NCBI GenBank assembly: GCA_963422375.2
Contig: OY729428.2
Location: 1,568,001-1,632,000 of the forward strand
Direction of reading: 5' to 3'
Length of the DNA stretch: 64,000 nucleotides
DNA from: Bryobacterales bacterium
Lineage (GTDB): Bacteria; Acidobacteriota; Terriglobia; Bryobacterales; UBA6623
Shown one piece after another: positions 1 to 64,000 of this stretch. The notes beneath the pieces are model-generated. The model worked only from the letters and a program-made list of their open reading frames with translations, was not told the origin of the DNA and ran no database searches. Each line of letters starts with the position of its first letter. Position 1 is the stretch's first letter. The translations under genes were made by a program, and so were the position numbers.

Positions 1-602
1 TCCAGCCTATCGAACCTATCTTGAGTCGCCTTCTCCTGCGCCTCGAACCTGGCTTGCGTCTTCTCTTCCAGCGCCTCGAACCTATCTTCGGTCGCCTTCT
101 CCTGCGTCTCGAACCTAGCCCGCGTCTTCTCTTCCAGCGCTTCGAACCCAGCTTGGGTGGATTGCTCCAACTTGACCTGCGCCTCGCGAAGCCCCCGCAT
201 CTCCTGCCCTTGGGCCTCGAATTTAGCTTCCGTCACCCTCTCTTGGGATCTGAATCCGGCGCTCGTCTCCGACCGCCAAGCTTCGAGCAAGCTCCTGAGC
301 TCTCTGTACTGAGAGTCTTGGCGCAGGCTCAGCGCATTGATCAATCCACGGGTCTCCGACTGCCACCCTTCCAGTAACGTGGTCAGATTCCTGTACTGGT
401 CGGCCTGCTCTTGGAGTCTGTCTTCGACGGCAGAGATCCGGCCAATCAGCCGACCTTCAAGCTTGCTGGTCTTGTTGTCGACAATTCTCCCGAAGACCGC
501 TTCCAAGTCCCGCTCCTCGTGAGGTTCTTGGTCCGCGGGAGAGTCGTCCACGAGATATGGCTGCTGCAGTGCGACTCTCTCGTCATCGGGAGGCTCGAGC
601 AT
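1..602 (-). CDS. Coiled-coil protein with 11-residue (33-bp) repeats, 3' end outside the window
   Basis: Hand translation of the minus strand from ATG 602 is stop-free to the window edge: MLEPPDDERV...QAGFEALEEKTRARFETQEKATEDRFEALEEKTQARFEAQEKATQDRFDRL. It is absent from the ORF track because it has no stop in the window. Confidence 0.7.
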   Translation of the reverse strand, partial: MLEPPDDERVALQQPYLVDDSPADQEPHEERDLEAVFGRIVDNKTSKLEGRLIGRISAVEDRLQEQADQYRNLTTLLEGWQSETRGLINALSLRQDSQYRELRSLLEAWRSETSAGFRSQERVTEAKFEAQGQEMRGLREAQVKLEQSTQAGFEALEEKTRARFETQEKATEDRFEALEEKTQARFEAQEKATQDRFDRL

Positions 603-935
603 CTCTTTCACAGTCTATCTCATCGTAACACATTAGAGTCGCGCACTTGGCGTGAGACCGGTCCTGACGCTTCTCGCCGCCGCTCAGCCGAATGGACCGG
701 TGTACCGAGAGCGTGCCCTGCGGTGCGCCATGCAGGCGGCGCGCTGTCTTACGGGCCGTTGTCCGAAGCTAGACGTCCGCCGCGCCACGCCGGTCTTCGT
801 CGGGCGGACTCAGCCGGCATTCTTGGATGGAGACCGACCGCTGCGGGGCGAAAAAAGGTCCGATCGTTGTGGCATCAGGAATCCGCGCCCTATTAGAGTT
901 CCGGGCCAGGGACGAAGGGAGGGGCCATAGTGATT

Positions 936-1979
936 CCTGATTACCCACAAGACTCAGCCAAGGTTAGGAGGCGGAAAGGCCTGGGCGGGGTGCGCACGGA
1001 GGCGTGGAGCAGGCGGGGGACCAGCGCCTCCAGGTGGTAGCGGCGGTTGAAGCGGTAGCGGAACTCGGCGAGGTAGCGCGGCAGGTGCTTGCCGTCGAGC
1101 GCATGGCAGGTTCCCGCCAGGGACTGCTTGACGTTCGCCGGCATCGTGTTGACCCGGAAGAAGCGGGAATCCCCGCAGCTCCGCTGCCCGCCTCCGGTGA
1201 CGGTCGGCACGTGCTCGCAGCCGGCGCCGGCCACGCCCCGGAAGCAGGCCGGGCCGTCGGAATGCACCTCCGTGCCGGGCTGCAAGTGCCGCCCGGCCCA
1301 CGCTGCCAGCGTCTTCTTGCGCAAGCCCGCCACGCTGCTCATGCGCATCCTTGCCGGCTGGCCGTCGGCGCTGACCTGCACGGCGGCGACGAACGGCGTC
1401 TTGCCCGCCGCGCCGCGACCGCGCTTGCCGCCGGTCCGCTCCCCGCCCCAGCAGGCGTCGTCCACCTGCACGATGCCGCCCGGCGGCACGCGCTCGTCGC
1501 GCTCCTTCATCACTTGCAAGAGCTTGTGCTTCACCTTCCAGGCCGTGTTCCGGCTGACCCCCAGCTGCCGCGCCAGTTCCAGCGACGAAACGCCGTGCTG
1601 GCCCTGCGTCAGCAGGTGGAGCGCCAGGAACCAGACGGTCAGCGGCAGCTGGGTGGCGGCGAAGATCGTGCCGGCGACGAGGGAGGTCTGGCGGTGGCAG
1701 GCATGACACTGCCAGAGCTTGCGGGAGCGGATGCGGCAGTGCCGTCAGGAGCCGCACTCCGGGCAGCGGAAGCCGTTCGTCCGCCGTCCGGCCAGCGGGC
1801 GTTGAAGACGGCGTGCTTGCATTGCCCCTCGCTGCCGTAGCGCTGCAGGAACTTGCCCAGGCTGAGTCCCTTCTGGAATTGCACGCGATTGCGTTTCATC
1901 TGCTAGCCCCTTTCCTGTCAGAGATTTCCGACCTCCTCCAGTATAGCATATCCTCGGCTGACGTTCGTTGGTAATCAGG
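936..1979 (-). mobile_element. IS1595-family element, type A, copy 1
   Basis: Terminal IRs CCTGATTACC.../...GGTAATCAGG; 8-bp TSD TAGTGATT at 928-935 and 1980-1987; near-identical to 9040-10071. Confidence 0.95.
941..1899 (-). pseudogene. IS1595 (ISXO2-like DDE) transposase, disrupted
   Basis: Zn-ribbon RWPDGFRCPECG, QVDDA, SDG and RYLAEFRYRFNRR motifs. An 11-bp insertion near 1775-1790 and an in-frame TGA (1745-1747) relative to copy 2. Confidence 0.9.
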
Positions 1980-2187
1980 TAGTGATTTGCAATCGACCTA
2001 TGAACATTCGGATTCGTTACCGCCGTGTAGAGCGACATTTCGAGGACTGTCTCTTCGCGGCCACCCTTCGAGGACGAGACTGCCAATGGCACGTGAATTA
2101 GTGGCTGCGATGCAGAGTCAGCCTGAGGCCACGCCACGGGAAATCCTTCGCGGCAGCGTGCCAATAACCTCCCTCGCTAGAGCGGGC

Positions 2188-3666
2188 TCACTCCTCGTTG
2201 TGCCACTCGATCTGGGGCAAATTCGTCGTGGGAGGGGTAGGCCAATGGTGGCCTCGCTGGCTGGAAAGGCCCTTGTTCGGTCCCGGACGGAACTCGCGAG
2301 CGGGTAGGCCCACGAGCTGTCCGTCGCGGACCCATTCCTCGTCTCCGCCGTAGAGCTGGCCAACTAGGAGCTCCGTCAGTCCTTGCAGCATTTCGTGGAA
2401 TTCTGCGCGACCTGACAGTTCTTGGATTTCGAGCGGGTCGCTCTCCACGTCGAAGAGCTGGGTCACGTTCCCTGCCGGGTAGTAAATCAGTTTGAAACGC
2501 CCTTGACGAAGCATCCGCGTTGCGTGGCGGCCCTCGCCGACCTCGCCGTACAGCCAATCGCGCTTGCGTTCCCCGACCATGGAATGGCCCTCGACGCTGG
2601 CGGGGATCTCGATCCCAGCGAGGTCCAGCAAGGTCGGCATCACGTCCTGCCACGCGACGATGCGGTTTGCGATGCGACGATGCCCTACGCGAGGGTCTCC
2701 GGAAGCGCCGACCAAGATCAGGGGAATGTTCGCGGACGGCTCGTAGAACAGCCTCTTGGCCCAGAGCCCGTGTCGTCCGAGCATGTCCCCGTGGTCCGAA
2801 GTGAAGCAGATGACGGTGTTGTCGAGCAGATTCTCTTCGCGGAGTGTCCCGATCACCACCCGTAACTGGTGATCGATGTGGGTGCAGAGCGCGTAGAACG
2901 CGCCCATCGCGTCTCGAATCTGTCTCGCCCCTAGGTGAGCGCTTCGTCCTCTCACGGTCTGCAGGAGATAGGGCAACCCCTCTCGGCACCACCCGCCCTG
3001 CACGGGCCAGCGCAGCTCCTCGTGCCGGTACATGGCCCAGTAGGGCTCGAGAGGAACGAGGGGAGGGTGGGGGTGGCGGAAGGAGAGGTACCAGAATGCC
3101 GGCCTCTGAGGGTCGCGGCGCTTGATAGTTCGCACCATCTGCTGCGCCGCCCAGTTCGTCGCGTGCAGATCCTCGGAAAGGTGCCACGGTCGAACGGCAT
3201 AGTCGTTGTTGCTCATGCCGTGGTCGAACTGTTGGCCCACCCAGCCCCGGTCGCCTAGGAACGCTTCGTAATCGTCGATCACCCCGTACTGAGTCCGACC
3301 CTCCTCGTCGAGGATTACGTCGTCGAAGCCAACCCGGTTGCGCTGAGGGTATACGTGCAGCTTGCCTACAGCGTAGGCCTGATATCCCGCATCCCGAAAG
3401 GTCTGCGCCATGGTGGGCAGGGCGGGCATCGGCTTTGTCTCGCCGAAATCGCGGTCCCCGTGAGTTCGCGGGCTCGCTCCGGTCATGAGCGTCCGCCGCG
3501 CCGGGATACAGACGGGACATTCGGCATAGGCATTCCGGAATCGCACTCCGCTGCGGGCCAGTTCGTCCAATGTTGGTGTCAGGATGTCGGGATGACCGGC
3601 CTCGCCAAGCAGGTCGGCGGGCCAGTGATCGGTGGAAACCAGCAGGACGTTAGGGCGCATGGCCAT
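2188..3666 (-). CDS. Sulfatase (choline-sulfatase/arylsulfatase-like)
   Basis: RPNVLLVSTDHW, formylglycine motif CIPARRTLMTG, GKLH and SDHGDMLG. Confidence 0.92.
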   Translation of the reverse strand: MAMRPNVLLVSTDHWPADLLGEAGHPDILTPTLDELARSGVRFRNAYAECPVCIPARRTLMTGASPRTHGDRDFGETKPMPALPTMAQTFRDAGYQAYAVGKLHVYPQRNRVGFDDVILDEEGRTQYGVIDDYEAFLGDRGWVGQQFDHGMSNNDYAVRPWHLSEDLHATNWAAQQMVRTIKRRDPQRPAFWYLSFRHPHPPLVPLEPYWAMYRHEELRWPVQGGWCREGLPYLLQTVRGRSAHLGARQIRDAMGAFYALCTHIDHQLRVVIGTLREENLLDNTVICFTSDHGDMLGRHGLWAKRLFYEPSANIPLILVGASGDPRVGHRRIANRIVAWQDVMPTLLDLAGIEIPASVEGHSMVGERKRDWLYGEVGEGRHATRMLRQGRFKLIYYPAGNVTQLFDVESDPLEIQELSGRAEFHEMLQGLTELLVGQLYGGDEEWVRDGQLVGLPAREFRPGPNKGLSSQRGHHWPTPPTTNLPQIEWHNEE

Positions 3667-3726
3667 GGTCGGACCGTTCGACTTCGTTCGTGGCGCCGGG
3701 TTACCTACAGGGCGTTCCCCCGGGGC

Positions 3727-3821
3727 TGGCGGAAGCTAGTGGGAGTCGAACCCACCCTTGGCGCGGAGCACCAAACAACGGTTTTGAAGACCGGGCCCGA
3801 CACCGGCCGGGATTAGCTTCC
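3727..3821 (-). tRNA. selC: tRNA-Sec (anticodon UCA)
   Basis: Reverse complement GGAAGCTA...CCGGT-CTTCAAA-ACCG...GGTTCGACTCCCAC-TAGCTTCC-GCCA: 8-bp acceptor stem, 6-bp D stem, long variable arm, TCA anticodon, encoded CCA, 95 nt. Confidence 0.95.
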
Positions 3822-3852
3822 GTTGCCCGATTCTACCAGCAGATTGGCGCGG

Positions 3853-4914
3853 TCATGCGACGTGCGCGCCTTGGGCCTCGACATAGGCGGCATACAGGCT
3901 CTGGCTTGCCGTCATGAACAGACGGTTTCTCTTGGCGCCGCCGAAGCAGACGTTGGAGCAGATTTCCGGGAGCCTGATCAAGCCGATCCGAGCGCCGTCC
4001 GGGGCGAAGACATGCACGCCGTCGTAGCCGTCCCCTACCCATCCGGCCGAGGACCAGATGTTGCCGTCGGTGTCGCACCGAATGCCGTCGGCTTGGCCTG
4101 CCTGTTCGAATCCGTCCATGCGCATGGACGCGAAGCTCCGGCCCTTGCGAAGAGTGCCGCCGCCTTCCACGTCCCAGACCTTGATCTGGCGCTCGGCCTC
4201 CGGGTAGTGCGAGGCGCCGGTGTCGGCCACGTACAGCAGCTTGTAGTCGGGCGAGAAGCATAGACCATTGGGCTTGTAGATGTCGTCTGCGACGAGATCC
4301 ATCTTGCCGGTGGCTCCGTCAATGCGGTAGACGGCCTCCTTGACTTCCAGAGGCCCCTTGTTGCCCTCGTAGTGCATCAGGCTACCGTAGCCCGGGTCGG
4401 TGAACCAGATGTTCCCCTCGGGGTCGACAACGACGTCGTTCGGGGCGTTCAGGGGCTTGCCCTGCCACCGGTCTGCCAGCACGGTCACCGTTCCGTCGTG
4501 CTCGTAGCGCACCACGCGGCGATTGCCGTGCTCGCAGGAGAGCTGCCGGCCCGACCAGTCGAACGTGTTGCCGTTCGAGTTACCGGAGGGATTCCGGAAG
4601 ACGCTGACGTGTCCGTCCTCGTCCAGCCAGCGCATCTGCACGTTGTTCGGGATGTCGGAATAGACCAGATACCGTCCGACAGCGTTCCAAGCGGGGCCCT
4701 CCGCCCAGAGGGTGCCGACATGCAGCCTCTGGATGGGCGTGTTTCCGAGCTTGTACTTGTCGAAGCGCTGGTCCAGCGAAACGATGTCGGGATCGGGATA
4801 CCGCGTCGGGCTGGCGTTGGTCCAGTCGCGCTGCGCCAGCGCTTGGACGGAAGCCGCAGCCACGCCCGCGACCGAAGTCACGAAAGTGCGACGATTGATG
4901 GGATGCGATGCCAT
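3853..4914 (-). CDS. SMP-30/gluconolactonase family protein with Tat-like signal
   Basis: WAEGPAW, SDIPNN, NSNGNT, NAPND, PNGLCFSPD and ADGIRCDTDGN motifs; N-terminal NRRTFV twin-arginine signal from ATG 4914. Confidence 0.92.
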   Translation of the reverse strand: MASHPINRRTFVTSVAGVAAASVQALAQRDWTNASPTRYPDPDIVSLDQRFDKYKLGNTPIQRLHVGTLWAEGPAWNAVGRYLVYSDIPNNVQMRWLDEDGHVSVFRNPSGNSNGNTFDWSGRQLSCEHGNRRVVRYEHDGTVTVLADRWQGKPLNAPNDVVVDPEGNIWFTDPGYGSLMHYEGNKGPLEVKEAVYRIDGATGKMDLVADDIYKPNGLCFSPDYKLLYVADTGASHYPEAERQIKVWDVEGGGTLRKGRSFASMRMDGFEQAGQADGIRCDTDGNIWSSAGWVGDGYDGVHVFAPDGARIGLIRLPEICSNVCFGGAKRNRLFMTASQSLYAAYVEAQGAHVA

Positions 4915-5683
4915 TGCAATGCAACTGTACCAGATCGAACGTCTTGACGGCGAAGTACGCAAACCCGGTTGGTACAAGCGGGCGGGATCCAGCATGCCGG
5001 ACAGGCCAGGCTAGCCACGCCTTCGATGCCGGCCCCGGACAAACCAGCCGAGCACATCTCAGGGGACGGAGAAAGCCGCGATCGGAATCAGCCCGGCGTC
5101 GACTGGACCAGACCTCCGACGCCCGTGGTGTTCAACGCATTCCAAACCTCGTCACCGTACAGCATACGAATCAAATCGGCTGCGCATGTTGCACCAAGGG
5201 AGACCCTGCTGGTCCGACCGCAAGAATGACTTGCCAACTCTAGGCGAACCCTCGGCGGACGCATTTCGTCTTGGAGAAGGAAGATTCCGAATCGGGTTTA
5301 CCAAGGACCGACATTGATTGGCCGGATAACCGGTGGCACGACGGGACGACTAATTACGAAATATCGAGTTTCACACAATTCTTGAGAGCCTTAAAGAAGC
5401 CGGAATGTCACTTGAATCTGCGCTGCGACGCGAACTGCTCGACCATCCTTCATGCCTGGTGCGAACTTCCATTGCTTGATGGCTTCAATTGCCTTTTCGT
5501 CTAGACCGTGGCCCAAGGTGCGTAGTACACGGATGTTGTGAGCCTTTCCGTCTTCCCACGCCCATGCAACTCCGAAGTGCGACACGCGCCGAGCCACAAG
5601 ATGGCAGGGAGGGGAGAGGGGGGGCAGCGAGCGGTGGTGTGGCGGCAGTAGGCTGGTAGGTGCTGGAAGGAGCAGGGAGGCGG

Positions 5684-6742
5684 ATGCGGAAGAGCTACAC
5701 GCACGTGAGGCAGGAGGAGCGCTGCCGGAGCGAGACGCTGCGGGCGGCGGGCTGGGGAGCGGACAGGATCGCCGGGCAGCCGGGCCGCAAGCGGGCCACG
5801 ATCTACCGGGAAGTGGGCCGCAACGGCCGACCGGCGGAGGGCGAGCGCGCGGCGAGCTACAGCTTGGGGAGCGCGCAGGAGCGCGCGGAGCGGCGGCGGA
5901 GCGGCGGCGGCGCGCGGCGTCGTGCCGGCCGCGCCAGCTGACGTCGGCGCTGCGGACGCGGAGCGAGGACTGCCTGCGGCAGGACTGGAGCCCGGAGCAG
6001 GTCGCGGCGCGGCTGCAGCGGGAAGGGGCGCTGGAGATCAGCCCTGAACGGATCTACCAGCTGGTGCGCGCGGAGCGGCGGCAGGGGGGCCGGCTGTACC
6101 GGCACCCGAGGCAGGGCGGCCGCAAGCGCGTGCGGCGGGTCGGCCGGACGGCGGGCCGCGGCCTGATCCCGGGGCGCGCGGACATCGCGGAGCGCCCGGC
6201 GGAGGCGCGAGCGCAGGCGCGCGTCGGAGAGCGGGAGGTCGACACCGTGATCGGCGGGCAGCGCCGCGGGGCGCTGGTGACGCTGGTGGACCGGTTCTCC
6301 AAGTACCTGCTAGTGCAGCCGGTGAGCCGGCGCACGGCGCAGCTGGTCGGGGCGGCGATGACGGCCATGCTCGCAGGGAGCGGGGCCGTGACGCACACGC
6401 TCACGGCCGACAACGGCAAGGAGTTCGCGGCAAGGAGTTCGCGGCAAGGAGTTCGCGGCAAGGAGTTCGCGGGGCACCGGGAGGCACCGGGAGGTGGCGC
6501 AGCGGCTGGGGGCGGGCTTCTACTTCGCGCGGCCCTGCCACTCCTGGGAGCGCGGGCTGAACGAGCCTGCCAACGGGCTGCCGCGGCAGTACTGCCCGCA
6601 GGGGACGGACCTGCGGCGGGTGGACCCGGCCCGGGTGCGGGAGGCGCGGGACCGCCTGAACCGGCGTCCGCGGAAGGTGCCGGGCGGGCGCACGCCGGAG
6701 GAAGTCTTCCCGGCGGAGCGGGAGCGGGTGCCGCGGGGCTGA
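5684..6742 (+). pseudogene. IS30 transposase, multiply frameshifted
   Basis: HTH start MRKSYTHVRQEER...RATIYREVGRN, WSPEQV, EVDTVIG, LTADNGKEFA, HSWERGLNE and LNRRPRK motifs spread over several frames. Confidence 0.9.
6414..6492. repeat. Tandem 14-bp repeat x4 (CGGCAAGGAGTTCG) followed by a 10-bp duplication (GGCACCGGGA)
   Basis: Read directly: units start at 6414, 6428, 6442 and 6456; the 10-mers start at 6473 and 6483. Falls in the DNGKEF motif of the IS30 transposase. Confidence 0.95.
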
Positions 6743-7305
6743 GGCAGGGCTGGCAGCCCGCCGCGGGGACAGGGGCGCGGGGGAGCTGCGCCCGGACAGG
6801 CCCGGAGGGTCCCCGTTCCGGAAACGGGGCACGCATGCCCGCCTGCCCGGGACGCGGCCCCCGCTTCGGCCCGGCAGCGGCTTGTCCGGCGCCGCTGGAT
6901 CTGCTACTGTGGTCCTAGTATCCCAGCCCACCGCCCCTTACCCGCGTGTCGCACTTCGGAGTTGAATGGGCGCCAAATTTCAACTGCCAGCATCACCGTG
7001 CCCTGAATCTTGGCTTTGCGTGCTTGTTCGGAATACTCTGGTTCCACTTTGAACAGGAGGCGGGGACTAGTGACAGATCCGCCAATGGTATGCCCATTAG
7101 GAGGGTCTGTTACAGAATTCGTCCCGCTATCCGGTGTTTCTATAGTACCGTCATCCGGCAGGATCACCAATGTCACAAGTACCTTCGGACCGCCGTCTCG
7201 ACGAGCCACGTCATTCGAAAGGGAATTATATATCTGAGTGCCGAGGCAACCGATTTTGCAAATTATCAGTCCATAAATTAATTTCATATTTCTTCCGGAG
7301 ATCTG

Positions 7306-7335
7306 TTGACAGTTGGTGGATTATTTTGGTAGAAT
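7306..7335 (+). promoter_or_regulatory. Sigma70-like promoter of the IS1595-B transposase
   Basis: TTGACA-18 bp-TAGAAT with an extended TG. Both hexamers and the spacing are conserved in the copy at 42568-42597 although the spacer sequence differs. Confidence 0.65.
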
Positions 7336-7358
7336 AGTTCCAATATATGAGGTCGTCT

Positions 7359-8315
7359 ATGAAGCAGAAAGGTCCCGGGAAGTGGTTTCGTAAAGGCATC
7401 ACTATGATTGAAGTGATCGCCATGTTCCGCGATGACGAATCCGCGGAAAAGTGGTTCGCCTCCATGCGCTGGCCGGACGGTCCGGTATGCCCCCACTGCC
7501 GCGGCTCCAGCGTGCAGTCCGGCACGGCCCACCCTTCGATGCCGTACCGTTGCCGCGGCTGCGGCAAGCGCTTTTCGGTGCGCACCGGCAGCGTGATGGC
7601 CGACACCAAGCTCGGCTACCGCACCTGGGCCGTCGCCCTGTTCCTGCCGACCACCGGCATCAAGGGTGTCTCGAGCATGAAGCTGCACCGCGACCTAGGC
7701 ATCAGCCGGAAGTCGGCCTGGCACCTGGCGCACCGCATCCGCGCGTGCTGGGAGCGGGATCAGGGCCTGTTCGCCGGCCCGGTGGAGGTGGACGAGACCT
7801 ACGTCGGCGGCAAGGAGCGCAACAAGCACGAGAGCAAGAAGGCCCGCGCCGGGCGCGGGCCCGTCGGCAAGACGCCCGTGGCGGGGGCGCGGGACCGCGC
7901 CACGAACGCAGTGGCCGCGCGGCCGCTGCCGGGCACCGCCAAGGGCGACCTGCAGGGCTTCGTGCGCGGCCGGGTCGCGCCGGGGGCGCAGGTCCGCTCC
8001 GACGAGGCGGCGGCCTGCGCCGGCATGGAGGAGTTCTCGCACGAAGCCGTCAGGCACTCCGGCGGCGAGTACGTGCGCGGGGCGGCGCATACGAACGGCA
8101 TCGAGTCGTTTTGGTCCCTGTTCAAGCGCGGCCTGTACGGCACCTATCACCGGATGAGCGTCCGTCATCTCGGCCGCTACCTGACGGAGTTCGCGGGACG
8201 GTGCAACGACCGCGACTGCGACACGGCGGAACGGATGCGGCGCATGGCGCGGGGCCTGGTCGGCCGGACGCTGACCTGCCGGCAGCTGACCGGCAAGGCC
8301 GCGGTCGCGGCCCGA
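7359..8315 (+). CDS. IS1595 transposase (type B); native stop mutated so the frame reads through to 8933
   Basis: RWPDGPVCPHC, VEVDETYVGGKERNKH, HTNGIESFWSLFKRG. CGA at 8313-8315 corresponds to TGA in the other two copies (23993-23995, 43586-43588). Confidence 0.88.
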
Positions 8316-9039
8316 GCGGCGCCCTCCGAGCTGAGCGCCGCAGCCCGCTGCCGACGCACTCTTCACGCTCGATGCGCTTCACGCTCGGTGCGCGGGTCGC
8401 GCCGGCTCTGGAATCCCCCGGCGCGACCCGCGTCCGGCCCGGCCCGTCCATGCAGGCCGTCGAGCGCCGGGGATCCGCTGTCTTCGGCCCTCGGAGGGCA
8501 CGCAATCAGCTTGCAAGGGGCGCCCTCCACCGCCAACCGGATTCCACCAGGCATGCGAGAGGGCCTCTCTAATCCGTGCCTCGTCCATTCCGCTGGCAGG
8601 CTCGATTCAGATACGATCCCACTTTTCCGTGCCTACCGCGGCCGCATTCGAATGACCCCAGCCAGACGCCGACCTCCCTGCTCAGAGCAGTTCTCGTCGG
8701 ACATGGCGTTGTCGGCACTCAGATATATAATTCCCATTCGAAAGACCTTGGGAAAACGGAATGACAGTCAATTCACCGCTGTATGTGCCGGGAACAAGCC
8801 CAATACCACTAGCGCTAACTCCTACTGTCGAAACTCCGTCTCCCGCAATGGATTGACCTTGTGGATAGGCACGAAGCCACCCTTGGTTGGAATCAAGGTA
8901 ATAATTTGTCGATCCCTGACCCTCGTGAACTAGAGTGACTTGCTGTTGAGGTGCTTCACGCCCCAACAAGGAGACGAAGGTCAACGCTCTGGATATCACT
9001 TGGGTCACTCTTGAGGGTGGGCTAGAATCCATTCGGATA

Positions 9040-10071
9040 CCTGATTACCAACGAACGTCAGCCGAGGATATGCTATACTGAAGGAGGTCGGAAATCTCTG
9101 ATAGGAAAGGGGATAGCAGATGAAAAGCAATCGCGTGCAATTCCAGCAGGGACTCAGCCTGGGCAAGTTCCTGCAGCGCTACGGCAGCGAGGGGCCATGC
9201 GAGCACGCCGTCTTCAAGGCCCGCTGGCCGGACGGCTTCCGCTGCCCGGAGTGCGGCTCCCGGCGGCACTGCCGCATCCGCTCCCGCAAGCTCTGGCAGT
9301 GCCATGCCTGCCACCGCCGGACCTCCCTCGTCGCCGGCACGATCTTGGCCGCCACCAAGCTGCCGCTGACCGTCCGGTTCCTGGCGCTTCACCTGCTGAC
9401 GCAGGGCAAGCACGGCGTTTCGTCGCTGGAACTGGCGCGGCAGCCGGGGGTCAGCCGGAACACGGCCTGGAAGATGAAGCACAAGCTCTTGCAAGTGATG
9501 AAGGAGCGCGACGAGCGCCTGCCGCTGGGCGGCATCGTGCAGGTGGACGACGCTTACTGGGGCGGGGAGCGGACCGGCGGCAAGCGCGGTCGCGGCGCGG
9601 CGGGCAAGACGCCGTTCGTGGCCGCCGTGCAGGTCACCGCCGCCGGCCAGCCGGCAAGGATGCGCCTGAGCAGCGTGGCGGGCTTGCGCAAGAAGACGCT
9701 GGCAGCGTGGGCCGGGCGGCACTTGCAGCCCGGCACGGAGGTGCATTCCGACGGCTTGGCCTGCTTCCGGGGCGTGGCCGACGCCGGCTGCGAGCACGTG
9801 CCGGCCGTCACCGGAGGCGGGCAGCGGAGCTGCGGGGATTCCCGCTTCGTCCGGGTCAGCACGATGCTGGCGAACGTCAAGCAGTCCCTGGCGGGAACCT
9901 GCCATGCGCTCGACGGCAAGCACCTGCCGCGCTACCTCGCCGAGTTCCGCTACCGCTTCAACCGCCGCTACGATCCGGAGGCGCTGGTCCCCCGCCTGCT
10001 CCACGCCTCCGTGCGCACCCCGCCCAGGCCTTACCGCCTCCTAACCTTGGCGGAGTCTTGGGGTAATCAGG
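9040..10071 (+). mobile_element. IS1595-family element, type A, copy 2
   Basis: IRs CCTGATTACC / GGTAATCAGG; 8-bp TSD TTCGGATA (9032-9039, 10072-10079). Confidence 0.96.
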
Positions 10072-10088
10072 TTCGGATAAGGGCTTGA
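9120..10088 (+). CDS. IS1595 transposase (type A), full-length frame with probably damaging substitutions
   Basis: Continuous 322-aa ORF with Zn ribbon and DDE motifs. One base is missing relative to copy 1 just before the right IR, so the TAA in the IR is out of frame and the ORF ends in flanking DNA. Confidence 0.88.
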   Translation: MKSNRVQFQQGLSLGKFLQRYGSEGPCEHAVFKARWPDGFRCPECGSRRHCRIRSRKLWQCHACHRRTSLVAGTILAATKLPLTVRFLALHLLTQGKHGVSSLELARQPGVSRNTAWKMKHKLLQVMKERDERLPLGGIVQVDDAYWGGERTGGKRGRGAAGKTPFVAAVQVTAAGQPARMRLSSVAGLRKKTLAAWAGRHLQPGTEVHSDGLACFRGVADAGCEHVPAVTGGGQRSCGDSRFVRVSTMLANVKQSLAGTCHALDGKHLPRYLAEFRYRFNRRYDPEALVPRLLHASVRTPPRPYRLLTLAESWGNQVRIRA

Positions 10089-12435
10089 ATCGTGCCGTGA
10101 ATCGGTGCGTATGGTGTATGGACGACAAGGCCTATGTTATAAGATCCAGGCCTGAGCGGAGGGGTCGACCGTTCAGTGATTGAGATCGACTCACTTGCAC
10201 CGCGTGTGGTCGCCTCATGATCGGCGTAGAATATAGGAGTGTTACGGTCTTCGGCATAGTCCCACGAAACTGGAATGTCTCGTCGTAGATAAAGATCGAC
10301 CTCTGCCGAGGAGTTGTTTTCGGAACGGAATGTAACCGTCAGCTCGTTCGCACCAGGTGGTACATGGACACGATAGCTTCCCTCTTGAAAGAATGTCTCA
10401 AACGTGAAGTTCGTACTTGGGAGGAGCACGCGCTCGCGTATGCCTGGACGCAGCTCCATTGCACGCGAGAACACCGCCTCAACATGCGTCGGGCCCTCAA
10501 TTGCAACCTGCTTTCTTGATAGGATTCCACTCAAATCACCTTCCAATCGTACGAAGCTCCATCCCGAGTTGGGTCGTGTCTTTATGGAGACGACGTCGCC
10601 TGCAGCATAGAACCCGTCTCCCGACGGCGGGTCATACTTCGCCGGAATCGACCGGTCTGACGCTCGTGATGACCTTGTGCTCTGTCAATGCTGTGAGTGT
10701 GATCTCGCCACCCGAAGCTGGCACGTGAATTCTGTGCGAAATCTCACCTCCATCGCTCCAGCTCTGAAAGCGATGACGCGTTCCGTGAGTGTGTCCCGTC
10801 TGTAGTTCCGGAACACTCAATTCAAGCCCGTTTCGGTAGTGCTGAGGCTCCAAGGCAATCGGCGTGTAGTTCCACCAATCGTTAATATTAACGCGAGTAG
10901 GATCTATGTTCGATCTGATCAAGAACTGCGGACCACGGCTGAATACAGCTCTGTATTCTGCGGAATGATGCAGGATAAATGATGCTGGATTTGCTGACAG
11001 ACCTTGGCGCGAAAAACCCCAAGATCCACCACTCCATGATCGAAATGTGTAGTACTGGGGTTGGTTGGGTCTACCCGAAATCTGAACCGGCGTTCGCAAT
11101 GTGTAGAAACCGTCCGGCGACTCTGGGGCTACTCTTACAGTACCGACATCTTGGGGCTGTGAAGACGCTTCGATTCTATGCTGGACAATGAAGTTCGCCT
11201 CAATCCAAGTGTTACTTCCATCGAACGATATGACTTTCCTAGAGGAAGAGCCGCCGAAGTTCCATCGGCCGAAAAGAGAGCGACTACTGCCGTTCGTCTG
11301 TACTACAGGAGCTTCCAGTACATGCTCGCTACCAACTGACCAGCGGAATTTCTGTGGCGTGGTTACGCGGCGACCATCGACAACAATATCCAACCCAGGG
11401 GGATTTGTCGACAAGGTAGTTACTAGTGGAACTCTTCCATAGAGGCGAGCAACACCGTCGACATCACCGGCAGACAGGTATCCTTCACCGGCAGACAGGG
11501 ATACGCTTCCGACAAGCATCCCCGGAGGGATGGTCTCCAAGACTGGCTTGCCATTGCGGGAGAACAAGTAGGGACTGTAATGCATGGTTGAGGAAAAATC
11601 GTATGGTCCTGTTGCAGGGTGGACTGTAGGGAGAACCGAAAGTCTGCCTGCAGGGTCAAGGTTGTTCTCCAAGACCATAACATACGCTTCGCGGTCTTCG
11701 CGCTCATGCTCGTGCCAAAGACCTACAGCGTGGCCGATCTCATGCACTGCAGGATCGACTCCGCACCTTGCCATGAGGTTGATGACTTGCTCACCCCCGA
11801 TCCTTCCGACGTGCGAGTTACACGTTGAGTTGTGGTGTCGGAATCGAACATAATCGTCTTCGACTGTCCGTTCGATTAGCGTGATTGCTGTTCTTGTGTT
11901 CCACTCTGAAATTGCGTCTAGGATTCTTTGCGTATCGGGTACGTCTGAGTCAATAATATACGGGACAACGCCGTTTGGCCACAAGGCATCAGAGTCCGTG
12001 ACTGAAACGTTCCGAGGCGGGATCCAGTTACGTTGCTTGGGCGGAACGGCTCTGATTCCTGCCCTCTGGACTTCTTCGGCCGTCCCAAGGATCATATCGC
12101 CGTGGACCGCCATCCCGTCGACAACGCGATAGGGCAGAGTCCGTCCACGGAAGACAGTGACGCCGTATTCTTTCTCTCCGGGGTTCTGTGAGGCAATGCT
12201 GCCGTGATCGAGTTGTGATTCGAACGGTGATGCAATTCTCTGCTGACCGAATCCACTGTCAATACACAATGCAGCCGCTAGGGCGGGCACGACGCCCACG
12301 TAAAGCCAACTTCGAAACCGGCGAATGACTGGCCCGTAACTTAGCTTGCAGTGCAAGCCAATCTCTATTATATATCATCGCAACTCGTAGCCTCGATGCG
12401 CGATTCCTGTCGCCGCAGGCTCCACACTTGAGTCG

Positions 12436-13725
12436 CTAAAGCAAGCGGAAGCTCACTTGAATCTGTGCCGCGACACGGACTGGCTTGCCATCCTTCTTTC
12501 CGGGCGAGAACTTCCATTGCTTGACTGCTTCGACCGCCTTCTCGTCCAAGCCAAGTCCCAGGCTGCGCAGCACGCGGATGTTGTGCGCTACTCCGTCCTC
12601 CCACACTTCCACGGCAAGCATAACCGTCCCTTGGTACTTCGCCTTGCGCGCCTCTTCAGAGTATTCCGGCTCTACCTTGTAGAGCAGGCGCGGACTGGTC
12701 ACGCCGCCGCCGATGCGGAACACGCCGCCGCCGATGCCACCGCCGGAGCCGGGTCCGACGCCCGAACCCCTCCCGGACCCGACACCCGTGCCGCGTCCGG
12801 ACCCGATGCCGCCGCCCGTTCCCGGACCGGCCGACGGCGGTCCGTCCGCCCCGAACGGATCGCCGAATACCGAGAGATCCACATCCGGCAAGCTGATCTC
12901 CGGGGGCACGCGAACCGTGGGCTCGACGGCGAGCTTCGGGTTCTCGTTCCGGATGACTGGCGTGGGAGGGGCCAGCTGCGGCTCCAAGGAGAATCGCGGC
13001 AGCTTGCCGCGGCTCGCCGGAAGCGGGGAGTTGGCCCCGCCCCCGCCTCCGCCCCCGCTGTCCCGCGGATCCGGCCGTGCGGGCGCGCGCAGCTGGGCAA
13101 GGTAGGGCGATACGTCCACGGGGATGATCAGCGTGACCGTGCCCCGGTTCAACTCGCCGAGGTCGCGGTCCGGGAGTCCGAACATCAGCAGGACGAAGAG
13201 CAAGTGAGCCGCCAAGGTAACCGCCATGCCTTGCCTACGGTGGCTCAAGTCCCCCCAGATCTCCTTGACCCGGACCGGCTTCGAGCTCAGCTTGAGCGGC
13301 GGGGCTTTCCGGAACTCCCGATCGAGCCTGTAGCTTTCGTGGATGCCGGACCACCACGGCATCGCCAAGGTCCCGAGCCCGAGCGGAGGCAGGCTCGGCT
13401 CGCCGGGCAGAGGCGGCCGGTACGAAGGCAGGGGAGGAAGCCCCTTGGCCTCGCTTAGCGTGCGGAGCGTTTCGGTTATGCCAAGCCACCAAGGCCTGCT
13501 CAGCGAATAGACGTTGGGATCCCTGAAGTCCGTTTCGCCTGGCTCGGCCGGGCGATACGTCGGAAGCGGGCCGAACTTCGGCGGCTGAAGGATCTCTCTG
13601 GCCGAGTCGAGGCAAAGCGACCACCACGGCTCGTGGATGGAGTCGATCACAAGCGGGCCCAGACCCCGGTGTTGCGCTAGTCTCTTTTCGACGGCTGCCG
13701 GCTGGTTGGAGTCGGACATGTCCAC
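12436..13725 (-). CDS. tonB: Energy transducer TonB
   Basis: Single TM with His (AVTLAAHLLFVLLM), Pro/Gly-rich linker, C-terminal KVEPEYSEEARKAKYQGTV...GLGLDEKAVEAVKQWKFSPG. Confidence 0.93.
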   Translation of the reverse strand: MDMSDSNQPAAVEKRLAQHRGLGPLVIDSIHEPWWSLCLDSAREILQPPKFGPLPTYRPAEPGETDFRDPNVYSLSRPWWLGITETLRTLSEAKGLPPLPSYRPPLPGEPSLPPLGLGTLAMPWWSGIHESYRLDREFRKAPPLKLSSKPVRVKEIWGDLSHRRQGMAVTLAAHLLFVLLMFGLPDRDLGELNRGTVTLIIPVDVSPYLAQLRAPARPDPRDSGGGGGGGANSPLPASRGKLPRFSLEPQLAPPTPVIRNENPKLAVEPTVRVPPEISLPDVDLSVFGDPFGADGPPSAGPGTGGGIGSGRGTGVGSGRGSGVGPGSGGGIGGGVFRIGGGVTSPRLLYKVEPEYSEEARKAKYQGTVMLAVEVWEDGVAHNIRVLRSLGLGLDEKAVEAVKQWKFSPGKKDGKPVRVAAQIQVSFRLL

Positions 13726-13897
13726 CTGCCAAGATTTGACGCACTAGGGACCTGCGCCGTTACAGCGAATCGCCAGCTCTTGGCTTGCGCCGAGGCCGGG
13801 CTGCCCGCGGTAGCCCGCCGACATCCCCGTCAACGCTCATTGTATTCGGGTTGCGGAGGGCAGGGCAACTCCGCCCGCGAATCGCGACAAGATCCCG

Positions 13898-14302
13898 TCA
13901 GTCCCTGACGTAGGCGATGCAGTCGATCTCGACCTTCAGCCCGGCTGCCGGGAGGACGGCTTGGACTGTGGTCCGGGCGGGCTTGGCTTGTCCGAAGTAC
14001 TCCGCATAGACGCTGTTCATGGCTCCGAAGTCCCTGATGTCTGCTAGGAATACGGAGCACTTGACGACATCATCGAGGCCCGCGCCGGACGCCTCCAGGA
14101 TGGCTTGCAAGTTCTGGATCGTCCGGTGGGTCTCCTCGGCCACCGTCCCCTCGATCGGCTTGCTGGTCTCCGGGTCGAGCGCCGCTTGGCCCGACACGAA
14201 GACGAAACCGCCCGCCTTGACCGCATGGGAATAGGGTCCCTGCGGATTGGGAGCGGCCGTAGCCGTGATGCGTTCGACCGCCCCTCGATTGGCTTCGCTC
14301 AC
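13898..14302 (-). CDS. ridA: RidA (YjgF/YER057c/UK114) family imine deaminase
   Basis: GPYSHAVKAGGFVFVSGQ, MNSVYAEYF, PARTTVQ and KVEIDCIA; GTG start behind GGAGG. Confidence 0.93.
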   Translation of the reverse strand: MSEANRGAVERITATAAPNPQGPYSHAVKAGGFVFVSGQAALDPETSKPIEGTVAEETHRTIQNLQAILEASGAGLDDVVKCSVFLADIRDFGAMNSVYAEYFGQAKPARTTVQAVLPAAGLKVEIDCIAYVRD

Positions 14303-14343
14303 TGTGAATCCTCCTGTCCCTCGGATAGCATCCCCGCGATGCC

Positions 14344-15441
14344 CTATTGCAGCTTGCCGCGGCCCGCGACCGGCCAGCTCTCCTCGACCCGCCTGCCGCG
14401 GCAGCCGTGAACCGTCTCGTGCATGTTGACCGTGACGCACGCGTGGTTCGGAATGATCCGCAGACGCTGCCCGACGCGGAGACTCGGGCCGTCATGCTCG
14501 CTGAGGTCGAGCACCCCGTGCTCCTCGCTCATCCGGGCGAATCGGATTCCTGTCATGCCGACAACTCTCCCGTGGCCGCCGTTCTTCGCGAGCCGCACCG
14601 GATCCGATGTGAAGGTCTTCGACCCTCCGTCGATGACCGCGGCGCCCACTCTCGCGGTGGACACGACGGTCACCAGGACGGCCAGTGCGCAGTCGTCCCA
14701 GTCGCAGGCACCCATCGCCACCTGAGTCCGGTCGTTGAAGACGTACGTGCCGGGCCGGATTTCGGTCAGCCCCGGCAGGCGGTGCGAGTGGTACAGCGTG
14801 GGGGTCGAGCCCCCGCTGACGACATCGGCGGGGAGCCCGTCGCGCCGGAAGTCGGAGAGGATTCCCTCGAGGTCGGACGCGACCCGTGCAAGCGCGTCCC
14901 TCCCGCCGTCGCCGGCAGGATTGACGTGCCCGGGATAGAACATCAGGCCCTCGAGCCGCAGGGAAGCGAGGGTCGTGATGGCCCTCGCGAGTTCGAGCAG
15001 CCTCTCGCCGGGGGGGAGTCCGCAGCGACGCATGCCTAGGTCCGCCTCGACTAGGATCCCGACCGTGACGCCGGCCTTGGCAGCGTGCCGGTGGATGCCT
15101 TCCGCCGCGCCGGCATTGTCGAGTGCCACCGTGACGCGCACGTCCTTCGCGAGGCAGGCGAGCCGCGCCCACTTGAGGTCGCCCCACAGCGGATAGGCCA
15201 GCAGCAGGTCCGGCGTGCTGGAGCGGGCCATGACCTCGGCCTCGCTCACCTTGGCGACGGTCAGCCCGCAGGCTCCTCGCGCGAGTTGCATGTCCCCAAT
15301 CCGAGGTGACTTGTGCGTCTTGGTGTGCGGGCGCAGGTGCAAGCCGTGCCGGTCGGCATAGGTGGCGGCCCGGTCGAGATTCGATTCCATCCGGTCGAGA
15401 TCGACCAGCAGCGCCGGAGTGTCCAGATCCCTGATCGTCAT
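14344..15441 (-). CDS. Fold-type III PLP enzyme, D-threonine aldolase / D-serine dehydratase (DSD1) family
   Basis: LDTPALLVD, LRPHTKTHK, SGGSTPT, EIRPGTYVFND, SEEHG and IPNHAC. Confidence 0.9.
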   Translation of the reverse strand: MTIRDLDTPALLVDLDRMESNLDRAATYADRHGLHLRPHTKTHKSPRIGDMQLARGACGLTVAKVSEAEVMARSSTPDLLLAYPLWGDLKWARLACLAKDVRVTVALDNAGAAEGIHRHAAKAGVTVGILVEADLGMRRCGLPPGERLLELARAITTLASLRLEGLMFYPGHVNPAGDGGRDALARVASDLEGILSDFRRDGLPADVVSGGSTPTLYHSHRLPGLTEIRPGTYVFNDRTQVAMGACDWDDCALAVLVTVVSTARVGAAVIDGGSKTFTSDPVRLAKNGGHGRVVGMTGIRFARMSEEHGVLDLSEHDGPSLRVGQRLRIIPNHACVTVNMHETVHGCRGRRVEESWPVAGRGKLQ

Positions 15442-15511
15442 GCGCCCGGCTATCGATCCGGCAGTCCTGTCTTCGGCAAACTGGTGGAGGCGGGTTCGGT
15501 CGCAGTCTATC

Positions 15512-16309
15512 ATGGGGTCGCAGCGGCCGAGTCCTCGCCTCGCTAGTCAGCTGGCCGTGGTGGCGCTGGCTGCCGGGCTCGGCGGCCAGCGGGCGCCTGC
15601 GGCCGGTGACGGCTTCGCAGCTTGGACGGCCTCCGGCTTCTCGGACGGGGAGCACCGTTGGCTGGATGCCGCCGAACTCTACCCGGCAGGAGCGAGGGAC
15701 CTGCCCTACGGCCTTGACGCCACCGTGGTGTTCGGGCGCGATACCGCTTGGACACAGGCGAGGGCGATGCGGCAGATCCGCCGGACCGCCGCGGTCTTTG
15801 CGCCCTGCGGCATACGGCTGGGCCGGGTCTTGCTGGTCCGACTGCGGCTGGGCCCGGAGGCGCGGCGCATCGACGCCGCAGCCGCCGGGCCCGAGTCAGG
15901 CGTGCCCCCGGTCGTGGCGGATCTCAGCGCGAAGCTGTCCGCGGGGACCCCTTACCCCGTGGCGTTTCTGATCGGTCGGGTCGAAGGCACCGAGTCCCTC
16001 GCGATCTCCTACCGCGCCCACGATCGGGACGGGCCCCCCGCGCCCTACTTCGATACCGCCTGGATCGGCTTCCGCGCCCACTGGCTTCCGCGCCGCGACG
16101 ATCGCTACTCGGCCTTGGCTCACGAGTTCGCGCACCTTCTCTGCCGGTGCGGACACAAGCGAGCGACGGCCAGCCATCTGCTGCACAGCGCCCGGAACTT
16201 CCTTTCGGCCGCAGTCCTTCCCGAGCACTGCGAACAGTTCGCGGCCAGTCCGCTCCTAGCGGCGCGCCCCGATCCACCGGCGGATCGGCAGGGACGTAAG
16301 GAATTCTGA
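15512..16309 (+). CDS. Hypothetical exported protein with a HExxH zinc-binding motif
   Basis: Hydrophobic N-terminal stretch, ALAHEFAHLLCRCGH; divergent from the aldolase gene. Confidence 0.65.
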   Translation: MGSQRPSPRLASQLAVVALAAGLGGQRAPAAGDGFAAWTASGFSDGEHRWLDAAELYPAGARDLPYGLDATVVFGRDTAWTQARAMRQIRRTAAVFAPCGIRLGRVLLVRLRLGPEARRIDAAAAGPESGVPPVVADLSAKLSAGTPYPVAFLIGRVEGTESLAISYRAHDRDGPPAPYFDTAWIGFRAHWLPRRDDRYSALAHEFAHLLCRCGHKRATASHLLHSARNFLSAAVLPEHCEQFAASPLLAARPDPPADRQGRKEF

Positions 16310-16470
16310 ATGCAACCCATAAAAATTATCTAATTGCGACCCGCCGCCCGCTTTTCTAGAGTGAAATTTCGGGCGGAGCCAATGTCCTCGCCTGATCGAA
16401 ACAGTTGGTTCCGCACATTTGCCGATGGGGTCGACCGGCACGGGTGTGGACTCAGGAAAAGGAGACCACT

Positions 16471-17883
16471 ATGAAGAACGTTACGTTTAGGCTGTTTGCC
16501 GTCGCGCTGTGCGCGATGCCTCTGGTTGCGGCCCCCGCCGCCGAGAGGCCAGGATCGAGCGGGACGGAATTGGAGGCCGAGCTTCGCGAGGAGCTGTCCT
16601 CCCTCCGCGCAAGGCTGCTCAAGCTGGAGGCCATGCTCGACTCGCTGCAGCAGCGGCCGAACGAGCCGGAGGCGGGAGAGGCGGAAGTCGCGACTGCGGA
16701 TGCTGGCAGCCCCGCCGGGCCCGTCGCGGGTACGGTCGTCGCACAGGTGCCCGCGCTGCCCCAAGGCGCCATTGGGCGCGACGTGGCCGCGTCGGCGGTG
16801 CCCATGGCGATCAGCGACACCGAGCCGAGCCAGGAGATGCCGGTCGGCGTCGCCAGCAGCGGCGGCCAGGCCATTTCGTTCACCGGCTTGATCGACACCT
16901 ACTTCACGCACAACTTCAACAGCCCCGAGGACGGCACGAACACCCTCTACTACACCAATCCCAATGCCCGCGGATTCGGCCTGAACCAGGCGAAGCTGGA
17001 GATCGACGCCAGCGGCGACGGGCCGATCGGGTTCCGCTCCGACATCTGGTTCGGATCGGGCGCGCGCCTCTTCCGCGACGGGCTGGAGCCAGGCCCGCTG
17101 GCTGACGTGATCTACCTGCAGCAGGCCTACGGCTACTACCAATTCGAGAGCGGGGCCCAGCTCGACGTGGGCCTGTTCGGCACGATCGCGGGTCTCGAGG
17201 TGGCCGAGTCCCATCTCAACTGGAACTACACCCGCGGCATCCTGTGGGCTTGGAACGAGCCGTTCTCGCACCTCGGTGCCCGCTTCAGCCAGCCGCTCAG
17301 CGACACCGTCACCGCGACCTTCCTGCTGGTCAACGGATTCGACAACGCTTGGGACCAGAACTCCGGCAAGTCCTACGGTGCCCAGATCTCGCTCGCTCCG
17401 AGCGACCGGTTCAACACGACGGCCACGTGGATCAACGGGCCGGAGAACTGGGGCACGAACGAGGGCTGGCTGAGGGACTTCAGCTGGAACTTCTACGGAG
17501 GAATTCACGACCGCTTCGAGGTGATGGCGAATCTCGACTACATCTCGGCCTCGGACCCCGCGGGCGTGTCGGCCACCTCGTGGGGCATGGGCGGCTATGC
17601 CCGCGTCCACCTGACGGACCAGGTGCGCCTCGCGTACCGCATGGAGTTCATGGACGACTCGGAGGCGCGCTCCACCGGCGTCCAGCAGAACCTGCGCGAG
17701 AACACGTTCACGTTCGAGGTGCAGCCGGTCAAGGACGACCCGCGCTTCTTGACGCGTCTCGAGTACCGTCGCGACTGGTCCGACGTGCCCTTCTTCTCCT
17801 GCGCCGACTGCATAGACAGCCTCTCGAAGAACCAAGACACCTTTACCGTGGGCCTGATGTGGGTCTTCGGGCCGAAGGAATAA
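16471..17883 (+). CDS. Outer-membrane beta-barrel porin (BBP2/DUF1597-like)
   Basis: AGGAG RBS, signal peptide, coiled coil, then TGLIDTYFTHNFN, LQQAYG, NWNYTRG and RLEYRRDWSD, ending in WVF. Confidence 0.85.
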   Translation: MKNVTFRLFAVALCAMPLVAAPAAERPGSSGTELEAELREELSSLRARLLKLEAMLDSLQQRPNEPEAGEAEVATADAGSPAGPVAGTVVAQVPALPQGAIGRDVAASAVPMAISDTEPSQEMPVGVASSGGQAISFTGLIDTYFTHNFNSPEDGTNTLYYTNPNARGFGLNQAKLEIDASGDGPIGFRSDIWFGSGARLFRDGLEPGPLADVIYLQQAYGYYQFESGAQLDVGLFGTIAGLEVAESHLNWNYTRGILWAWNEPFSHLGARFSQPLSDTVTATFLLVNGFDNAWDQNSGKSYGAQISLAPSDRFNTTATWINGPENWGTNEGWLRDFSWNFYGGIHDRFEVMANLDYISASDPAGVSATSWGMGGYARVHLTDQVRLAYRMEFMDDSEARSTGVQQNLRENTFTFEVQPVKDDPRFLTRLEYRRDWSDVPFFSCADCIDSLSKNQDTFTVGLMWVFGPKE

Positions 17884-18047
17884 CCCGCCGCGTCGGAGCC
17901 GGCAGTGCCCGCCGGCCAAGGCGACGGGCGCCTGAGCCTCGGGGGCGGGCCCGTGGGCGTCCGGACGGCACGCCGGATTCCCGCCCCCAGCGGCCGGTCC
18001 TCCGTTTCGCATACAATCGATAGCGGACGCCCGGGGAGGCTTCGGAT

Positions 18048-18590
18048 TTGCAGCGCCGAGACTGGATTAAGACCGCCATCACAGGCACCGGGGCGGCCGC
18101 GGCCGCTCCGCTTGTCACACGGATCGCCCCGGCCGTCGCCGCGCAGGTCACGTCAGCCGGGCCGCGAGAACTCCAGGTGCTTGACGCGCACCAGAACGCA
18201 ACCGTGATTGCGCTGACCGAGCTGGTGATTCCCGAGACGGACACGCCCGGCGCGAAGGCCGCCAAGGTCAACGAGTACATCGACCTGATGCTGCACGACG
18301 TGGCCCCGGACAAGGGCCACGGCTTCATCAAGGGCTTGGGCTGGCTGGACGGCCGTGCGATGAGCCTGCACGGCTCTCCGTTCGTCGCGCTGGATGAGAG
18401 CGACCAGGTGGCGATCCTGGAGTCCCTCGACGGTGCCGAGGATCCCGGCCTCGCCCCCGGCGCGGAATTCTTCGCCCGGCTCAAGCGGCTGACGGTCGAA
18501 GGCTACTACACATCGAGGATCGGCATCGCCGAACTCAACAAGCACGGCGTGCCTGCCACGTTCGCCTGCGAGCACGACACCCACGTCTGA
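18048..18590 (+). CDS. Gluconate 2-dehydrogenase subunit 3 family protein
   Basis: Tat-like QRRDWIK; IPETDTPGAKAAKVNEYID; FFARLKRLTVEGYYTSRIG. Confidence 0.85.
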   Translation: MQRRDWIKTAITGTGAAAAAPLVTRIAPAVAAQVTSAGPRELQVLDAHQNATVIALTELVIPETDTPGAKAAKVNEYIDLMLHDVAPDKGHGFIKGLGWLDGRAMSLHGSPFVALDESDQVAILESLDGAEDPGLAPGAEFFARLKRLTVEGYYTSRIGIAELNKHGVPATFACEHDTHV

Positions 18591-18620
18591 CTCCCGTGGG
18601 CGCGGGCAGAGGGGCCCTCC

Positions 18621-20339
18621 CTAGTGCTGGATGCCGTAGGCGCGATGCACGTCGTCGACCGATAGAGTGCCCACTAGGTAGCTGGAGTTGATCCGGCTCG
18701 CGACCGGGAGCAGCGGATAGACCGCCAGCTTGCGCAAGGCCTGGTCGATCGGCTCGTCTGGATGCGTGCGAACGACCGCGCGCGTCGCCACGGCCTCCCG
18801 CGCGGCCTTCGCGCGCTCGCCCGCCTCGGCGGCCCGCGCGAGATCCCGTCTTGCCAACCAGCCCCATCGGCCGTGGCGAATCTTCACCAGCACGGCGTCC
18901 GTGCCCAGCCGGTTCGCGAGGGCTAGAGCGTCGGACACGTTGGCCTGCGGCGGGACAAGCGGCTCCTGCCCCCTGCGCATGGCGTCCTCGACGCACATCA
19001 CCGGCGCCTCGCGCCGCTCCTCGGCGGACGGCAGGTCCAGCCCGTCCTGATACCCCGCCAGCTGGAGCACGGACTCGTGTTGCAGCCGGCGCGATACGAG
19101 GAACCCCACCGTGTTGGCGATCATCACGGGAAGGATGATCTGATAGCTAGCGCTCAGCTCGAACACCATGAACACGGAGGTCATGGGCGCGCGGAAGACA
19201 CCGGCGAAGAACGTCCCGATTCCGACCAGCACGTAGGCGCCCGTCGAGCTGGTCGACGCGGGCCAGAGCCGGTGCGCTATCCCGCCCATGCCGCCGCCCA
19301 GCATCCCTCCGACGAAGAGAGTCGGCGCGAACAGCCCCCCCGGAGTCCCGCAACTGAAGCACAGCGCCATGGTCAGCAGCTTCAGGACGCAGAACAGCAG
19401 CAGCGTGTTCCATTGGAACCGCTCGTGCAGCGCGCCGTCTATGACCTCGTATCCGGCTCCGAGGGTCTCCGGCACGACCGCTCCCGCGATACCGACGACT
19501 AGGCCCGCGAGCGCTGGCAGCCACAGCTTGTAGCGATCTGGCAGGGAGGTCGTGCGCCCCCGCAGCCGGATCGCGTAGCGGGCGAAGACCGCCGAAAGCG
19601 CACCGCCGGCGGCGCCGATCAGCGCGTACACGGGCAGTTCCGAGTACCCGACTAGCTCGAAGTCGGGCACGCGAAAGAGCGGCTCGTCGCCCAGGAACCA
19701 GCGGCTGGCCACGACGGCCGAAACCGAAGAGATGACGATCGAGCCCAGCACGCCGGCGTTCCAAGCGGCGACCACCTCTTCCATCACGAACAGCACCGCC
19801 GCGATGGGGGTGTTGAAGGCGGCGCCGATGCCGGCCGCGGCGCCGATCGGGGCGATCAGGCGCATGTGGTCACGGGTCAGGTGGAATATCCGGCCGAGCA
19901 CGGACGCGATTCCGGCCCCCATCTGCAGGGCCGGATCTTCCGGTCCCATGGGGTTGCCGGTCCCGATGGACAGCGTTGACGTAGCGAACTTCCCCAAGAC
20001 GCTGCGAAACGGTATGTAGCCGTCGGATGCGTAGACGGCCGTCTTGGTGTAGTTGATGCCCGTGCCGCGGGCGGTCGGCACGACGAAGTGAACCAGCGCG
20101 TAGGCGGCGAGGCCTCCGGCTGCGGGCCAGAGGACCACTAAGAACGTCGAAGCCTCCTCGAGAGAATGAATCGTGTTCCAGTTCAGGTACTCGATCGAGA
20201 TGTGGAAGCAGACCACGACGAGCCCCGAGAGGATGCCGATCACGATCGACAGCAGCAGGAATCGCTGCGGCTCGTCGAGCACGGGGCTCTTCTTGCTCAG
20301 CTGGTCGAGCCTCCCCAGGATGTCGCGCAGCGGGTTCAT
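18621..20339 (-). CDS. ClC chloride channel/transporter with C-terminal CBS domains
   Basis: GTGIN, GPEDP, GAAAGIGAAFNTPIAAVLFVMEE, GGLFAP and RAPMTS; CBS pair at the C-terminus. Confidence 0.93.
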   Translation of the reverse strand: MNPLRDILGRLDQLSKKSPVLDEPQRFLLLSIVIGILSGLVVVCFHISIEYLNWNTIHSLEEASTFLVVLWPAAGGLAAYALVHFVVPTARGTGINYTKTAVYASDGYIPFRSVLGKFATSTLSIGTGNPMGPEDPALQMGAGIASVLGRIFHLTRDHMRLIAPIGAAAGIGAAFNTPIAAVLFVMEEVVAAWNAGVLGSIVISSVSAVVASRWFLGDEPLFRVPDFELVGYSELPVYALIGAAGGALSAVFARYAIRLRGRTTSLPDRYKLWLPALAGLVVGIAGAVVPETLGAGYEVIDGALHERFQWNTLLLFCVLKLLTMALCFSCGTPGGLFAPTLFVGGMLGGGMGGIAHRLWPASTSSTGAYVLVGIGTFFAGVFRAPMTSVFMVFELSASYQIILPVMIANTVGFLVSRRLQHESVLQLAGYQDGLDLPSAEERREAPVMCVEDAMRRGQEPLVPPQANVSDALALANRLGTDAVLVKIRHGRWGWLARRDLARAAEAGERAKAAREAVATRAVVRTHPDEPIDQALRKLAVYPLLPVASRINSSYLVGTLSVDDVHRAYGIQH

Positions 20340-21541
20340 TGCGATAACTTGCGCAGCACAAGCCGGAGCGGCTCGTCCCGGGGCGGGCGCTCCCCGCAGA
20401 GCGGCTTGGCGACGCTCCAGACCTCCTCAGCGAGGAGGATGTTGACTTCGAAGGCCTCGTCGAGGGCCTCTAGGCTCTCCTTGCGCAGGGCTCTCGCGGC
20501 TCTCTCTACCGTCGCTGCACTGTCCGAGGGCAGCGACGCGACCGGTCCGACGAACCCGGGATCGCCGGTTCCCCTGCAGTGCGACAGCGCTGCGATGGCG
20601 CGCTCGATCAGCACCCTGCTCCGCGCGTAGCGCCCGCCGGAGCCGATGCCTCGCCGTGTCGGGTCGAGTTCGATGACGCGCCTGCACAGGTCGATCCGAG
20701 CGGCCGTCTCTTCGTCCTCGGCTAGCGCCTGAGCAGCCGCGAAGTGCGTCTTGGCCGCGCCGTAGTTGCCGAGGCGGAACTCGGCCTCGGCCCGGCCCAG
20801 CCGCGCGTTCCGGTTTCCGGGGGCCATTGCGAGCACGGACTCGAACAGGGAGGACGCCCGGTCGTACAGGCCGCGCTTAAGCAGCAAGGCCGCGACGCGG
20901 GCTCGGACAGCGACGTCGTCCGGGGCGGTGTCGGCCAACTCCGCGAGCTCGGCGGTCATCTGGAGCTCGCCGCCGGCGTTTTCCAGCACTTCGACAAGCT
21001 CCATCCGCACGCCGAGGCGGGCGTCTTCCTCGCCGGGCTCCCAGTGGCCGTGAATGGCCGTGCGGTAGTACGAGACCGCCTCGCCCACGCGGTTGTCCCG
21101 TGCGGCCAAGCGGGCGAGCAGAAGATTGAGCACGCCGGAGGCGGGATCTTCCATGCGAAGCTCGACGAGATGGGTCTCTGTTTCCGTGAAGTTGCCGTGG
21201 GCAAACAGCGCCCGCGCCAAGCCGAGTCGGTAGAGCGCGTTGTCCCGCGAATACAGAAGCGCGTCCCGGTAGTGGCTGATGGCGTCCTCGTATCGCCCTT
21301 GGGCCATCATCTGCTCGGCAGACTCGAAATGCTGCGCCCCGCGCGACCTGCCTTCGCTCCGGAAGGACCGGGCGAACAGGCCGGTCAGCACGAAGAGCGC
21401 GACCATGGCGCCGAACACCACAACCAGGATGCGCGGGGACGCGCCCTCGGCAATCACGGACCGCCCGCGGCAATGCGGGCACTCCGCTCCGGGATGCGCG
21501 ATCTCATTGCGACAGATCAGGCAGGTGAAGCGTTGGGCCAT
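20336..21541 (-). CDS. Membrane-anchored TPR protein with an N-terminal CxxC/CxxC ribbon
   Basis: CLIC...CPHC, one TM helix, repeated TPR-like helices; ATGA overlap with the ClC start. Confidence 0.85.
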   Translation of the reverse strand: MAQRFTCLICRNEIAHPGAECPHCRGRSVIAEGASPRILVVVFGAMVALFVLTGLFARSFRSEGRSRGAQHFESAEQMMAQGRYEDAISHYRDALLYSRDNALYRLGLARALFAHGNFTETETHLVELRMEDPASGVLNLLLARLAARDNRVGEAVSYYRTAIHGHWEPGEEDARLGVRMELVEVLENAGGELQMTAELAELADTAPDDVAVRARVAALLLKRGLYDRASSLFESVLAMAPGNRNARLGRAEAEFRLGNYGAAKTHFAAAQALAEDEETAARIDLCRRVIELDPTRRGIGSGGRYARSRVLIERAIAALSHCRGTGDPGFVGPVASLPSDSAATVERAARALRKESLEALDEAFEVNILLAEEVWSVAKPLCGERPPRDEPLRLVLRKLSQ

Positions 21542-22399
21542 CGCGGCGGATCCCCGCTGTTCTCAGAATAGGAAACGTTCGGCGAGTCCTTCCGCAGCCC
21601 CTGTCCGCCGTCTGGCCGGAAGCCTTGGGCCGGGCCCCAACGGGCTGCGACCTCCGGCTAGGTACTGGCGGAGGTATTCCCGGTGCGGCGCGTCGGAAGG
21701 GCCCCGCTAACCTCCGTCATTCGTGAATGCCGCCCAAGCCAATGGAAGTAGCTGCTGAGGTCTCTGTGAGCCCGCCGATCTCGCTCCCGAATCGGGTCTG
21801 GGCGGGGAATGCGATGTCCTCGTTCTGGTTGCGGTCCTCCAGCGAGCGGAGCCGACCGGGTCGTTGAGGTCACGCTCGACAGCACTGGCGCCTGAGAGCT
21901 GCCGCCTGACAGGGCGCGGGCGGTCCAAGCGATCCAGCCGGGCACGGCCGCAGTACAAGGGCGAGGAACTCGGGGATGCCCTGTCTTGAGACAGGCTGGG
22001 CCTCGTCGCTGCCGCGAATCCGCTGAACGAAGTGATGGGCACGATTGTCGCGGGCGAGCCGTTCCACGAGTGCTTCGCGGGCTGCCCGGCGCGCAGAGGA
22101 TTCCGCGAACCCGCCGACTCGGGAAGCGCGGTCCTGCGCCGGCCGATGATGGATCCATCTGCGACGGGCAGCGCATGCTTCGAGCGCTTCGGTGTCGCCG
22201 GCTCGACCGTCGTGACCCAAGAGCGGATCGGCCGAGTCGTCGAGGAACTCCGAGCGATGACGACCAGTCGAACTGCACGCCCGCCCCCCTCCATGGTCGC
22301 GATCCGTCGACTTCGGCGAGGTCGGGGCACTTGCATTGCAGACTGCCGCAGGCACGGACCGTCATCGGCTGGCTGGGGTGCCGCGCGGGACCGACGCAA

Positions 22400-23150
22400 T
22401 CAAGCGCCCCATACATGGGTCGTCATGTCTCCGACGGTCTCGTCGCGACAAAGCAGCTCTTGCTCCCAAGACCTGGCTCGACGGTCGAACACAACCAGAT
22501 GGCCTGCAGATGGCCTGCATCCGCACCGTTGCGGTCCATTGTACGGCGCCGGCTGCTCTAATCCCTTGCGCACCGTGCCCTCCAATTCGCCCCGCAGGAG
22601 CTTGCGCTCCACCACGAATGTCCGCTCGAGCCCCTCCCTCCGGCGGCCAGAACGCCCGCATGTCGGTGCGCCCGCGACCCAGGCCGTACTCCCGCTCGAT
22701 GCAGCCGCCGCCGTTCACCACGCGCATCAGGTACGCCTGCAGCAGCGCGCTGGCCTCCTCGTATTGGAAGCGACCGAACCAGTGCTCTGAGTACTGCCGG
22801 AAGAACTCCTGGAAGCCCACCAGAGGCCGGTCCATGTCGGGGTCGCTGGCTGCGTCCACGTACCGCGCGGCCTGCACGTCCAAAGCCTCCTAAATCGCTC
22901 AAGTGAGCTCCGGCGGCACGACCTCGGCGTAGATCGAATTGGCGAGGCGCTACGGCGCGTCGCGCGCCACAAGACCCAGATCTCGCACCCACTCCAAGTC
23001 CGGGCATCCCAGATCGGATTCGGAGGAGTCGCCGAGCAGGGGTTTGATCACCCGCTGCACGCGCTCCTCCCGCAGCCTGTCCGCCAGCTGATCCAGATGC
23101 ACTGCCATCCGCCTGATGAGCGTCTCTTCCGCTACGACAAAGTTCGCTCG
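22400..23150 (-). pseudogene. 3' remnant of an AAA-ATPase / PD-(D/E)XK-like domain gene
   Basis: Fragments HLDQLADRLREERVQRVI, DLEWVRDLGLV, FQEFFRQYSE, LLQAYLMRVVNGGGCIEREYGLGRGRTD, GHLVVFDR and VWGA across frames, with internal stops. The 5' part is missing next to the IS remnant. Confidence 0.75.
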
Positions 23151-23219
23151 GCTGATGCGCCGCGCGCGTCTCCGCCCGGACCTGTTCCTAGAGCAGGCCT
23201 GCTTGCAGGGAACCAATAC

Positions 23220-24386
23220 GAGTGCCGAGGCAACCAATTCTTCCAGATTATCCGGCCATAATATTATTTCATTTTCTCCCGAATATTTGTTAATAATACG
23301 CGGATTTTCTCGGTAGAATAGTTTCGTTAATGGATGCTAAATATGAAGAAGATATGTCCAGAAATTGATTTCGTAAAGGCATCAGATTGATCCAAGTGAT
23401 CACCATGTTCCCCGCTGAAGAATCCGCGGAAAAGTGGATCGCCCCCATGCACGCGCAAGACGTTCCCGTATGCACCCAGTGCCACGGCTCCAGCGTGCAG
23501 TCCGGCACGGCCCACGCTGCGATGCCGTACCGTTGCCGCGGTTGCGGCGAGCGCTTTTCGGTGCGCACCGGCAGTGTGGCGGCCGACGCCATGCTAGGCT
23601 GCCGCATCCGGGCCATCGCCATGTTCCGGCTCACCACCGGCCTGAAGGGCGTTTCCAGTATGAATCTGCACCGCGACCTAGGCATCAGCCGGAAGTCGGC
23701 GTGGCACCTGGCGCACCGCATCCACTCGTGCCGGGCGCGCAGGTCCGCTCTGGCGAGGCGGCGGCCTCTCCGTCGGCAAGGAGAGATTCCCGCACGAGGG
23801 CGTCAAGCACGTGCGCGGGGAAGCGCATACGAACGGCATCGGGTCGTTCCGGTCCCTGTTCACGCACCGCTCTTGCGGAACCCATCGCCACATGAACGTC
23901 CGTCGCTTGGGCCGCTACCTCACGGAGTTCGCGGGACGGCCCACAAGACGCTGACTCATCGGCAGCTTATCGGCGAGGCCCCGGTCGCGGCCTGAGCCCG
24001 GCATTGCCGATCAGCTGCCGGCTCTCTTCACGCTCGGAGCGGAGGGCACTCCGGATCCGAAAACCCACGGCACGGTCCGAGTCTAGCCCGGACGATTCAT
24101 GAATACGGTCTCGAGCTAGAGATCCAGTGTCTTTGGCCCCGGAGAGCATGAAATCGGCACGTAAGGGTTGCCTCTCCACGGCAATCCGGGTTCCACCGGG
24201 GCGTGCGAGGAGGCCTCTCTAGTCCCGTGTGCCGTGAAATCCGCTCGCAGGTGCGATTCAGATTCGAATCCACATTTCGGTACCTACCGCGGCTGGATAC
24301 GAACGACCCGAGCTGGGTGCCGACCTCCCCGATCGGAGCAGTCCTTGCCGGATTTCGCGTTGTCGGCACTCAGATATATTGTTCCC
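23220..24386 (+). mobile_element. Degenerate IS1595 type B copy with internal deletion
   Basis: Partial left IR GAGTGCCGAGGCAACC, right IR TCGGCACTCAGATATATTGTTCCC; transposase remnant 23387-23995 lacking the VDETY core; no TSD. Confidence 0.88.
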
Positions 24387-24901
24387 TTCCAATCCAGGGC
24401 GACGGCGAATTGGACGGCGATCCATCCCCTGGATTCCTAGGTGCTCGAGGCCGTCTACGATGCTGCTCGAGATGCGGCCCGTGGCCCACGGACCGGACAT
24501 CGCTGGCGGTTCAAGACACCCCGCCGGCAGGGCGTTCGGGGACGGGCCTGCGTGCCGGACGATTCGCGTGGCACCACATCGCTCTGTTGCGGCGGTCTCG
24601 CTATCGGGTCCGCCTCAGCACGCCGTTGTCCGCCACCGCGCGGCCCTACCGACGGGGAACTGTTCGGATGGAAGTCGAACCCGTTCCGTGTGCCGCTCAC
24701 GGCGGCCGCCTGCGAGATCTTCCAGCAACTGCGCTGGCAGTTGCGCGGGATGTCGCTGTGCCAAGCCGTGCCCCATCCCCAAGCCGTGCCCCATCCCCGA
24801 GTGAGGCACTCCAGCGACTCGCGAGGCACCTCCGAAACCTGGCTTTCCCCGCCCGAAGCCGCTTCGGAGGCGAATCGGGCGGTTTCCAAGTGGCCCAGAC
24901 T

Positions 24902-25516
24902 CTAGGTCCCTACCATTGCACGGCGCTCATGAAGCATGCGGGCCAGCGCTCGGAAAGCAAGGCGCGCGCCGCGCCCCACGTAGAACAGCGCGATAGCCGC
25001 GAGCACGATGGCGACGGCCAGAACGCATAGGAACAGGACCGGGTGCTTGAGGGCGAAGACAATGCCGCCGATCACGGCGGCGTCCTCGGCGAGCGAGAGG
25101 ATCCAATTCGTGACCGGCTCCGGGGAGGCGTTCGCGATAGCGCGCGCGCCCGCCTTCAGCGCATGAGACTGCGAAGCGAGTGTGCCGCCGACCGCCAAGG
25201 CCCCGACCTGCGCACCGAGGCCGCTCTCCGAGAATCCGCCCGCCGCCAGCAGAGCCCCGACTGGTATGCGCACGAACGTGTGCGCGAGGTCCCACGCGGA
25301 GTCGAGCCATGGAACCTTGTCGGCGAAGAACTCGGCCGCATACATCGCCAGTGCCGGCCCGATCACCCACCAGCTCTCGAGTAGATCCAAGCTGCCGGAC
25401 AGTTCCAAGCCGCCGTAGCGGCCGAGCAGCCCGAGGGCCGCGCAGGTCGCGTATGCGTTGAGGCCGCTGGTCCACGCCCCGCCCAATGACTGGGCGATCA
25501 GCGCCGCTGGGTCCAT
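24902..25516 (-). CDS. DUF4126 family membrane protein
   Basis: WTSGLNAYA, EFFADKVPWLDSAWDLAHTFVRIP and NASPEPVTNWILSLAED. Confidence 0.88.
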   Translation of the reverse strand: MDPAALIAQSLGGAWTSGLNAYATCAALGLLGRYGGLELSGSLDLLESWWVIGPALAMYAAEFFADKVPWLDSAWDLAHTFVRIPVGALLAAGGFSESGLGAQVGALAVGGTLASQSHALKAGARAIANASPEPVTNWILSLAEDAAVIGGIVFALKHPVLFLCVLAVAIVLAAIALFYVGRGARLAFRALARMLHERRAMVGT

Positions 25517-25529
25517 CGCGGGAATGATA

Positions 25530-28500
25530 TCAAGGTCGCTCCCCCGCGACGGTCGGCGCGCCCTCTTGGCCATGCAAGGTCGATACGCGCACGTCCCATG
25601 GGACGGCCCGTCGCGCGATCTCAACCAGGTGGTCGTGGTGGGTGAAGACGAGGACCTGGCACCGTCGCGCCAGCCGCCCGAGCACGCGGAGTCCGGCCGC
25701 CGAACGTGCGTCGTCGAAGTTCACGAATAGGTCGTCCGCCACGAAGGGCAGCGGCTGGCCGCTCTCGATGTAGTCTTCCAGCGCGGCGATGCGCAGCGAG
25801 AGATACAGCTGGTCCGCCGAGCCCGCGCTCATGCCCTCGACCTCCACGCGCTCGCCCGACCGGCGTCGGCCTACCAGCCGGGGCTCGTCGCGCTCGTTGA
25901 AGTCCAGTTCCAATGCCTCGAATGACCCCAGCGTGAGCTCCTTGAAGAGTGTACCGGCCGTGCGGAGCATCGGTGCCTGCTTCTCGCGGCGGTGGCGGTC
26001 GATCGACCACTGCAGCAGCAGCGCGGCGGATCTTACGCGGACATACTGCGCCGCGACCTCCTCCATCTCGGCCAGGGCGTTCTGGCGCGCGCCCTCCGCG
26101 ACTGCCGCCCTGTCGCTGCCGCCGACTTCGCTCAGGCTTGTCTCGGCCTCGCGCAAGCGGTCCCAAGCTTCGCGCTGGCGCTTGCGTAGCTCCGCGATGT
26201 CCTGTTCCAAGGTGTCTTGGCGAGCAGTCGCTTGGTCGAGATCCTGCCCGCGGCATTCTTTGACCAGTTCCTCGACGGAATATCCGTCGCCCTCCTGCTC
26301 GAGCGTCCCGTACGTATCGGCTAGGTCGGATCGGAACCGCCGGTACTGCGCGGCTCTCTCGATCGCGCTCCGCAGGCCCTCCGCGCTCTCCACACCGGCC
26401 AATGCCTGCAAGGCGGAGATGTCCTCTTGGGCCCGGCGCCTCCGCTCCGCTTGGGAGCGGATCTTGGATTCTAGGCGTCCGATGTCCGTGTCTTTCGCCT
26501 TCGCTGCTTGGCGCGCCTGCCGTGCCTGCTCGACGCGCCGCTGCAGTTCGATGGCTGCCTCGTCAGGATCCCTGTCACGGAGGCTCGGCGCCAGTGCGAG
26601 GACAAGTCCCCGCACATTCGCCTCGTAGCTGCCGATATCCTGTCGCATCATCTCGATTCGCTTTTCGCGCAAGTTGTCGATCTCCGACTTGACGCTGCGC
26701 ATTTCTTCGATCACGTTGATCTGCGCTTCGACCGAGTCCGGATTCGCGTCGGTCGGCAGGCCGATGCGCTCCACTGCTTGGGACCATCGGGCTCGCCATT
26801 CCTCCATGCCTCGTTCCGCTCTCGCTTCCGCACGGCCCTTCGACTCGACGACGGCCCGCACGTCCTTCAGGTCTGTCTCTAGCGACGCTCTCGTAGCCGC
26901 GGCCTGCTCGATTCGCTGTCGCTCCAGCGTGGCGAGGTCCAGGACCGACCGCAGTCCTCGGCTGCGCGGCACGGAGGCATCCCGGCCGAGGGCCCGCAAC
27001 TCGGAGAGGACTGCGTCCACCGCGCTCGACTCCCGGCGGCGCAGCGTCACCAGCAGCCGCTCGCCGCCGGACTGCCGGTCGATCGCCTCCTCCAGGCGTG
27101 CGTGCGTTTCCAGCCACGCGAGCATGGATTCGGGATCTAGCGGTTCGATCGATGCACCCGTCCACTGGGCCTGCCAGTCGTCGGCCAGCGCCGCGGATTC
27201 CCCGGACAGCTCCATCTGTTCCGCTTCCAGAGCGCGAACCTCTCGGAGCCTCGTCTCGATCAAGCGACTGAGTTCCTTGAGCTCCGCTACCGCCTTGGCC
27301 GTCTCGACGCTCCGGTCCACGGCTCGGTCGGCAGCGGCCACGGCCTGCTCGTAGGCCGCGGCGAGGCTGGCGCGGACTGCCGTGAACTGCCGCAGGTCCT
27401 TGTCGGGAACTGCCTCGCCGTCGATGTGCTTGCGACGGACAAGGGACCAGCCGGAATCGCGCTGCTTGCGCAGCTCGGCCACTCGGGCCGGGCTGACCGG
27501 CTCCTCGTCGGCTTCGATCCTGTCGCGGGTGGCTATGTGTTCGGCAAGGTCCCTCTCTGCCGAGCGCAGCCGCTCCTTGCAGCTGGCGATGCGGCGGTCC
27601 AACGCCGCCCGAGCGTCCCGGTGCGATCGCACGACCGACGGGGAGGGCACCTCGAGCGCGGCCGCGCTCGATGCCGGGCGCGGATGCAGCCGGCCGAACA
27701 GGCTCCGCGCCTCGGATTCCGCGCCGGCTACGTCTCGCTCCGTCGAGCGGATCTGCGTGCCCAAGTCGCCGAGCTCGCGGTTGGTGGCCGACAGCACGGC
27801 GCCGAGCGAAGAGGTGTCGGGCGGAATGCCGAAGCTCTCCAAGCGCTCCCTGATTCCTGCCAAGCGCAACTCCGCTTCGCTGCGGGCGACGCGCGCCGAC
27901 CTAGCCTGCTCGAGCCTCTCGGCGTGCTGCGCGATTAGAGCCCGCACCTCCGCGACCCGCGCTCGCAGCGGGATTTTCGCAGCCAGGTCTCGGTTCGCCC
28001 AGCCGAGCTCTTGCGCGAGGGCCCGCATCCTGCCTTCTTCGGCGGCGAGTTCGGCCTGTCGCTTTGGCAGGTCGCGTCTCTCGGGTTGAATCTCTATGCG
28101 GCGCTCGAAGAGCCGGTCGAGGTCCGCGGCACGGCGCAATAAGGCGCCGTCCCAGTTGAGTGCCTCCCTCTCGCGCCTGAGTCGCTCGAGCTCGGCTCCG
28201 AGCTCCTCCATCCGGTGACTCGCCGACTGCGCGTCGCGCTCGGCGTGCTGCAGGGTCTCGGCAGCGCTTTCCGGAATGTCCGCGACGGTGCCGAGAGAAC
28301 TGATATCGCTCTCTAGCCTAGCCTTGTGGCGCACCAGCCGGGCGACCCTGCGAAGGCGCTCGAGCTTCCGTTGCTCGGCGCTCTTCGCTTGGATCTCAAG
28401 GTCGAGATCCTCGTGCTCCTGCTTGCGGGTCTTGTACGCGACCTCGAGCTCGCGCCACTTCCCGGCGCTCACGGTGCTCTCGCGGCGGGCGGCGTCCGCC

Positions 28501-29078
28501 TGTTCTAGGCGGTCCTTCGCCTGGTAGTACTTGCGGTGCCCTGCCTTTCTCTTGCTCCAGAGAAGGTCCGCGTTCTCGTCGAGCTTGCGCCGCACCGCCC
28601 GGAGGTCCTGGAAGCCCGACCCCGCCGAGAACAGCGCCTCTCCGATGTCCCCCTTCGCGGCGAGGATCTCTCGGCCGCCGGTCCGCAGCCGCTCGTGGTC
28701 CAGGCTGAAGATGCGCTCGAAGCGCTCCCTCGTGGTGCCGCCGAGGAATGGCGCCAGAAGCCGCTCCCCGGCGGGGAGCGGCACGTCTTCGCTTGACAGC
28801 AGGGTGTTCTTGGTGCCCTTGCGTCTGCGGAGGCTCAGGCTGTCGCCGTCGGATTCCAAGATCGCGCCGAGTCGCATGTCCCTGTACGCGTGGACGAAGT
28901 TCATGGCGGACCTGGCAGGCATCCCGAAGAGCAGGTCTTCGAGCGCCGTCATCACCGTTGACTTGCCGGCCTCGTTCGGACCCACCACGATGTGCAGGTC
29001 GGGGGCCTCGCGGGGTAGATCCACGCAGGCGTCGGTGAAGCGCCCGTAGCGGATGAGCTCGAGTCGTCGGACGCGCAC
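25530..29078 (-). CDS. yhaN: YhaN-like SMC/Rad50-type ATPase (AAA_27)
   Basis: Walker A GPNEAGKST, long coiled coil, signature MSAGSADQLYLSLR, Walker B PFVADDLFVNFDD, and FTHH. Confidence 0.9.
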   Translation of the reverse strand: MRVRRLELIRYGRFTDACVDLPREAPDLHIVVGPNEAGKSTVMTALEDLLFGMPARSAMNFVHAYRDMRLGAILESDGDSLSLRRRKGTKNTLLSSEDVPLPAGERLLAPFLGGTTRERFERIFSLDHERLRTGGREILAAKGDIGEALFSAGSGFQDLRAVRRKLDENADLLWSKRKAGHRKYYQAKDRLEQADAARRESTVSAGKWRELEVAYKTRKQEHEDLDLEIQAKSAEQRKLERLRRVARLVRHKARLESDISSLGTVADIPESAAETLQHAERDAQSASHRMEELGAELERLRREREALNWDGALLRRAADLDRLFERRIEIQPERRDLPKRQAELAAEEGRMRALAQELGWANRDLAAKIPLRARVAEVRALIAQHAERLEQARSARVARSEAELRLAGIRERLESFGIPPDTSSLGAVLSATNRELGDLGTQIRSTERDVAGAESEARSLFGRLHPRPASSAAALEVPSPSVVRSHRDARAALDRRIASCKERLRSAERDLAEHIATRDRIEADEEPVSPARVAELRKQRDSGWSLVRRKHIDGEAVPDKDLRQFTAVRASLAAAYEQAVAAADRAVDRSVETAKAVAELKELSRLIETRLREVRALEAEQMELSGESAALADDWQAQWTGASIEPLDPESMLAWLETHARLEEAIDRQSGGERLLVTLRRRESSAVDAVLSELRALGRDASVPRSRGLRSVLDLATLERQRIEQAAATRASLETDLKDVRAVVESKGRAEARAERGMEEWRARWSQAVERIGLPTDANPDSVEAQINVIEEMRSVKSEIDNLREKRIEMMRQDIGSYEANVRGLVLALAPSLRDRDPDEAAIELQRRVEQARQARQAAKAKDTDIGRLESKIRSQAERRRRAQEDISALQALAGVESAEGLRSAIERAAQYRRFRSDLADTYGTLEQEGDGYSVEELVKECRGQDLDQATARQDTLEQDIAELRKRQREAWDRLREAETSLSEVGGSDRAAVAEGARQNALAEMEEVAAQYVRVRSAALLLQWSIDRHRREKQAPMLRTAGTLFKELTLGSFEALELDFNERDEPRLVGRRRSGERVEVEGMSAGSADQLYLSLRIAALEDYIESGQPLPFVADDLFVNFDDARSAAGLRVLGRLARRCQVLVFTHHDHLVEIARRAVPWDVRVSTLHGQEGAPTVAGERP

Positions 29079-29081
29079 CGC

Positions 29082-30344
29082 TCAGCGCCCCCCTCGCTGC
29101 AGCTCCGCCATGGCGTACGGAGCCGTCAATTCGACAAGCCGCCCGTAGTCGCCCTTCTTCGCTGCAACCAGCAGCTCGTCGTCCGTGCCGTCGCGGATCT
29201 CGTGCGGCAGCTTGGCTACGAGGGCCCCGATGTCCGCGCGCAACCCGCTTGTGAGCGCTTCGTCCTGGCGCGCCGCCTCGATATCTCCCAGCAAGTCGGC
29301 AAGGGCCGCGTCCGGGGAGGAGTCCTTGGTGGGCCGCGTGTCGACCACGAGCCGCTCGATCCACGCCTTCTCTTCGCCGAGGCCCTCGGCAGCAGCGCGC
29401 GCCTCGGCCAGCAGCCGCTCTTCGGAGGCCAGAGCCGCGCTGTGGATCTCGGTGCGTCCCGAAATCGCGACCCTGCAGGCCAGCAGGCGCCCGTCGGCTT
29501 GCTCCTCGACGGCCCGCTCGATTCCGTCGCGGATCGCGTCGGACAGGTATTGAATCGAGTGGCAATCCGCGGCGGACACTCGGACGAACGCCCACCGCAC
29601 GGAATCGACTTGAAACGGGGCGACCTCCGCGATGACGCCGTCGTCGACGGTCACGAGCACCGCGCCCTTCGGGCCGGCCTCGCGGATGTGCCGGCCCTGC
29701 AGCACGCCCGAGTAGACGACGTACGGCTCTTCGTGGCGGACGCTGGGCTCGTGAATGTGGCCGAGAGCCCAGTAGTCGTAGCCCATCTTCACGAGCCGGT
29801 CCAGCGAGCACGGAGCGTATTTGGCGTGGCCCTCCTCTCCGGCGAGACCCGTGTGCAGGAGGCCCACGTTCAGTAGGTGCGGCCTTGGTGCCGGGTAGGA
29901 TGCGGCGAGGTTCTCGTACACGTCGCGCTGCCCGAAGCTCTGGCCGTGCAGCGCGACGCCGAGATCCCGGATCTTGCGCGTCTCCGGCCTGCGGGCGGAG
30001 AATACCGTGACATTGTCGGGAAGGGTGAGGCGGCGCGTGATCTGGCTCTCGGCGTCGTGATTCCCGTGGATGACGAAGACCGGGATGCCGGCTTCGCGCA
30101 GGCGGCCCATCTGGCGGACGAAGAAGAGGCCGGTCTGGTAGTCGCGCCAGTCGCCGTCATAGAGGTCGCCCGCGATGATCAGAAAGGACGCCTCCTCGCG
30201 GATCGTCCGGGCCACGAGGGCATCGAATGCCTCGCGCGTGGCGGACCGGATCAGCCTGACGGCGTTGCCTTCCTCTCCTGCCAGGCCCTTGAGCGGGCTG
30301 TCGAGGTGGATGTCGGCGGCGTGTACGAATCGAAAGGTTCGCAT
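29082..30344 (-). CDS. yhaO: YhaO-like Mre11/SbcD metallophosphoesterase nuclease
   Basis: HAADIHLDSP, AGDLYD, GNHD, YWALGHIH and QGRHIRE; directly upstream of yhaN. Confidence 0.92.
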   Translation of the reverse strand: MRTFRFVHAADIHLDSPLKGLAGEEGNAVRLIRSATREAFDALVARTIREEASFLIIAGDLYDGDWRDYQTGLFFVRQMGRLREAGIPVFVIHGNHDAESQITRRLTLPDNVTVFSARRPETRKIRDLGVALHGQSFGQRDVYENLAASYPAPRPHLLNVGLLHTGLAGEEGHAKYAPCSLDRLVKMGYDYWALGHIHEPSVRHEEPYVVYSGVLQGRHIREAGPKGAVLVTVDDGVIAEVAPFQVDSVRWAFVRVSAADCHSIQYLSDAIRDGIERAVEEQADGRLLACRVAISGRTEIHSAALASEERLLAEARAAAEGLGEEKAWIERLVVDTRPTKDSSPDAALADLLGDIEAARQDEALTSGLRADIGALVAKLPHEIRDGTDDELLVAAKKGDYGRLVELTAPYAMAELQRGGR

Positions 30345-31028
30345 TTTCCTCGCCCGGCCATTAAGGCCCGGCGACCGGGCGGAGGGCTGGGTTGCTCAAT
30401 CCGACTCTGCTAGATCCTACTGCCGTCTCGGCGGCAATCCGGACGGCAACCGCGCCAGTTTCGCACGCTTGCCGCCCTGTCGCAACCCGGCTGTCGCGGG
30501 GAGGGCGGCGGGCATCGCATGCGGGCTTGCCGAGAGTCGACTTGGCTGCGAGCCGCTAAGGAGGTGGAAGCGGCTCGTTGCAATGCTGCGGAGATGCAGA
30601 AGGAAGGAGACAGCAGCGCAACCGCAGCCAAGTCCACCAGAGCGTATCACGACCCGGGACGGCGCAGCCGCGCGGTGCCTGCGGGGGAGGGAACTGCGAC
30701 CCTGCTTCGCCATGGGGCCGCTCGATTCGGCCGTCTCGTAGGATCTCCGTTACTTGTTCCACTCCAAGGAGCAGCGGTGGAATTCGCGAGTATACGGGGC
30801 TTGGCCTGAGTCTGGACCAGCCCCGGAGCCCATCTCCCGGCCGCAGGCCGCCTTGGATGGCAGCCGGGTGCGACTGCCGCGCCGCGTCCGCTCTGCTAGG
30901 GCCCGAGTCCGCCCCTCGGAGACAGGCCGGTCTTGCGCCGCTGCGTCGCCTTCCGCGACAGGCCGTGCGGCATCGGGGCAGCGGCAACAGCTCCTCTCCG
31001 GGCCCGCCGGCTGCCTAGGGGCATGGCG

Positions 31029-33338
31029 TCAGAAGATTCGCTCGGCCGGGCGCAGCGTGCCGAAGGAACCGACGTTGGCGATCGCCAGACTGATGCGGAC
31101 TTGGTTGTCGCTGCGGGCGTTGCCGATCGACAGCCTGCGGAGCTCTACGCTGAAGCCGCAGCAGTCCGTGTTGTAGGTCAGTTGGGAGACCGAGTAGAGC
31201 AGGACCCCTTGGCGGTGGTCGAAGACGTTGTGCAGCGAGGCATTCCAGCCGCGCCGGTTGTAGTCGCCGTAGCGGATTCCCGTGAGCAGCTGGTGGCTCG
31301 GCGGGGTGATTGTGCCTGGGACCCGCACGGCGCGGTGGCCCGCCATGATGTAGATCTTGGGGCTCGCCTGCACGCTGGCGTCGGCCATCGTGTTCACGAG
31401 CCTGCCCCGCAGCGGGTCGTAGTCGTTGCGCCAGTGAAGGCTCCAGCGCGGGTTCGGGTGCAGCTTGAGGGACGTCGCGACCGGGGAGTAGTTGCGGGCC
31501 TCGGCGAGGAACGCAAACGAGGAGAAGTCCAGCGTAGACTGCAGCACGTTGCGGCTGCCGGGCACGAGGGCCCCGCCGAACGCGGCCTCGAAGTAGCGTC
31601 GCTGCCAGACCTCGAGGCTGGCCACCTCCCTAGTGGGGCCACGCGGGCTCATTTTGGCGTACAGGCGGTTCGTGACGGCGATCTCTGCCTCGTTGGTGTT
31701 GTGGATCAGGTCCCTGGCGTCGAATCGAATCGCGCGGTCGAAGCCCTCCACGCCTCGCGTGTAGCGGTAGCGCAGGCGCGTCTCGATGACGTGCTTGATG
31801 CGGTCGCCCAGCCATTTCGGACCGCGGAAAACGCGCTCCACGGCCGGGCCCGCGACGTCGACCGCGACCTCTCCCGTCTTGCGGTATAGGTTCTCGCCGA
31901 CGAGGCCCTCGCGGGCGCGTCGCTGTCCGTAGGCGATCGCGCGGGCTCCCAGGGTCGGCGTGACGGTGAAGCCCTTGAGCGAGAAGCGTGTCGAGACGCG
32001 GGGAAAGAACATCGCGCGCGGCACGAAGCGGCGGGTCTGGTAGCTGCGCTGGGTCCGGCTGATCAGGTCCAGGGAGGAGTCGAACGCGAACCACAGCGGG
32101 AAGCGACCGGATCCGACCGGCCTTTCGTGGCTGTTGAACTCGATTCCCGGCAGCTTGCGAATGACGACGTTGTCGTCGCGGGCGATGCTCTGGAAATGCT
32201 CGTTCCTGAGCAGCGATGTGTTGAAGGAAAACGTCGAGAAGTTCCTAGACACGAATCCGATCGAGCGGATTTGCGAGAACACCGCTTCCTCGTAGGTCTG
32301 GGTGAAGGCTTGCCGGAACTCCAGCGAGCTGAGGTAGTGAAGGTCCGCGACGCCGCGCCAGTTCTTGCCGAAGACCGTCTGGCCCTTCATGCTGAACGAA
32401 TTGCCGCCCTGCTTCAGGCGGCTGCCGTCGTCGAGTTCCCGGCCGCGGTCCCGCACGTCGAAGAACACGGCGTCGAAGCTGGAGTACCGGGTGGGCCGCC
32501 CGCGCAGGCTGGCGTTGGTCGCCACGCCCCGCGAGGTGTAGACCGTGGCGCCGATGGTCGCGTCGAAGCTGCGGTTGATGGCCCAGTAGTACGACTGGCC
32601 GAGAATCCGACCGAAGCGCGAGCTGTTGCCCACGGTGGGCGTCAGGAACCCGCTCTGTCGAGGCATCCGCCGGAGCGACTTCCGAAAGTAAGGCACGTAG
32701 AGCAGCGGGAAGCCGCGCAGTCGTAGCACGCCCTTGCGCACGACGGCCGACCGGCCGGGCACGATCTCCGCCCGGGCCGACCGCAATGTCCACCATGGGG
32801 CCGCCGGATCGCAATTCGTAACGCGACCATCGTGGATCGTGTAGTGCTCGCCCGCTTTGTGGACGAGGCGCGCCTCGAATTGAAAGGGATTGTCCGTCGT
32901 GAGGAGCCGGGGGCCGCCCTGACTGGCCGAGGAGGCGCGCCCGCGGGCCTCGTAGAACGTGCCGAGTTCCGAGCGGATGTTGTACGCCATGCGCTCGGCC
33001 CGCAGGTCCTGCTCGCCGTCCAGGGTGCGGAAGTGGACGTTGCCGGTGGCCTCGATCTCGCCGCTGCGCTCGTCGAAACGCAGCTCGTTCGAGGTGAGAA
33101 CGATGTGCTTGTAGCGCAGTTCGACGTCGCCCGAGGCGCTGCGTCGCGGGCCGTCGCGCTGCTGCGAGTCGGCGCGGATCTCGATGGCCGGTCCGCCTGC
33201 AGCGAGCGGCGCCGCCGAGTGCGTCGGCTCGGGGTCACCGACCGCTTGGCCCGCTGCCACGGGGACCCAGCAAATCGCCGCGACAGCGGCGAGCGGCGCG
33301 GGCCGGGCGGTCCGGAGAATCAACACGCAAGGTCGCAT
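31029..33338 (-). CDS. lptD: LPS-assembly protein LptD
   Basis: OstA-like N-terminus (ASGDVELRY, IEATGNV), RQSGFLTP, YYWAINRS, and C-terminal YNTDCCG. Start uncertain (33338 or 33389). Confidence 0.88.
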   Translation of the reverse strand: MRPCVLILRTARPAPLAAVAAICWVPVAAGQAVGDPEPTHSAAPLAAGGPAIEIRADSQQRDGPRRSASGDVELRYKHIVLTSNELRFDERSGEIEATGNVHFRTLDGEQDLRAERMAYNIRSELGTFYEARGRASSASQGGPRLLTTDNPFQFEARLVHKAGEHYTIHDGRVTNCDPAAPWWTLRSARAEIVPGRSAVVRKGVLRLRGFPLLYVPYFRKSLRRMPRQSGFLTPTVGNSSRFGRILGQSYYWAINRSFDATIGATVYTSRGVATNASLRGRPTRYSSFDAVFFDVRDRGRELDDGSRLKQGGNSFSMKGQTVFGKNWRGVADLHYLSSLEFRQAFTQTYEEAVFSQIRSIGFVSRNFSTFSFNTSLLRNEHFQSIARDDNVVIRKLPGIEFNSHERPVGSGRFPLWFAFDSSLDLISRTQRSYQTRRFVPRAMFFPRVSTRFSLKGFTVTPTLGARAIAYGQRRAREGLVGENLYRKTGEVAVDVAGPAVERVFRGPKWLGDRIKHVIETRLRYRYTRGVEGFDRAIRFDARDLIHNTNEAEIAVTNRLYAKMSPRGPTREVASLEVWQRRYFEAAFGGALVPGSRNVLQSTLDFSSFAFLAEARNYSPVATSLKLHPNPRWSLHWRNDYDPLRGRLVNTMADASVQASPKIYIMAGHRAVRVPGTITPPSHQLLTGIRYGDYNRRGWNASLHNVFDHRQGVLLYSVSQLTYNTDCCGFSVELRRLSIGNARSDNQVRISLAIANVGSFGTLRPAERIF

Positions 33339-33630
33339 GTCGCGAAACCGGGCCGCAACGAGGGACGCGAAGCTGCCAGCGGCGACCAAGGCCGTTGCGC
33401 CGGCGTCAAGTGTGCCGCCTCGAATGCGGGTAGGGACGGACCCGACCGAGTCCGACTGCCGCCGGCGGGCCCGGGACGGCGGGCCCCGGCGTAATCGGCA
33501 GAACGGCCCCGTAAGTTCGCTCCGTCTGCGGACCGGTTGCGAGCGAATGATGATCCATGGTCAGCGCTCTGTCGACCGTGCCGCGGTTTCGGCCGGAGTT
33601 TGGCCCGGGCGGTGCCGGAGCGCCTCGAAT

Positions 33631-35415
33631 CTAGAACTCGAAGCCTCCCGACTCGAGCATCCGGCGCGCGATCCGCCCGCGGGCCTTGGGCAGGTCGGCG
33701 GTACGCGCCCGGACCAAGTTGTCGAGGGCCTGAAACGTGGTCCCGATCTCGGACTCCGAGCAGCAGGCGCCTAGGACTAGCCCGCCGTGCGCCCGGACGG
33801 CACTGGTCGTGTCGATCAGAAGAACCGTCAGCAGGTCATCGACCGAGTCGCCGGCGGCGGTTTCGATCAGCCTCTTCCCGCGCAGGAGCGCCGACTCGGC
33901 TGCATAGACGTGCATGAGCATGTCCGCCACTGCGGCGGCGACTTCCTGGTGCTGATCGAGGTCGGCCCCCACCCGCCGGTTCGCCATGCGGATCACGGCT
34001 AGGGCCGCCCGCTTGGCGCGATTGACCAAGTCGGTTTGGTAGGCCAGCGGTATGCGTGCATGGAGAGCCGCCACGTACGCCGGGCGCGGCCTCGACGGCA
34101 CGCCGGAGCCGGCTAGGTCGAGCCTCCCTTGGTCGGCTCGCTTGCAGAGCATGCTCGCTGTCAGCTGCCGGTTGATCTCGTTGGTCCCCTCGAAGATCCG
34201 GTTGATGCGAGAATCGCGGTAGCCGCGCTCGACCGCGTAGTCTTCGTGATAGCCGTAGCCGCCGTGGATCTGCACCGCCTCGTCGGCGATGAAGTCCAGC
34301 GCCTCGGAGAGATAGACCTTCGCGATGGAGCATTCGATAGCGTATTCCTCCACGGCTCGGAGCGCGGTAGTCGAGGCGTCCGGTGACTTCCACGACATAC
34401 CGTCCAGCCGGGCGTCGATCATGCCGGCGGTACGGTAGGTGAGCGCCTCTCCCGCGAACGTCCGGACCGCCATGTCGGCCAGTTTCTTCCGAACCGCGCC
34501 GAATTCCGCGATCAGCTTGCCGAAGGCCTTGCGCTGCTGGGCGTAGCGAACGGACTCGGCGATCAGGTCCTTCGCGCCCCCGACGCAGGACGCCGCCAGT
34601 TCAAGCCGCCCGACGTTCAGGATGTTGAAGGCGATCACGTGGCCGCGGCCGATCTCGCCGAGGACGTTGGCTACCGGGACCATCACGTTGTCGAGGTAGA
34701 GCGCCGTGGTCGAGCTGCCGCGGAGCCCCATCTTGTGCTCCTCCGGCCCGGGCTGCACGCCGCCCCAGCAGCGCTCGACTAGGAACGCGGTGAAGCGCTT
34801 CCCGTCGACCTTCGCGAAGACCGTGAAAAGGTCCGCCCAGCCGCCGTTGGAGATCCACATCTTCTGGCCGTTGAGGACGTAGTGCTTCCCGTCCGGCGTC
34901 AGCTCGGCGCGGGTTCGCGCGGCCAGCGCGTCGCTGCCCGCGTGGGGCTCCGTCAGGCAGTAGGCGGCCAGCATCTCGCCCGACAGCAGCCGCGGGAGGT
35001 ACCGCCGCTTCTGCTCCTCGCTGCCGAAGAAGACCAGCGGCAGGGTGCCGATGCCAGCGTGCGCGGCGTAGGTCGTCGAGAAAGAGGCGTAGGGGCCTAG
35101 GCGCTCGCTCACCAGCATCTGCGTCGCCACGCCCATCTCGAGGCCGTCGTGATGCTCCGGCACCATCACGCCCAACAGGCCCAGTTGCGCGGCCTGCTTC
35201 ATCAGCTGCCTAGCGAGGCCGGGCGTCTGCCGCTCGAGTTCCGGAATCCTCGGTGTCACCTCCTCGGCCATGAACCGGTCTGTGGTGGCTCGGACATGCA
35301 CTTGGGTCTCGCTGTAGTCTTCCGGCGTTAAGACCTCCGAATCTTCGACGTCCTTCAAGAGGAAGCTGGCCCCTTGGGGGGCGGAGAACTTGGAAGTAGC
35401 GGCAAACCGGGCCAT
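33631..35415 (-). CDS. Acyl-CoA dehydrogenase
   Basis: YCLTEPHAGSDA, LNGQKMWISN, EHKMGLRGSST, QIHGGYGY and RINRIFEGTNEINR. Confidence 0.95.
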   Translation of the reverse strand: MARFAATSKFSAPQGASFLLKDVEDSEVLTPEDYSETQVHVRATTDRFMAEEVTPRIPELERQTPGLARQLMKQAAQLGLLGVMVPEHHDGLEMGVATQMLVSERLGPYASFSTTYAAHAGIGTLPLVFFGSEEQKRRYLPRLLSGEMLAAYCLTEPHAGSDALAARTRAELTPDGKHYVLNGQKMWISNGGWADLFTVFAKVDGKRFTAFLVERCWGGVQPGPEEHKMGLRGSSTTALYLDNVMVPVANVLGEIGRGHVIAFNILNVGRLELAASCVGGAKDLIAESVRYAQQRKAFGKLIAEFGAVRKKLADMAVRTFAGEALTYRTAGMIDARLDGMSWKSPDASTTALRAVEEYAIECSIAKVYLSEALDFIADEAVQIHGGYGYHEDYAVERGYRDSRINRIFEGTNEINRQLTASMLCKRADQGRLDLAGSGVPSRPRPAYVAALHARIPLAYQTDLVNRAKRAALAVIRMANRRVGADLDQHQEVAAAVADMLMHVYAAESALLRGKRLIETAAGDSVDDLLTVLLIDTTSAVRAHGGLVLGACCSESEIGTTFQALDNLVRARTADLPKARGRIARRMLESGGFEF

Positions 35416-36240
35416 GGGCAGAGCGACGTTCTTCGCTCGGAGCCTAGCGCTAGCCTCCGAGCTTGCGACCGTGGAAACCGCTCCCCATTTTATGGCCTGT
35501 GCTTGCTGCGCGGCAGCACCTGCGATTCGCGACTCCGGAGGCGCTGCCGTCGGCGCGGCCCGGGGCTTCGAGAGGCTTGCGGCCGCGCTCCGGCCGCTGC
35601 CGTCGGCGGGCCCCTCAGACGGCTAGTCGACGAGGTCTGGGCGAGAGCCCGAGGCACCGTGTTCTGGGAGCGCACTCGAGCCGCAGTTGCTCTGGCAGCG
35701 CCCATGGGCTCCGCGCAGCGCTGTCTAGACTGCCGGGCGACCACGCCAGAGCACTCGAGCCTCCGGACTCGTTCGATGCTTCGGCATCGATCTTCGGGAC
35801 CTTGACCGTGCGCTCCGCCCCGCCGGAAGTCGGCGCATGGGAATCTAGGTCACGAACCGCGATGGCGGAGACGGTCGCAGGATCCGCCGTGCTGCCTTCG
35901 ATTCGAGGCACCCTCGCCCGGCGCAGTCCTGTCGCTAGACGTCCCTACGTCCGAGCCCCTCGCTCCGGAGCGCTCCAAGTCCGGTGGTGCCCGCGGCCGG
36001 GTCAGGCCGAGGAATGATCATGCGAACGCATTGGAGCCGCGGCAGGCAGGCGCATGGACGCTCGAGACTTGGAGCGCAATCATCCCGGGGACTGTGGCCA
36101 GCACGTGGGCGGCCTACGATACCGCCACGCCGATGCCGTTCCTCTCAGCGCCTTCGCGTCGACGCCGCCACGGAGATCGCACTCTTGAGCTGCTTGGCCC
36201 TTCCTTGGCTACTCTTCCTGCTTCGCCCGCCCGCCGGCTG

Positions 36241-37311
36241 TCAGCTTCGGAGCTTCAGGGCGCAAGCCTCCAAGGCGATCTGCTTCTGGATGTTCATCGG
36301 CTGGTAACGCTGCAGATCCGCTAAGAACCCGAGCGCCCTCTCGGTCCAAGCGAAGCTGGATCCCGAAGCGAGATCCGCCAGCTCCGATGCCAGATCGGGA
36401 TGGGTCAGGTCCTCCCGCACGTTGAGATGGTGGCGGAGCAGGTCGCGCAGGAGGGAATGCATCATGGCCGTCAGTTCGTGGATTCCCGCGGAGGGTTGGC
36501 GGGCGACGGCTTCCATCTCTCCGGCCAGGCGGGCGAACTCTCCCTTCGAGAGCGCTGCCTTGAGCAGCGCGAGCACAGCCGTCCGGTTCTTGAGGAAGCG
36601 CTCGATGTCGAGCGCCAGAGCCGTTCCGGGGCTGCCCCTGGACCAGGCTCCGACACGCTCTCGAACATCCTCCGGCACGTCGCGGGATTGCAGGAACGAG
36701 TGCATCTCCGCGCTTGAGAGCGTCGCGAAATAGAACGGGATCGAGCGCGAGCGAATCGTCGCGGGCAGCAGGTACGGATTCTCGGTCGTCAGGACGATGG
36801 TGAGACCGGGGCCCGGTTCCTCCAGCGTCTTCAGCAGGGCGTTGGCAGCTTCGGTGTTCATCCTCTCGGCTTGGTCGAGCACGAAGATCTTCCTGCGGCC
36901 CTCGCACGGCGTGAGGCGAGCCGCGCTGCGCAGGAACCGAGCCTGGTCGATTCCGATGATGCGCATCGGCCCGTCCGGCGGGAATACCAGCACGTCGGGA
37001 TGGGTCGAGACGACCAGCGGCGCCTCGGCTCGCTTCGCCGCTGGGAACTTGCGACGCTCCTCGATCAACTGGCGGCTGGCAGCGTTCGACAGGTCGTTGG
37101 CTAGGATGCGCTGGCACGGCGAGCAGTCACCGCAAGGCGGGCCCGGCCGAGGGGCGCAATTGATCCCTGCAGCTAGGTGGCGTGCCAGCGTCGCCTTGCC
37201 GACGCCGTGCGGCCCGGCGAATAGCATCGTCTGGGGCAGCCGCTCCTCCGCGACCATGCGCCACAGAGAGGCGGCAATTCGTTCGTGCCCGATCAGCTGC
37301 GGGGCCGGCAT
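36241..37311 (-). CDS. holB: DNA polymerase III delta' subunit
   Basis: LFAGPHGVGK, PCGDCSPC, HPDV, AANALLKTLEEP and TIRSR; follows tmk. Confidence 0.92.
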   Translation of the reverse strand: MPAPQLIGHERIAASLWRMVAEERLPQTMLFAGPHGVGKATLARHLAAGINCAPRPGPPCGDCSPCQRILANDLSNAASRQLIEERRKFPAAKRAEAPLVVSTHPDVLVFPPDGPMRIIGIDQARFLRSAARLTPCEGRRKIFVLDQAERMNTEAANALLKTLEEPGPGLTIVLTTENPYLLPATIRSRSIPFYFATLSSAEMHSFLQSRDVPEDVRERVGAWSRGSPGTALALDIERFLKNRTAVLALLKAALSKGEFARLAGEMEAVARQPSAGIHELTAMMHSLLRDLLRHHLNVREDLTHPDLASELADLASGSSFAWTERALGFLADLQRYQPMNIQKQIALEACALKLRS

Positions 37312-37973
37312 GAAGTCGGACGAGGGGCAAGACCGCGCCCTTTGAGGGCCTGCCGAACTAGCCTGAGCACCCTACCTGCGACGGCTAGGGGGGGGCCGCT
37401 CGCGTCGACGCGCTGGACGCGGGCGGGCTCGGTGGCATGCAGTTCGGCGTAGCCGCTGCGAACTCGCGAGAAGAAGGAGAGAGACAGCGCTTCCATGCGG
37501 TTCTCGTCGGCATCCAATCCGTCATTTCGCGATCTTGCCCGCGAGCGGGCGGTCTCGGCATCTAGGTCGAGCCAGAGCGTAAGGTCCGGGCGCAGGCCGT
37601 CGCACGCGACTTTGTCGAGGCGCAGCACCAAGTCCGCTCCCAGCCCGCGCCCGTAGCCTTGGTACGCGACCGTTGCATCGGTGAAGCGATCGCATAGGAC
37701 CACCCTCCCCGCCTCCAATGCAGGCCGGATGACTGCGTCGACATTCTGCGCACGCGATGCGAAGTACAGCAGGAGCTCCGCCCTCGGAGCGATATCGGCG
37801 TTCGCGGAGTCCAGCAGAATACCTCGAATCAGCTGCCCGACACGGGTGCCGCCGGGTTCCCTAGCCAGAATTGGCTCGATTCCAGCGTCGCGCAGGCTTG
37901 CCTCCAGCATCGCGAGCTGCGTGGTCTTGCCGCAGCCGTCAATGCCTTCGAAGCTAATGAAGACACCCCGCAC
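37293..37973 (-). CDS. tmk: Thymidylate kinase
   Basis: FEGIDGCGKTTQ, REPGGT and CDRFTDATVAYQGYGRG. Confidence 0.96.
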   Translation of the reverse strand: MRGVFISFEGIDGCGKTTQLAMLEASLRDAGIEPILAREPGGTRVGQLIRGILLDSANADIAPRAELLLYFASRAQNVDAVIRPALEAGRVVLCDRFTDATVAYQGYGRGLGADLVLRLDKVACDGLRPDLTLWLDLDAETARSRARSRNDGLDADENRMEALSLSFFSRVRSGYAELHATEPARVQRVDASGPPLAVAGRVLRLVRQALKGRGLAPRPTSCRPRS

Positions 37974-38268
37974 TCCTACCAGCGAGTATAGCCGCTGGTT
38001 CCCGGCGCGAACTACGCCTCAAGGGTCCCGGACGGCAATCGCAGACAGTTCGCTTCGTCGCGGTCGTCGCCCGCGTGCAGTGGGAGTGCGCTCTCTGGCC
38101 GGACCCAGCCACAGAGGAGGCTTGGCGGCCACCGGACGCAGGGACAAGGACCGGATTCCATCCCCGAGCCACGGATCCCCGGCTGCTTGGGGCTGGCCGT
38201 CTGCGCATGGGGTCTTGGATACCGGGGCAGTCAGACGAGGCCACAGCGAGAGCCTCTCCCTCACAGCC

Positions 38269-39988
38269 CAGCGATTCTCAATTTGGGCATTTGGGGATTT
38301 CCAGAGTGTCTGAGAAAGGTGTCGAAGGCAGTCTGGCACTTGACTTTTCCTAGCGGAATGTGTGAGCTAGGGTGCATGCCCCATGTCCTGGACCCGCTGC
38401 TGAGCGCCTTCCGCGGGACGGCCGCCGGCCTGCCCGACCGGCGCGACGGTCGCAGCAACAAGCGCTACGAGGTCAGCGACGCCGCCGGTTGCGCCCTGGT
38501 GCGCCCCGGCCTGCTTCTTCACCCGGTGCGAGTCGTTCCTTGCGTTCCAGCGGCGCATGGAGCGGGACGGCTCCCGCTGCAACTGCCGGACCCTGTTCGG
38601 CGCGGGCCGCATCCCCTGCGACAACCGGATCCGCAACTTGCTCGACGATCTCGACCCGGCCGCGTGCGACCCGCTGTTCCGGCCGTGCCTCGCAACCGTG
38701 GCCGCGCAGGGCGCGCTCGAGCCCTTCCAGCGCCTCGACGAGCGCCTGCCGGCGGCTCCGGACGGCGTCCGGTTCCACCGCTCCGACAAGGTGCATTGCC
38801 CGCAGTGCTCGGTGCGGCGCGTCGGCAGCGAGCGCCGGCCGCATCACTTCCAGACCATGGCCGACGGCCACGCCACCGTCCTGCCGCTGATGCCCGAGTT
38901 CGTGTGCCCGCAGCAGGACGCGGCCGCGACCCGCGCCGACATGAGCGAGGACGAGCGCAAGCGGGACTGCGAGCGCAACGCCGCCAAGCGCCGGATCGCC
39001 GCTCGCGGCGCCTGGCTGCAGGCCTGCCGGGCGACGACCTGTCCTGCTGCCAGCCGCTCTGCGAGGCCGCCGCGGCGGCCGGCATGGACTACATCCGGGT
39101 ATGCAAGCCCGGATCCCACAAGCACTTGTACGAGGTGCCGGAGAGCCGGCGGGCGAGCGGCGCGGTGCGCTCGACCGGCTGGCTGCCGCGGCGCGGGAAG
39201 GGCAAGCGCTCCGAGCGGCACCGTTTCCGCCGGACGGCCGCGGTGCCCCTGCGCTAGGGCCGCGACGCCCTGCGGGGCACTTGGATCGAGTACGCCGTGG
39301 AGCGCGACGGCAAGCGCACCTGCGCCAGCAGCTTCTTCGCCAGTCTCGCGGTCACCGCGGACAACCGCGGACAACGCGGAGCGGATCGCGCGCGCCGGCC
39401 GGGCGCGCTGGAAGATCGAGAACGAGGGCTGCAACTGCCTGGCGCGGCACGGCCGCAACTGCAAGCGCAACTTCGGGCACGGCAAGGAAGGGCCGGCCAA
39501 CGTGCCGGCCGTGCCGAACCTGTTCGCCTTCGCGCTCCACGCCGTGCTGCAGTGCGTCTGCGCGCTGCGGCAGCAGTGCCGGCGCCAGCCGGTCACGCGC
39601 CGCGCCCTGTTCCGGGAGCTGCAGGTCGCGCTGCGCTGGTTCCGCTTCCCGGACCGGCCGACGCTGCTGGCGGCAGTGCGCGCCGGACGCGCGCCTCCGG
39701 GCTGCCGGGCGGCCGGGGCCTGGACTCCGCGCGGCCTGGACTCCGCGCAGTTTCGTGCCGGCAGCGTCCGGCGAGCGGCCGGCCGTCAAAGCCGGCTACC
39801 GCCGGAGTGCGTCCGGCCGCGGGCTCGGCACTCGGCGGACCCGCGACGTGGGCCGCGCCACGGCCCTGCCCGCCGTCCGACGCTCCCGCGGGGCGGCCTC
39901 GGGAGCGCGACCTCTCGGTCAACTTACTCACCTCATCCTCCGAAACAACGTTCACGCACCCCCTTGACGGACAAATTTAGAACCGCTG
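38269..39988 (+). mobile_element. ISNCY-type DDE insertion sequence
   Basis: 17-bp imperfect IRs CAGCGATTCTCAATTTG / (rc) CAGCGGTTCTAAATTTG; 9-bp TSD CTCACAGCC (38260-38268, 39989-39997). Confidence 0.9.
38376..39720 (+). pseudogene. ISNCY-type transposase, frameshifted
   Basis: LPDRR..NKRY, SFLAFQRRM, IPCDNRIRNLLD, KRDCERNAAKR, GRARWKIENE and NFGHGK; several frameshifts and a TAG. 3' end approximate. Confidence 0.85.
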
Positions 39989-40097
39989 CTCACAGCCACG
40001 AACTCCGGCACGCTTTCCGTCCCCTTCTGCGCCTTCGACAGCCTCCCCTTTCGCGCACCGTTGCGTGTACTCCTCGAAGATTGAGAACACCATCTCC

Positions 40098-40611
40098 TCA
40101 TGCGGGATCTTCTCCGCCCGCAGCACGCGACGGTCCACCTAGCCCGCGAAGAGCTTCACGCACCGGAGGTAACTCCTTGCCTCTCCAAGGCTTCCCTCGT
40201 CTTCCCCTGCCTTCGCCAGGGCCGTCGGCGAACACTCCGAGGAAGCGCCGGACGTCCGCGTGCTTGTTCGCCAGCTCTGTCACGCAGTCGCACTTCAATC
40301 CCTGCTTGAGCAGGCCCGAGAGCGGAATGTTTCAAAGCTGCAGGCCGGGACGACCGACGGCAGGCTTGATCTTGCCGGACTCGTCCGCGGAAGGATCACT
40401 TCCGTCCTTGCCGTTCTCGCTACCCTCGCCGCGACCTACGATACGGCTCTCGAGCAATCTCAAGACCTTGGCGTGCAATTCCTCCGAACAGTGGAGAAAT
40501 CGTACGCCTAGCAGGATGGCCGGGATATCGTCGCGGGAACGGACGTCGAGATCGATATCCTCGATTGCGCTCCGGCCAAGAGTGAGCTGGATGTCCTGAA
40601 CGCTCCTCACG
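40098..40611 (-). pseudogene. N-terminal fragment of an IS5/ISNCY-like transposase
   Basis: QLTLGRSAIEDIDLDVRSRDDIPAILLG...GRPG..*..GLLKQGLKCD...ELANKH.DVRRFLG; internal stop and no catalytic domain. Confidence 0.7.
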
Positions 40612-40799
40612 TGCGGTTCCTCGACGAGAACTGTCGCACTGCCGCCTCCTTGGCAACGGGCAAGCCGACCCAGACCGGTCCGATCTTCGCCCCACGGACC
40701 TGCTGCAACCGCCCGGAAACTAAAGGGCACGGCGGCGGGCGGGCCCGCCGAAGGGTTCGCCAAGGCCTTGACGCAAAGGGCCTTACGGCTCTCGGGCTC

Positions 40800-41432
40800 C
40801 CGCTTACGGCACGACCGCGGGCGCTGCGAGGCACCCTTGGACACGACCTGCCAGCGCATGATGGAGCGGTTCGAGCCGGGGGAGCGGCCGAGGGAGGTGG
40901 AGGTGCAGGAGCTGGTGGTGATGCTGGACGCGGGGCACGCTGGGTTCGATATGGAGGCCGCGCTGGTGGATATGCACGGCGCGGACTGGCTGCAGAAGAT
41001 CAAGGGCAACTGCGCGGCCGCGCCGGCACGGTTGGAGGCGCGACATTGGTCGCGGGGGCACCGCTACGTGCGGTGCCGGACATGCTCGCACGGGCGCTGG
41101 GAGGAGCGCCCGATCAGGGTCGCGGGCCTGCAGCCCGCGGAGCCGCTCTACGGCGTCACGTCGCTGACGCGAGACGAGGCCGAGGCTGCGTCGCCAGGCG
41201 CGGCCGCCGGGCAGTGGACGAAACGAAGCGCTACTCGCGCAGCGTGGCCTTCCGCGAGGACGCCAGCCGCATCCGCGCCGGCCACAGGCGCTTGGCGAAC
41301 GCGGTGCCGGACAACCTCGCGCTGGCGATCGTGCGCCGCCGGGGCGAAGAATGCGACACGGTGCCGCAGGCGCGGATCTACTTGGGCGTGCGGCGCGACG
41401 ACGCCTCGGCGGAGATCCCGCAGCCGACCTGA
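40800..41432 (+). pseudogene. ISAs1-family transposase remnant
   Basis: VMLDAGH, GADWLQKIKGN, HGRWEER, YGVTSL, FREDASRIR and NLALAI in two frames. Boundaries approximate. Confidence 0.75.
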
Positions 41433-41565
41433 ATCGCGGGCCGCCGGCCTGACGCCGCAGCGCGCGGGCGGCCGGCGGGATCTTGGAACGCCGGCCCGGC
41501 GGGTCCCGCAGCAAGGGGTCGGGCGCGGAATGGGCCTGACCGGGCCCGTAGGACGGGCCGCTTCC

Positions 41566-41580
41566 GGGGGGGGGGGGGGG
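41566..41580. repeat. G15 homopolymer
   Basis: Read directly. Confidence 0.95.
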
Positions 41581-41694
41581 CATCCTCCCGCGCAGAGTCG
41601 GCTGCTGTGCGGGTCCTAGTGCCTACTCACCCTAAGCACTACCCGCTTGGCGTAGACCCACAAACGAGGAGGAATGAACCTAGGACCGTCAGGG

Positions 41695-42325
41695 CGCCCA
41701 TTCAACTCCGAAGGGCGACACCCGCCGCGCCACAAGATGGAAGGGAGGGGAGAGGGTAGGCGGAGACCGGTGGGGTCGCGACAGTAGGTTCGGATGCGCC
41801 GGGAGGAGAGGGGAGTCCCATGCCGGAGAGCTACACGCACGTGAGGAAGGACGAGCGTTGCCGGATCGAGACACTGCGGTCCGGGGAGCGTCGGGCGGCG
41901 TCGCGCCCGCCACGCAAGCTGACGGCGCCGCTGCGGGCGCGGATCGAGGACCGCCTGCGGCAGGACAGGAGCCCGGAGCAAGTCGCGGCGCAGCTGAAGC
42001 TGGAGAAGGCGCAAGAGATCAGGCCCAAACGGATCGACCAGCTGGTGCACGACGACCGGCGGCAGGGGGTCGGCTGTACCGGCACCTCGGGCAGGACGGG
42101 CGCAAGCGGCACCGGCCGGCCCGCCGGGGCGCGATCCCGGGGCGTGCGGACATCGCGGAGCGCCCGGCGGAGGCGAAGGCGCGCGTCGGCGACCGGGAGG
42201 CCGACACGGTGATCGGCGGGCAGCACCGCGGGGCGCGGGTGACGTTGGTGGACCGGGCCTCGAACAACGTTCTAGTGCAAGGGGTTAGCCGGCGCGCGGC
42301 GCAGCTCGTCGGGGCGGCGATGACG
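41695..42325 (+). mobile_element. Truncated IS30 copy (left end plus transposase fragment)
   Basis: Left IR CGCCCATTCAACTCCGAAGGGCGACAC; MPESYTHVRKDERCRIE..., SPEQVA and EADTVIGGQHRG; similarity to 5559-6972 stops near 42325; no right IR. Confidence 0.85.
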
Positions 42326-42482
42326 AGCTCGAAGATTCTATCCAGGACCAATCAATGTAATGAGGCAATTGAGATCGTCTGAATAGTGGAGAACTCACCT
42401 CTCAAGGCTAGTTTGCCGAGCAGTTTGAACAGAGTGCGGACAGTCTTTCATTCGAATCATGCAGAGTGCGTGACTTATAGAA

Positions 42483-44009
42483 GGGAATTATATATCTGAG
42501 TGCCGAGGGAATCAAGTCGGCAAATTATCAAGCCATAATAAGATTTCATATTTCTTCCGAATTTCCGTTGACATTCTGTGGTGTTTTTTGGTAGAATAGT
42601 TCCAGTAGGGGATACCGTAAATGAAGAAACAAGGTCCCGGAAAGTGGTTCCGTAAAGGCATCACCTTGATCGAAGTGATCGCCATGTTCCCCGATGACGA
42701 ATCCGCGGAAAAGTGGTTCGCCTCCATGCGCTGGACCGACGGTCCGGTATGCCCCTTCTGCCGCGGCTCCAGCGTGCAGTCCGACGCGGCCCACCCTTCG
42801 ATGCCGTACCGTTGCCGCAGCTGCGGCAAGCGCTTTTCGGTGCGCACCGGCAGCGTGATGGCCGACACCAAGCTCGGCTACCGCACCCGGGCCGTCGCCC
42901 TGTTCCTGCTGACTACCGGCATCAAGGGCGTCTCGAGCATGAAGCTGCACCGCGACCTAGGCATCAGCCAGAAGTCGGCCTGGCACTTGGCGCACCGCAT
43001 CCGCGCGTGCCGGGAGCGCGATCGGGGCCTGTTCGCCGGCCCGGTGGAGGTGGACGAGACCTGCGTCGGCGGCAAGGAGCGCAACCAGCACGAGAGGAAG
43101 AAGGCCCGCGCCGGGCGCGGGCCCGTCGGCAAGACGCCCGTGGCGGGGGCGCGGGACCGCGCCACGAACGCAGTGGCCGCGCGGCCGCTGCCGGGCACCG
43201 CCAAGGGCGACCTGCAGGGCTTCGTGCGCGGCCGGGTCGCGCCGGGCGCGCAGCTCCGCTCCGACGAGGCGGCGGCCTGCGCCGGCATGGCGGAGTTCCC
43301 GCACGAAGCCGTCAAGCACTCCGGCGGCGAGTACGTGCGCGGGGCGGCGCATACGAACGGCATCGAGTCGTTTTGGTCCCTGTTCAAGCGCGGCCTGTAC
43401 GGAACCTATCACCGGATGAGCGTCCGTCATCTCGGCCGCTACCTCACGGAGTTCGCGGGACGGCGCAACGACCGCGACTGCGACACGGCGGAACAACGGC
43501 GGAACGGATGCGGCGCATGGCGCGGGGCTTGGTCGGCCGGACGCTGACCTACCGGCAGCTGACCGGCAAGGCCGCGGTCGCGGCCTGAGCGGCGCCCGCC
43601 GCGCCGAGCGCGGCAGCCCGCTGCGGGCGCGCGCTTCACGCTCGGTACGAGGGGCGCACCGGATCCGGCATGCCCCGGCGCGACCCCGGTCCGGTCCGGA
43701 CCGTCCATGCAGGCCGTCGAGCGCCGGGGATCCGCTGTCTTCGGCCCTCGCAAGGCCTGCAATCGGCTTGCAAGGGGTGCCCTGCCATCGCCAACCGGGT
43801 TTCACCGGGGCAACCGGGGCATGCGAGGCGGCCTCTCTAGTCCCTTCCTCGTCAAATCCGCTGGCAGGCTCGATTCAGATACGATCCCACCCCCACCCCT
43901 CTGTGCCCGCCGCGGCCGCACTCGAATGACCCCAGCTCGACACCCACCTCCCTGCTCACAGCAGTTCTAGTCGGATATGGCGTTGTCGGCACTCAGATAT
44001 ATAATTCCC
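42483..44009 (+). mobile_element. IS1595-family element, type B, copy 3
   Basis: 24-bp IRs GGGAATTATATATCTGAGTGCCGA; 8-bp TSD TTATAGAA (42475-42482, 44010-44017). Confidence 0.96.
42621..43588 (+). pseudogene. IS1595 type B transposase with a C-terminal frameshift
   Basis: Near-identical to 7359-8315. An 11-bp duplication (ACGGCGGAACA) at ~43485-43505 shifts the frame before the native TGA at 43586-43588. Confidence 0.88.
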
Positions 44010-44269
44010 TTATAGAAGACGTCAAGAGTCTTCTCCCTGACCGACTGAAGCAGGCACTCTATGTTGGGTATACCCAACATAAGTCCCTAGATGTAGAGCT
44101 GTGTGTTGAGATTGCTTTTGACGCCCTCAATACAACGAATTGCTTGCCGATACGTACGCCGCGCATCGCGAGCGCTTGCCTGGGTCCGAGGAATTGAACT
44201 GGCTAGAAATGGTTTTCATCCAGATCGATGACTGTTCCGAATGACGTGCTCCGCGCCGACGCCCCTTTG

Positions 44270-45394
44270 TCAAGCGGCCCCAGTAACCGTCCGAGAAACC
44301 TCGATACGCCCTCCGTCAGCGATGCGGAACAGCGTGAGATCGGCCGACTGCCCGGGCTCTAGGTACCGCGACCTCTCCGCGAGGCCCATGGCTCCGCCGG
44401 GGTTGGTTGTCGCTAGCCTGGTGGCGGCCTGCGCTGGCAGGTCCGCGAAGCGCATCGCGTTCCCAACGCCGCGGTCCATGCTGAGCGCCGAGCCCGCGAG
44501 GCGGCGGCTGCTTAGTAGCTCGACCCTGCGTTCGGGCAGCAGCTCGACCTCCTGCTCGCCAAGCCGGTAGATGCCGGGCTCGCAGTGTGCCGGGGCCACT
44601 GCGTCGGTCACCAGAATCGACCGGTCCGGCCCCTTGGCCCGGAGGGCGATCTTCGCGAACGGGGGCGGCAGGTGGATGCCGTCCATGATCAGGCCGGCGT
44701 AAAGCCGGTCGTCGGCCATCTGATGGACGATGTAGTTGTCATGCCGGGACACGTGCGCGGCGGCGCCGTTGCCTAGGTGCGTGCTCATGGTGGCACCGGC
44801 GCTGACCGCGTCGCTGATCTGCGCGGCGCTGGCGTCGGTATGCCCGATCGAGACCACCACGCCCGACTCGGCCATGTGCTCGATCACGCCCGCCGCCTCG
44901 TCATGCTCGGGACTGAGCGTGACCAAGCGGATCCATCCCTCGGCCGCGTCCTGGAGCCTGGCGAACTCCTCGACGCTGGGAGGCCGCACGTGGGACCTCG
45001 GGTGGGCGCCCCGCGGACCGTCGCGCGGAGAGATCCACGGTCCCTCCACGTGGAACCCTAGCATGGCGTCGCCTTCAGCCAGGGAATGCCTTGCGCGAGC
45101 CAGATTGGCTAGGGAGTTGGCCATGTCGTCGTGGGATCCCGTGATGACGGTGGGGTAGAAGCGTGCGACCCCCGTGGCTCTCTGGACGTCGATGGACCGG
45201 GCGATTTCGTCGGCCGGAGACGAGGGGTCGTTGTAGTCGACCCCAGCGAAGCCGTTCACTTGCAGGTCGATCCAGCCGGGCGAGACTAGGTGGCTGCATG
45301 CGCGGTCCGTCGGCGCGACGCTCACGATCAGCCCGTCCCTGAGCTCCACCCGGATCGGTCGCCCCGAGGCGGGGTGGATGCCGAACTCCGTCAT
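44270..45394 (-). CDS. nagA: N-acetylglucosamine-6-phosphate deacetylase-like amidohydrolase
   Basis: PGWIDLQVNG, GFHVEGPWIS, GAHP, VTLSPE, GHTDA, THLGNG, DGIHL, VTDA and LAGSAL. Confidence 0.85.
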   Translation of the reverse strand: MTEFGIHPASGRPIRVELRDGLIVSVAPTDRACSHLVSPGWIDLQVNGFAGVDYNDPSSPADEIARSIDVQRATGVARFYPTVITGSHDDMANSLANLARARHSLAEGDAMLGFHVEGPWISPRDGPRGAHPRSHVRPPSVEEFARLQDAAEGWIRLVTLSPEHDEAAGVIEHMAESGVVVSIGHTDASAAQISDAVSAGATMSTHLGNGAAAHVSRHDNYIVHQMADDRLYAGLIMDGIHLPPPFAKIALRAKGPDRSILVTDAVAPAHCEPGIYRLGEQEVELLPERRVELLSSRRLAGSALSMDRGVGNAMRFADLPAQAATRLATTNPGGAMGLAERSRYLEPGQSADLTLFRIADGGRIEVSRTVTGAA

Positions 45395-45597
45395 ATGCGG
45401 GAATCGGGCGGCCGTCCGATGCCCGGCCGGACTCGCTCCGCTGATAGCATCGCCCATTATCGCCCAGAGCGGCCTCGGACACCCAGTCTGATGCCGCCGC
45501 CCGCTCGCTCGCGCCAAGGCTTGGTGTATAGTGCTGTATGGCTCCGGCGACCGGTGCGTAGTCCGGTCGCGAGCCATCGGATTCCGGGAGGTTCGTC

Positions 45598-46941
45598 ATG
45601 GCTCATGCCAGCACTTCGAGACGCGCGTTCCTTGCCAACGCCGCGGCTGCCCCGGCCTTGGCGGCCGCCCCTGCGGCATCGCGAGTGATCGGCGCCAACG
45701 ACCGCATCAACATCGGCATGATCGGTGTGGGCAGCAAGGGCCGCGGGCACATGCGGTTGCTGCTCGGACGCAGTCGCGAACTGGGGGACGTCCGCATCGC
45801 GGCAGTCAGCGACATCTACCGCAAGCGGAGGGACGACGCTCTCTCTCAGGCGGGGCTGGAAGGCAAGGTCGGCTTCCTCGACTACCGCGAGCTGCTCGCG
45901 CGTCCCGACATCGACGCCGTCTGGATCTCCACGCCCGACCACTGGCACTCCGCCATGGCGCTCGACGCGCTCGGGGCCGGCAAGGACGTGTACCTCGAGA
46001 AGCCCATGACGTACACGATCGAGGAAGCCCGTCGCGTCGCTTCCGCCGTGGAGCGGACGGGCCGGGTGCTGCAGGTCGGCAGCCAGCACGTTTCCGACAA
46101 GCGCTACCACGAGGCGCGGTCCGTCATCGACCGCGGCTGGATCGGACCAGTCGTCTGGGCGCAGAACACCTACTGCCGCAACTCGCTCTACGGCGAGTGG
46201 AACTACACGGTGGACGCCGAAGGGACGCCGGAGAACATCGACTGGGACCGTTTTCTAGGCACGGCTCCCCCGAGGCCCTTCAGCGCCGAACGCTTCTTCC
46301 GCTGGCGCAAGTACTGGGACTACTCCGGCGGGATCGCGACCGACCTCTTCTACCATCGCCTCGCGCCGCTCGCGCTGATGATGGGGAAGGAATTCCCGCG
46401 CCGCGTCAGCGGCCACGGCGGGATCTACGTGCATCGCGAACGTCAGGTGCCGGACACGTACGCCACGGTCGTCGAGTACGCCAGCCACTACGTCAACCTC
46501 TCCGCCTCCATGGCTTCCTCGGCCGGCAACGCCGGCATGCCCACGATGGTCTACGGCCACGAGGGAGCGATTTCGTTCCTCCCAGGCGCAATCGAGGTCA
46601 AGCCCGAGTACCAGTTCGCTGCGAAGTTCCGCGAGGCCACCGGCCACGACGTGCTGCGCGTGGAGGTCGAGCAGGAGAACGTCAGCGCCGACCACGTCGC
46701 GAACTTTCTCGATTGCATGCGGACGCGCGCCAAGCCGACCTTCGACGCGCATTTCGGCTACCAGATCATGACAGCCATCCGGCTGGGGGTGGACTCTTAT
46801 CGCAGCGGCCGGCTGATCGCGTTCGACCCCCACGGCGAGCGGGTGCTGCCCGTGCCCGAGCCGAGGCCGGGGTACGAGGGCACGGGCAAGAATTTCGAGG
46901 AGCCGTCGCGGCGGCCGCCCCGGCAGGCTCGGACAGGCTGA
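45598..46941 (+). CDS. Gfo/Idh/MocA oxidoreductase with Tat signal
   Basis: SRRAFL, IGVGSKG, STPDHWH, DVYLEKPM and QVGSQ. Confidence 0.93.
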   Translation: MAHASTSRRAFLANAAAAPALAAAPAASRVIGANDRINIGMIGVGSKGRGHMRLLLGRSRELGDVRIAAVSDIYRKRRDDALSQAGLEGKVGFLDYRELLARPDIDAVWISTPDHWHSAMALDALGAGKDVYLEKPMTYTIEEARRVASAVERTGRVLQVGSQHVSDKRYHEARSVIDRGWIGPVVWAQNTYCRNSLYGEWNYTVDAEGTPENIDWDRFLGTAPPRPFSAERFFRWRKYWDYSGGIATDLFYHRLAPLALMMGKEFPRRVSGHGGIYVHRERQVPDTYATVVEYASHYVNLSASMASSAGNAGMPTMVYGHEGAISFLPGAIEVKPEYQFAAKFREATGHDVLRVEVEQENVSADHVANFLDCMRTRAKPTFDAHFGYQIMTAIRLGVDSYRSGRLIAFDPHGERVLPVPEPRPGYEGTGKNFEEPSRRPPRQARTG

Positions 46942-46984
46942 GTCCGCAGTCCCGGGCCCGGCTCGATTCTGGTACGGTCTTGGA

Positions 46985-48424
46985 ATGCTCCGTCGCTGGA
47001 TAGTGGCGCTGGGCCTGCTCTGGTCGGGCGCCGCAGCCGAGGACCGCCTCAATGTCCTGTTCATAGCGTCCGATGACATGAACAACGACTTGGGCACCTA
47101 CGGGCACCCGGTTGTCAAGACGCCCAACTTCGACCGACTCGCCCGTCTCGGCATCCGCTTCGATCGGGCGTACTGCAACTATCCGGTCTGCAATCCCAGC
47201 CGGGCGTCTCTCATGACGGGGCTCTATCCCGACCAGACCCGGGTCCGCAACAACGCCGTCCGCTTCCGCGACGCGATTCCTGACGTCAAGACGCTCCCGC
47301 AGCTCTTTCGCGAGAATGGCTACTACGTCGCCCGCGTGGGCAAGATCTATCACTACGGCGTTCCCACCCAAATCGGCGAGGACGGCCTCGACGACCCTGC
47401 TTCATGGGAGGAGACAGTGAACCCGCGCGGTCGCGACAAGTGGGAGGAGGAGAGCATCTACTCGATCGATCCGGTCGCCGGCAACCTCGGCGGAACCCTG
47501 AGCTGGATGGCCCAGGACGGCACTGACGAGGAGCAGACGGACGGGCTCGGCACGACCGCCGCGATCGAGATTCTCGAGCGTTCCCGCGACAGGCCCTTCT
47601 TCCTTGCCATGGGCTTCTACCGCCCCCACACGCCGTACGTCGCGCCGAGGAAGTACTTCTTCCAGTACCCGCTGCGAATGATCCGGCTTCCCGCCGAGCC
47701 CTTGGACGACTTGGTGGACATCCCGCCGGCGGCATGGGTGGATCGGCCCTACCAGCTCAACCTACCTGAGCGAATGCAGCGCGAGGCTATCCGGGCCTAT
47801 TACGCGTCCATCAGCTTCGTGGACGCCCAGCTCGGTCGCCTGCTGGACGCGCTGGACCGCCTCGATCTAACGGACCGGACCGTGATCGTGTTCTGGTCCG
47901 ATCACGGCTACCACATGGGCGAGCACAAGCTGTGGCAGAAGACCACGCTGTTCGAGAATTCGGCCCGCGTGCCGTTCCTTGTTGCCTCTCCCGAGCACCG
48001 CGGGACCGCGGGCCTGAGCACGGTCTCGTTGGCGGAACTCGTCGACGTGTATCCGACCTTGGCGGACCTGTGCGGCCTGAGCCCGCCCCCGCATCTTGCC
48101 GGAAGGAGCTTGGAGCCGGTTCTTGCGAACCCGCTGCACTCCGTGCGCGACTCTGCTCTCACGACCTTCGACACTCACGACCGGGTCAGCCCGCGACGCC
48201 CCCTGCGTCCTAGGGCGGTTGGGTACACCGTGCGGACCGAGCGCTGGCGCTACACCGAGTGGGGGCCGGACGGTCGGCACGGCGTCGAGCTATACGACCA
48301 CTGGAACGACCCGAAGGAGTACGTCAATCTCGCGCAGGCCCCTCGTGCCCGCAGTACAGTGCGGCGGATGAAGGAGCTGCTCGATTCCCGCGTGGCCGAG
48401 GCCACCCGCCCGCCGCGGCTGTGA
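46985..48424 (+). CDS. Sulfatase (iduronate-2-sulfatase-like), secreted
   Basis: Signal peptide, NVLFIASDD, CNPSRASLMTG, GKIYH, GFYRPHTPY and WSDHGYHMGEH. Confidence 0.93.
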   Translation: MLRRWIVALGLLWSGAAAEDRLNVLFIASDDMNNDLGTYGHPVVKTPNFDRLARLGIRFDRAYCNYPVCNPSRASLMTGLYPDQTRVRNNAVRFRDAIPDVKTLPQLFRENGYYVARVGKIYHYGVPTQIGEDGLDDPASWEETVNPRGRDKWEEESIYSIDPVAGNLGGTLSWMAQDGTDEEQTDGLGTTAAIEILERSRDRPFFLAMGFYRPHTPYVAPRKYFFQYPLRMIRLPAEPLDDLVDIPPAAWVDRPYQLNLPERMQREAIRAYYASISFVDAQLGRLLDALDRLDLTDRTVIVFWSDHGYHMGEHKLWQKTTLFENSARVPFLVASPEHRGTAGLSTVSLAELVDVYPTLADLCGLSPPPHLAGRSLEPVLANPLHSVRDSALTTFDTHDRVSPRRPLRPRAVGYTVRTERWRYTEWGPDGRHGVELYDHWNDPKEYVNLAQAPRARSTVRRMKELLDSRVAEATRPPRL

Positions 48425-48497
48425 GCGCCGCGTCTAGAGGCAAACGCACCGGCGCTTGTGGTATACCTTGGCGGAACGCTGAGGGCGTTCCAGCGGA

Positions 48498-49133
48498 ATG
48501 CAAGGCCAGGCATCATCCATCAGCAGGCGGGGCTTCCTCGCCGTCGCTCCGGCGGCCGTCGCGGCGGCCGCGCGGGCCGCGGAGGACGGCTTCGAGTCGC
48601 TGTTCAACGGCAAGGACCTGACAGGCTGGGAGGGCGATGCATTCCTCTGGAGGGTCGAGGACGGGATGATCGTCGGGCGGTCGCCCGGAATCGCCTACAA
48701 CGACTTCCTGACCGCGAGCGAGGAGTTTGCCGACTTCGTGCTGCGTTTCGACGTGCATCTCCTCAAGGACGTCGGCAACAGCGGCGTGCAGCTCCGCAGC
48801 CGCCGGATGCCCGGTTCCATGGAAATGGTGGGCTACCAAGCCGATATCGGGCCGATGTGGTGGGGCAACCTCTACGACGAGAGCCGACGCAAGGAGACGC
48901 TCGCGCAGCCCTCCAAGGCGACCTTGCGGCGAGCCCTCAGGCCGGACCAGTGGAACGCGTACGAGATCGGAGCGACCGGCAAGCGGATCGTGCTGAAGCT
49001 CAACGGAGTCGTGACCGTGGATTACACCGAGGAGGACGACTCGATCGAGCAGGCCGGCCTCATAGGGCTGCAGGTACATTCCGGCCCGCCGCTCGAGGTT
49101 CGGTTCCGGAACCTCCGCATCCAGCGCACGTGA
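48498..49133 (+). CDS. DUF1080 (3-keto-disaccharide hydrolase-like) protein with Tat signal
   Basis: SRRGFL, SLFNGKDLTGW, NSGVQ, GYQADIG, WN.Y.I, IGLQVH and FRNLRI. Confidence 0.92.
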   Translation: MQGQASSISRRGFLAVAPAAVAAAARAAEDGFESLFNGKDLTGWEGDAFLWRVEDGMIVGRSPGIAYNDFLTASEEFADFVLRFDVHLLKDVGNSGVQLRSRRMPGSMEMVGYQADIGPMWWGNLYDESRRKETLAQPSKATLRRALRPDQWNAYEIGATGKRIVLKLNGVVTVDYTEEDDSIEQAGLIGLQVHSGPPLEVRFRNLRIQRT

Positions 49134-49178
49134 AGTCGGCTGCGCGCGGGCGCGATGGCCGGTCGCAGGGGGCCCGGG

Positions 49179-49634
49179 CTAGCGTCGGCCCTCGGCGTGC
49201 TGCATCGCGAGCGTTCCGATGACCGGCAGGCGGTACGTCTCGCCGCGGGAAGCCTTGTAAGCCGCCAGCGCCCAGGCACCGAGAAGGGCGACTTGGATGG
49301 CCACCGAGACAAGGCTCTCGAGCAGCCACCAGATGGAGAGAATCCCCGTTAGCGCCGCGAGCCCGAAGGCCGCGAGCGTCAGCAACAGGCACTGGTAGCT
49401 ATGGAAGCGGACGAACCGGTGGCGACCGAAGGGCTCGAACACGAGAAAATACAGCGCCGGGATGGGCGTCAGGTACGCCAGTGCGCCGAGGTGCCGGACT
49501 TCCTGGGCGCTCGCCCCGTCGCGTCGACGGCCGCCTGTACGGTTCACCCCGGACCCGGGGGCGACCCGCGCGCCGCACTGGGCGCAATAACGGGCGCCGC
49601 CTAGGTGCCCACCGCAATGCACGCAATAGGGCAT
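49179..49634 (-). CDS. Zinc-ribbon plus DUF4870/Tic20-like membrane protein
   Basis: YCVHCG...YCAQCG, GALAYL, FVRFHSYQ and GETYRLPVIG. Confidence 0.8.
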   Translation of the reverse strand: MPYCVHCGGHLGGARYCAQCGARVAPGSGVNRTGGRRRDGASAQEVRHLGALAYLTPIPALYFLVFEPFGRHRFVRFHSYQCLLLTLAAFGLAALTGILSIWWLLESLVSVAIQVALLGAWALAAYKASRGETYRLPVIGTLAMQHAEGRR

Positions 49635-49672
49635 CGACCGCACCCGTGAGCCATAGCGTAGTATAGCCCTGC

Positions 49673-50506
49673 ATGGGGCCTTACGGGCACGCGCGGGACT
49701 GGGTCCGCCGAGCAGCTCTTCTAGCGGCGCTGGGCGCCTTGTTCACCTGCGCCGTTCCGGCCAGCGAGATAGTCGCGCACCGGGGAGCGTCGTTCCAGGC
49801 CCCGGAAAATACTCTGCCGGCGGTCCGCCTCGCTTGGGATCAGCGTGCGGACGCGGTCGAGGTCGACATCCACCAGACGCTCGACCGAAGGGTCGTGGCC
49901 ATCCACGACAAGGACACCGAGAGGGTCACCGGGCATCCGGGCTTGGTCGCCGAACGGACACTTCGCCAGTTGCAGTCGCTCGATGCCGGCGCATGGAAGG
50001 CGGCGCGCTGGAAGGGCACGCGGATCCCCCTGCTCGAAGACGTGCTGGAGACGGTGCCTCCGGGCAAGGTCCTAGTCGTCGAGATCAAGTGCGCGAGGAC
50101 CGTTCTCCCGGCCTTGGAGCGGATTCTGGACCGCTCGGGCAAGCGCTCCCAAGTCATGCTGATCGCCTTCGATTACGACACCATTTCCGAGGCGAAGCGA
50201 CGGATGCCGGAAATCCGCTGCTACTGGCTGTACGGTTTCTCGCGCAGGGAGGTCGAGCGCTATGTCGTGCGGGGTCCGGGCGACCTGCTCGAACGGGTGC
50301 GGCAGGCCGGCCTAGACGGCTTGGACGTTCGTCACGACGGGCCGTGGGTGGCGGAGCTTGCGCGGGCCCTCGCGGCTGACGGCAGCGCCCTGTACGTCTA
50401 CACGGTCAACGATCCGGACGCCGCGAGGCGCTTGCGAGACATCGGCGTGGCCGGCATCACGACCGACCGGCCGGCGTACCTGCGGGAAGCGCTGGCCCGG
50501 CCGTGA
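49673..50506 (+). CDS. Glycerophosphodiester phosphodiesterase
   Basis: VAHRGAS, APENT, VEVDI, IHD, VEIK, YTVND and ITTDRP. Confidence 0.93.
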   Translation: MGPYGHARDWVRRAALLAALGALFTCAVPASEIVAHRGASFQAPENTLPAVRLAWDQRADAVEVDIHQTLDRRVVAIHDKDTERVTGHPGLVAERTLRQLQSLDAGAWKAARWKGTRIPLLEDVLETVPPGKVLVVEIKCARTVLPALERILDRSGKRSQVMLIAFDYDTISEAKRRMPEIRCYWLYGFSRREVERYVVRGPGDLLERVRQAGLDGLDVRHDGPWVAELARALAADGSALYVYTVNDPDAARRLRDIGVAGITTDRPAYLREALARP

Positions 50507-50564
50507 GCAGCTGCCTCGGCAGGCCCGTCTGCCTCCGGAGACTATCCTGAGTGCTCGGGGCGTC

Positions 50565-50924
50565 ATGCCGGTCGGAATCATAGCGCCGCGGCTCGGCTGC
50601 CTGGTCCTGGCGCTCGGGGCGTCGTTCGCGCTATTCGTTCGCTTCTGCGACTTGGTCTTCGACTGCGGCTGCCGCGGTCTTTTCGCGGGCTCGGCCGCGG
50701 CCTGCAACATCCACCACGCAGCGGCTCCCCACTGCCCCTGGTGCGTCGAGGACGGCGTCCACGGGCAGTGGGCGTTCGCGCTGATCATCGTGGCCCAGGT
50801 GGCGACTTGTTTGTGGCCCGGACGGGTCGGACCGCTGCGAGCGCTCCTGGCGGTGCTGGCGTTCCCTGCGGTCGGCGCCGCCGGGGGACTGGCCGCGGGA
50901 ATCCTGACGGGCTACTGGGACTGA
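50565..50924 (+). CDS. Small Cys/His-rich membrane protein of unknown function
   Basis: Three hydrophobic segments and FCDLVFDCGC...CNIHH...HCPWC. Confidence 0.7.
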   Translation: MPVGIIAPRLGCLVLALGASFALFVRFCDLVFDCGCRGLFAGSAAACNIHHAAAPHCPWCVEDGVHGQWAFALIIVAQVATCLWPGRVGPLRALLAVLAFPAVGAAGGLAAGILTGYWD

Positions 50925-50945
50925 GCCTGACGCCGGTGCGCGGCG

Positions 50946-52255
50946 CTAGATCCGTTCCGGCACGACGTAGGGCGCCCGGTAGCGCCGCGTCAAGAGGTCG
51001 CCGGCCGATCCGTTGCCGACGAAAAGCCCCGTTTCCTGATCGACATGGAGCTGCTGCTGGCAGCGGTAGCCTATGTTCGCTAGGTGGCACAGCTCCGCTG
51101 CGGCCGCGCCGATCTGAATGTCCGCGTTCAGCGCGTGGTGGTTGCGCGACCGCACCGCCTCGATGAAGTTCGCCATGTGAGGTGCCGGGTCCCACACTCG
51201 CTCCTCGTGGCGGGTCTCGTCGCGTGTCTTTTCGCGCTGGTCCCCCGAGTAGACTTGGAACCCCAGCGGATCGACCACCATGTACCCGTGGTCGCCGAAG
51301 AATATGTTCCCCGTGTAGCTGCTGCCCCGCAGGGGCGCGCCGCCTTCGTTCGGACTGGACAGGTTGCGCACCTCGAAGACGATTTCCGAGCGCTCGAAGA
51401 CGAAGTGGGCCTGCTGCGTGTTGGGAGTTTCCTGGTCGTCGTCCCACACGAACTTCCCCCCGCTCGATGAGACCGAGCGGGGCCCGCCGTACTCTTCCAG
51501 GCCCCAGCGGCAGATGTCCATCTCGTGGACACCCTGGTTGCCGATGTCGCCATTGCCGGTGTCCCAGAACCAGTGCCAGTTGTAGGCGAAGCGGTTCCGC
51601 GTGTAGGGTCGCATCGGGGCCGGCCCTAGGAAGAGGTCCCAGTCAAGGCCGGGAGGGACGGGCTCCTCGGGAGTGCGGCCGATCGAGTTGCGACGGCGGA
51701 AGCAGAGGCCCCGGGCCATGTATACCGAGCCGATCACGCCTTCTGCGAGCATTTGCATGGCGCGGCGCTTGTGCCCGATGGACCGGCTCTGCGACCCGAC
51801 CTGGACCATCCGGCGGTACTTGCGGGCCGCCCGGACCATCTGCCGGCCTCGAATGCGTTGTGACTGGCGGGCTTCTCGACGTACACGTCCTTGCCCGCCT
51901 GGCAGGCCCAGATCGTCGCGAGGGCGTGCCAATGGTTCGGCGTGGCGACCGAGACGGCCTGCACGTCCGGGTCGTCGAAGAGCGCCCGCATGTCGGAGTA
52001 CTCCTTCGGCGCGAGGCCTTGGGCCTTGCGGACGATCGCGGACGCGCGTTCCCGGGCCTCTTGGTTCACGTCGCAGACCGCGGAGACGCGCGTTCCCGGG
52101 ACGTCGGAAAAAAACTGCAGGTGCTGGCGTCCTCGGCCGCCCGTGCCAATCACGGCTAGATCGACGGTGTCGCTGGCCCCGAGCACGGGAAAGGCTCTCG
52201 TCGCCGCCGCGGCGGCCGCGCCGTGCAGAACCTGCCTCCGACCCGGTTGTAGCAT
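50946..52255 (-). pseudogene. Gfo/Idh/MocA oxidoreductase with a 1-bp frameshift (real or sequencing error)
   Basis: The N-half (GRRQVL, IGTGGRG, ATPNHWH, VEKPASHNAFE) and C-half (GRQMVRAARK, QVGSQ, WHWFWDTGNGDIGNQGVH) are in different frames. Adding one G at ~51847 restores GAG GGC CGG CAG ATG. Confidence 0.88.
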
Positions 52256-52310
52256 GGCGAACAGACTACTACAGCGGGCTGCCTGGACGCCCTGTGCTAA
52301 TTTCGTTGGC

Positions 52311-53798
52311 TTGCGGTGGGCTCGTTTCGCGTTGGCATGGGGTTCCGCGCTCGGTTTCGCCTCCTCGAGTCCCTTGCCCGCGGATCTCGCCCGCCTCGCG
52401 CTGGAGGTCCGGTCTTCGGGCCCTATCGAAGCCGACCTGCGGACCCTCTGCGACGGGATTGGCGCTCGGATGGCGGGCACCGACGGCATGCGGGAGGCCT
52501 TGGAGTGGGGGCGGCAGGCGTTCGCCGACGCGGCCCTGTCGGATGTGCGTCTCGAGGCAGTGCCCATGCCGCTGCTGTGGGAGGAAGGCGCGACCCGCCT
52601 CGAGGTCGTCGAGCCGGCGGGATTTCCGCTCCGCGCGGTGTCGTCGGCGCTCTCTCCTGCCGTGCTGCCCGCGATGGAAGCCGATCTGGCGGACGGCGGC
52701 AAGGGCAGGCCGGGGTTCATCGCGCGCTCCGCCGACCGGTACCGCGGCAAGGCCGTGCTGGTGCGTCTGGACGAGGCCGGGTCGTTCGACGAGCTCGCCG
52801 TCGAGCAGCGCGACGCCATGATCGCCCTGCGCGAGGCATCCGACGCCGGAGCACTCGCGGTGCTGTTCATTTCGACGCGCCCGAATCGCCTGATGTACCG
52901 GCATGTAAACAACGTCGCGGGCCGTTTGGACGGGATTCCCTCGGCACTCGTGGCGCGCGAGGACGGCCTGCGGCTGGCCAGGATGCTGCAGGGCGGCGCG
53001 AGGGTGAGGGTGAGCCTGCGCATGCCGAACCGAATCGGCGCTGCGTACGAGACGGCGAACGTAGTGGCCGACATTCCCGGCGAGGACTCACCGGGGGAGA
53101 TCGTGCTCCTCGGCGCCCACCTCGACTCCTGGGACATGGGTACTGGCTGCCTCGACAACGCCGCCCTCGTAGTGCATGTGGCCCGCGCGATCCGGTCTGC
53201 CGGGCTGCGGCCGCGGCGGACGCTGCGCTTCGTGTTGTTCGGAGGCGAGGAGCTCGGCTTGTTCGGCTCGCGGGCGTACGCGGACCGCCACCGCCCGGAA
53301 CTCGACCAGCACGTCGCGAGCCTGGTCCATGACATGGGGAACGGCCCGCTGGCGGGCTACTCGGTTGGCGGTCGCGACGAGCTGGTCCCCGCGCTGGACC
53401 GCATTCTGTCGCCGCTGCCCGGTCGCGACCGGCTCAAACTCACCGAGGAGGCCTATTTCCTCAGCGACAACTTGACCTTTGCGCTCGAAGGCGTGCCCTC
53501 GCTTTTCGCGGTGCAGGATACATCGGGATTCTTCCTGACGTATCACTCGGAGGCCGACACGTTCGACAAGGTGCGCGTTGGCGAGGCGGTGGAGGCGGCC
53601 GCCGCGGCCGCCGCGACGGTGCTGGGGATCGCCAACGCTTCCGAGCGCTTCGGACGGAGGCTGGCTGCGCAGGAGGTCCTTGCGTGGATCCAGCGCATCG
53701 GTCTCTCCCGGCACCTGCGGTTCCTCGGGGTCTGGGACGCGTGGCGCCCTCCCGGCGTCGATCCCGGTCTCGGCGCCGGGGGCGACGTGCGAGACTGA
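52311..53798 (+). CDS. M28 family peptidase (carboxypeptidase Q-like, PA domain)
   Basis: LCDGIGARMAG, GAHLDSWD.GTGCLDN, GEELGLFGS and YHSEADTFDKV. Start uncertain (ATG 52254 or TTG 52311). Confidence 0.88.
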   Translation: MRWARFALAWGSALGFASSSPLPADLARLALEVRSSGPIEADLRTLCDGIGARMAGTDGMREALEWGRQAFADAALSDVRLEAVPMPLLWEEGATRLEVVEPAGFPLRAVSSALSPAVLPAMEADLADGGKGRPGFIARSADRYRGKAVLVRLDEAGSFDELAVEQRDAMIALREASDAGALAVLFISTRPNRLMYRHVNNVAGRLDGIPSALVAREDGLRLARMLQGGARVRVSLRMPNRIGAAYETANVVADIPGEDSPGEIVLLGAHLDSWDMGTGCLDNAALVVHVARAIRSAGLRPRRTLRFVLFGGEELGLFGSRAYADRHRPELDQHVASLVHDMGNGPLAGYSVGGRDELVPALDRILSPLPGRDRLKLTEEAYFLSDNLTFALEGVPSLFAVQDTSGFFLTYHSEADTFDKVRVGEAVEAAAAAAATVLGIANASERFGRRLAAQEVLAWIQRIGLSRHLRFLGVWDAWRPPGVDPGLGAGGDVRD

Positions 53799-53814
53799 GC
53801 GGCCCTGTCCGGCA

Positions 53815-55467
53815 ATGCCGTTCCCACTGCCGCCACAGCACGGCCTAGCCCGGCCGGGGGCGGATGAGCGGGCGCGCCGCGCCGCCTACATGCGCCGACT
53901 CGCGGACGAGATCGACGGCCTCGAGCGGACCGCCAGGATGGGCGGCGGGCGGCGGGCCGTCGAGCGCCAGCGAGCCAGGGGCAAGATGCTCGCTCGCGAG
54001 CGGGTGGCCGCCCTGCTAGACGAGGACGCGGAATTCGTCGAGCTCGGACTGCTCGTCGCCAGCGACTCCTACGACGGAACCGCGCCCGCCGCCGGCGTCG
54101 TCACCGGCATCGGCACGGTCGGCGGACGCCCGGTCGCGGTCATGGCGAACGACGCAACCGTGAAGGCCGGCAGCTGGTTTCCGGAGACGGTAGGCAAGAT
54201 CCTCCGCATCCAGGAAGCTGCCATGCGCTGTCGCATTCCGATCGCGTACCTAGTGGACTCCGCCGGAATCTTCCTGCCGATGCAGGACCGCACGTTTCCC
54301 GGAAAGCACGGGGGCGCGCGCATCTTCCGCAACTGCGCGCACATGCGACAGCGGGACGGGCTTCCCCAGTTCGCGGCCGTCATGGGCCCGTGCATCGCCG
54401 GCGGGGCGTACCTGCCCGCACTCAGCGACGTGATCCTGATGGTCGAAGGAAGCAGCTTCATGGGCCTTGGGGGACCGAGCCTCGTCAAGGGGGCGATCGG
54501 CCAGGCCGTGGCGGCCGAGGATCTGGGAGGAGCCGCCCTTCACACTGCTCGCAGCGGCGTGGCGCACTATCGCGCCCCGAGCGACGCCGCTTGCATCGAG
54601 CTTCTGCGCGAGCTGCTGCTGGACTTGCCGCGGCGAGACGGGCCGAGGCGTGCGGCGACGGCAGCGGACTCGGATTTGTGCCTCGACGAGATCCTGCCCG
54701 CCGACCGTCGACTCCCCTATGACCTTCACGAGGTGGTGCGCGTCATCGTCGACCGCGATGGGTGCGTGGAGTTCATGGCCGACTACGCGCCCGAGCTGCT
54801 CTGTGCCAACGCGCGCGTCCAAGGCTGGCCGGTCGGGCTGATCGGCAATCGGCGCGGCCTGTTCCGATGCGAGGGCGGGACGCGCATCGGCGCGATCCTG
54901 TACGCGGAGACCGCGCGCAAGGCCGCGGAATTCGTGCGCAAGTGCGACCGGCAGGGGCACCCTCTGCTGTACTTGCAGGACGTGACGGGGTTCATGGTGG
55001 GCCCGGATGCCGAGCGCAGCGGCATTATCCGGGCCGGCGCGGACATGATCGAAGCGATGGCCGTCGCGCGGGTAGCACGGATCGTTGTCACCCTGCGCCA
55101 CGCCAGCGGAGCAGGCTACTACGCCATGGCGGGCCAGGGCTTCGACCCGGACTTCATTTTCAGCTGGCCGTCGGCCCGGGTCGGCGTCATGGAGGGGGAC
55201 TCGGCCGTGCAGGCCCTGTACGGCTCGTCGCTGGATGAGGCGGCCGCTGCCGAAGGCGGCGTGCCGCCGGAGCTGCGCAGGGAAATCGAGCGGACGCGCC
55301 TCGAATACGAGCGGATGCTAGATGCGAAATGGTGCGCCGCGCGGGGTCATGTCGACGCGATCATCCTCCCGCGGAGGACCAGGGCGGTGGTCGCCGCCTG
55401 CTTGGCAGCCGCTCATGCCAGCGGGTACGTGCGCTCCAGCCGGGCCGACGATGCCATGAGACGCTAG
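53815..55467 (+). CDS. Acyl-CoA carboxylase carboxyltransferase (beta) subunit
   Basis: GKMLARERV, ANDATVKAG, LVDSAG, GPCIAGGAY, LQDVTGFMVG and ASGAGYYAM. Confidence 0.92.
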   Translation: MPFPLPPQHGLARPGADERARRAAYMRRLADEIDGLERTARMGGGRRAVERQRARGKMLARERVAALLDEDAEFVELGLLVASDSYDGTAPAAGVVTGIGTVGGRPVAVMANDATVKAGSWFPETVGKILRIQEAAMRCRIPIAYLVDSAGIFLPMQDRTFPGKHGGARIFRNCAHMRQRDGLPQFAAVMGPCIAGGAYLPALSDVILMVEGSSFMGLGGPSLVKGAIGQAVAAEDLGGAALHTARSGVAHYRAPSDAACIELLRELLLDLPRRDGPRRAATAADSDLCLDEILPADRRLPYDLHEVVRVIVDRDGCVEFMADYAPELLCANARVQGWPVGLIGNRRGLFRCEGGTRIGAILYAETARKAAEFVRKCDRQGHPLLYLQDVTGFMVGPDAERSGIIRAGADMIEAMAVARVARIVVTLRHASGAGYYAMAGQGFDPDFIFSWPSARVGVMEGDSAVQALYGSSLDEAAAAEGGVPPELRREIERTRLEYERMLDAKWCAARGHVDAIILPRRTRAVVAACLAAAHASGYVRSSRADDAMRR

Positions 55468-55514
55468 GGTGGCGACGAGTCGTCCCCCGATTCCCGTGCG
55501 AGAATAGCGCAGAA

Positions 55515-58500
55515 GTGGCAATTTCAGCGACTCCCTGCGGCCTCGCGCGGCTGGCGGGGGTTTCTTGGGCAACTGTTGCGGTGCTGGCCGCCGCGACCGC
55601 GGTTGATCGTCGGGTCGCATGCGTGGCACCGCCCACGGAGCGGGAAGCGATTTTCCTGCACCAGCAGCGCATGCTGCGCGAACCAGCTCTGGCCGCGCGC
55701 GGAGAAACGCTACCCCGATCTCCGCTGCCGTCCCCACGGGAGGAATCCGGAATCGCGCTAATCAAGGCCGGTCCGGCGGTCATGGCTCCGCCGAACGAGT
55801 TCGATTTGTCGGGGATGCGGATCTCTATCGCGAGCGGACCGGCTGGCTTGACCGTTAGCTCGACTCTCGTCGGGACAACAGCCGAGCTTCCGGAGGTCGG
55901 GATACCGCTGACACTGGAAGACGACGACTACGCTGTAATCGAACTGCCCTTCTCGTTTCCCTACTACGGGCAGGGCTACACCAGAGCCTTCGTACATTCC
56001 GACGGCAATATCAGCTTCCGGTATCCCGAGAAGACGTCGACCCCCCGCAGTTTCTCGCGGGCCGCCGGCGGACCTCCTCGAATCGCTCCCCTGTTCTCCG
56101 ACTTGGATCCGAGCAAGGGCGGCAGCGTGCGGGTCGCTTCGCAGGGGGACCGGGTGCTCGTGACCTGGGATGGGGTGCCTGAATTTGTCGAGAACGGCGT
56201 CGGAGATCCCCAGACCTTCCTCGCTGTCCTGCGGGCCGACGGCACCATCGACTTCCAATACTCCAACGTGAACCACCGGGCCGCTGTTGTTGGCATATTT
56301 GCGGGTGTCGCCGAGCGAGACGCCCGGCCCGTGGACTGGAGCGAGACGGCCTCGATGGCCGTCGATGGCGCCCCCATCCTAGCCGAGGTCTTCACGGACG
56401 ATGTCTCGCTGGACGAGTACGGCGTGGTCCAGGAGTTCTTCCGGGCGCACGAGGACGCCTACGACACGCTGATCGTGTTCAACGACCTCGATCTCAATGC
56501 CAGCGAATTCTCGCTCGCGCACGCGTTTCCCATCCGCAATCAGGTCATGGGAATCGGGGAGTACAGTCGCGAATTCGGCCACTGGTTCGGCTCCCGCCGG
56601 CGCCTCTCCGCCTTCGTCAACATGGGCTCGGTCGAAGACTACCCAGTCAACCCGCTCGCGCCGATTCCAGGCCTGCGGCACGCATCGCTGCTCACGATTC
56701 TCGCGCACGAGGTCGGCCATCGATTCCTAGCCTACCCGTCATGGAAGGACCCGGAGACCGGGGAGCGATCGCGTTCCCTGTTGGGCCGCCAGTTGTCGCA
56801 TTGGAGCTTCTTCTTCAATTCGCAGGCGTCCGTGCTCGAGGGCAACCTGATCCGCGATCACGGCCCCGACGCGCGACCGCGGTTCGAGACCGTCGCCGCG
56901 ACGCAGTCCTACAGCCCGCTAGACCAGTACCTGATGGGACTGCGCGACCCTAGTGAGGTTCCACCGACATTCTTGGTAGAGAGCCCCGCGGGCGCGCACC
57001 GGCTGGGCTCGGCCGATCGTTCCCCTCAAGTCGGCGTCCGGTTCGACGGCGTTCGCAAGGAGGTCCGGGTGGAGGACATCATCGCCGTCGAGGGACCACG
57101 GCGGCCCGACTCATCGGTCTCGCAGCGCCACTTCCGCCAGTGCTTCGCTGTGGTGGTTCGCGACGCCGCCGGCCCGAGGAGGTCGGTGATACGGAAGATC
57201 GAGCGCTTGCGCGCCAACTGGCGGCACTTCTTCGCGGCGCAGCTCGGATCTCGGGCCACCGTGGTCACGGATCTGACCCGGATGCTGGACCTGTCGACGT
57301 GGCCGGCAGGGGGAGTGGTTCTCGGCACCGCCGGCACGGCGCAGGTCGTCATCTCGGAACCGCTGGACACGGACCTGCTCGTCTGGCTGTGGCAGGACGA
57401 GCCGATCGCTACGGTCCCGGCCTCGGTGACCATCCCGGCCGGCGAGGATCGCGTGGAGTTCGAGATTCTCGGCCTGGAGGCGGGCACGACGACACTCGAG
57501 GCGAAGGCCAGCGAGCCGGGATTCGATCACGCCGTGACCCGCCTCAACGTGAAGGAGGGCCTGGCTGGACTGGAGGTTGTCCCGATCCATCCAGAAGACC
57601 TGCATGGCGTCGCAGGCGTCCCGCTGCCGCACGCGCTGGCCTTTCAGGTGCGCGACTACAATCTCGTGCCCTACAGCGGCATCGAGATGGGCTTCAGGGC
57701 GGGCGGCGCGGGCGAGGTGACGGTCGCGACTTCCACGACCGACGCGTGGGGCATTGCGACAACGGGCTGGACGCTGGGTCCCGAGCACGGCCAGCAGATT
57801 CTCGTCGCGAGCATCAAGGGCGTTGCGCTCTCCTCCCAGACGGCCGCGTTCGCGTCGCCCAGCGTGCCCCGTATCGCGCCTCCTATCGCCGTCAATGCGG
57901 CCAGCGGGGAAGCGCCGATGCCGGGCGCGGGACTCGCGCCGGGCAGCTTGGTGACAATCCGTGGCGTCGGGCTAGCCTCGGAGTCTGCAGAGGCGGACAC
58001 CGACCTAGTGTTCGAGAATCCGGCGCTGCCCTTCGAGCTCGCCGGAACGGGAGTTCACGTGGCCGCGGTAAAGGCCCCCTTGGTTCGCGTGTCGCCGGCG
58101 GAGGTTACCTTCCAGGTCCCGTTCGGCGTCGTCGGGCCGTGGGCGGACGCACTTGTCTCGACGCCCTACGGACGCAGCCAAGCGGTCAAGATCCCAATCA
58201 GCCCGACCCAGCCGGGGCTGTTTCCGGGCAGAGTGCTTTCCGGCAATCTCGTTCCGGGAATCAAGGCCCCGGACACTTCTCGCGTGATGCCCGCCTCACT
58301 GCCCCGAGCGGGCGGTCCGTTGGAAGTGTTTGGTACCGGCTTCGGAGCAGTCACGCCGGCCGGAAGATCCGGGTTGCCCGGGCTGGAGGAGCCGAAGCAG
58401 CGGGTGATCGCCGAGACCAGGGCGTGGATTGACGGGCGCGAGGTCGAGGTCGTCGCGAGCGAGCTCGCTCAGTGGGAGGCCGGCGTCTACAAGGTCGTCC

Positions 58501-58595
58501 TGACCGCTCCGGCCGACCTCGATCCCGGCCGTCACCGGGTCGTCCTCTCGGTCGGAGCGGTCGAGAGCAACGAGGTGGAGTTCCAGTCCGAGTAA
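55515..58595 (+). CDS. Large secreted protein: nidogen-like region, HExxH metallopeptidase, Ig-like domain and Solibacter-type (TIGR03437-like) C-terminal domain
   Basis: LPFSFPYYG, IAPLFSDLDP, LAHEVGHRF, YSPLDQYLMG and VNAAS...LAPGSLVTIRG.GL...QVPF...VFGTGFG...GVYKV. Start uncertain. Confidence 0.8.
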   Translation: MAISATPCGLARLAGVSWATVAVLAAATAVDRRVACVAPPTEREAIFLHQQRMLREPALAARGETLPRSPLPSPREESGIALIKAGPAVMAPPNEFDLSGMRISIASGPAGLTVSSTLVGTTAELPEVGIPLTLEDDDYAVIELPFSFPYYGQGYTRAFVHSDGNISFRYPEKTSTPRSFSRAAGGPPRIAPLFSDLDPSKGGSVRVASQGDRVLVTWDGVPEFVENGVGDPQTFLAVLRADGTIDFQYSNVNHRAAVVGIFAGVAERDARPVDWSETASMAVDGAPILAEVFTDDVSLDEYGVVQEFFRAHEDAYDTLIVFNDLDLNASEFSLAHAFPIRNQVMGIGEYSREFGHWFGSRRRLSAFVNMGSVEDYPVNPLAPIPGLRHASLLTILAHEVGHRFLAYPSWKDPETGERSRSLLGRQLSHWSFFFNSQASVLEGNLIRDHGPDARPRFETVAATQSYSPLDQYLMGLRDPSEVPPTFLVESPAGAHRLGSADRSPQVGVRFDGVRKEVRVEDIIAVEGPRRPDSSVSQRHFRQCFAVVVRDAAGPRRSVIRKIERLRANWRHFFAAQLGSRATVVTDLTRMLDLSTWPAGGVVLGTAGTAQVVISEPLDTDLLVWLWQDEPIATVPASVTIPAGEDRVEFEILGLEAGTTTLEAKASEPGFDHAVTRLNVKEGLAGLEVVPIHPEDLHGVAGVPLPHALAFQVRDYNLVPYSGIEMGFRAGGAGEVTVATSTTDAWGIATTGWTLGPEHGQQILVASIKGVALSSQTAAFASPSVPRIAPPIAVNAASGEAPMPGAGLAPGSLVTIRGVGLASESAEADTDLVFENPALPFELAGTGVHVAAVKAPLVRVSPAEVTFQVPFGVVGPWADALVSTPYGRSQAVKIPISPTQPGLFPGRVLSGNLVPGIKAPDTSRVMPASLPRAGGPLEVFGTGFGAVTPAGRSGLPGLEEPKQRVIAETRAWIDGREVEVVASELAQWEAGVYKVVLTAPADLDPGRHRVVLSVGAVESNEVEFQSE

Positions 58596-58649
58596 CGCTG
58601 ATCGAATTGCCGGCTCCTCGCGCGGCCGCCGGGCGATTACACTCGAGGG

Positions 58650-59336
58650 ATGGGCAACACGGCGCTTCGCTGGTGCCTATTGGGGCTCGTCGCCTCGGCC
58701 CTGATTCTCGGGCCGTTCGCGCTATTCGAGTCGACGCTGCGCGAGGCTGCGGAATTCCTGCTGCGGGCGGACGGGAGCCGCGAGGCCGCGGCCTTCTCGG
58801 TGGTGCTGCTGCTGGCCGCGGACGTGTTTCTGCCCGTGCCGTCGAGCTTGGTTGCGACGGCTTCGGGCCTGTTGCTGGGACTGGCGCGGGGTGCCGCGGT
58901 CACGTGGATCGGCATGCAGGCCGGGGCTCTGGCGGGCTACGCCTTCGGCCGGTCCGTCGGCCTGAGCGCGGCCGTGCGATTCGTCGGCCACGAGGCAGCC
59001 GCCCGGGCCTCCGTCTCCCACCGGCGCTGGGGGCGGTTCTCCCTGGTTGCCGCCCGGGCCGTGCCCGTGCTCGCGGAGGCGTCGGTCGTACTGGCCGGAG
59101 CCCTGCGCATGCCGGCGCGGACGTTCGCGCTCGCGACGGGGATCTCGAACGCCGTGATCGCCCTGGCCTACGCTGCCGTCGGGGCGTACGCACTCGAGAC
59201 GAACGCGTTCCTGCTCGCGTTCGGCGGCTCCATCGGGATTTCGGGCGTCCTGATGTCGGTCGGTCACGCGATCGCGCGGGCCCCGGGCGCCGCCGGAAGC
59301 GTCGCACGCGGGAAGGGGTCGGAGGGCCTGCGATGA
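58650..59336 (+). CDS. DedA/VTT (TVP38/TMEM64) family membrane protein
   Basis: ADVFLPVPSS, GYAFGR and ARAVPVLAE. Confidence 0.88.
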   Translation: MGNTALRWCLLGLVASALILGPFALFESTLREAAEFLLRADGSREAAAFSVVLLLAADVFLPVPSSLVATASGLLLGLARGAAVTWIGMQAGALAGYAFGRSVGLSAAVRFVGHEAAARASVSHRRWGRFSLVAARAVPVLAEASVVLAGALRMPARTFALATGISNAVIALAYAAVGAYALETNAFLLAFGGSIGISGVLMSVGHAIARAPGAAGSVARGKGSEGLR

Positions 59337-60136
59337 GCCAGCGACGTGCCGGGCGATCCGGGGTGCTCACGTTCACGACGGACTTCGGCACCCGCGACCA
59401 CTACGTCGGCGCCATGAAGGGAGTTGTGGCCGCCGTCGCTGCCGACGTGCGGGTTCTTGACATATGCCACGAGATTCCTAGTTTCGGCATAGCCGAAGGT
59501 GCCTACGCGATCGCGCAGGCCTACCCGTACTACCCGCGGGGCACGGTTCACGTGGTGGTGGTGGATCCCGGAGTCGGCTCGTCGCGGCACCCGCTGGCGG
59601 TGTCCGCCGAGGGCCACTTATTCGTCGCGCCCGACAACGGAGTCCTCTCGCAGGTGCTCGAGGGCGGGAGACGCTTCGAGGCGCGACGCATCGAACTGCG
59701 GCACGGCCTCGCATCGGTGAGCCGCACGTTTCATGGCAGGGACTTGTTCGCGCCGGCCGGAGCGCGCCTCGCCGCAGGCCTTGCGTTCGAGGACATCGGG
59801 CCCCCGATGTCCGATCCCCTCCTGCCGCCTCCCGGCGACGGGCGGCGGCCGGCCGGCCGCGTCCTGCACGTGGACCGGTTCGGGAACGTGGTGACGAGCT
59901 TCCGCCGGGCGGACCTTGCGACGGGGGCCTGCCTCGCAGTCGGAGGCAGGACCGTCTGCGAGCGCTTCGAAGCTTACGCGTCCGCTCGCGAGGGTGCGCT
60001 GTTCCTGATCGAAGGCAGCTCGGGCTATGTCGAAGTCTCGCTCAACCAAGGATCCGCCGCGAAGAAGCTCGCCGTCCGCACCGGCGCGGACGTGCGCCTA
60101 GTCGGCGGAGGCCGACGGGTCGGTTGCGAGGGCTAG
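59333..60136 (+). CDS. SAM hydrolase / chlorinase-fluorinase (DUF62) family protein
   Basis: TTDFG.RD.YVGAMKG, VVDPGVGSSR, APDNG, TFHGRDLFAP and VDRFGN; ATGA overlap with the previous gene. Confidence 0.92.
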   Translation: MSQRRAGRSGVLTFTTDFGTRDHYVGAMKGVVAAVAADVRVLDICHEIPSFGIAEGAYAIAQAYPYYPRGTVHVVVVDPGVGSSRHPLAVSAEGHLFVAPDNGVLSQVLEGGRRFEARRIELRHGLASVSRTFHGRDLFAPAGARLAAGLAFEDIGPPMSDPLLPPPGDGRRPAGRVLHVDRFGNVVTSFRRADLATGACLAVGGRTVCERFEAYASAREGALFLIEGSSGYVEVSLNQGSAAKKLAVRTGADVRLVGGGRRVGCEG

Positions 60137-60996
60137 TCGGCCAGAGAGGTCTTGTAGTGGCGTTCCCTGTTGCGCAGGTACTTGTAGGGGTTGACGTTGA
60201 TGCGTCGGAGATGCACCTCGTAATGGAGATGCTTGCCGGTAGTGCGCCCGGACCTGCCAACCAAGCCGATGACCTCGCCGCGCCGAACGGACTGGCCCGT
60301 GCGGACAAAGTATTCCTTCAAGTGCCCGTAGATCGTCTGGAACCCGCTGCGACCGTGCTGGACCTTCACGCAATGCCCGAGCGCTCCCTCCCATTCCGCG
60401 GACACGACGTGTCCGTCAGCGGTGGCCACCACTGGCGAGGCGTAAGGCGCACTGATGTCTATGCCCGGATGGAAGGCCCCCTTGCCGTCAAACGGGTCTT
60501 GGCGCCGGCCGTAGCTGCTCGTGATATGGCCCTTGACCGGCCACACCGACGGGGTGGTGTTCGCCAGAACCGAGCGCATCGCCGTGCCGGAGTCGGACAA
60601 TGCGTCCGTGAGCAGGTCGAACTGATTGATCGAGGAGTAGTAGGCGGGCTCCAAGTCCGTACCGTAAGCGACGTCCGCCGCCGGTCCGTCCCTGCGAATC
60701 CCGTAGGCGATTGAGACTTGGTAGGCCAGTTTGCTCAGCGACTGGAACTGCGTGTCCCGCTCCTCCGCCACGAGGGCCAGGCTCTCGTACTCCTCGCGCA
60801 GGGCGGTGTTCTCGGCCGCGAGCCGCTCGTTTTCGGATGCCTGGCCCAGGAGGCTCCTGCCCAATCCGACTGCCGTGATGCCGGCAACCACCACGAGGGC
60901 GGCCGCGATTTGCAGCTGCAGGGCCGATACGTTGAGGCGCAGGATTCGCCCGTGCATCGGATGCGCGAGGATGACTAGAAACAGCTTGGCTCCCAT
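60133..60996 (-). CDS. M23 family metallopeptidase
   Basis: TM plus coiled coil, WPVKG.ITS.YG.R, HPGID, YGHL and TGKHLHYEV. The start could be further upstream (up to 61140). Confidence 0.92.
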   Translation of the reverse strand: MGAKLFLVILAHPMHGRILRLNVSALQLQIAAALVVVAGITAVGLGRSLLGQASENERLAAENTALREEYESLALVAEERDTQFQSLSKLAYQVSIAYGIRRDGPAADVAYGTDLEPAYYSSINQFDLLTDALSDSGTAMRSVLANTTPSVWPVKGHITSSYGRRQDPFDGKGAFHPGIDISAPYASPVVATADGHVVSAEWEGALGHCVKVQHGRSGFQTIYGHLKEYFVRTGQSVRRGEVIGLVGRSGRTTGKHLHYEVHLRRINVNPYKYLRNRERHYKTSLAD

Positions 60997-61106
60997 GTGT
61001 AGCCTGACTATGTGTAGCCTGACTACGGGCGTTTTCGGCGAACCTAGAGACCGAGCTCGGAACGAGCGAGCCAGTAGCCTTGATAAGCCCAGTAGCCTTG
61101 ATAAGC
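60995..61106. repeat. Two adjacent tandem duplications (15 bp x2 and 18 bp x2)
   Basis: ATGTGTAGCCTGACT at 60995 and 61010; CCAGTAGCCTTGATAAGC at 61071 and 61089. Confidence 0.95.
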
Positions 61107-61211
61107 TCTGAGTGTACACGACTGCAATATGGCCTGTCAACAGGGATTTTTCCGACCTTTTCGCGTGGACCGCCCGCAGTGCGTGCGGATCTGAAGGCGC
61201 GGGAGGTCTGA

Positions 61212-62147
61212 ATGGGAACGGAACGCCGCCTGATCGCGGCGATCGAGGATTTGTGGGCGGGCAGGACCGCTCCCGCCGTTGGGGTGGCCCGCGGCGACGA
61301 CTGCGCGATTCTCGCTCGCGCCGCTGCTGGCGAGGACCTCCTGCTCACGGTCGACCAGGTCGTGGAGAACCGGCATTTCGCGCGGGGCCGGCACCCGGCC
61401 GGGGCCGTGGGACGCACCGCCCTCGTGCGCTCGCTGAGCGATATCGCGTCGATGGGCGGCCGCCCGCTCTGCTTCCTGCAAACGGTCTGCCTGCCGGCCT
61501 GGGCGATCGGCGCGTGGCACGACTCCTTCCAGGAAGGGATGCGCGAGGCTGCCGATCTCGCCGGAGTGGAGGACCTGGCGCTGGCGGGAGGCGATGTCGC
61601 CGGGGGCGACCTTTTCGTCGCGACGACCACCGTTGTCGGCAGGGTCGAGTCCGGCACGGCCCTCAGGCGCGCCGGGGCGCGCCCGGGCGATCTCCTGTGC
61701 GTGTCCGGGACGCTCGGGGGATCCGCCCTGGGCCTGGATGCCCTCCTCGGGGCCGAGCGCCCAGACCTGTCCGCGGACGCCGCGAAGCGCCATTGCGAGC
61801 CGGTCCCCCGCATCGCTCTAGGCCGGGTCCTGCGCGAGGTTCCCGCATCGGCGGCGATCGACATCAGCGACGGACTGGCGATCGACGCGAATCGGCTGGC
61901 CTCCGCCAGCGGCGTTTGCCTGGTGATCGATCCGACGGCCGTGCCCCTGTTCCCGGGCTCGACAGCGGACCAGGCCATGCGCTCGGGCGAGGAGTACGAG
62001 CTGCTGTTCGCGCTGCCTCCGGGAGCGCGTGTTCGCGCTCGGGAGGAATTCGCGGTGATCGGGCGCGTCGAGCGGGGCACGGGCGTTTGGCTGGAGTCGG
62101 GAGGGGCGCGTGCCCCCCTTCGACCCGAGGGGCATTCCCACTTCTGA
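61212..62147 (+). CDS. thiL: Thiamine-monophosphate kinase
   Basis: GDDCA, VENRHF, LSDIASMGG, GGD, ARPGD, AIDISDGL and GEEYELLF. Confidence 0.95.
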   Translation: MGTERRLIAAIEDLWAGRTAPAVGVARGDDCAILARAAAGEDLLLTVDQVVENRHFARGRHPAGAVGRTALVRSLSDIASMGGRPLCFLQTVCLPAWAIGAWHDSFQEGMREAADLAGVEDLALAGGDVAGGDLFVATTTVVGRVESGTALRRAGARPGDLLCVSGTLGGSALGLDALLGAERPDLSADAAKRHCEPVPRIALGRVLREVPASAAIDISDGLAIDANRLASASGVCLVIDPTAVPLFPGSTADQAMRSGEEYELLFALPPGARVRAREEFAVIGRVERGTGVWLESGGARAPLRPEGHSHF

Positions 62148-62160
62148 GGCGGCCGCCCTG

Positions 62161-63633
62161 CTACACCTCGAGGAGGGCGTCGATGTCGGGTGCCAGCTCG
62201 CGTCGCGGCGTCAGCAGCGAGACCCACACGAATACGGCAGTCGATGCGAGCAGCGCGACCGCTCCGACGGCGAGGCCGGGCGGAAGCAGCGGGTAGCCGT
62301 GACGCGCGGAGACTTCGAGCGCGAAATTCAGCGCGACGCTGGTTGCGATCGAGGCGACGCAAGCTTGCGCCGTGGCCCGCTTCCAGTTCATGCCGATGCA
62401 GACGCTCGGCACGATCGCGGCGGCGAAGGTGCCCCAGCCGAACGTCCCGAGCAGGGCGATCAGGTTCTGCATGTACAGCGCGAACAGCGCCGACACCAGC
62501 AGGAGGACGCCCGTCGCGAGGCGCGACCAGAACAATTCGTTGCGGACCGGCCTGCCCCGCAGCGCGATCGGCACGTCCCGCACGATGGCCGCCGCCCCGA
62601 GATTCAGGAAAGAGTCCGCCGTCGACATGATCGCGGCCAGCAGACCCGCGAAGACGATGCCCGCGAGCAGTTCGGGCGTGTAGTGCAGAAGGAACGCGGG
62701 CGCGGCCAGATCCGGGTTGTCCAGCGCGGGATACTCGCCACGCTCGACCAAGGTTCGCATCGCCAAGCCGATGCCCATCCACAGCATCGCCAGAACGATG
62801 TAGCTCGCTCCCGTGGCAAGCGCGCTCCATTTCAGCTGGCGGATGTCCTTGAGCATCATCAGCTTCGTGATCGCGTGCGGCTGGCCGGCGGCTCCGATGC
62901 CGAAGAGCAGCATCCAGCTCATCGCCGCCATGTCCCCGCGGGTCCCCCACGGCCCGATATAGTCCGGATCCATCGCCCAGAGCGTCTCGCTCATCGCCTG
63001 CATGCCGCCCCCGGCCTCGAGGCATTGCAGCAGCACGGCGATGGCGGCGCCGAGCATGATCAGTCCCTGGAACAGGTCGGTGTACACGCCCGCGACGATT
63101 CCCCCGGCGATGGAGTAGAACGCGAGCACGCCGAGCCCCAGTCCGAGCGCGGGGAGGATCTCGATTCCCAGCACCGCTTGCAGCACCGTGCCGATCGCGA
63201 GCACCTGCGTGCCTAGGTACCCGAGGACGCCGAGGACGATGGCGATGCTCAGCGACAGGGCCGGCCAGCGCCCTCCGTAGCGCGCCGACACCGCTTCCGG
63301 AAGCGTCAGGATGGGACGCACGTCTACGAGCAGGCGTAGTCGCTTGCCTGTCAGCATGATCATCGCGGGTAGGCTGAACGTCGCGACGAGGACCATCCAC
63401 AGCGAACTCGAGCCCGACTCGTAGACGAGGCCCGGCCCCCCCACGAATCCGAACCCGCTCATGACGCTCGAAATCGTGGCCATGACGACCACCAGCGGGC
63501 CGAGCGACTTGCCGGCCAGAAAGAAATCGGCTGCCGAGGAGGTGCGCCGCATGGCCCACGTGCCGACGGCCGCGCAAGCGGCCAAGTAGACCGCGACGCA
63601 GGCTAGGATGATCTGGGAATCGGCCGCCGGCAC
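62161..63633 (-). CDS. Sodium:solute symporter (PutP/PanF-like)
   Basis: DFFLAGKSLG, MSGFGFVGGPG, YTDLFQG, GQPH and LAAIMSTADS. Confidence 0.92.
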   Translation of the reverse strand: MPAADSQIILACVAVYLAACAAVGTWAMRRTSSAADFFLAGKSLGPLVVVMATISSVMSGFGFVGGPGLVYESGSSSLWMVLVATFSLPAMIMLTGKRLRLLVDVRPILTLPEAVSARYGGRWPALSLSIAIVLGVLGYLGTQVLAIGTVLQAVLGIEILPALGLGLGVLAFYSIAGGIVAGVYTDLFQGLIMLGAAIAVLLQCLEAGGGMQAMSETLWAMDPDYIGPWGTRGDMAAMSWMLLFGIGAAGQPHAITKLMMLKDIRQLKWSALATGASYIVLAMLWMGIGLAMRTLVERGEYPALDNPDLAAPAFLLHYTPELLAGIVFAGLLAAIMSTADSFLNLGAAAIVRDVPIALRGRPVRNELFWSRLATGVLLLVSALFALYMQNLIALLGTFGWGTFAAAIVPSVCIGMNWKRATAQACVASIATSVALNFALEVSARHGYPLLPPGLAVGAVALLASTAVFVWVSLLTPRRELAPDIDALLEV

Positions 63634-63647
63634 GAATGCCTTGGTCT

Positions 63648-64000
63648 CTATTCGCCGCCGAAGCGTCCTAGGAACGCGTCCTGCCTGTCCCGCGGGAGCA
63701 CTTCCCGGTCGAACGAGAGGCCGTAGAGGACGCCGAGGACCGCGCCGAGGGGCGTGGTGCCGTAGACTAGCATCGCCGTGCCCGCGGGGAATCCGCCGAC
63801 TAGGAACAGCTCCCCCGCGGGGTCGTGCGTTGCGTAGGCAAGCCCGAGCAGGCCGCAGAACGTTGCCGCCCAGATGCCCACGACAGCGTAAGTGAGCCGA
63901 GAGGTCCTTCCGGGCGATCTCAAGCCCAAGGCCCCGAGCGTCGCCGTCAAGGCCGCCGCCAGCATGCCGAGGAGGGCGGCCTGGCCGGCCAGCGCCGCGA
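63648..64000 (-). CDS. Small membrane protein upstream of the symporter (5' end probably outside the window)
   Basis: Hydrophobic ORF ending 14 bp before the symporter start; GGFPAGTAMLVYG. Confidence 0.65.
   Translation of the reverse strand, partial: AALAGQAALLGMLAAALTATLGALGLRSPGRTSRLTYAVVGIWAATFCGLLGLAYATHDPAGELFLVGGFPAGTAMLVYGTTPLGAVLGVLYGLSFDREVLPRDRQDAFLGRFGGE

Follow-up and report, generated by a model that had tools for sequence, protein, structure and literature searches.

In the analysed window (64,000 nucleotides of the Bryobacterales bacterium contig OY729428.2), we observe the remains of a gene that joins an astacin metalloprotease to a C-terminal TonB domain (TonB_C). The fusion is real, as intact orthologous architectures exist. 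The window copy itself is dead, so that its value lies in pointing to the family. What is new here is TonB_C as a swappable tail, akin to the housekeeping tonB of the genus and repeatedly acquired on a protease core. The initial annotation of this stretch had recognized the architecture and the fusion as such, but overlooked the dead state of the window copy, the swappable tail and the majority of family members lacking TonB_C.

The disrupted gene

The gene, approximately 995 codons on the minus strand, is disrupted by three IS elements and one frameshift (Table 1). When rebuilt, it encodes a signal peptide, an astacin (M12A) domain, InlB-B-like beta modules, a PPC-like jelly roll, a BACON/PapD-like Ig domain and TonB_C, in this order. 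The initial claim of a hidden gene whose frame is restored at three junctions by excision of the IS elements holds: the four host pieces following the frameshift (pieces 2–5; 1263 nt in total) are phase-continuous and, when joined, form 420 codons and a stop, with no internal stops. The window protein, with X placed at the four breaks, is colinear with five intact fusions across each break, and both this alignment and independent contigs agree with the proposed frameshift linking the 574-aa ORF to the 420-aa continuation.

The claimed domain architecture is likewise borne out by the intact homologues and by Pfam searches with separate pieces, which yielded Astacin (E = 2e-31), Flg_new_2/InlB B-repeat (E = 8e-6) and the two TonB_C halves on either side of the IS30 element (E = 7e-4 and 1e-13); BACON_2 is below the cut-off in the window copy (E = 1.5e-3). 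This copy also bears two smaller lesions not listed initially: 21 bp (7 aa) are duplicated in tandem towards the end of the catalytic domain, and one residue before G is missing from the pro-motif. Piece 5 and the 3' end of the tonB gene upstream share 76% DNA identity.

Table 1. Features of the disrupted locus and its upstream neighbour (positions in the window).
Feature	Position	Strand	Description
IS30-type element	5559..6972	+	transposase itself broken; 3-bp TSD CCA
IS1595-family element B	7221..8735	+	8-bp TSD ATTCGAAA
IS1595-family element A	9040..10071	+	8-bp TSD TTCGGATA
Piece 5	5391..5558	-	final 55 codons of TonB_C and stop (Pfam)
Piece 4	6976..7220	-	end of Ig domain, linker, first 32 codons of TonB_C (Pfam)
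Piece 3	8744..9039	-	BACON/PapD-like Ig domain (Pfam, structure comparison)
Piece 2	10080..10633	-	InlB-B-like repeat and PPC-like jelly-roll domain (Pfam, structure comparison)
Frameshift (~10634)	10630..10636	-	also in independent contigs
5' part, 574-aa ORF	10632..12356	-	signal-like N-terminus, pro-segment, astacin domain, InlB-B-like beta modules; stops at frameshift
Zinc-binding motif	11706..11744	-	HEIGHAVGLWHEH, then family-specific Glu after the third His (sequence, motif scan; PMC9848320, excerpt)
Housekeeping tonB	12436..13725	-	TM anchor, Pro/Gly linker, TonB_C; 80 bp upstream of the protease pseudogene

Each of the three IS elements, whose transposase families were assigned by Pfam, is bounded by terminal inverted repeats and by identical duplications on both sides, so that the target-site duplications reported initially are exact in each case. 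The elements yielded 131, 100 and 24 BLAST hits longer than 500 bp in the genome. Contigs from four public runs (X1, X2, X3 and X5; two studies, one possibly being the source sample) match all six IS–host junctions and cross the frameshift, with no differences. Thus, misassembly, initially named as a possible objection, and sequencing error are ruled out, and the window copy is a true pseudogene. Runs X6–X8 contained short low-depth pieces only, and the Hi-C run X9 had no reads at the locus when one in 100 reads was sampled. Among the matches listed, we observed neither an exact IS-free joint in public contigs, which drop rare alleles, nor an RNA run bearing the locus.

Intact fusions and alternative tails

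A search for intact proteins with the astacin plus TonB_C architecture, as proposed initially, retrieved five, of 966–1186 aa: G008 (966 aa), G019 (986 aa), G043 (1011 aa), P0002 (983 aa) and P0005 (1186 aa), each an intact ORF with Astacin, Flg_new_2 and TonB_C. Three of the five come from 31 genomes of this Bryobacterales genus. The other half of the ten copies found are broken (the window copy, G007, G023, a remnant in G002 and paralogue A in G019), and hence the fusion is dispensable.

The TonB_C profile (PF03544/TIGR01352) scores 68–80 bits in the intact fusions, above the cut-off. In the AlphaFold model of the G043 fusion (mean pLDDT 85), the last domain matches FoxA-bound TonB (6i97_E; Z 11.7, rmsd 1.9, 88 of 90 residues), and the PPC domain in the model of an intact homologue is similar to the clostridial collagen-binding domains of ColG/ColH (Z 10.2–10.6). 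The C-terminal third was also modelled from its sequence alone, and this model (pLDDT 34) was discarded.

A hydrophobic peak above 1.5 is confined to the N-terminus in the window copy and in three of the five intact fusions; the G043 fusion has no such peak, and in P0005 the C-terminal strand of the Ig domain contains a second peak. Native TonB has a TM peak of 2.17, and no segment of the fusions has TM strength comparable to its N-terminal anchor. Thus, the fusions are not energy transducers, although they may still bind like one.

TonB_C was found on five of 140 zinc-motif astacin-family proteins. The commonest tail, TIGR03437, is present in 26 of 69 proteins, and TonB_C occupies its place in seven; the astacin chassis bears several interchangeable tails, TonB_C among them. 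Of the objections named initially, a separate gene for the TonB domain did not emerge from these searches; most family members have no TonB_C. The search for further fusions, run at shared-word sensitivity, revealed no such tail in astacins from other genera (none among 40 ORFs at 40 fetched loci) or on shorter astacin proteins (0 among the 120 matches listed), and the ESM Atlas gave no usable match.

The catalytic domain

The zinc motif HEXXHXXGXXH and the family-specific Glu, which serve as criteria for the astacin family (PMC9848320, excerpt), are present in the window copy and invariant in all 50 aligned sequences. The EXXRXDRD motif reads EHEREDRE in the window copy, with a conservative change of the last D to E, R-x-D-R being invariant in the alignment; the Met-turn SXMHY is STMHY, with invariant S, M and Y. 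The pro-segment has an HxGDM motif (FXGDI in animals) with invariant G-D, and GDM would be an aspartate-switch-like latency element. The catalytic domain contains only two invariant Cys, which fit an oxidising compartment, and does not have the two disulfides of crayfish astacin, a feature that is typical but not demanded by the screen in the review (PMC9848320, excerpt).

The catalytic domain of the modelled G043 homologue aligns with BMP1 (3edg) over 186 residues (Z 24.8, rmsd 1.8), and the profile comparison gave E = 2e-48 for BMP1 versus 6e-6 for myroilysin. Identity with the Dot/Icm effector LegP is ruled out, as the model NF045530 scores 142–173 bits for the window piece and three intact fusions, with the equivalog cut-off at 300. 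The fusions share the zinc motif with its Glu and XXRXDR[D/E], the Met-turn, the GD pro-motif and the signal peptide with M12A members (BMP1/tolloid, crayfish astacin, the bacterial flavastacin and myroilysin, Legionella LegP), but have one disulfide pair instead of two and bear a C-terminal InlB-B/PPC/BACON stalk ending in TonB_C. The intact fusions are predicted to be zinc-dependent endopeptidases.

Origin and selection of the tail

The fusions are not monophyletic, and hence the tail was not inherited with the protease core, but gained or swapped repeatedly. A single ancestral fusion is ruled out (p-AU 1.6e-63 for the core and 3.9e-6 for the PPC+Ig part; quick LG+G4 trees with redundant rows dropped, leaving 42 of 69 core rows and 41 PPC+Ig rows). 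The same holds for orthology of the window fusion with its same-locus counterpart in G043 (p-AU 2e-4), the G043 copy being also inverted, while a very recent local tonB duplication is ruled out by the saturated synonymous sites. The tree of TonB_C (87 columns) does not discriminate between donors for the fusions and is compatible with one origin of the domain itself.

Over its full length, the TonB-box-pairing last strand included, the appended domain is 70–84% identical to native TonB, and the junction is at the same domain boundary every time, after the Ig domain. Comparison of the fused and native domains gave pN of 0.09–0.10 and pS of 0.73–0.80 for the window copy, and dN/dS of 0.17 (G008) and 0.31 (G019), dS being saturated for G043 and G007. 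The appended TonB_C is under purifying selection, part of which may be older than the fusion, should another accessory TonB_C gene have supplied the domain. The housekeeping tonB is the likely ultimate donor lineage: the tail would have been gained several times via duplication either of the tonB 3' end itself or of one among its numerous derivatives, most likely replacing an ancestral TIGR03437 tail. TonB_C of this type also ends kinase-PEGA, TlpA-like (thioredoxin-like), TPR and caspase-FGE proteins in the genus, these other carriers being of membrane-anchored or exported types.

Possible roles of the tail

Almost all that is known of TonB_C concerns its role as the part of an energised membrane protein that does the pulling; its best-established partner is the TonB box. 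We estimate the probability at about 0.5 that the intact fusions are soluble periplasmic zymogens that dock, unenergised, on TonB boxes and cut the incoming polypeptide or the receptor N-terminus. With one N-terminal hydrophobic stretch and no predicted membrane anchor, an intact fusion would be exported to the periplasm as a soluble zymogen, where TonB_C would pair by beta-strand with the TonB box of an Oar-type transporter, possibly preferring loaded ones. Without ExbBD coupling it would hold the transporter rather than pull, and the protease could then cleave the incoming polypeptide or the exposed receptor N-terminus.

The genome has 70 matches to PF25183, with more than 50 full-length Oar-type TonB-dependent transporters (TBDTs); these transporters carry a CarboxypepD_reg NTE, as Oar does. 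All 15 transporters aligned have a TonB-box-like strand after the NTE, a clear one in 14 of them. Soluble fragments of the TonB CTD bind TBDTs, more tightly when these are loaded (PMC11658791, excerpt), and the NTE plus plug of Oar binds TonB CTDs (PMC6434023, excerpt). Of the initially proposed processing of imported or exported cargo or of the receptor, a periplasmic role is better supported, and processing of exported cargo less so. The modelled likeness of the PPC domain to collagen-binding domains suggests an extracellular rather than periplasmic substrate and counts against docking.

A TBDT gene is situated near the G023 fusion, and none in the stretches read around the window, G008, G019 and G043 copies. 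The fusion genes are tied to no particular receptor gene, which also counts against docking, as does the dispensability of the fusion.

The tail is unlikely to be a neutral by-product, with the tonB 3' end being a duplication and insertion hotspot in IS-rich genomes and landing in frame on neighbouring accessory genes, the latter decaying afterwards. The recent tonB 3'-end copies in G007 and in a G018 kinase, the two fusions located between tonB and gluconolactonase, the TonB_C remnant 38 bp upstream of the G023 fusion, the broken half of the copies and the numerous IS hits are all consistent with such a process; however, amino acids are conserved while synonymous sites are saturated, the junction is constant, and the tail persists throughout the fused clade of G008, G019 and P0002, although the cores are only ~52–55% identical.

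It is quite unlikely that TonB_C tethers the protease to a partner other than the TonB box (peptidoglycan, ExbD, TolB-type) or, independently of proteolysis, serves as a decoy throttling transporters. The TonB CTD does bind peptidoglycan, and its free periplasmic fragments inhibit transport, but the box-pairing last strand is retained in a domain so close to native TonB, and the TonB box is the better established partner. The fold and conservation point to a working domain and leave the partner unspecified, and the TonB CTD also contacts ExbD and homodimerises (bioRxiv 10.1101/2021.12.08.471779, excerpt).

Finally, it is very doubtful that the tail serves self-delivery, the zymogen docking on an Oar-type transporter, being secreted through it and digesting an extracellular, possibly host collagen-like, protein: Oar exports the protease PopC in a TonB box-dependent manner (PMC6434023, excerpt) and has the same NTE as the transporters here, the tail stands in for TIGR03437, the usual last domain of the family across the order, the PPC domain folds like those of ColG/ColH, and the catalytic domain is nearer to animal astacins than to myroilysin, but the multi-domain fusion is about twice the size of PopC (50.8 kDa; PMC11658791, excerpt), the energised TonB needed for export would face competition from a fusion occupying the TonB box, the same TonB_C is present on membrane-anchored proteins that cannot leave the cell, and two secretins with a GspE/PilB-like ATPase (below the GspE cut-off) in the genome may provide another export route.

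Relation to known systems

The M56 fusions belong to the BlaR1-type membrane peptidases, whereas the fusion described here is a soluble metzincin that has a signal-like N-terminus but lacks a TM anchor. In the literature searched (main texts outside subscription journals), we found no description of an astacin–TonB fusion, in line with the initial statement that none was known, and no match for TIGR03437. The extra-domain TonB proteins of Bacteroides (M56 peptidase-TonB_C, CarboxypepD_reg-TonB, DUF4488-TonB), uncharacterised in function according to PMC10350073 (excerpt), similarly combine an enzyme or binding domain with an added TonB_C, but the tail described here is polyphyletic within one genus. 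Secretion of PopC via Oar in Myxococcus xanthus also involves Oar-type transporters with the CarboxypepD_reg NTE and a protease tied to a TBDT; however, PopC is itself the cargo and lacks a signal peptide, and no TonB domain is seen on it in the excerpt of PMC6434023, whereas the fusion bears TonB_C itself. Of Oar/PopC-type secretion, only the transporter type is common to the genome studied here. Acidobacterial multidomain proteins with the TIGR03437 (Soli_cterm) tail have the same astacin-InlB-PPC-BACON chassis and differ in the tail.

We tentatively consider it possible that, in this Bryobacterales genus, the housekeeping TonB C-terminal domain has become a transferable address tag, added repeatedly to proteases, kinases, a caspase-domain protein and redox proteins and bringing them to the 50-plus Oar-type transporters; on the astacin it would replace TIGR03437 as the sorting tail, stationing the protease at the pore or exporting it. 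If so, TIGR03437 would be a candidate sorting signal of Acidobacteria. A soluble enzyme with a repeatedly acquired, selected TonB_C lets a second use of this domain, the docking of effectors on transporters, be studied as a natural experiment. Tailed and tail-less sisters on one chassis (P0005 beside TIGR03437-tailed proteins, G043 beside tail-less ones) make the question testable, and also give a handle on the TIGR03437 domain.

A broken gene between tonB and the gluconolactonase gene

On the minus strand between tonB and the gluconolactonase gene we observe one gene in five low-GC pieces (GC 0.51-0.54, GC3 0.44-0.54; GC3 of tonB, 0.81). The initial annotation had proposed that excising three IS elements, each bounded by target-site duplications, restores a single frame. 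Indeed, each has inverted ends and an identical duplication on either side, and the four downstream host pieces (1263 nt) are continuous in phase and contain no internal stops; a single frameshift at about 10634, also anticipated, divides them from the 574-aa ORF. Pfam matches follow the expected order along the pieces (Astacin, InlB B-repeat, BACON_2, weak, and TonB_C in two halves), and once an X is put in at each of the four breaks, the window gene stays colinear with five intact proteins across all of them. As for misassembly, contigs of four public sequencing runs (X1, X2, X3, X5; two studies, one possibly the source) are exact copies of all junctions and of the frameshift. Among the contig matches listed from the runs there was no exact IS-free joint, contigs being liable to hide rare alleles. 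The three elements have 131, 100 and 24 BLAST matches longer than 500 bp in the genome. The window gene is a real pseudogene, and its genome, in which the fusion is dead, is rich in IS elements.

All IS insertions lie 3' of the frameshift (three in the 1263 bp after it, within 5391-10633, vs none in the 1722 bp before it, within 10632-12356; chance about 0.08). The 574-aa fragment retains the signal, the pro-segment and the complete catalytic domain, and may be a still-working truncated protease. A 253-bp copy of the middle of the astacin gene (98% identical) is situated about 97 kb from the original, with unique flanks and a TBDT gene about 5 kb off.

Coordinates of the features (in the window, unless a contig or locus is named)
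Feature	Position	Strand	Remark
tonB	12436-13725		upstream flank of fusion gene
574-aa ORF	10632-12356	-	5' part of fusion gene
IS1595 element	9040-10071		inverted ends, 8-bp duplications
IS1595 element	7221-8735		inverted ends, 8-bp duplications
IS30-type element	5559-6972		inverted ends, 3-bp duplications
gluconolactonase gene	3853-4995		other flank of fusion gene
tRNA-SeC gene	3727-3821	-	just downstream of gluconolactonase gene
IS1595 copy	941-1899		further copy, broken
1088-aa ORF	55329-58595	+	TIGR03437 C-terminal domain
253-bp copy	G000:C2:1677094-1677346		of window 11165-11417
paralogues of fusion	G000:C2:1416387-1419536; C2:26761-29430		intact
WEDG-type TonB_C carriers, genus g1	L025, L026, L027, L028, L058, L059, L092, L098; G000:C2:2798732-2800819

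Domain architecture

The architecture first read from the sequence (signal-like N-terminus, astacin, InlB-B-like, PPC-like, BACON/Ig, TonB_C) agrees with both the Pfam order and the AlphaFold model of the intact G043 protein from a relative (50-row alignment, mean pLDDT 85). In the model, the catalytic domain resembles BMP1 (Z 24.8), the BACON part PapD/ASH-type Ig folds (Z 12-14), and the last domain FoxA-bound TonB (Z 11.7, rmsd 1.9, 88/90); the PPC-like part resembles clostridial collagen-binding domains at a middling Z of 10.2-10.6, with other jelly rolls matching too. By motif scan and alignment, the family has the astacin hallmarks as given in PMC9848320: the zinc motif plus Glu, RXDR, SXMHY and the pro-segment GD. 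By motifs and fold the fusion belongs to M12A. Its catalytic domain has one Cys pair, not two, and the profile stands much nearer to BMP1 (2e-48) than to myroilysin (6e-6). The fusion is not a LegP, match scores to the LegP model being under the cut-off, nor is it an energy-transducing TonB: the hydropathy scan found a signal-like N-terminal stretch and no segment like the TonB membrane anchor, save that G043 lacks any peak over 1.5 and P0005 shows a further peak in the C-terminal strand of the Ig domain.

Intact fusions and their spread

Relatives of the N-terminal part occur in 22 of the 24 same-genus genomes first drawn and in 6/6 more, one as a fragment only; Pfam Astacin matches occur in 28/30 genus genomes and in 73/201 of the order. 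When the places of the N-terminal part or Astacin were crossed with TonB_C matches, three genomes proved to encode the two domains in one ORF: G008 (966 aa), G019 (986 aa) and G043 (1011 aa). Two more such proteins, P0002 (983 aa) and P0005 (1186 aa), came from the protein collection, so that five intact proteins of the predicted kind are available. An IS30-like element cuts the 5' end of the G007 fusion, further broken or partial copies are present in G023, G002 (a remnant) and as a tandem paralogue in G019, and P0007 is a partial record that stops where TonB_C begins. In total, the fusion is seen in 7 of 31 genus genomes, whole in 3. Counted with the two proteins of the collection, five copies are intact and five broken. 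Bryobacterales MAGs such as these probably come mostly from marine sponges. Public protein records of fusions already show both Pfam matches.

The claim of protease and TonB_C in one chain holds for the five intact proteins but not for the family, as only 5 of the 140 zinc-motif proteins collected carry TonB_C. The fusion is real, rare and lineage-restricted among the genomes and proteins searched, and is a new architecture built from known parts. TonB_C joined to M56 peptidases and other domains is recorded, as uncharacterised, in PMC10350073; in keeping with the initial annotation, we found no description of an M12A-TonB fusion in the open-access main texts searched.

The tail as a cassette

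Past the Ig domain, 69 family proteins carry TIGR03437 (n = 26), TonB_C (n = 7), a long Ig-like region (n = 8), another module (n = 1) or a short or absent tail (n = 27). None of 40 astacin ORFs of other genera has TonB_C, and many have a TIGR03437-like end (8 by profile, others by eye). The open-access main texts searched make no mention of TIGR03437.

In a core tree built from 42 of the 69 rows, 7 changes are required to account for the seven proteins with a TonB tail; strongly supported branches force at least five of these, and the count is no better than with shuffled labels. A single clade of the TonB-tailed proteins and three remnants is rejected on the core (p-AU 1.6e-63), as is pairing of the window copy with G043 or with P0005 (AU), and the PPC+Ig part on its own gives the same outcome, placing the window copy nearest G023, weakly. 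Approximately four TonB-tailed groups are seen (window; G008/G019/P0002; G007; G043/P0005), with unlike linkers. The scattered tails may reflect several captures, the passing of tails from one paralogue to another and several losses, in any mix.

The TonB_C tree (87 columns) does not resolve the branching and would also fit a single origin of the domain. Appended domains and the genus housekeeping TonB are 70-84% identical and have in common a WEDG signature that is absent from three outgroup TonBs. Two other appended copies fall, strongly supported, in the tonB clade of the genome that carries them, hence fresh capture does happen. Between the window TonB_C and the native tonB, pN is 0.09-0.10 vs pS of 0.73-0.80; thus, the divergence of the domain is old and took place under constraint, part of this history possibly in another gene. 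Five copies broken and five intact would suit a tail that arose neutrally from a duplication hotspot, but the signal of selection and a junction that keeps its position make this rather unlikely.

Among further tails, one of two intact paralogues sharing the fusion's chassis in the source genome has a different tail of about 145 aa of no known family, and the other stops past the Ig domain. Beyond TonB_C, P0005 has a beta-rich module of about 70 aa resembling, by eye, the repeated C-terminal module of a trypsin-like protease at the G043 locus (L091:4879-6852). Astacins of another genus (L157, L158, L160, L161) end in repeats that by eye resemble NHL, which adds one more type of tail. The source genome has 13 TIGR03437 matches; the 1088-aa ORF has no Pfam match.

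Possible function

The last strand of TonB_C pairs with the transporter TonB box, and soluble TonB_C fragments bind transporters, tighter when loaded (PMC11658791). The source genome has 70 PF25183 matches (more than 50 full-length); in 15 aligned transporters a TonB-box-like strand comes after a CarboxypepD_reg extension and is clear in 14 of them. With a signal and no anchor, the fusion would reach the periplasm, where its disulfide would form; its TonB_C would hold exposed TonB boxes without pulling, and the docked protease would cut an incoming polypeptide or the N-terminus of the receptor. We give about even odds (0.5) to such a zymogen posted at active transporters, its location, binding and substrate being inferred. 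More tentatively, TonB_C could be a transferable address tag, possibly for export; the interest of the fusion is that TonB_C has been recruited more than once, likely as a docking tag. Another partner for TonB_C, or a decoy role, appears improbable. Least likely is export of the protease through the transporter, for which the collagen-binding-like domain and the precedent of PopC and Oar (PMC6434023) speak, but which the protein size hinders.

Other TonB_C carriers and the tonB-gluconolactonase gap

In the genus, TonB_C is also C-terminal on kinases, a caspase-FGE protein, and TPR and TlpA-like proteins. Carriers of the WEDG type are Ser/Thr kinase-PEGA proteins, one caspase+FGE-sulfatase protein, one TrbI-like protein, TlpA-like proteins and a family of about 350 aa of unknown kind.

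The tonB-gluconolactonase gap is an insertion site; the astacin fusion occupies it in 1 of 19 relatives' loci (G043, inverted). There (L091:4473-16007), the inverted gene is accompanied by a trypsin-like gene and an MA-peptidase/TPR gene. The G041 gap (L092) holds another TonB_C gene, and in G007 (L043) the tonB 3' end has been recently copied, inverted, adjoining tonB.
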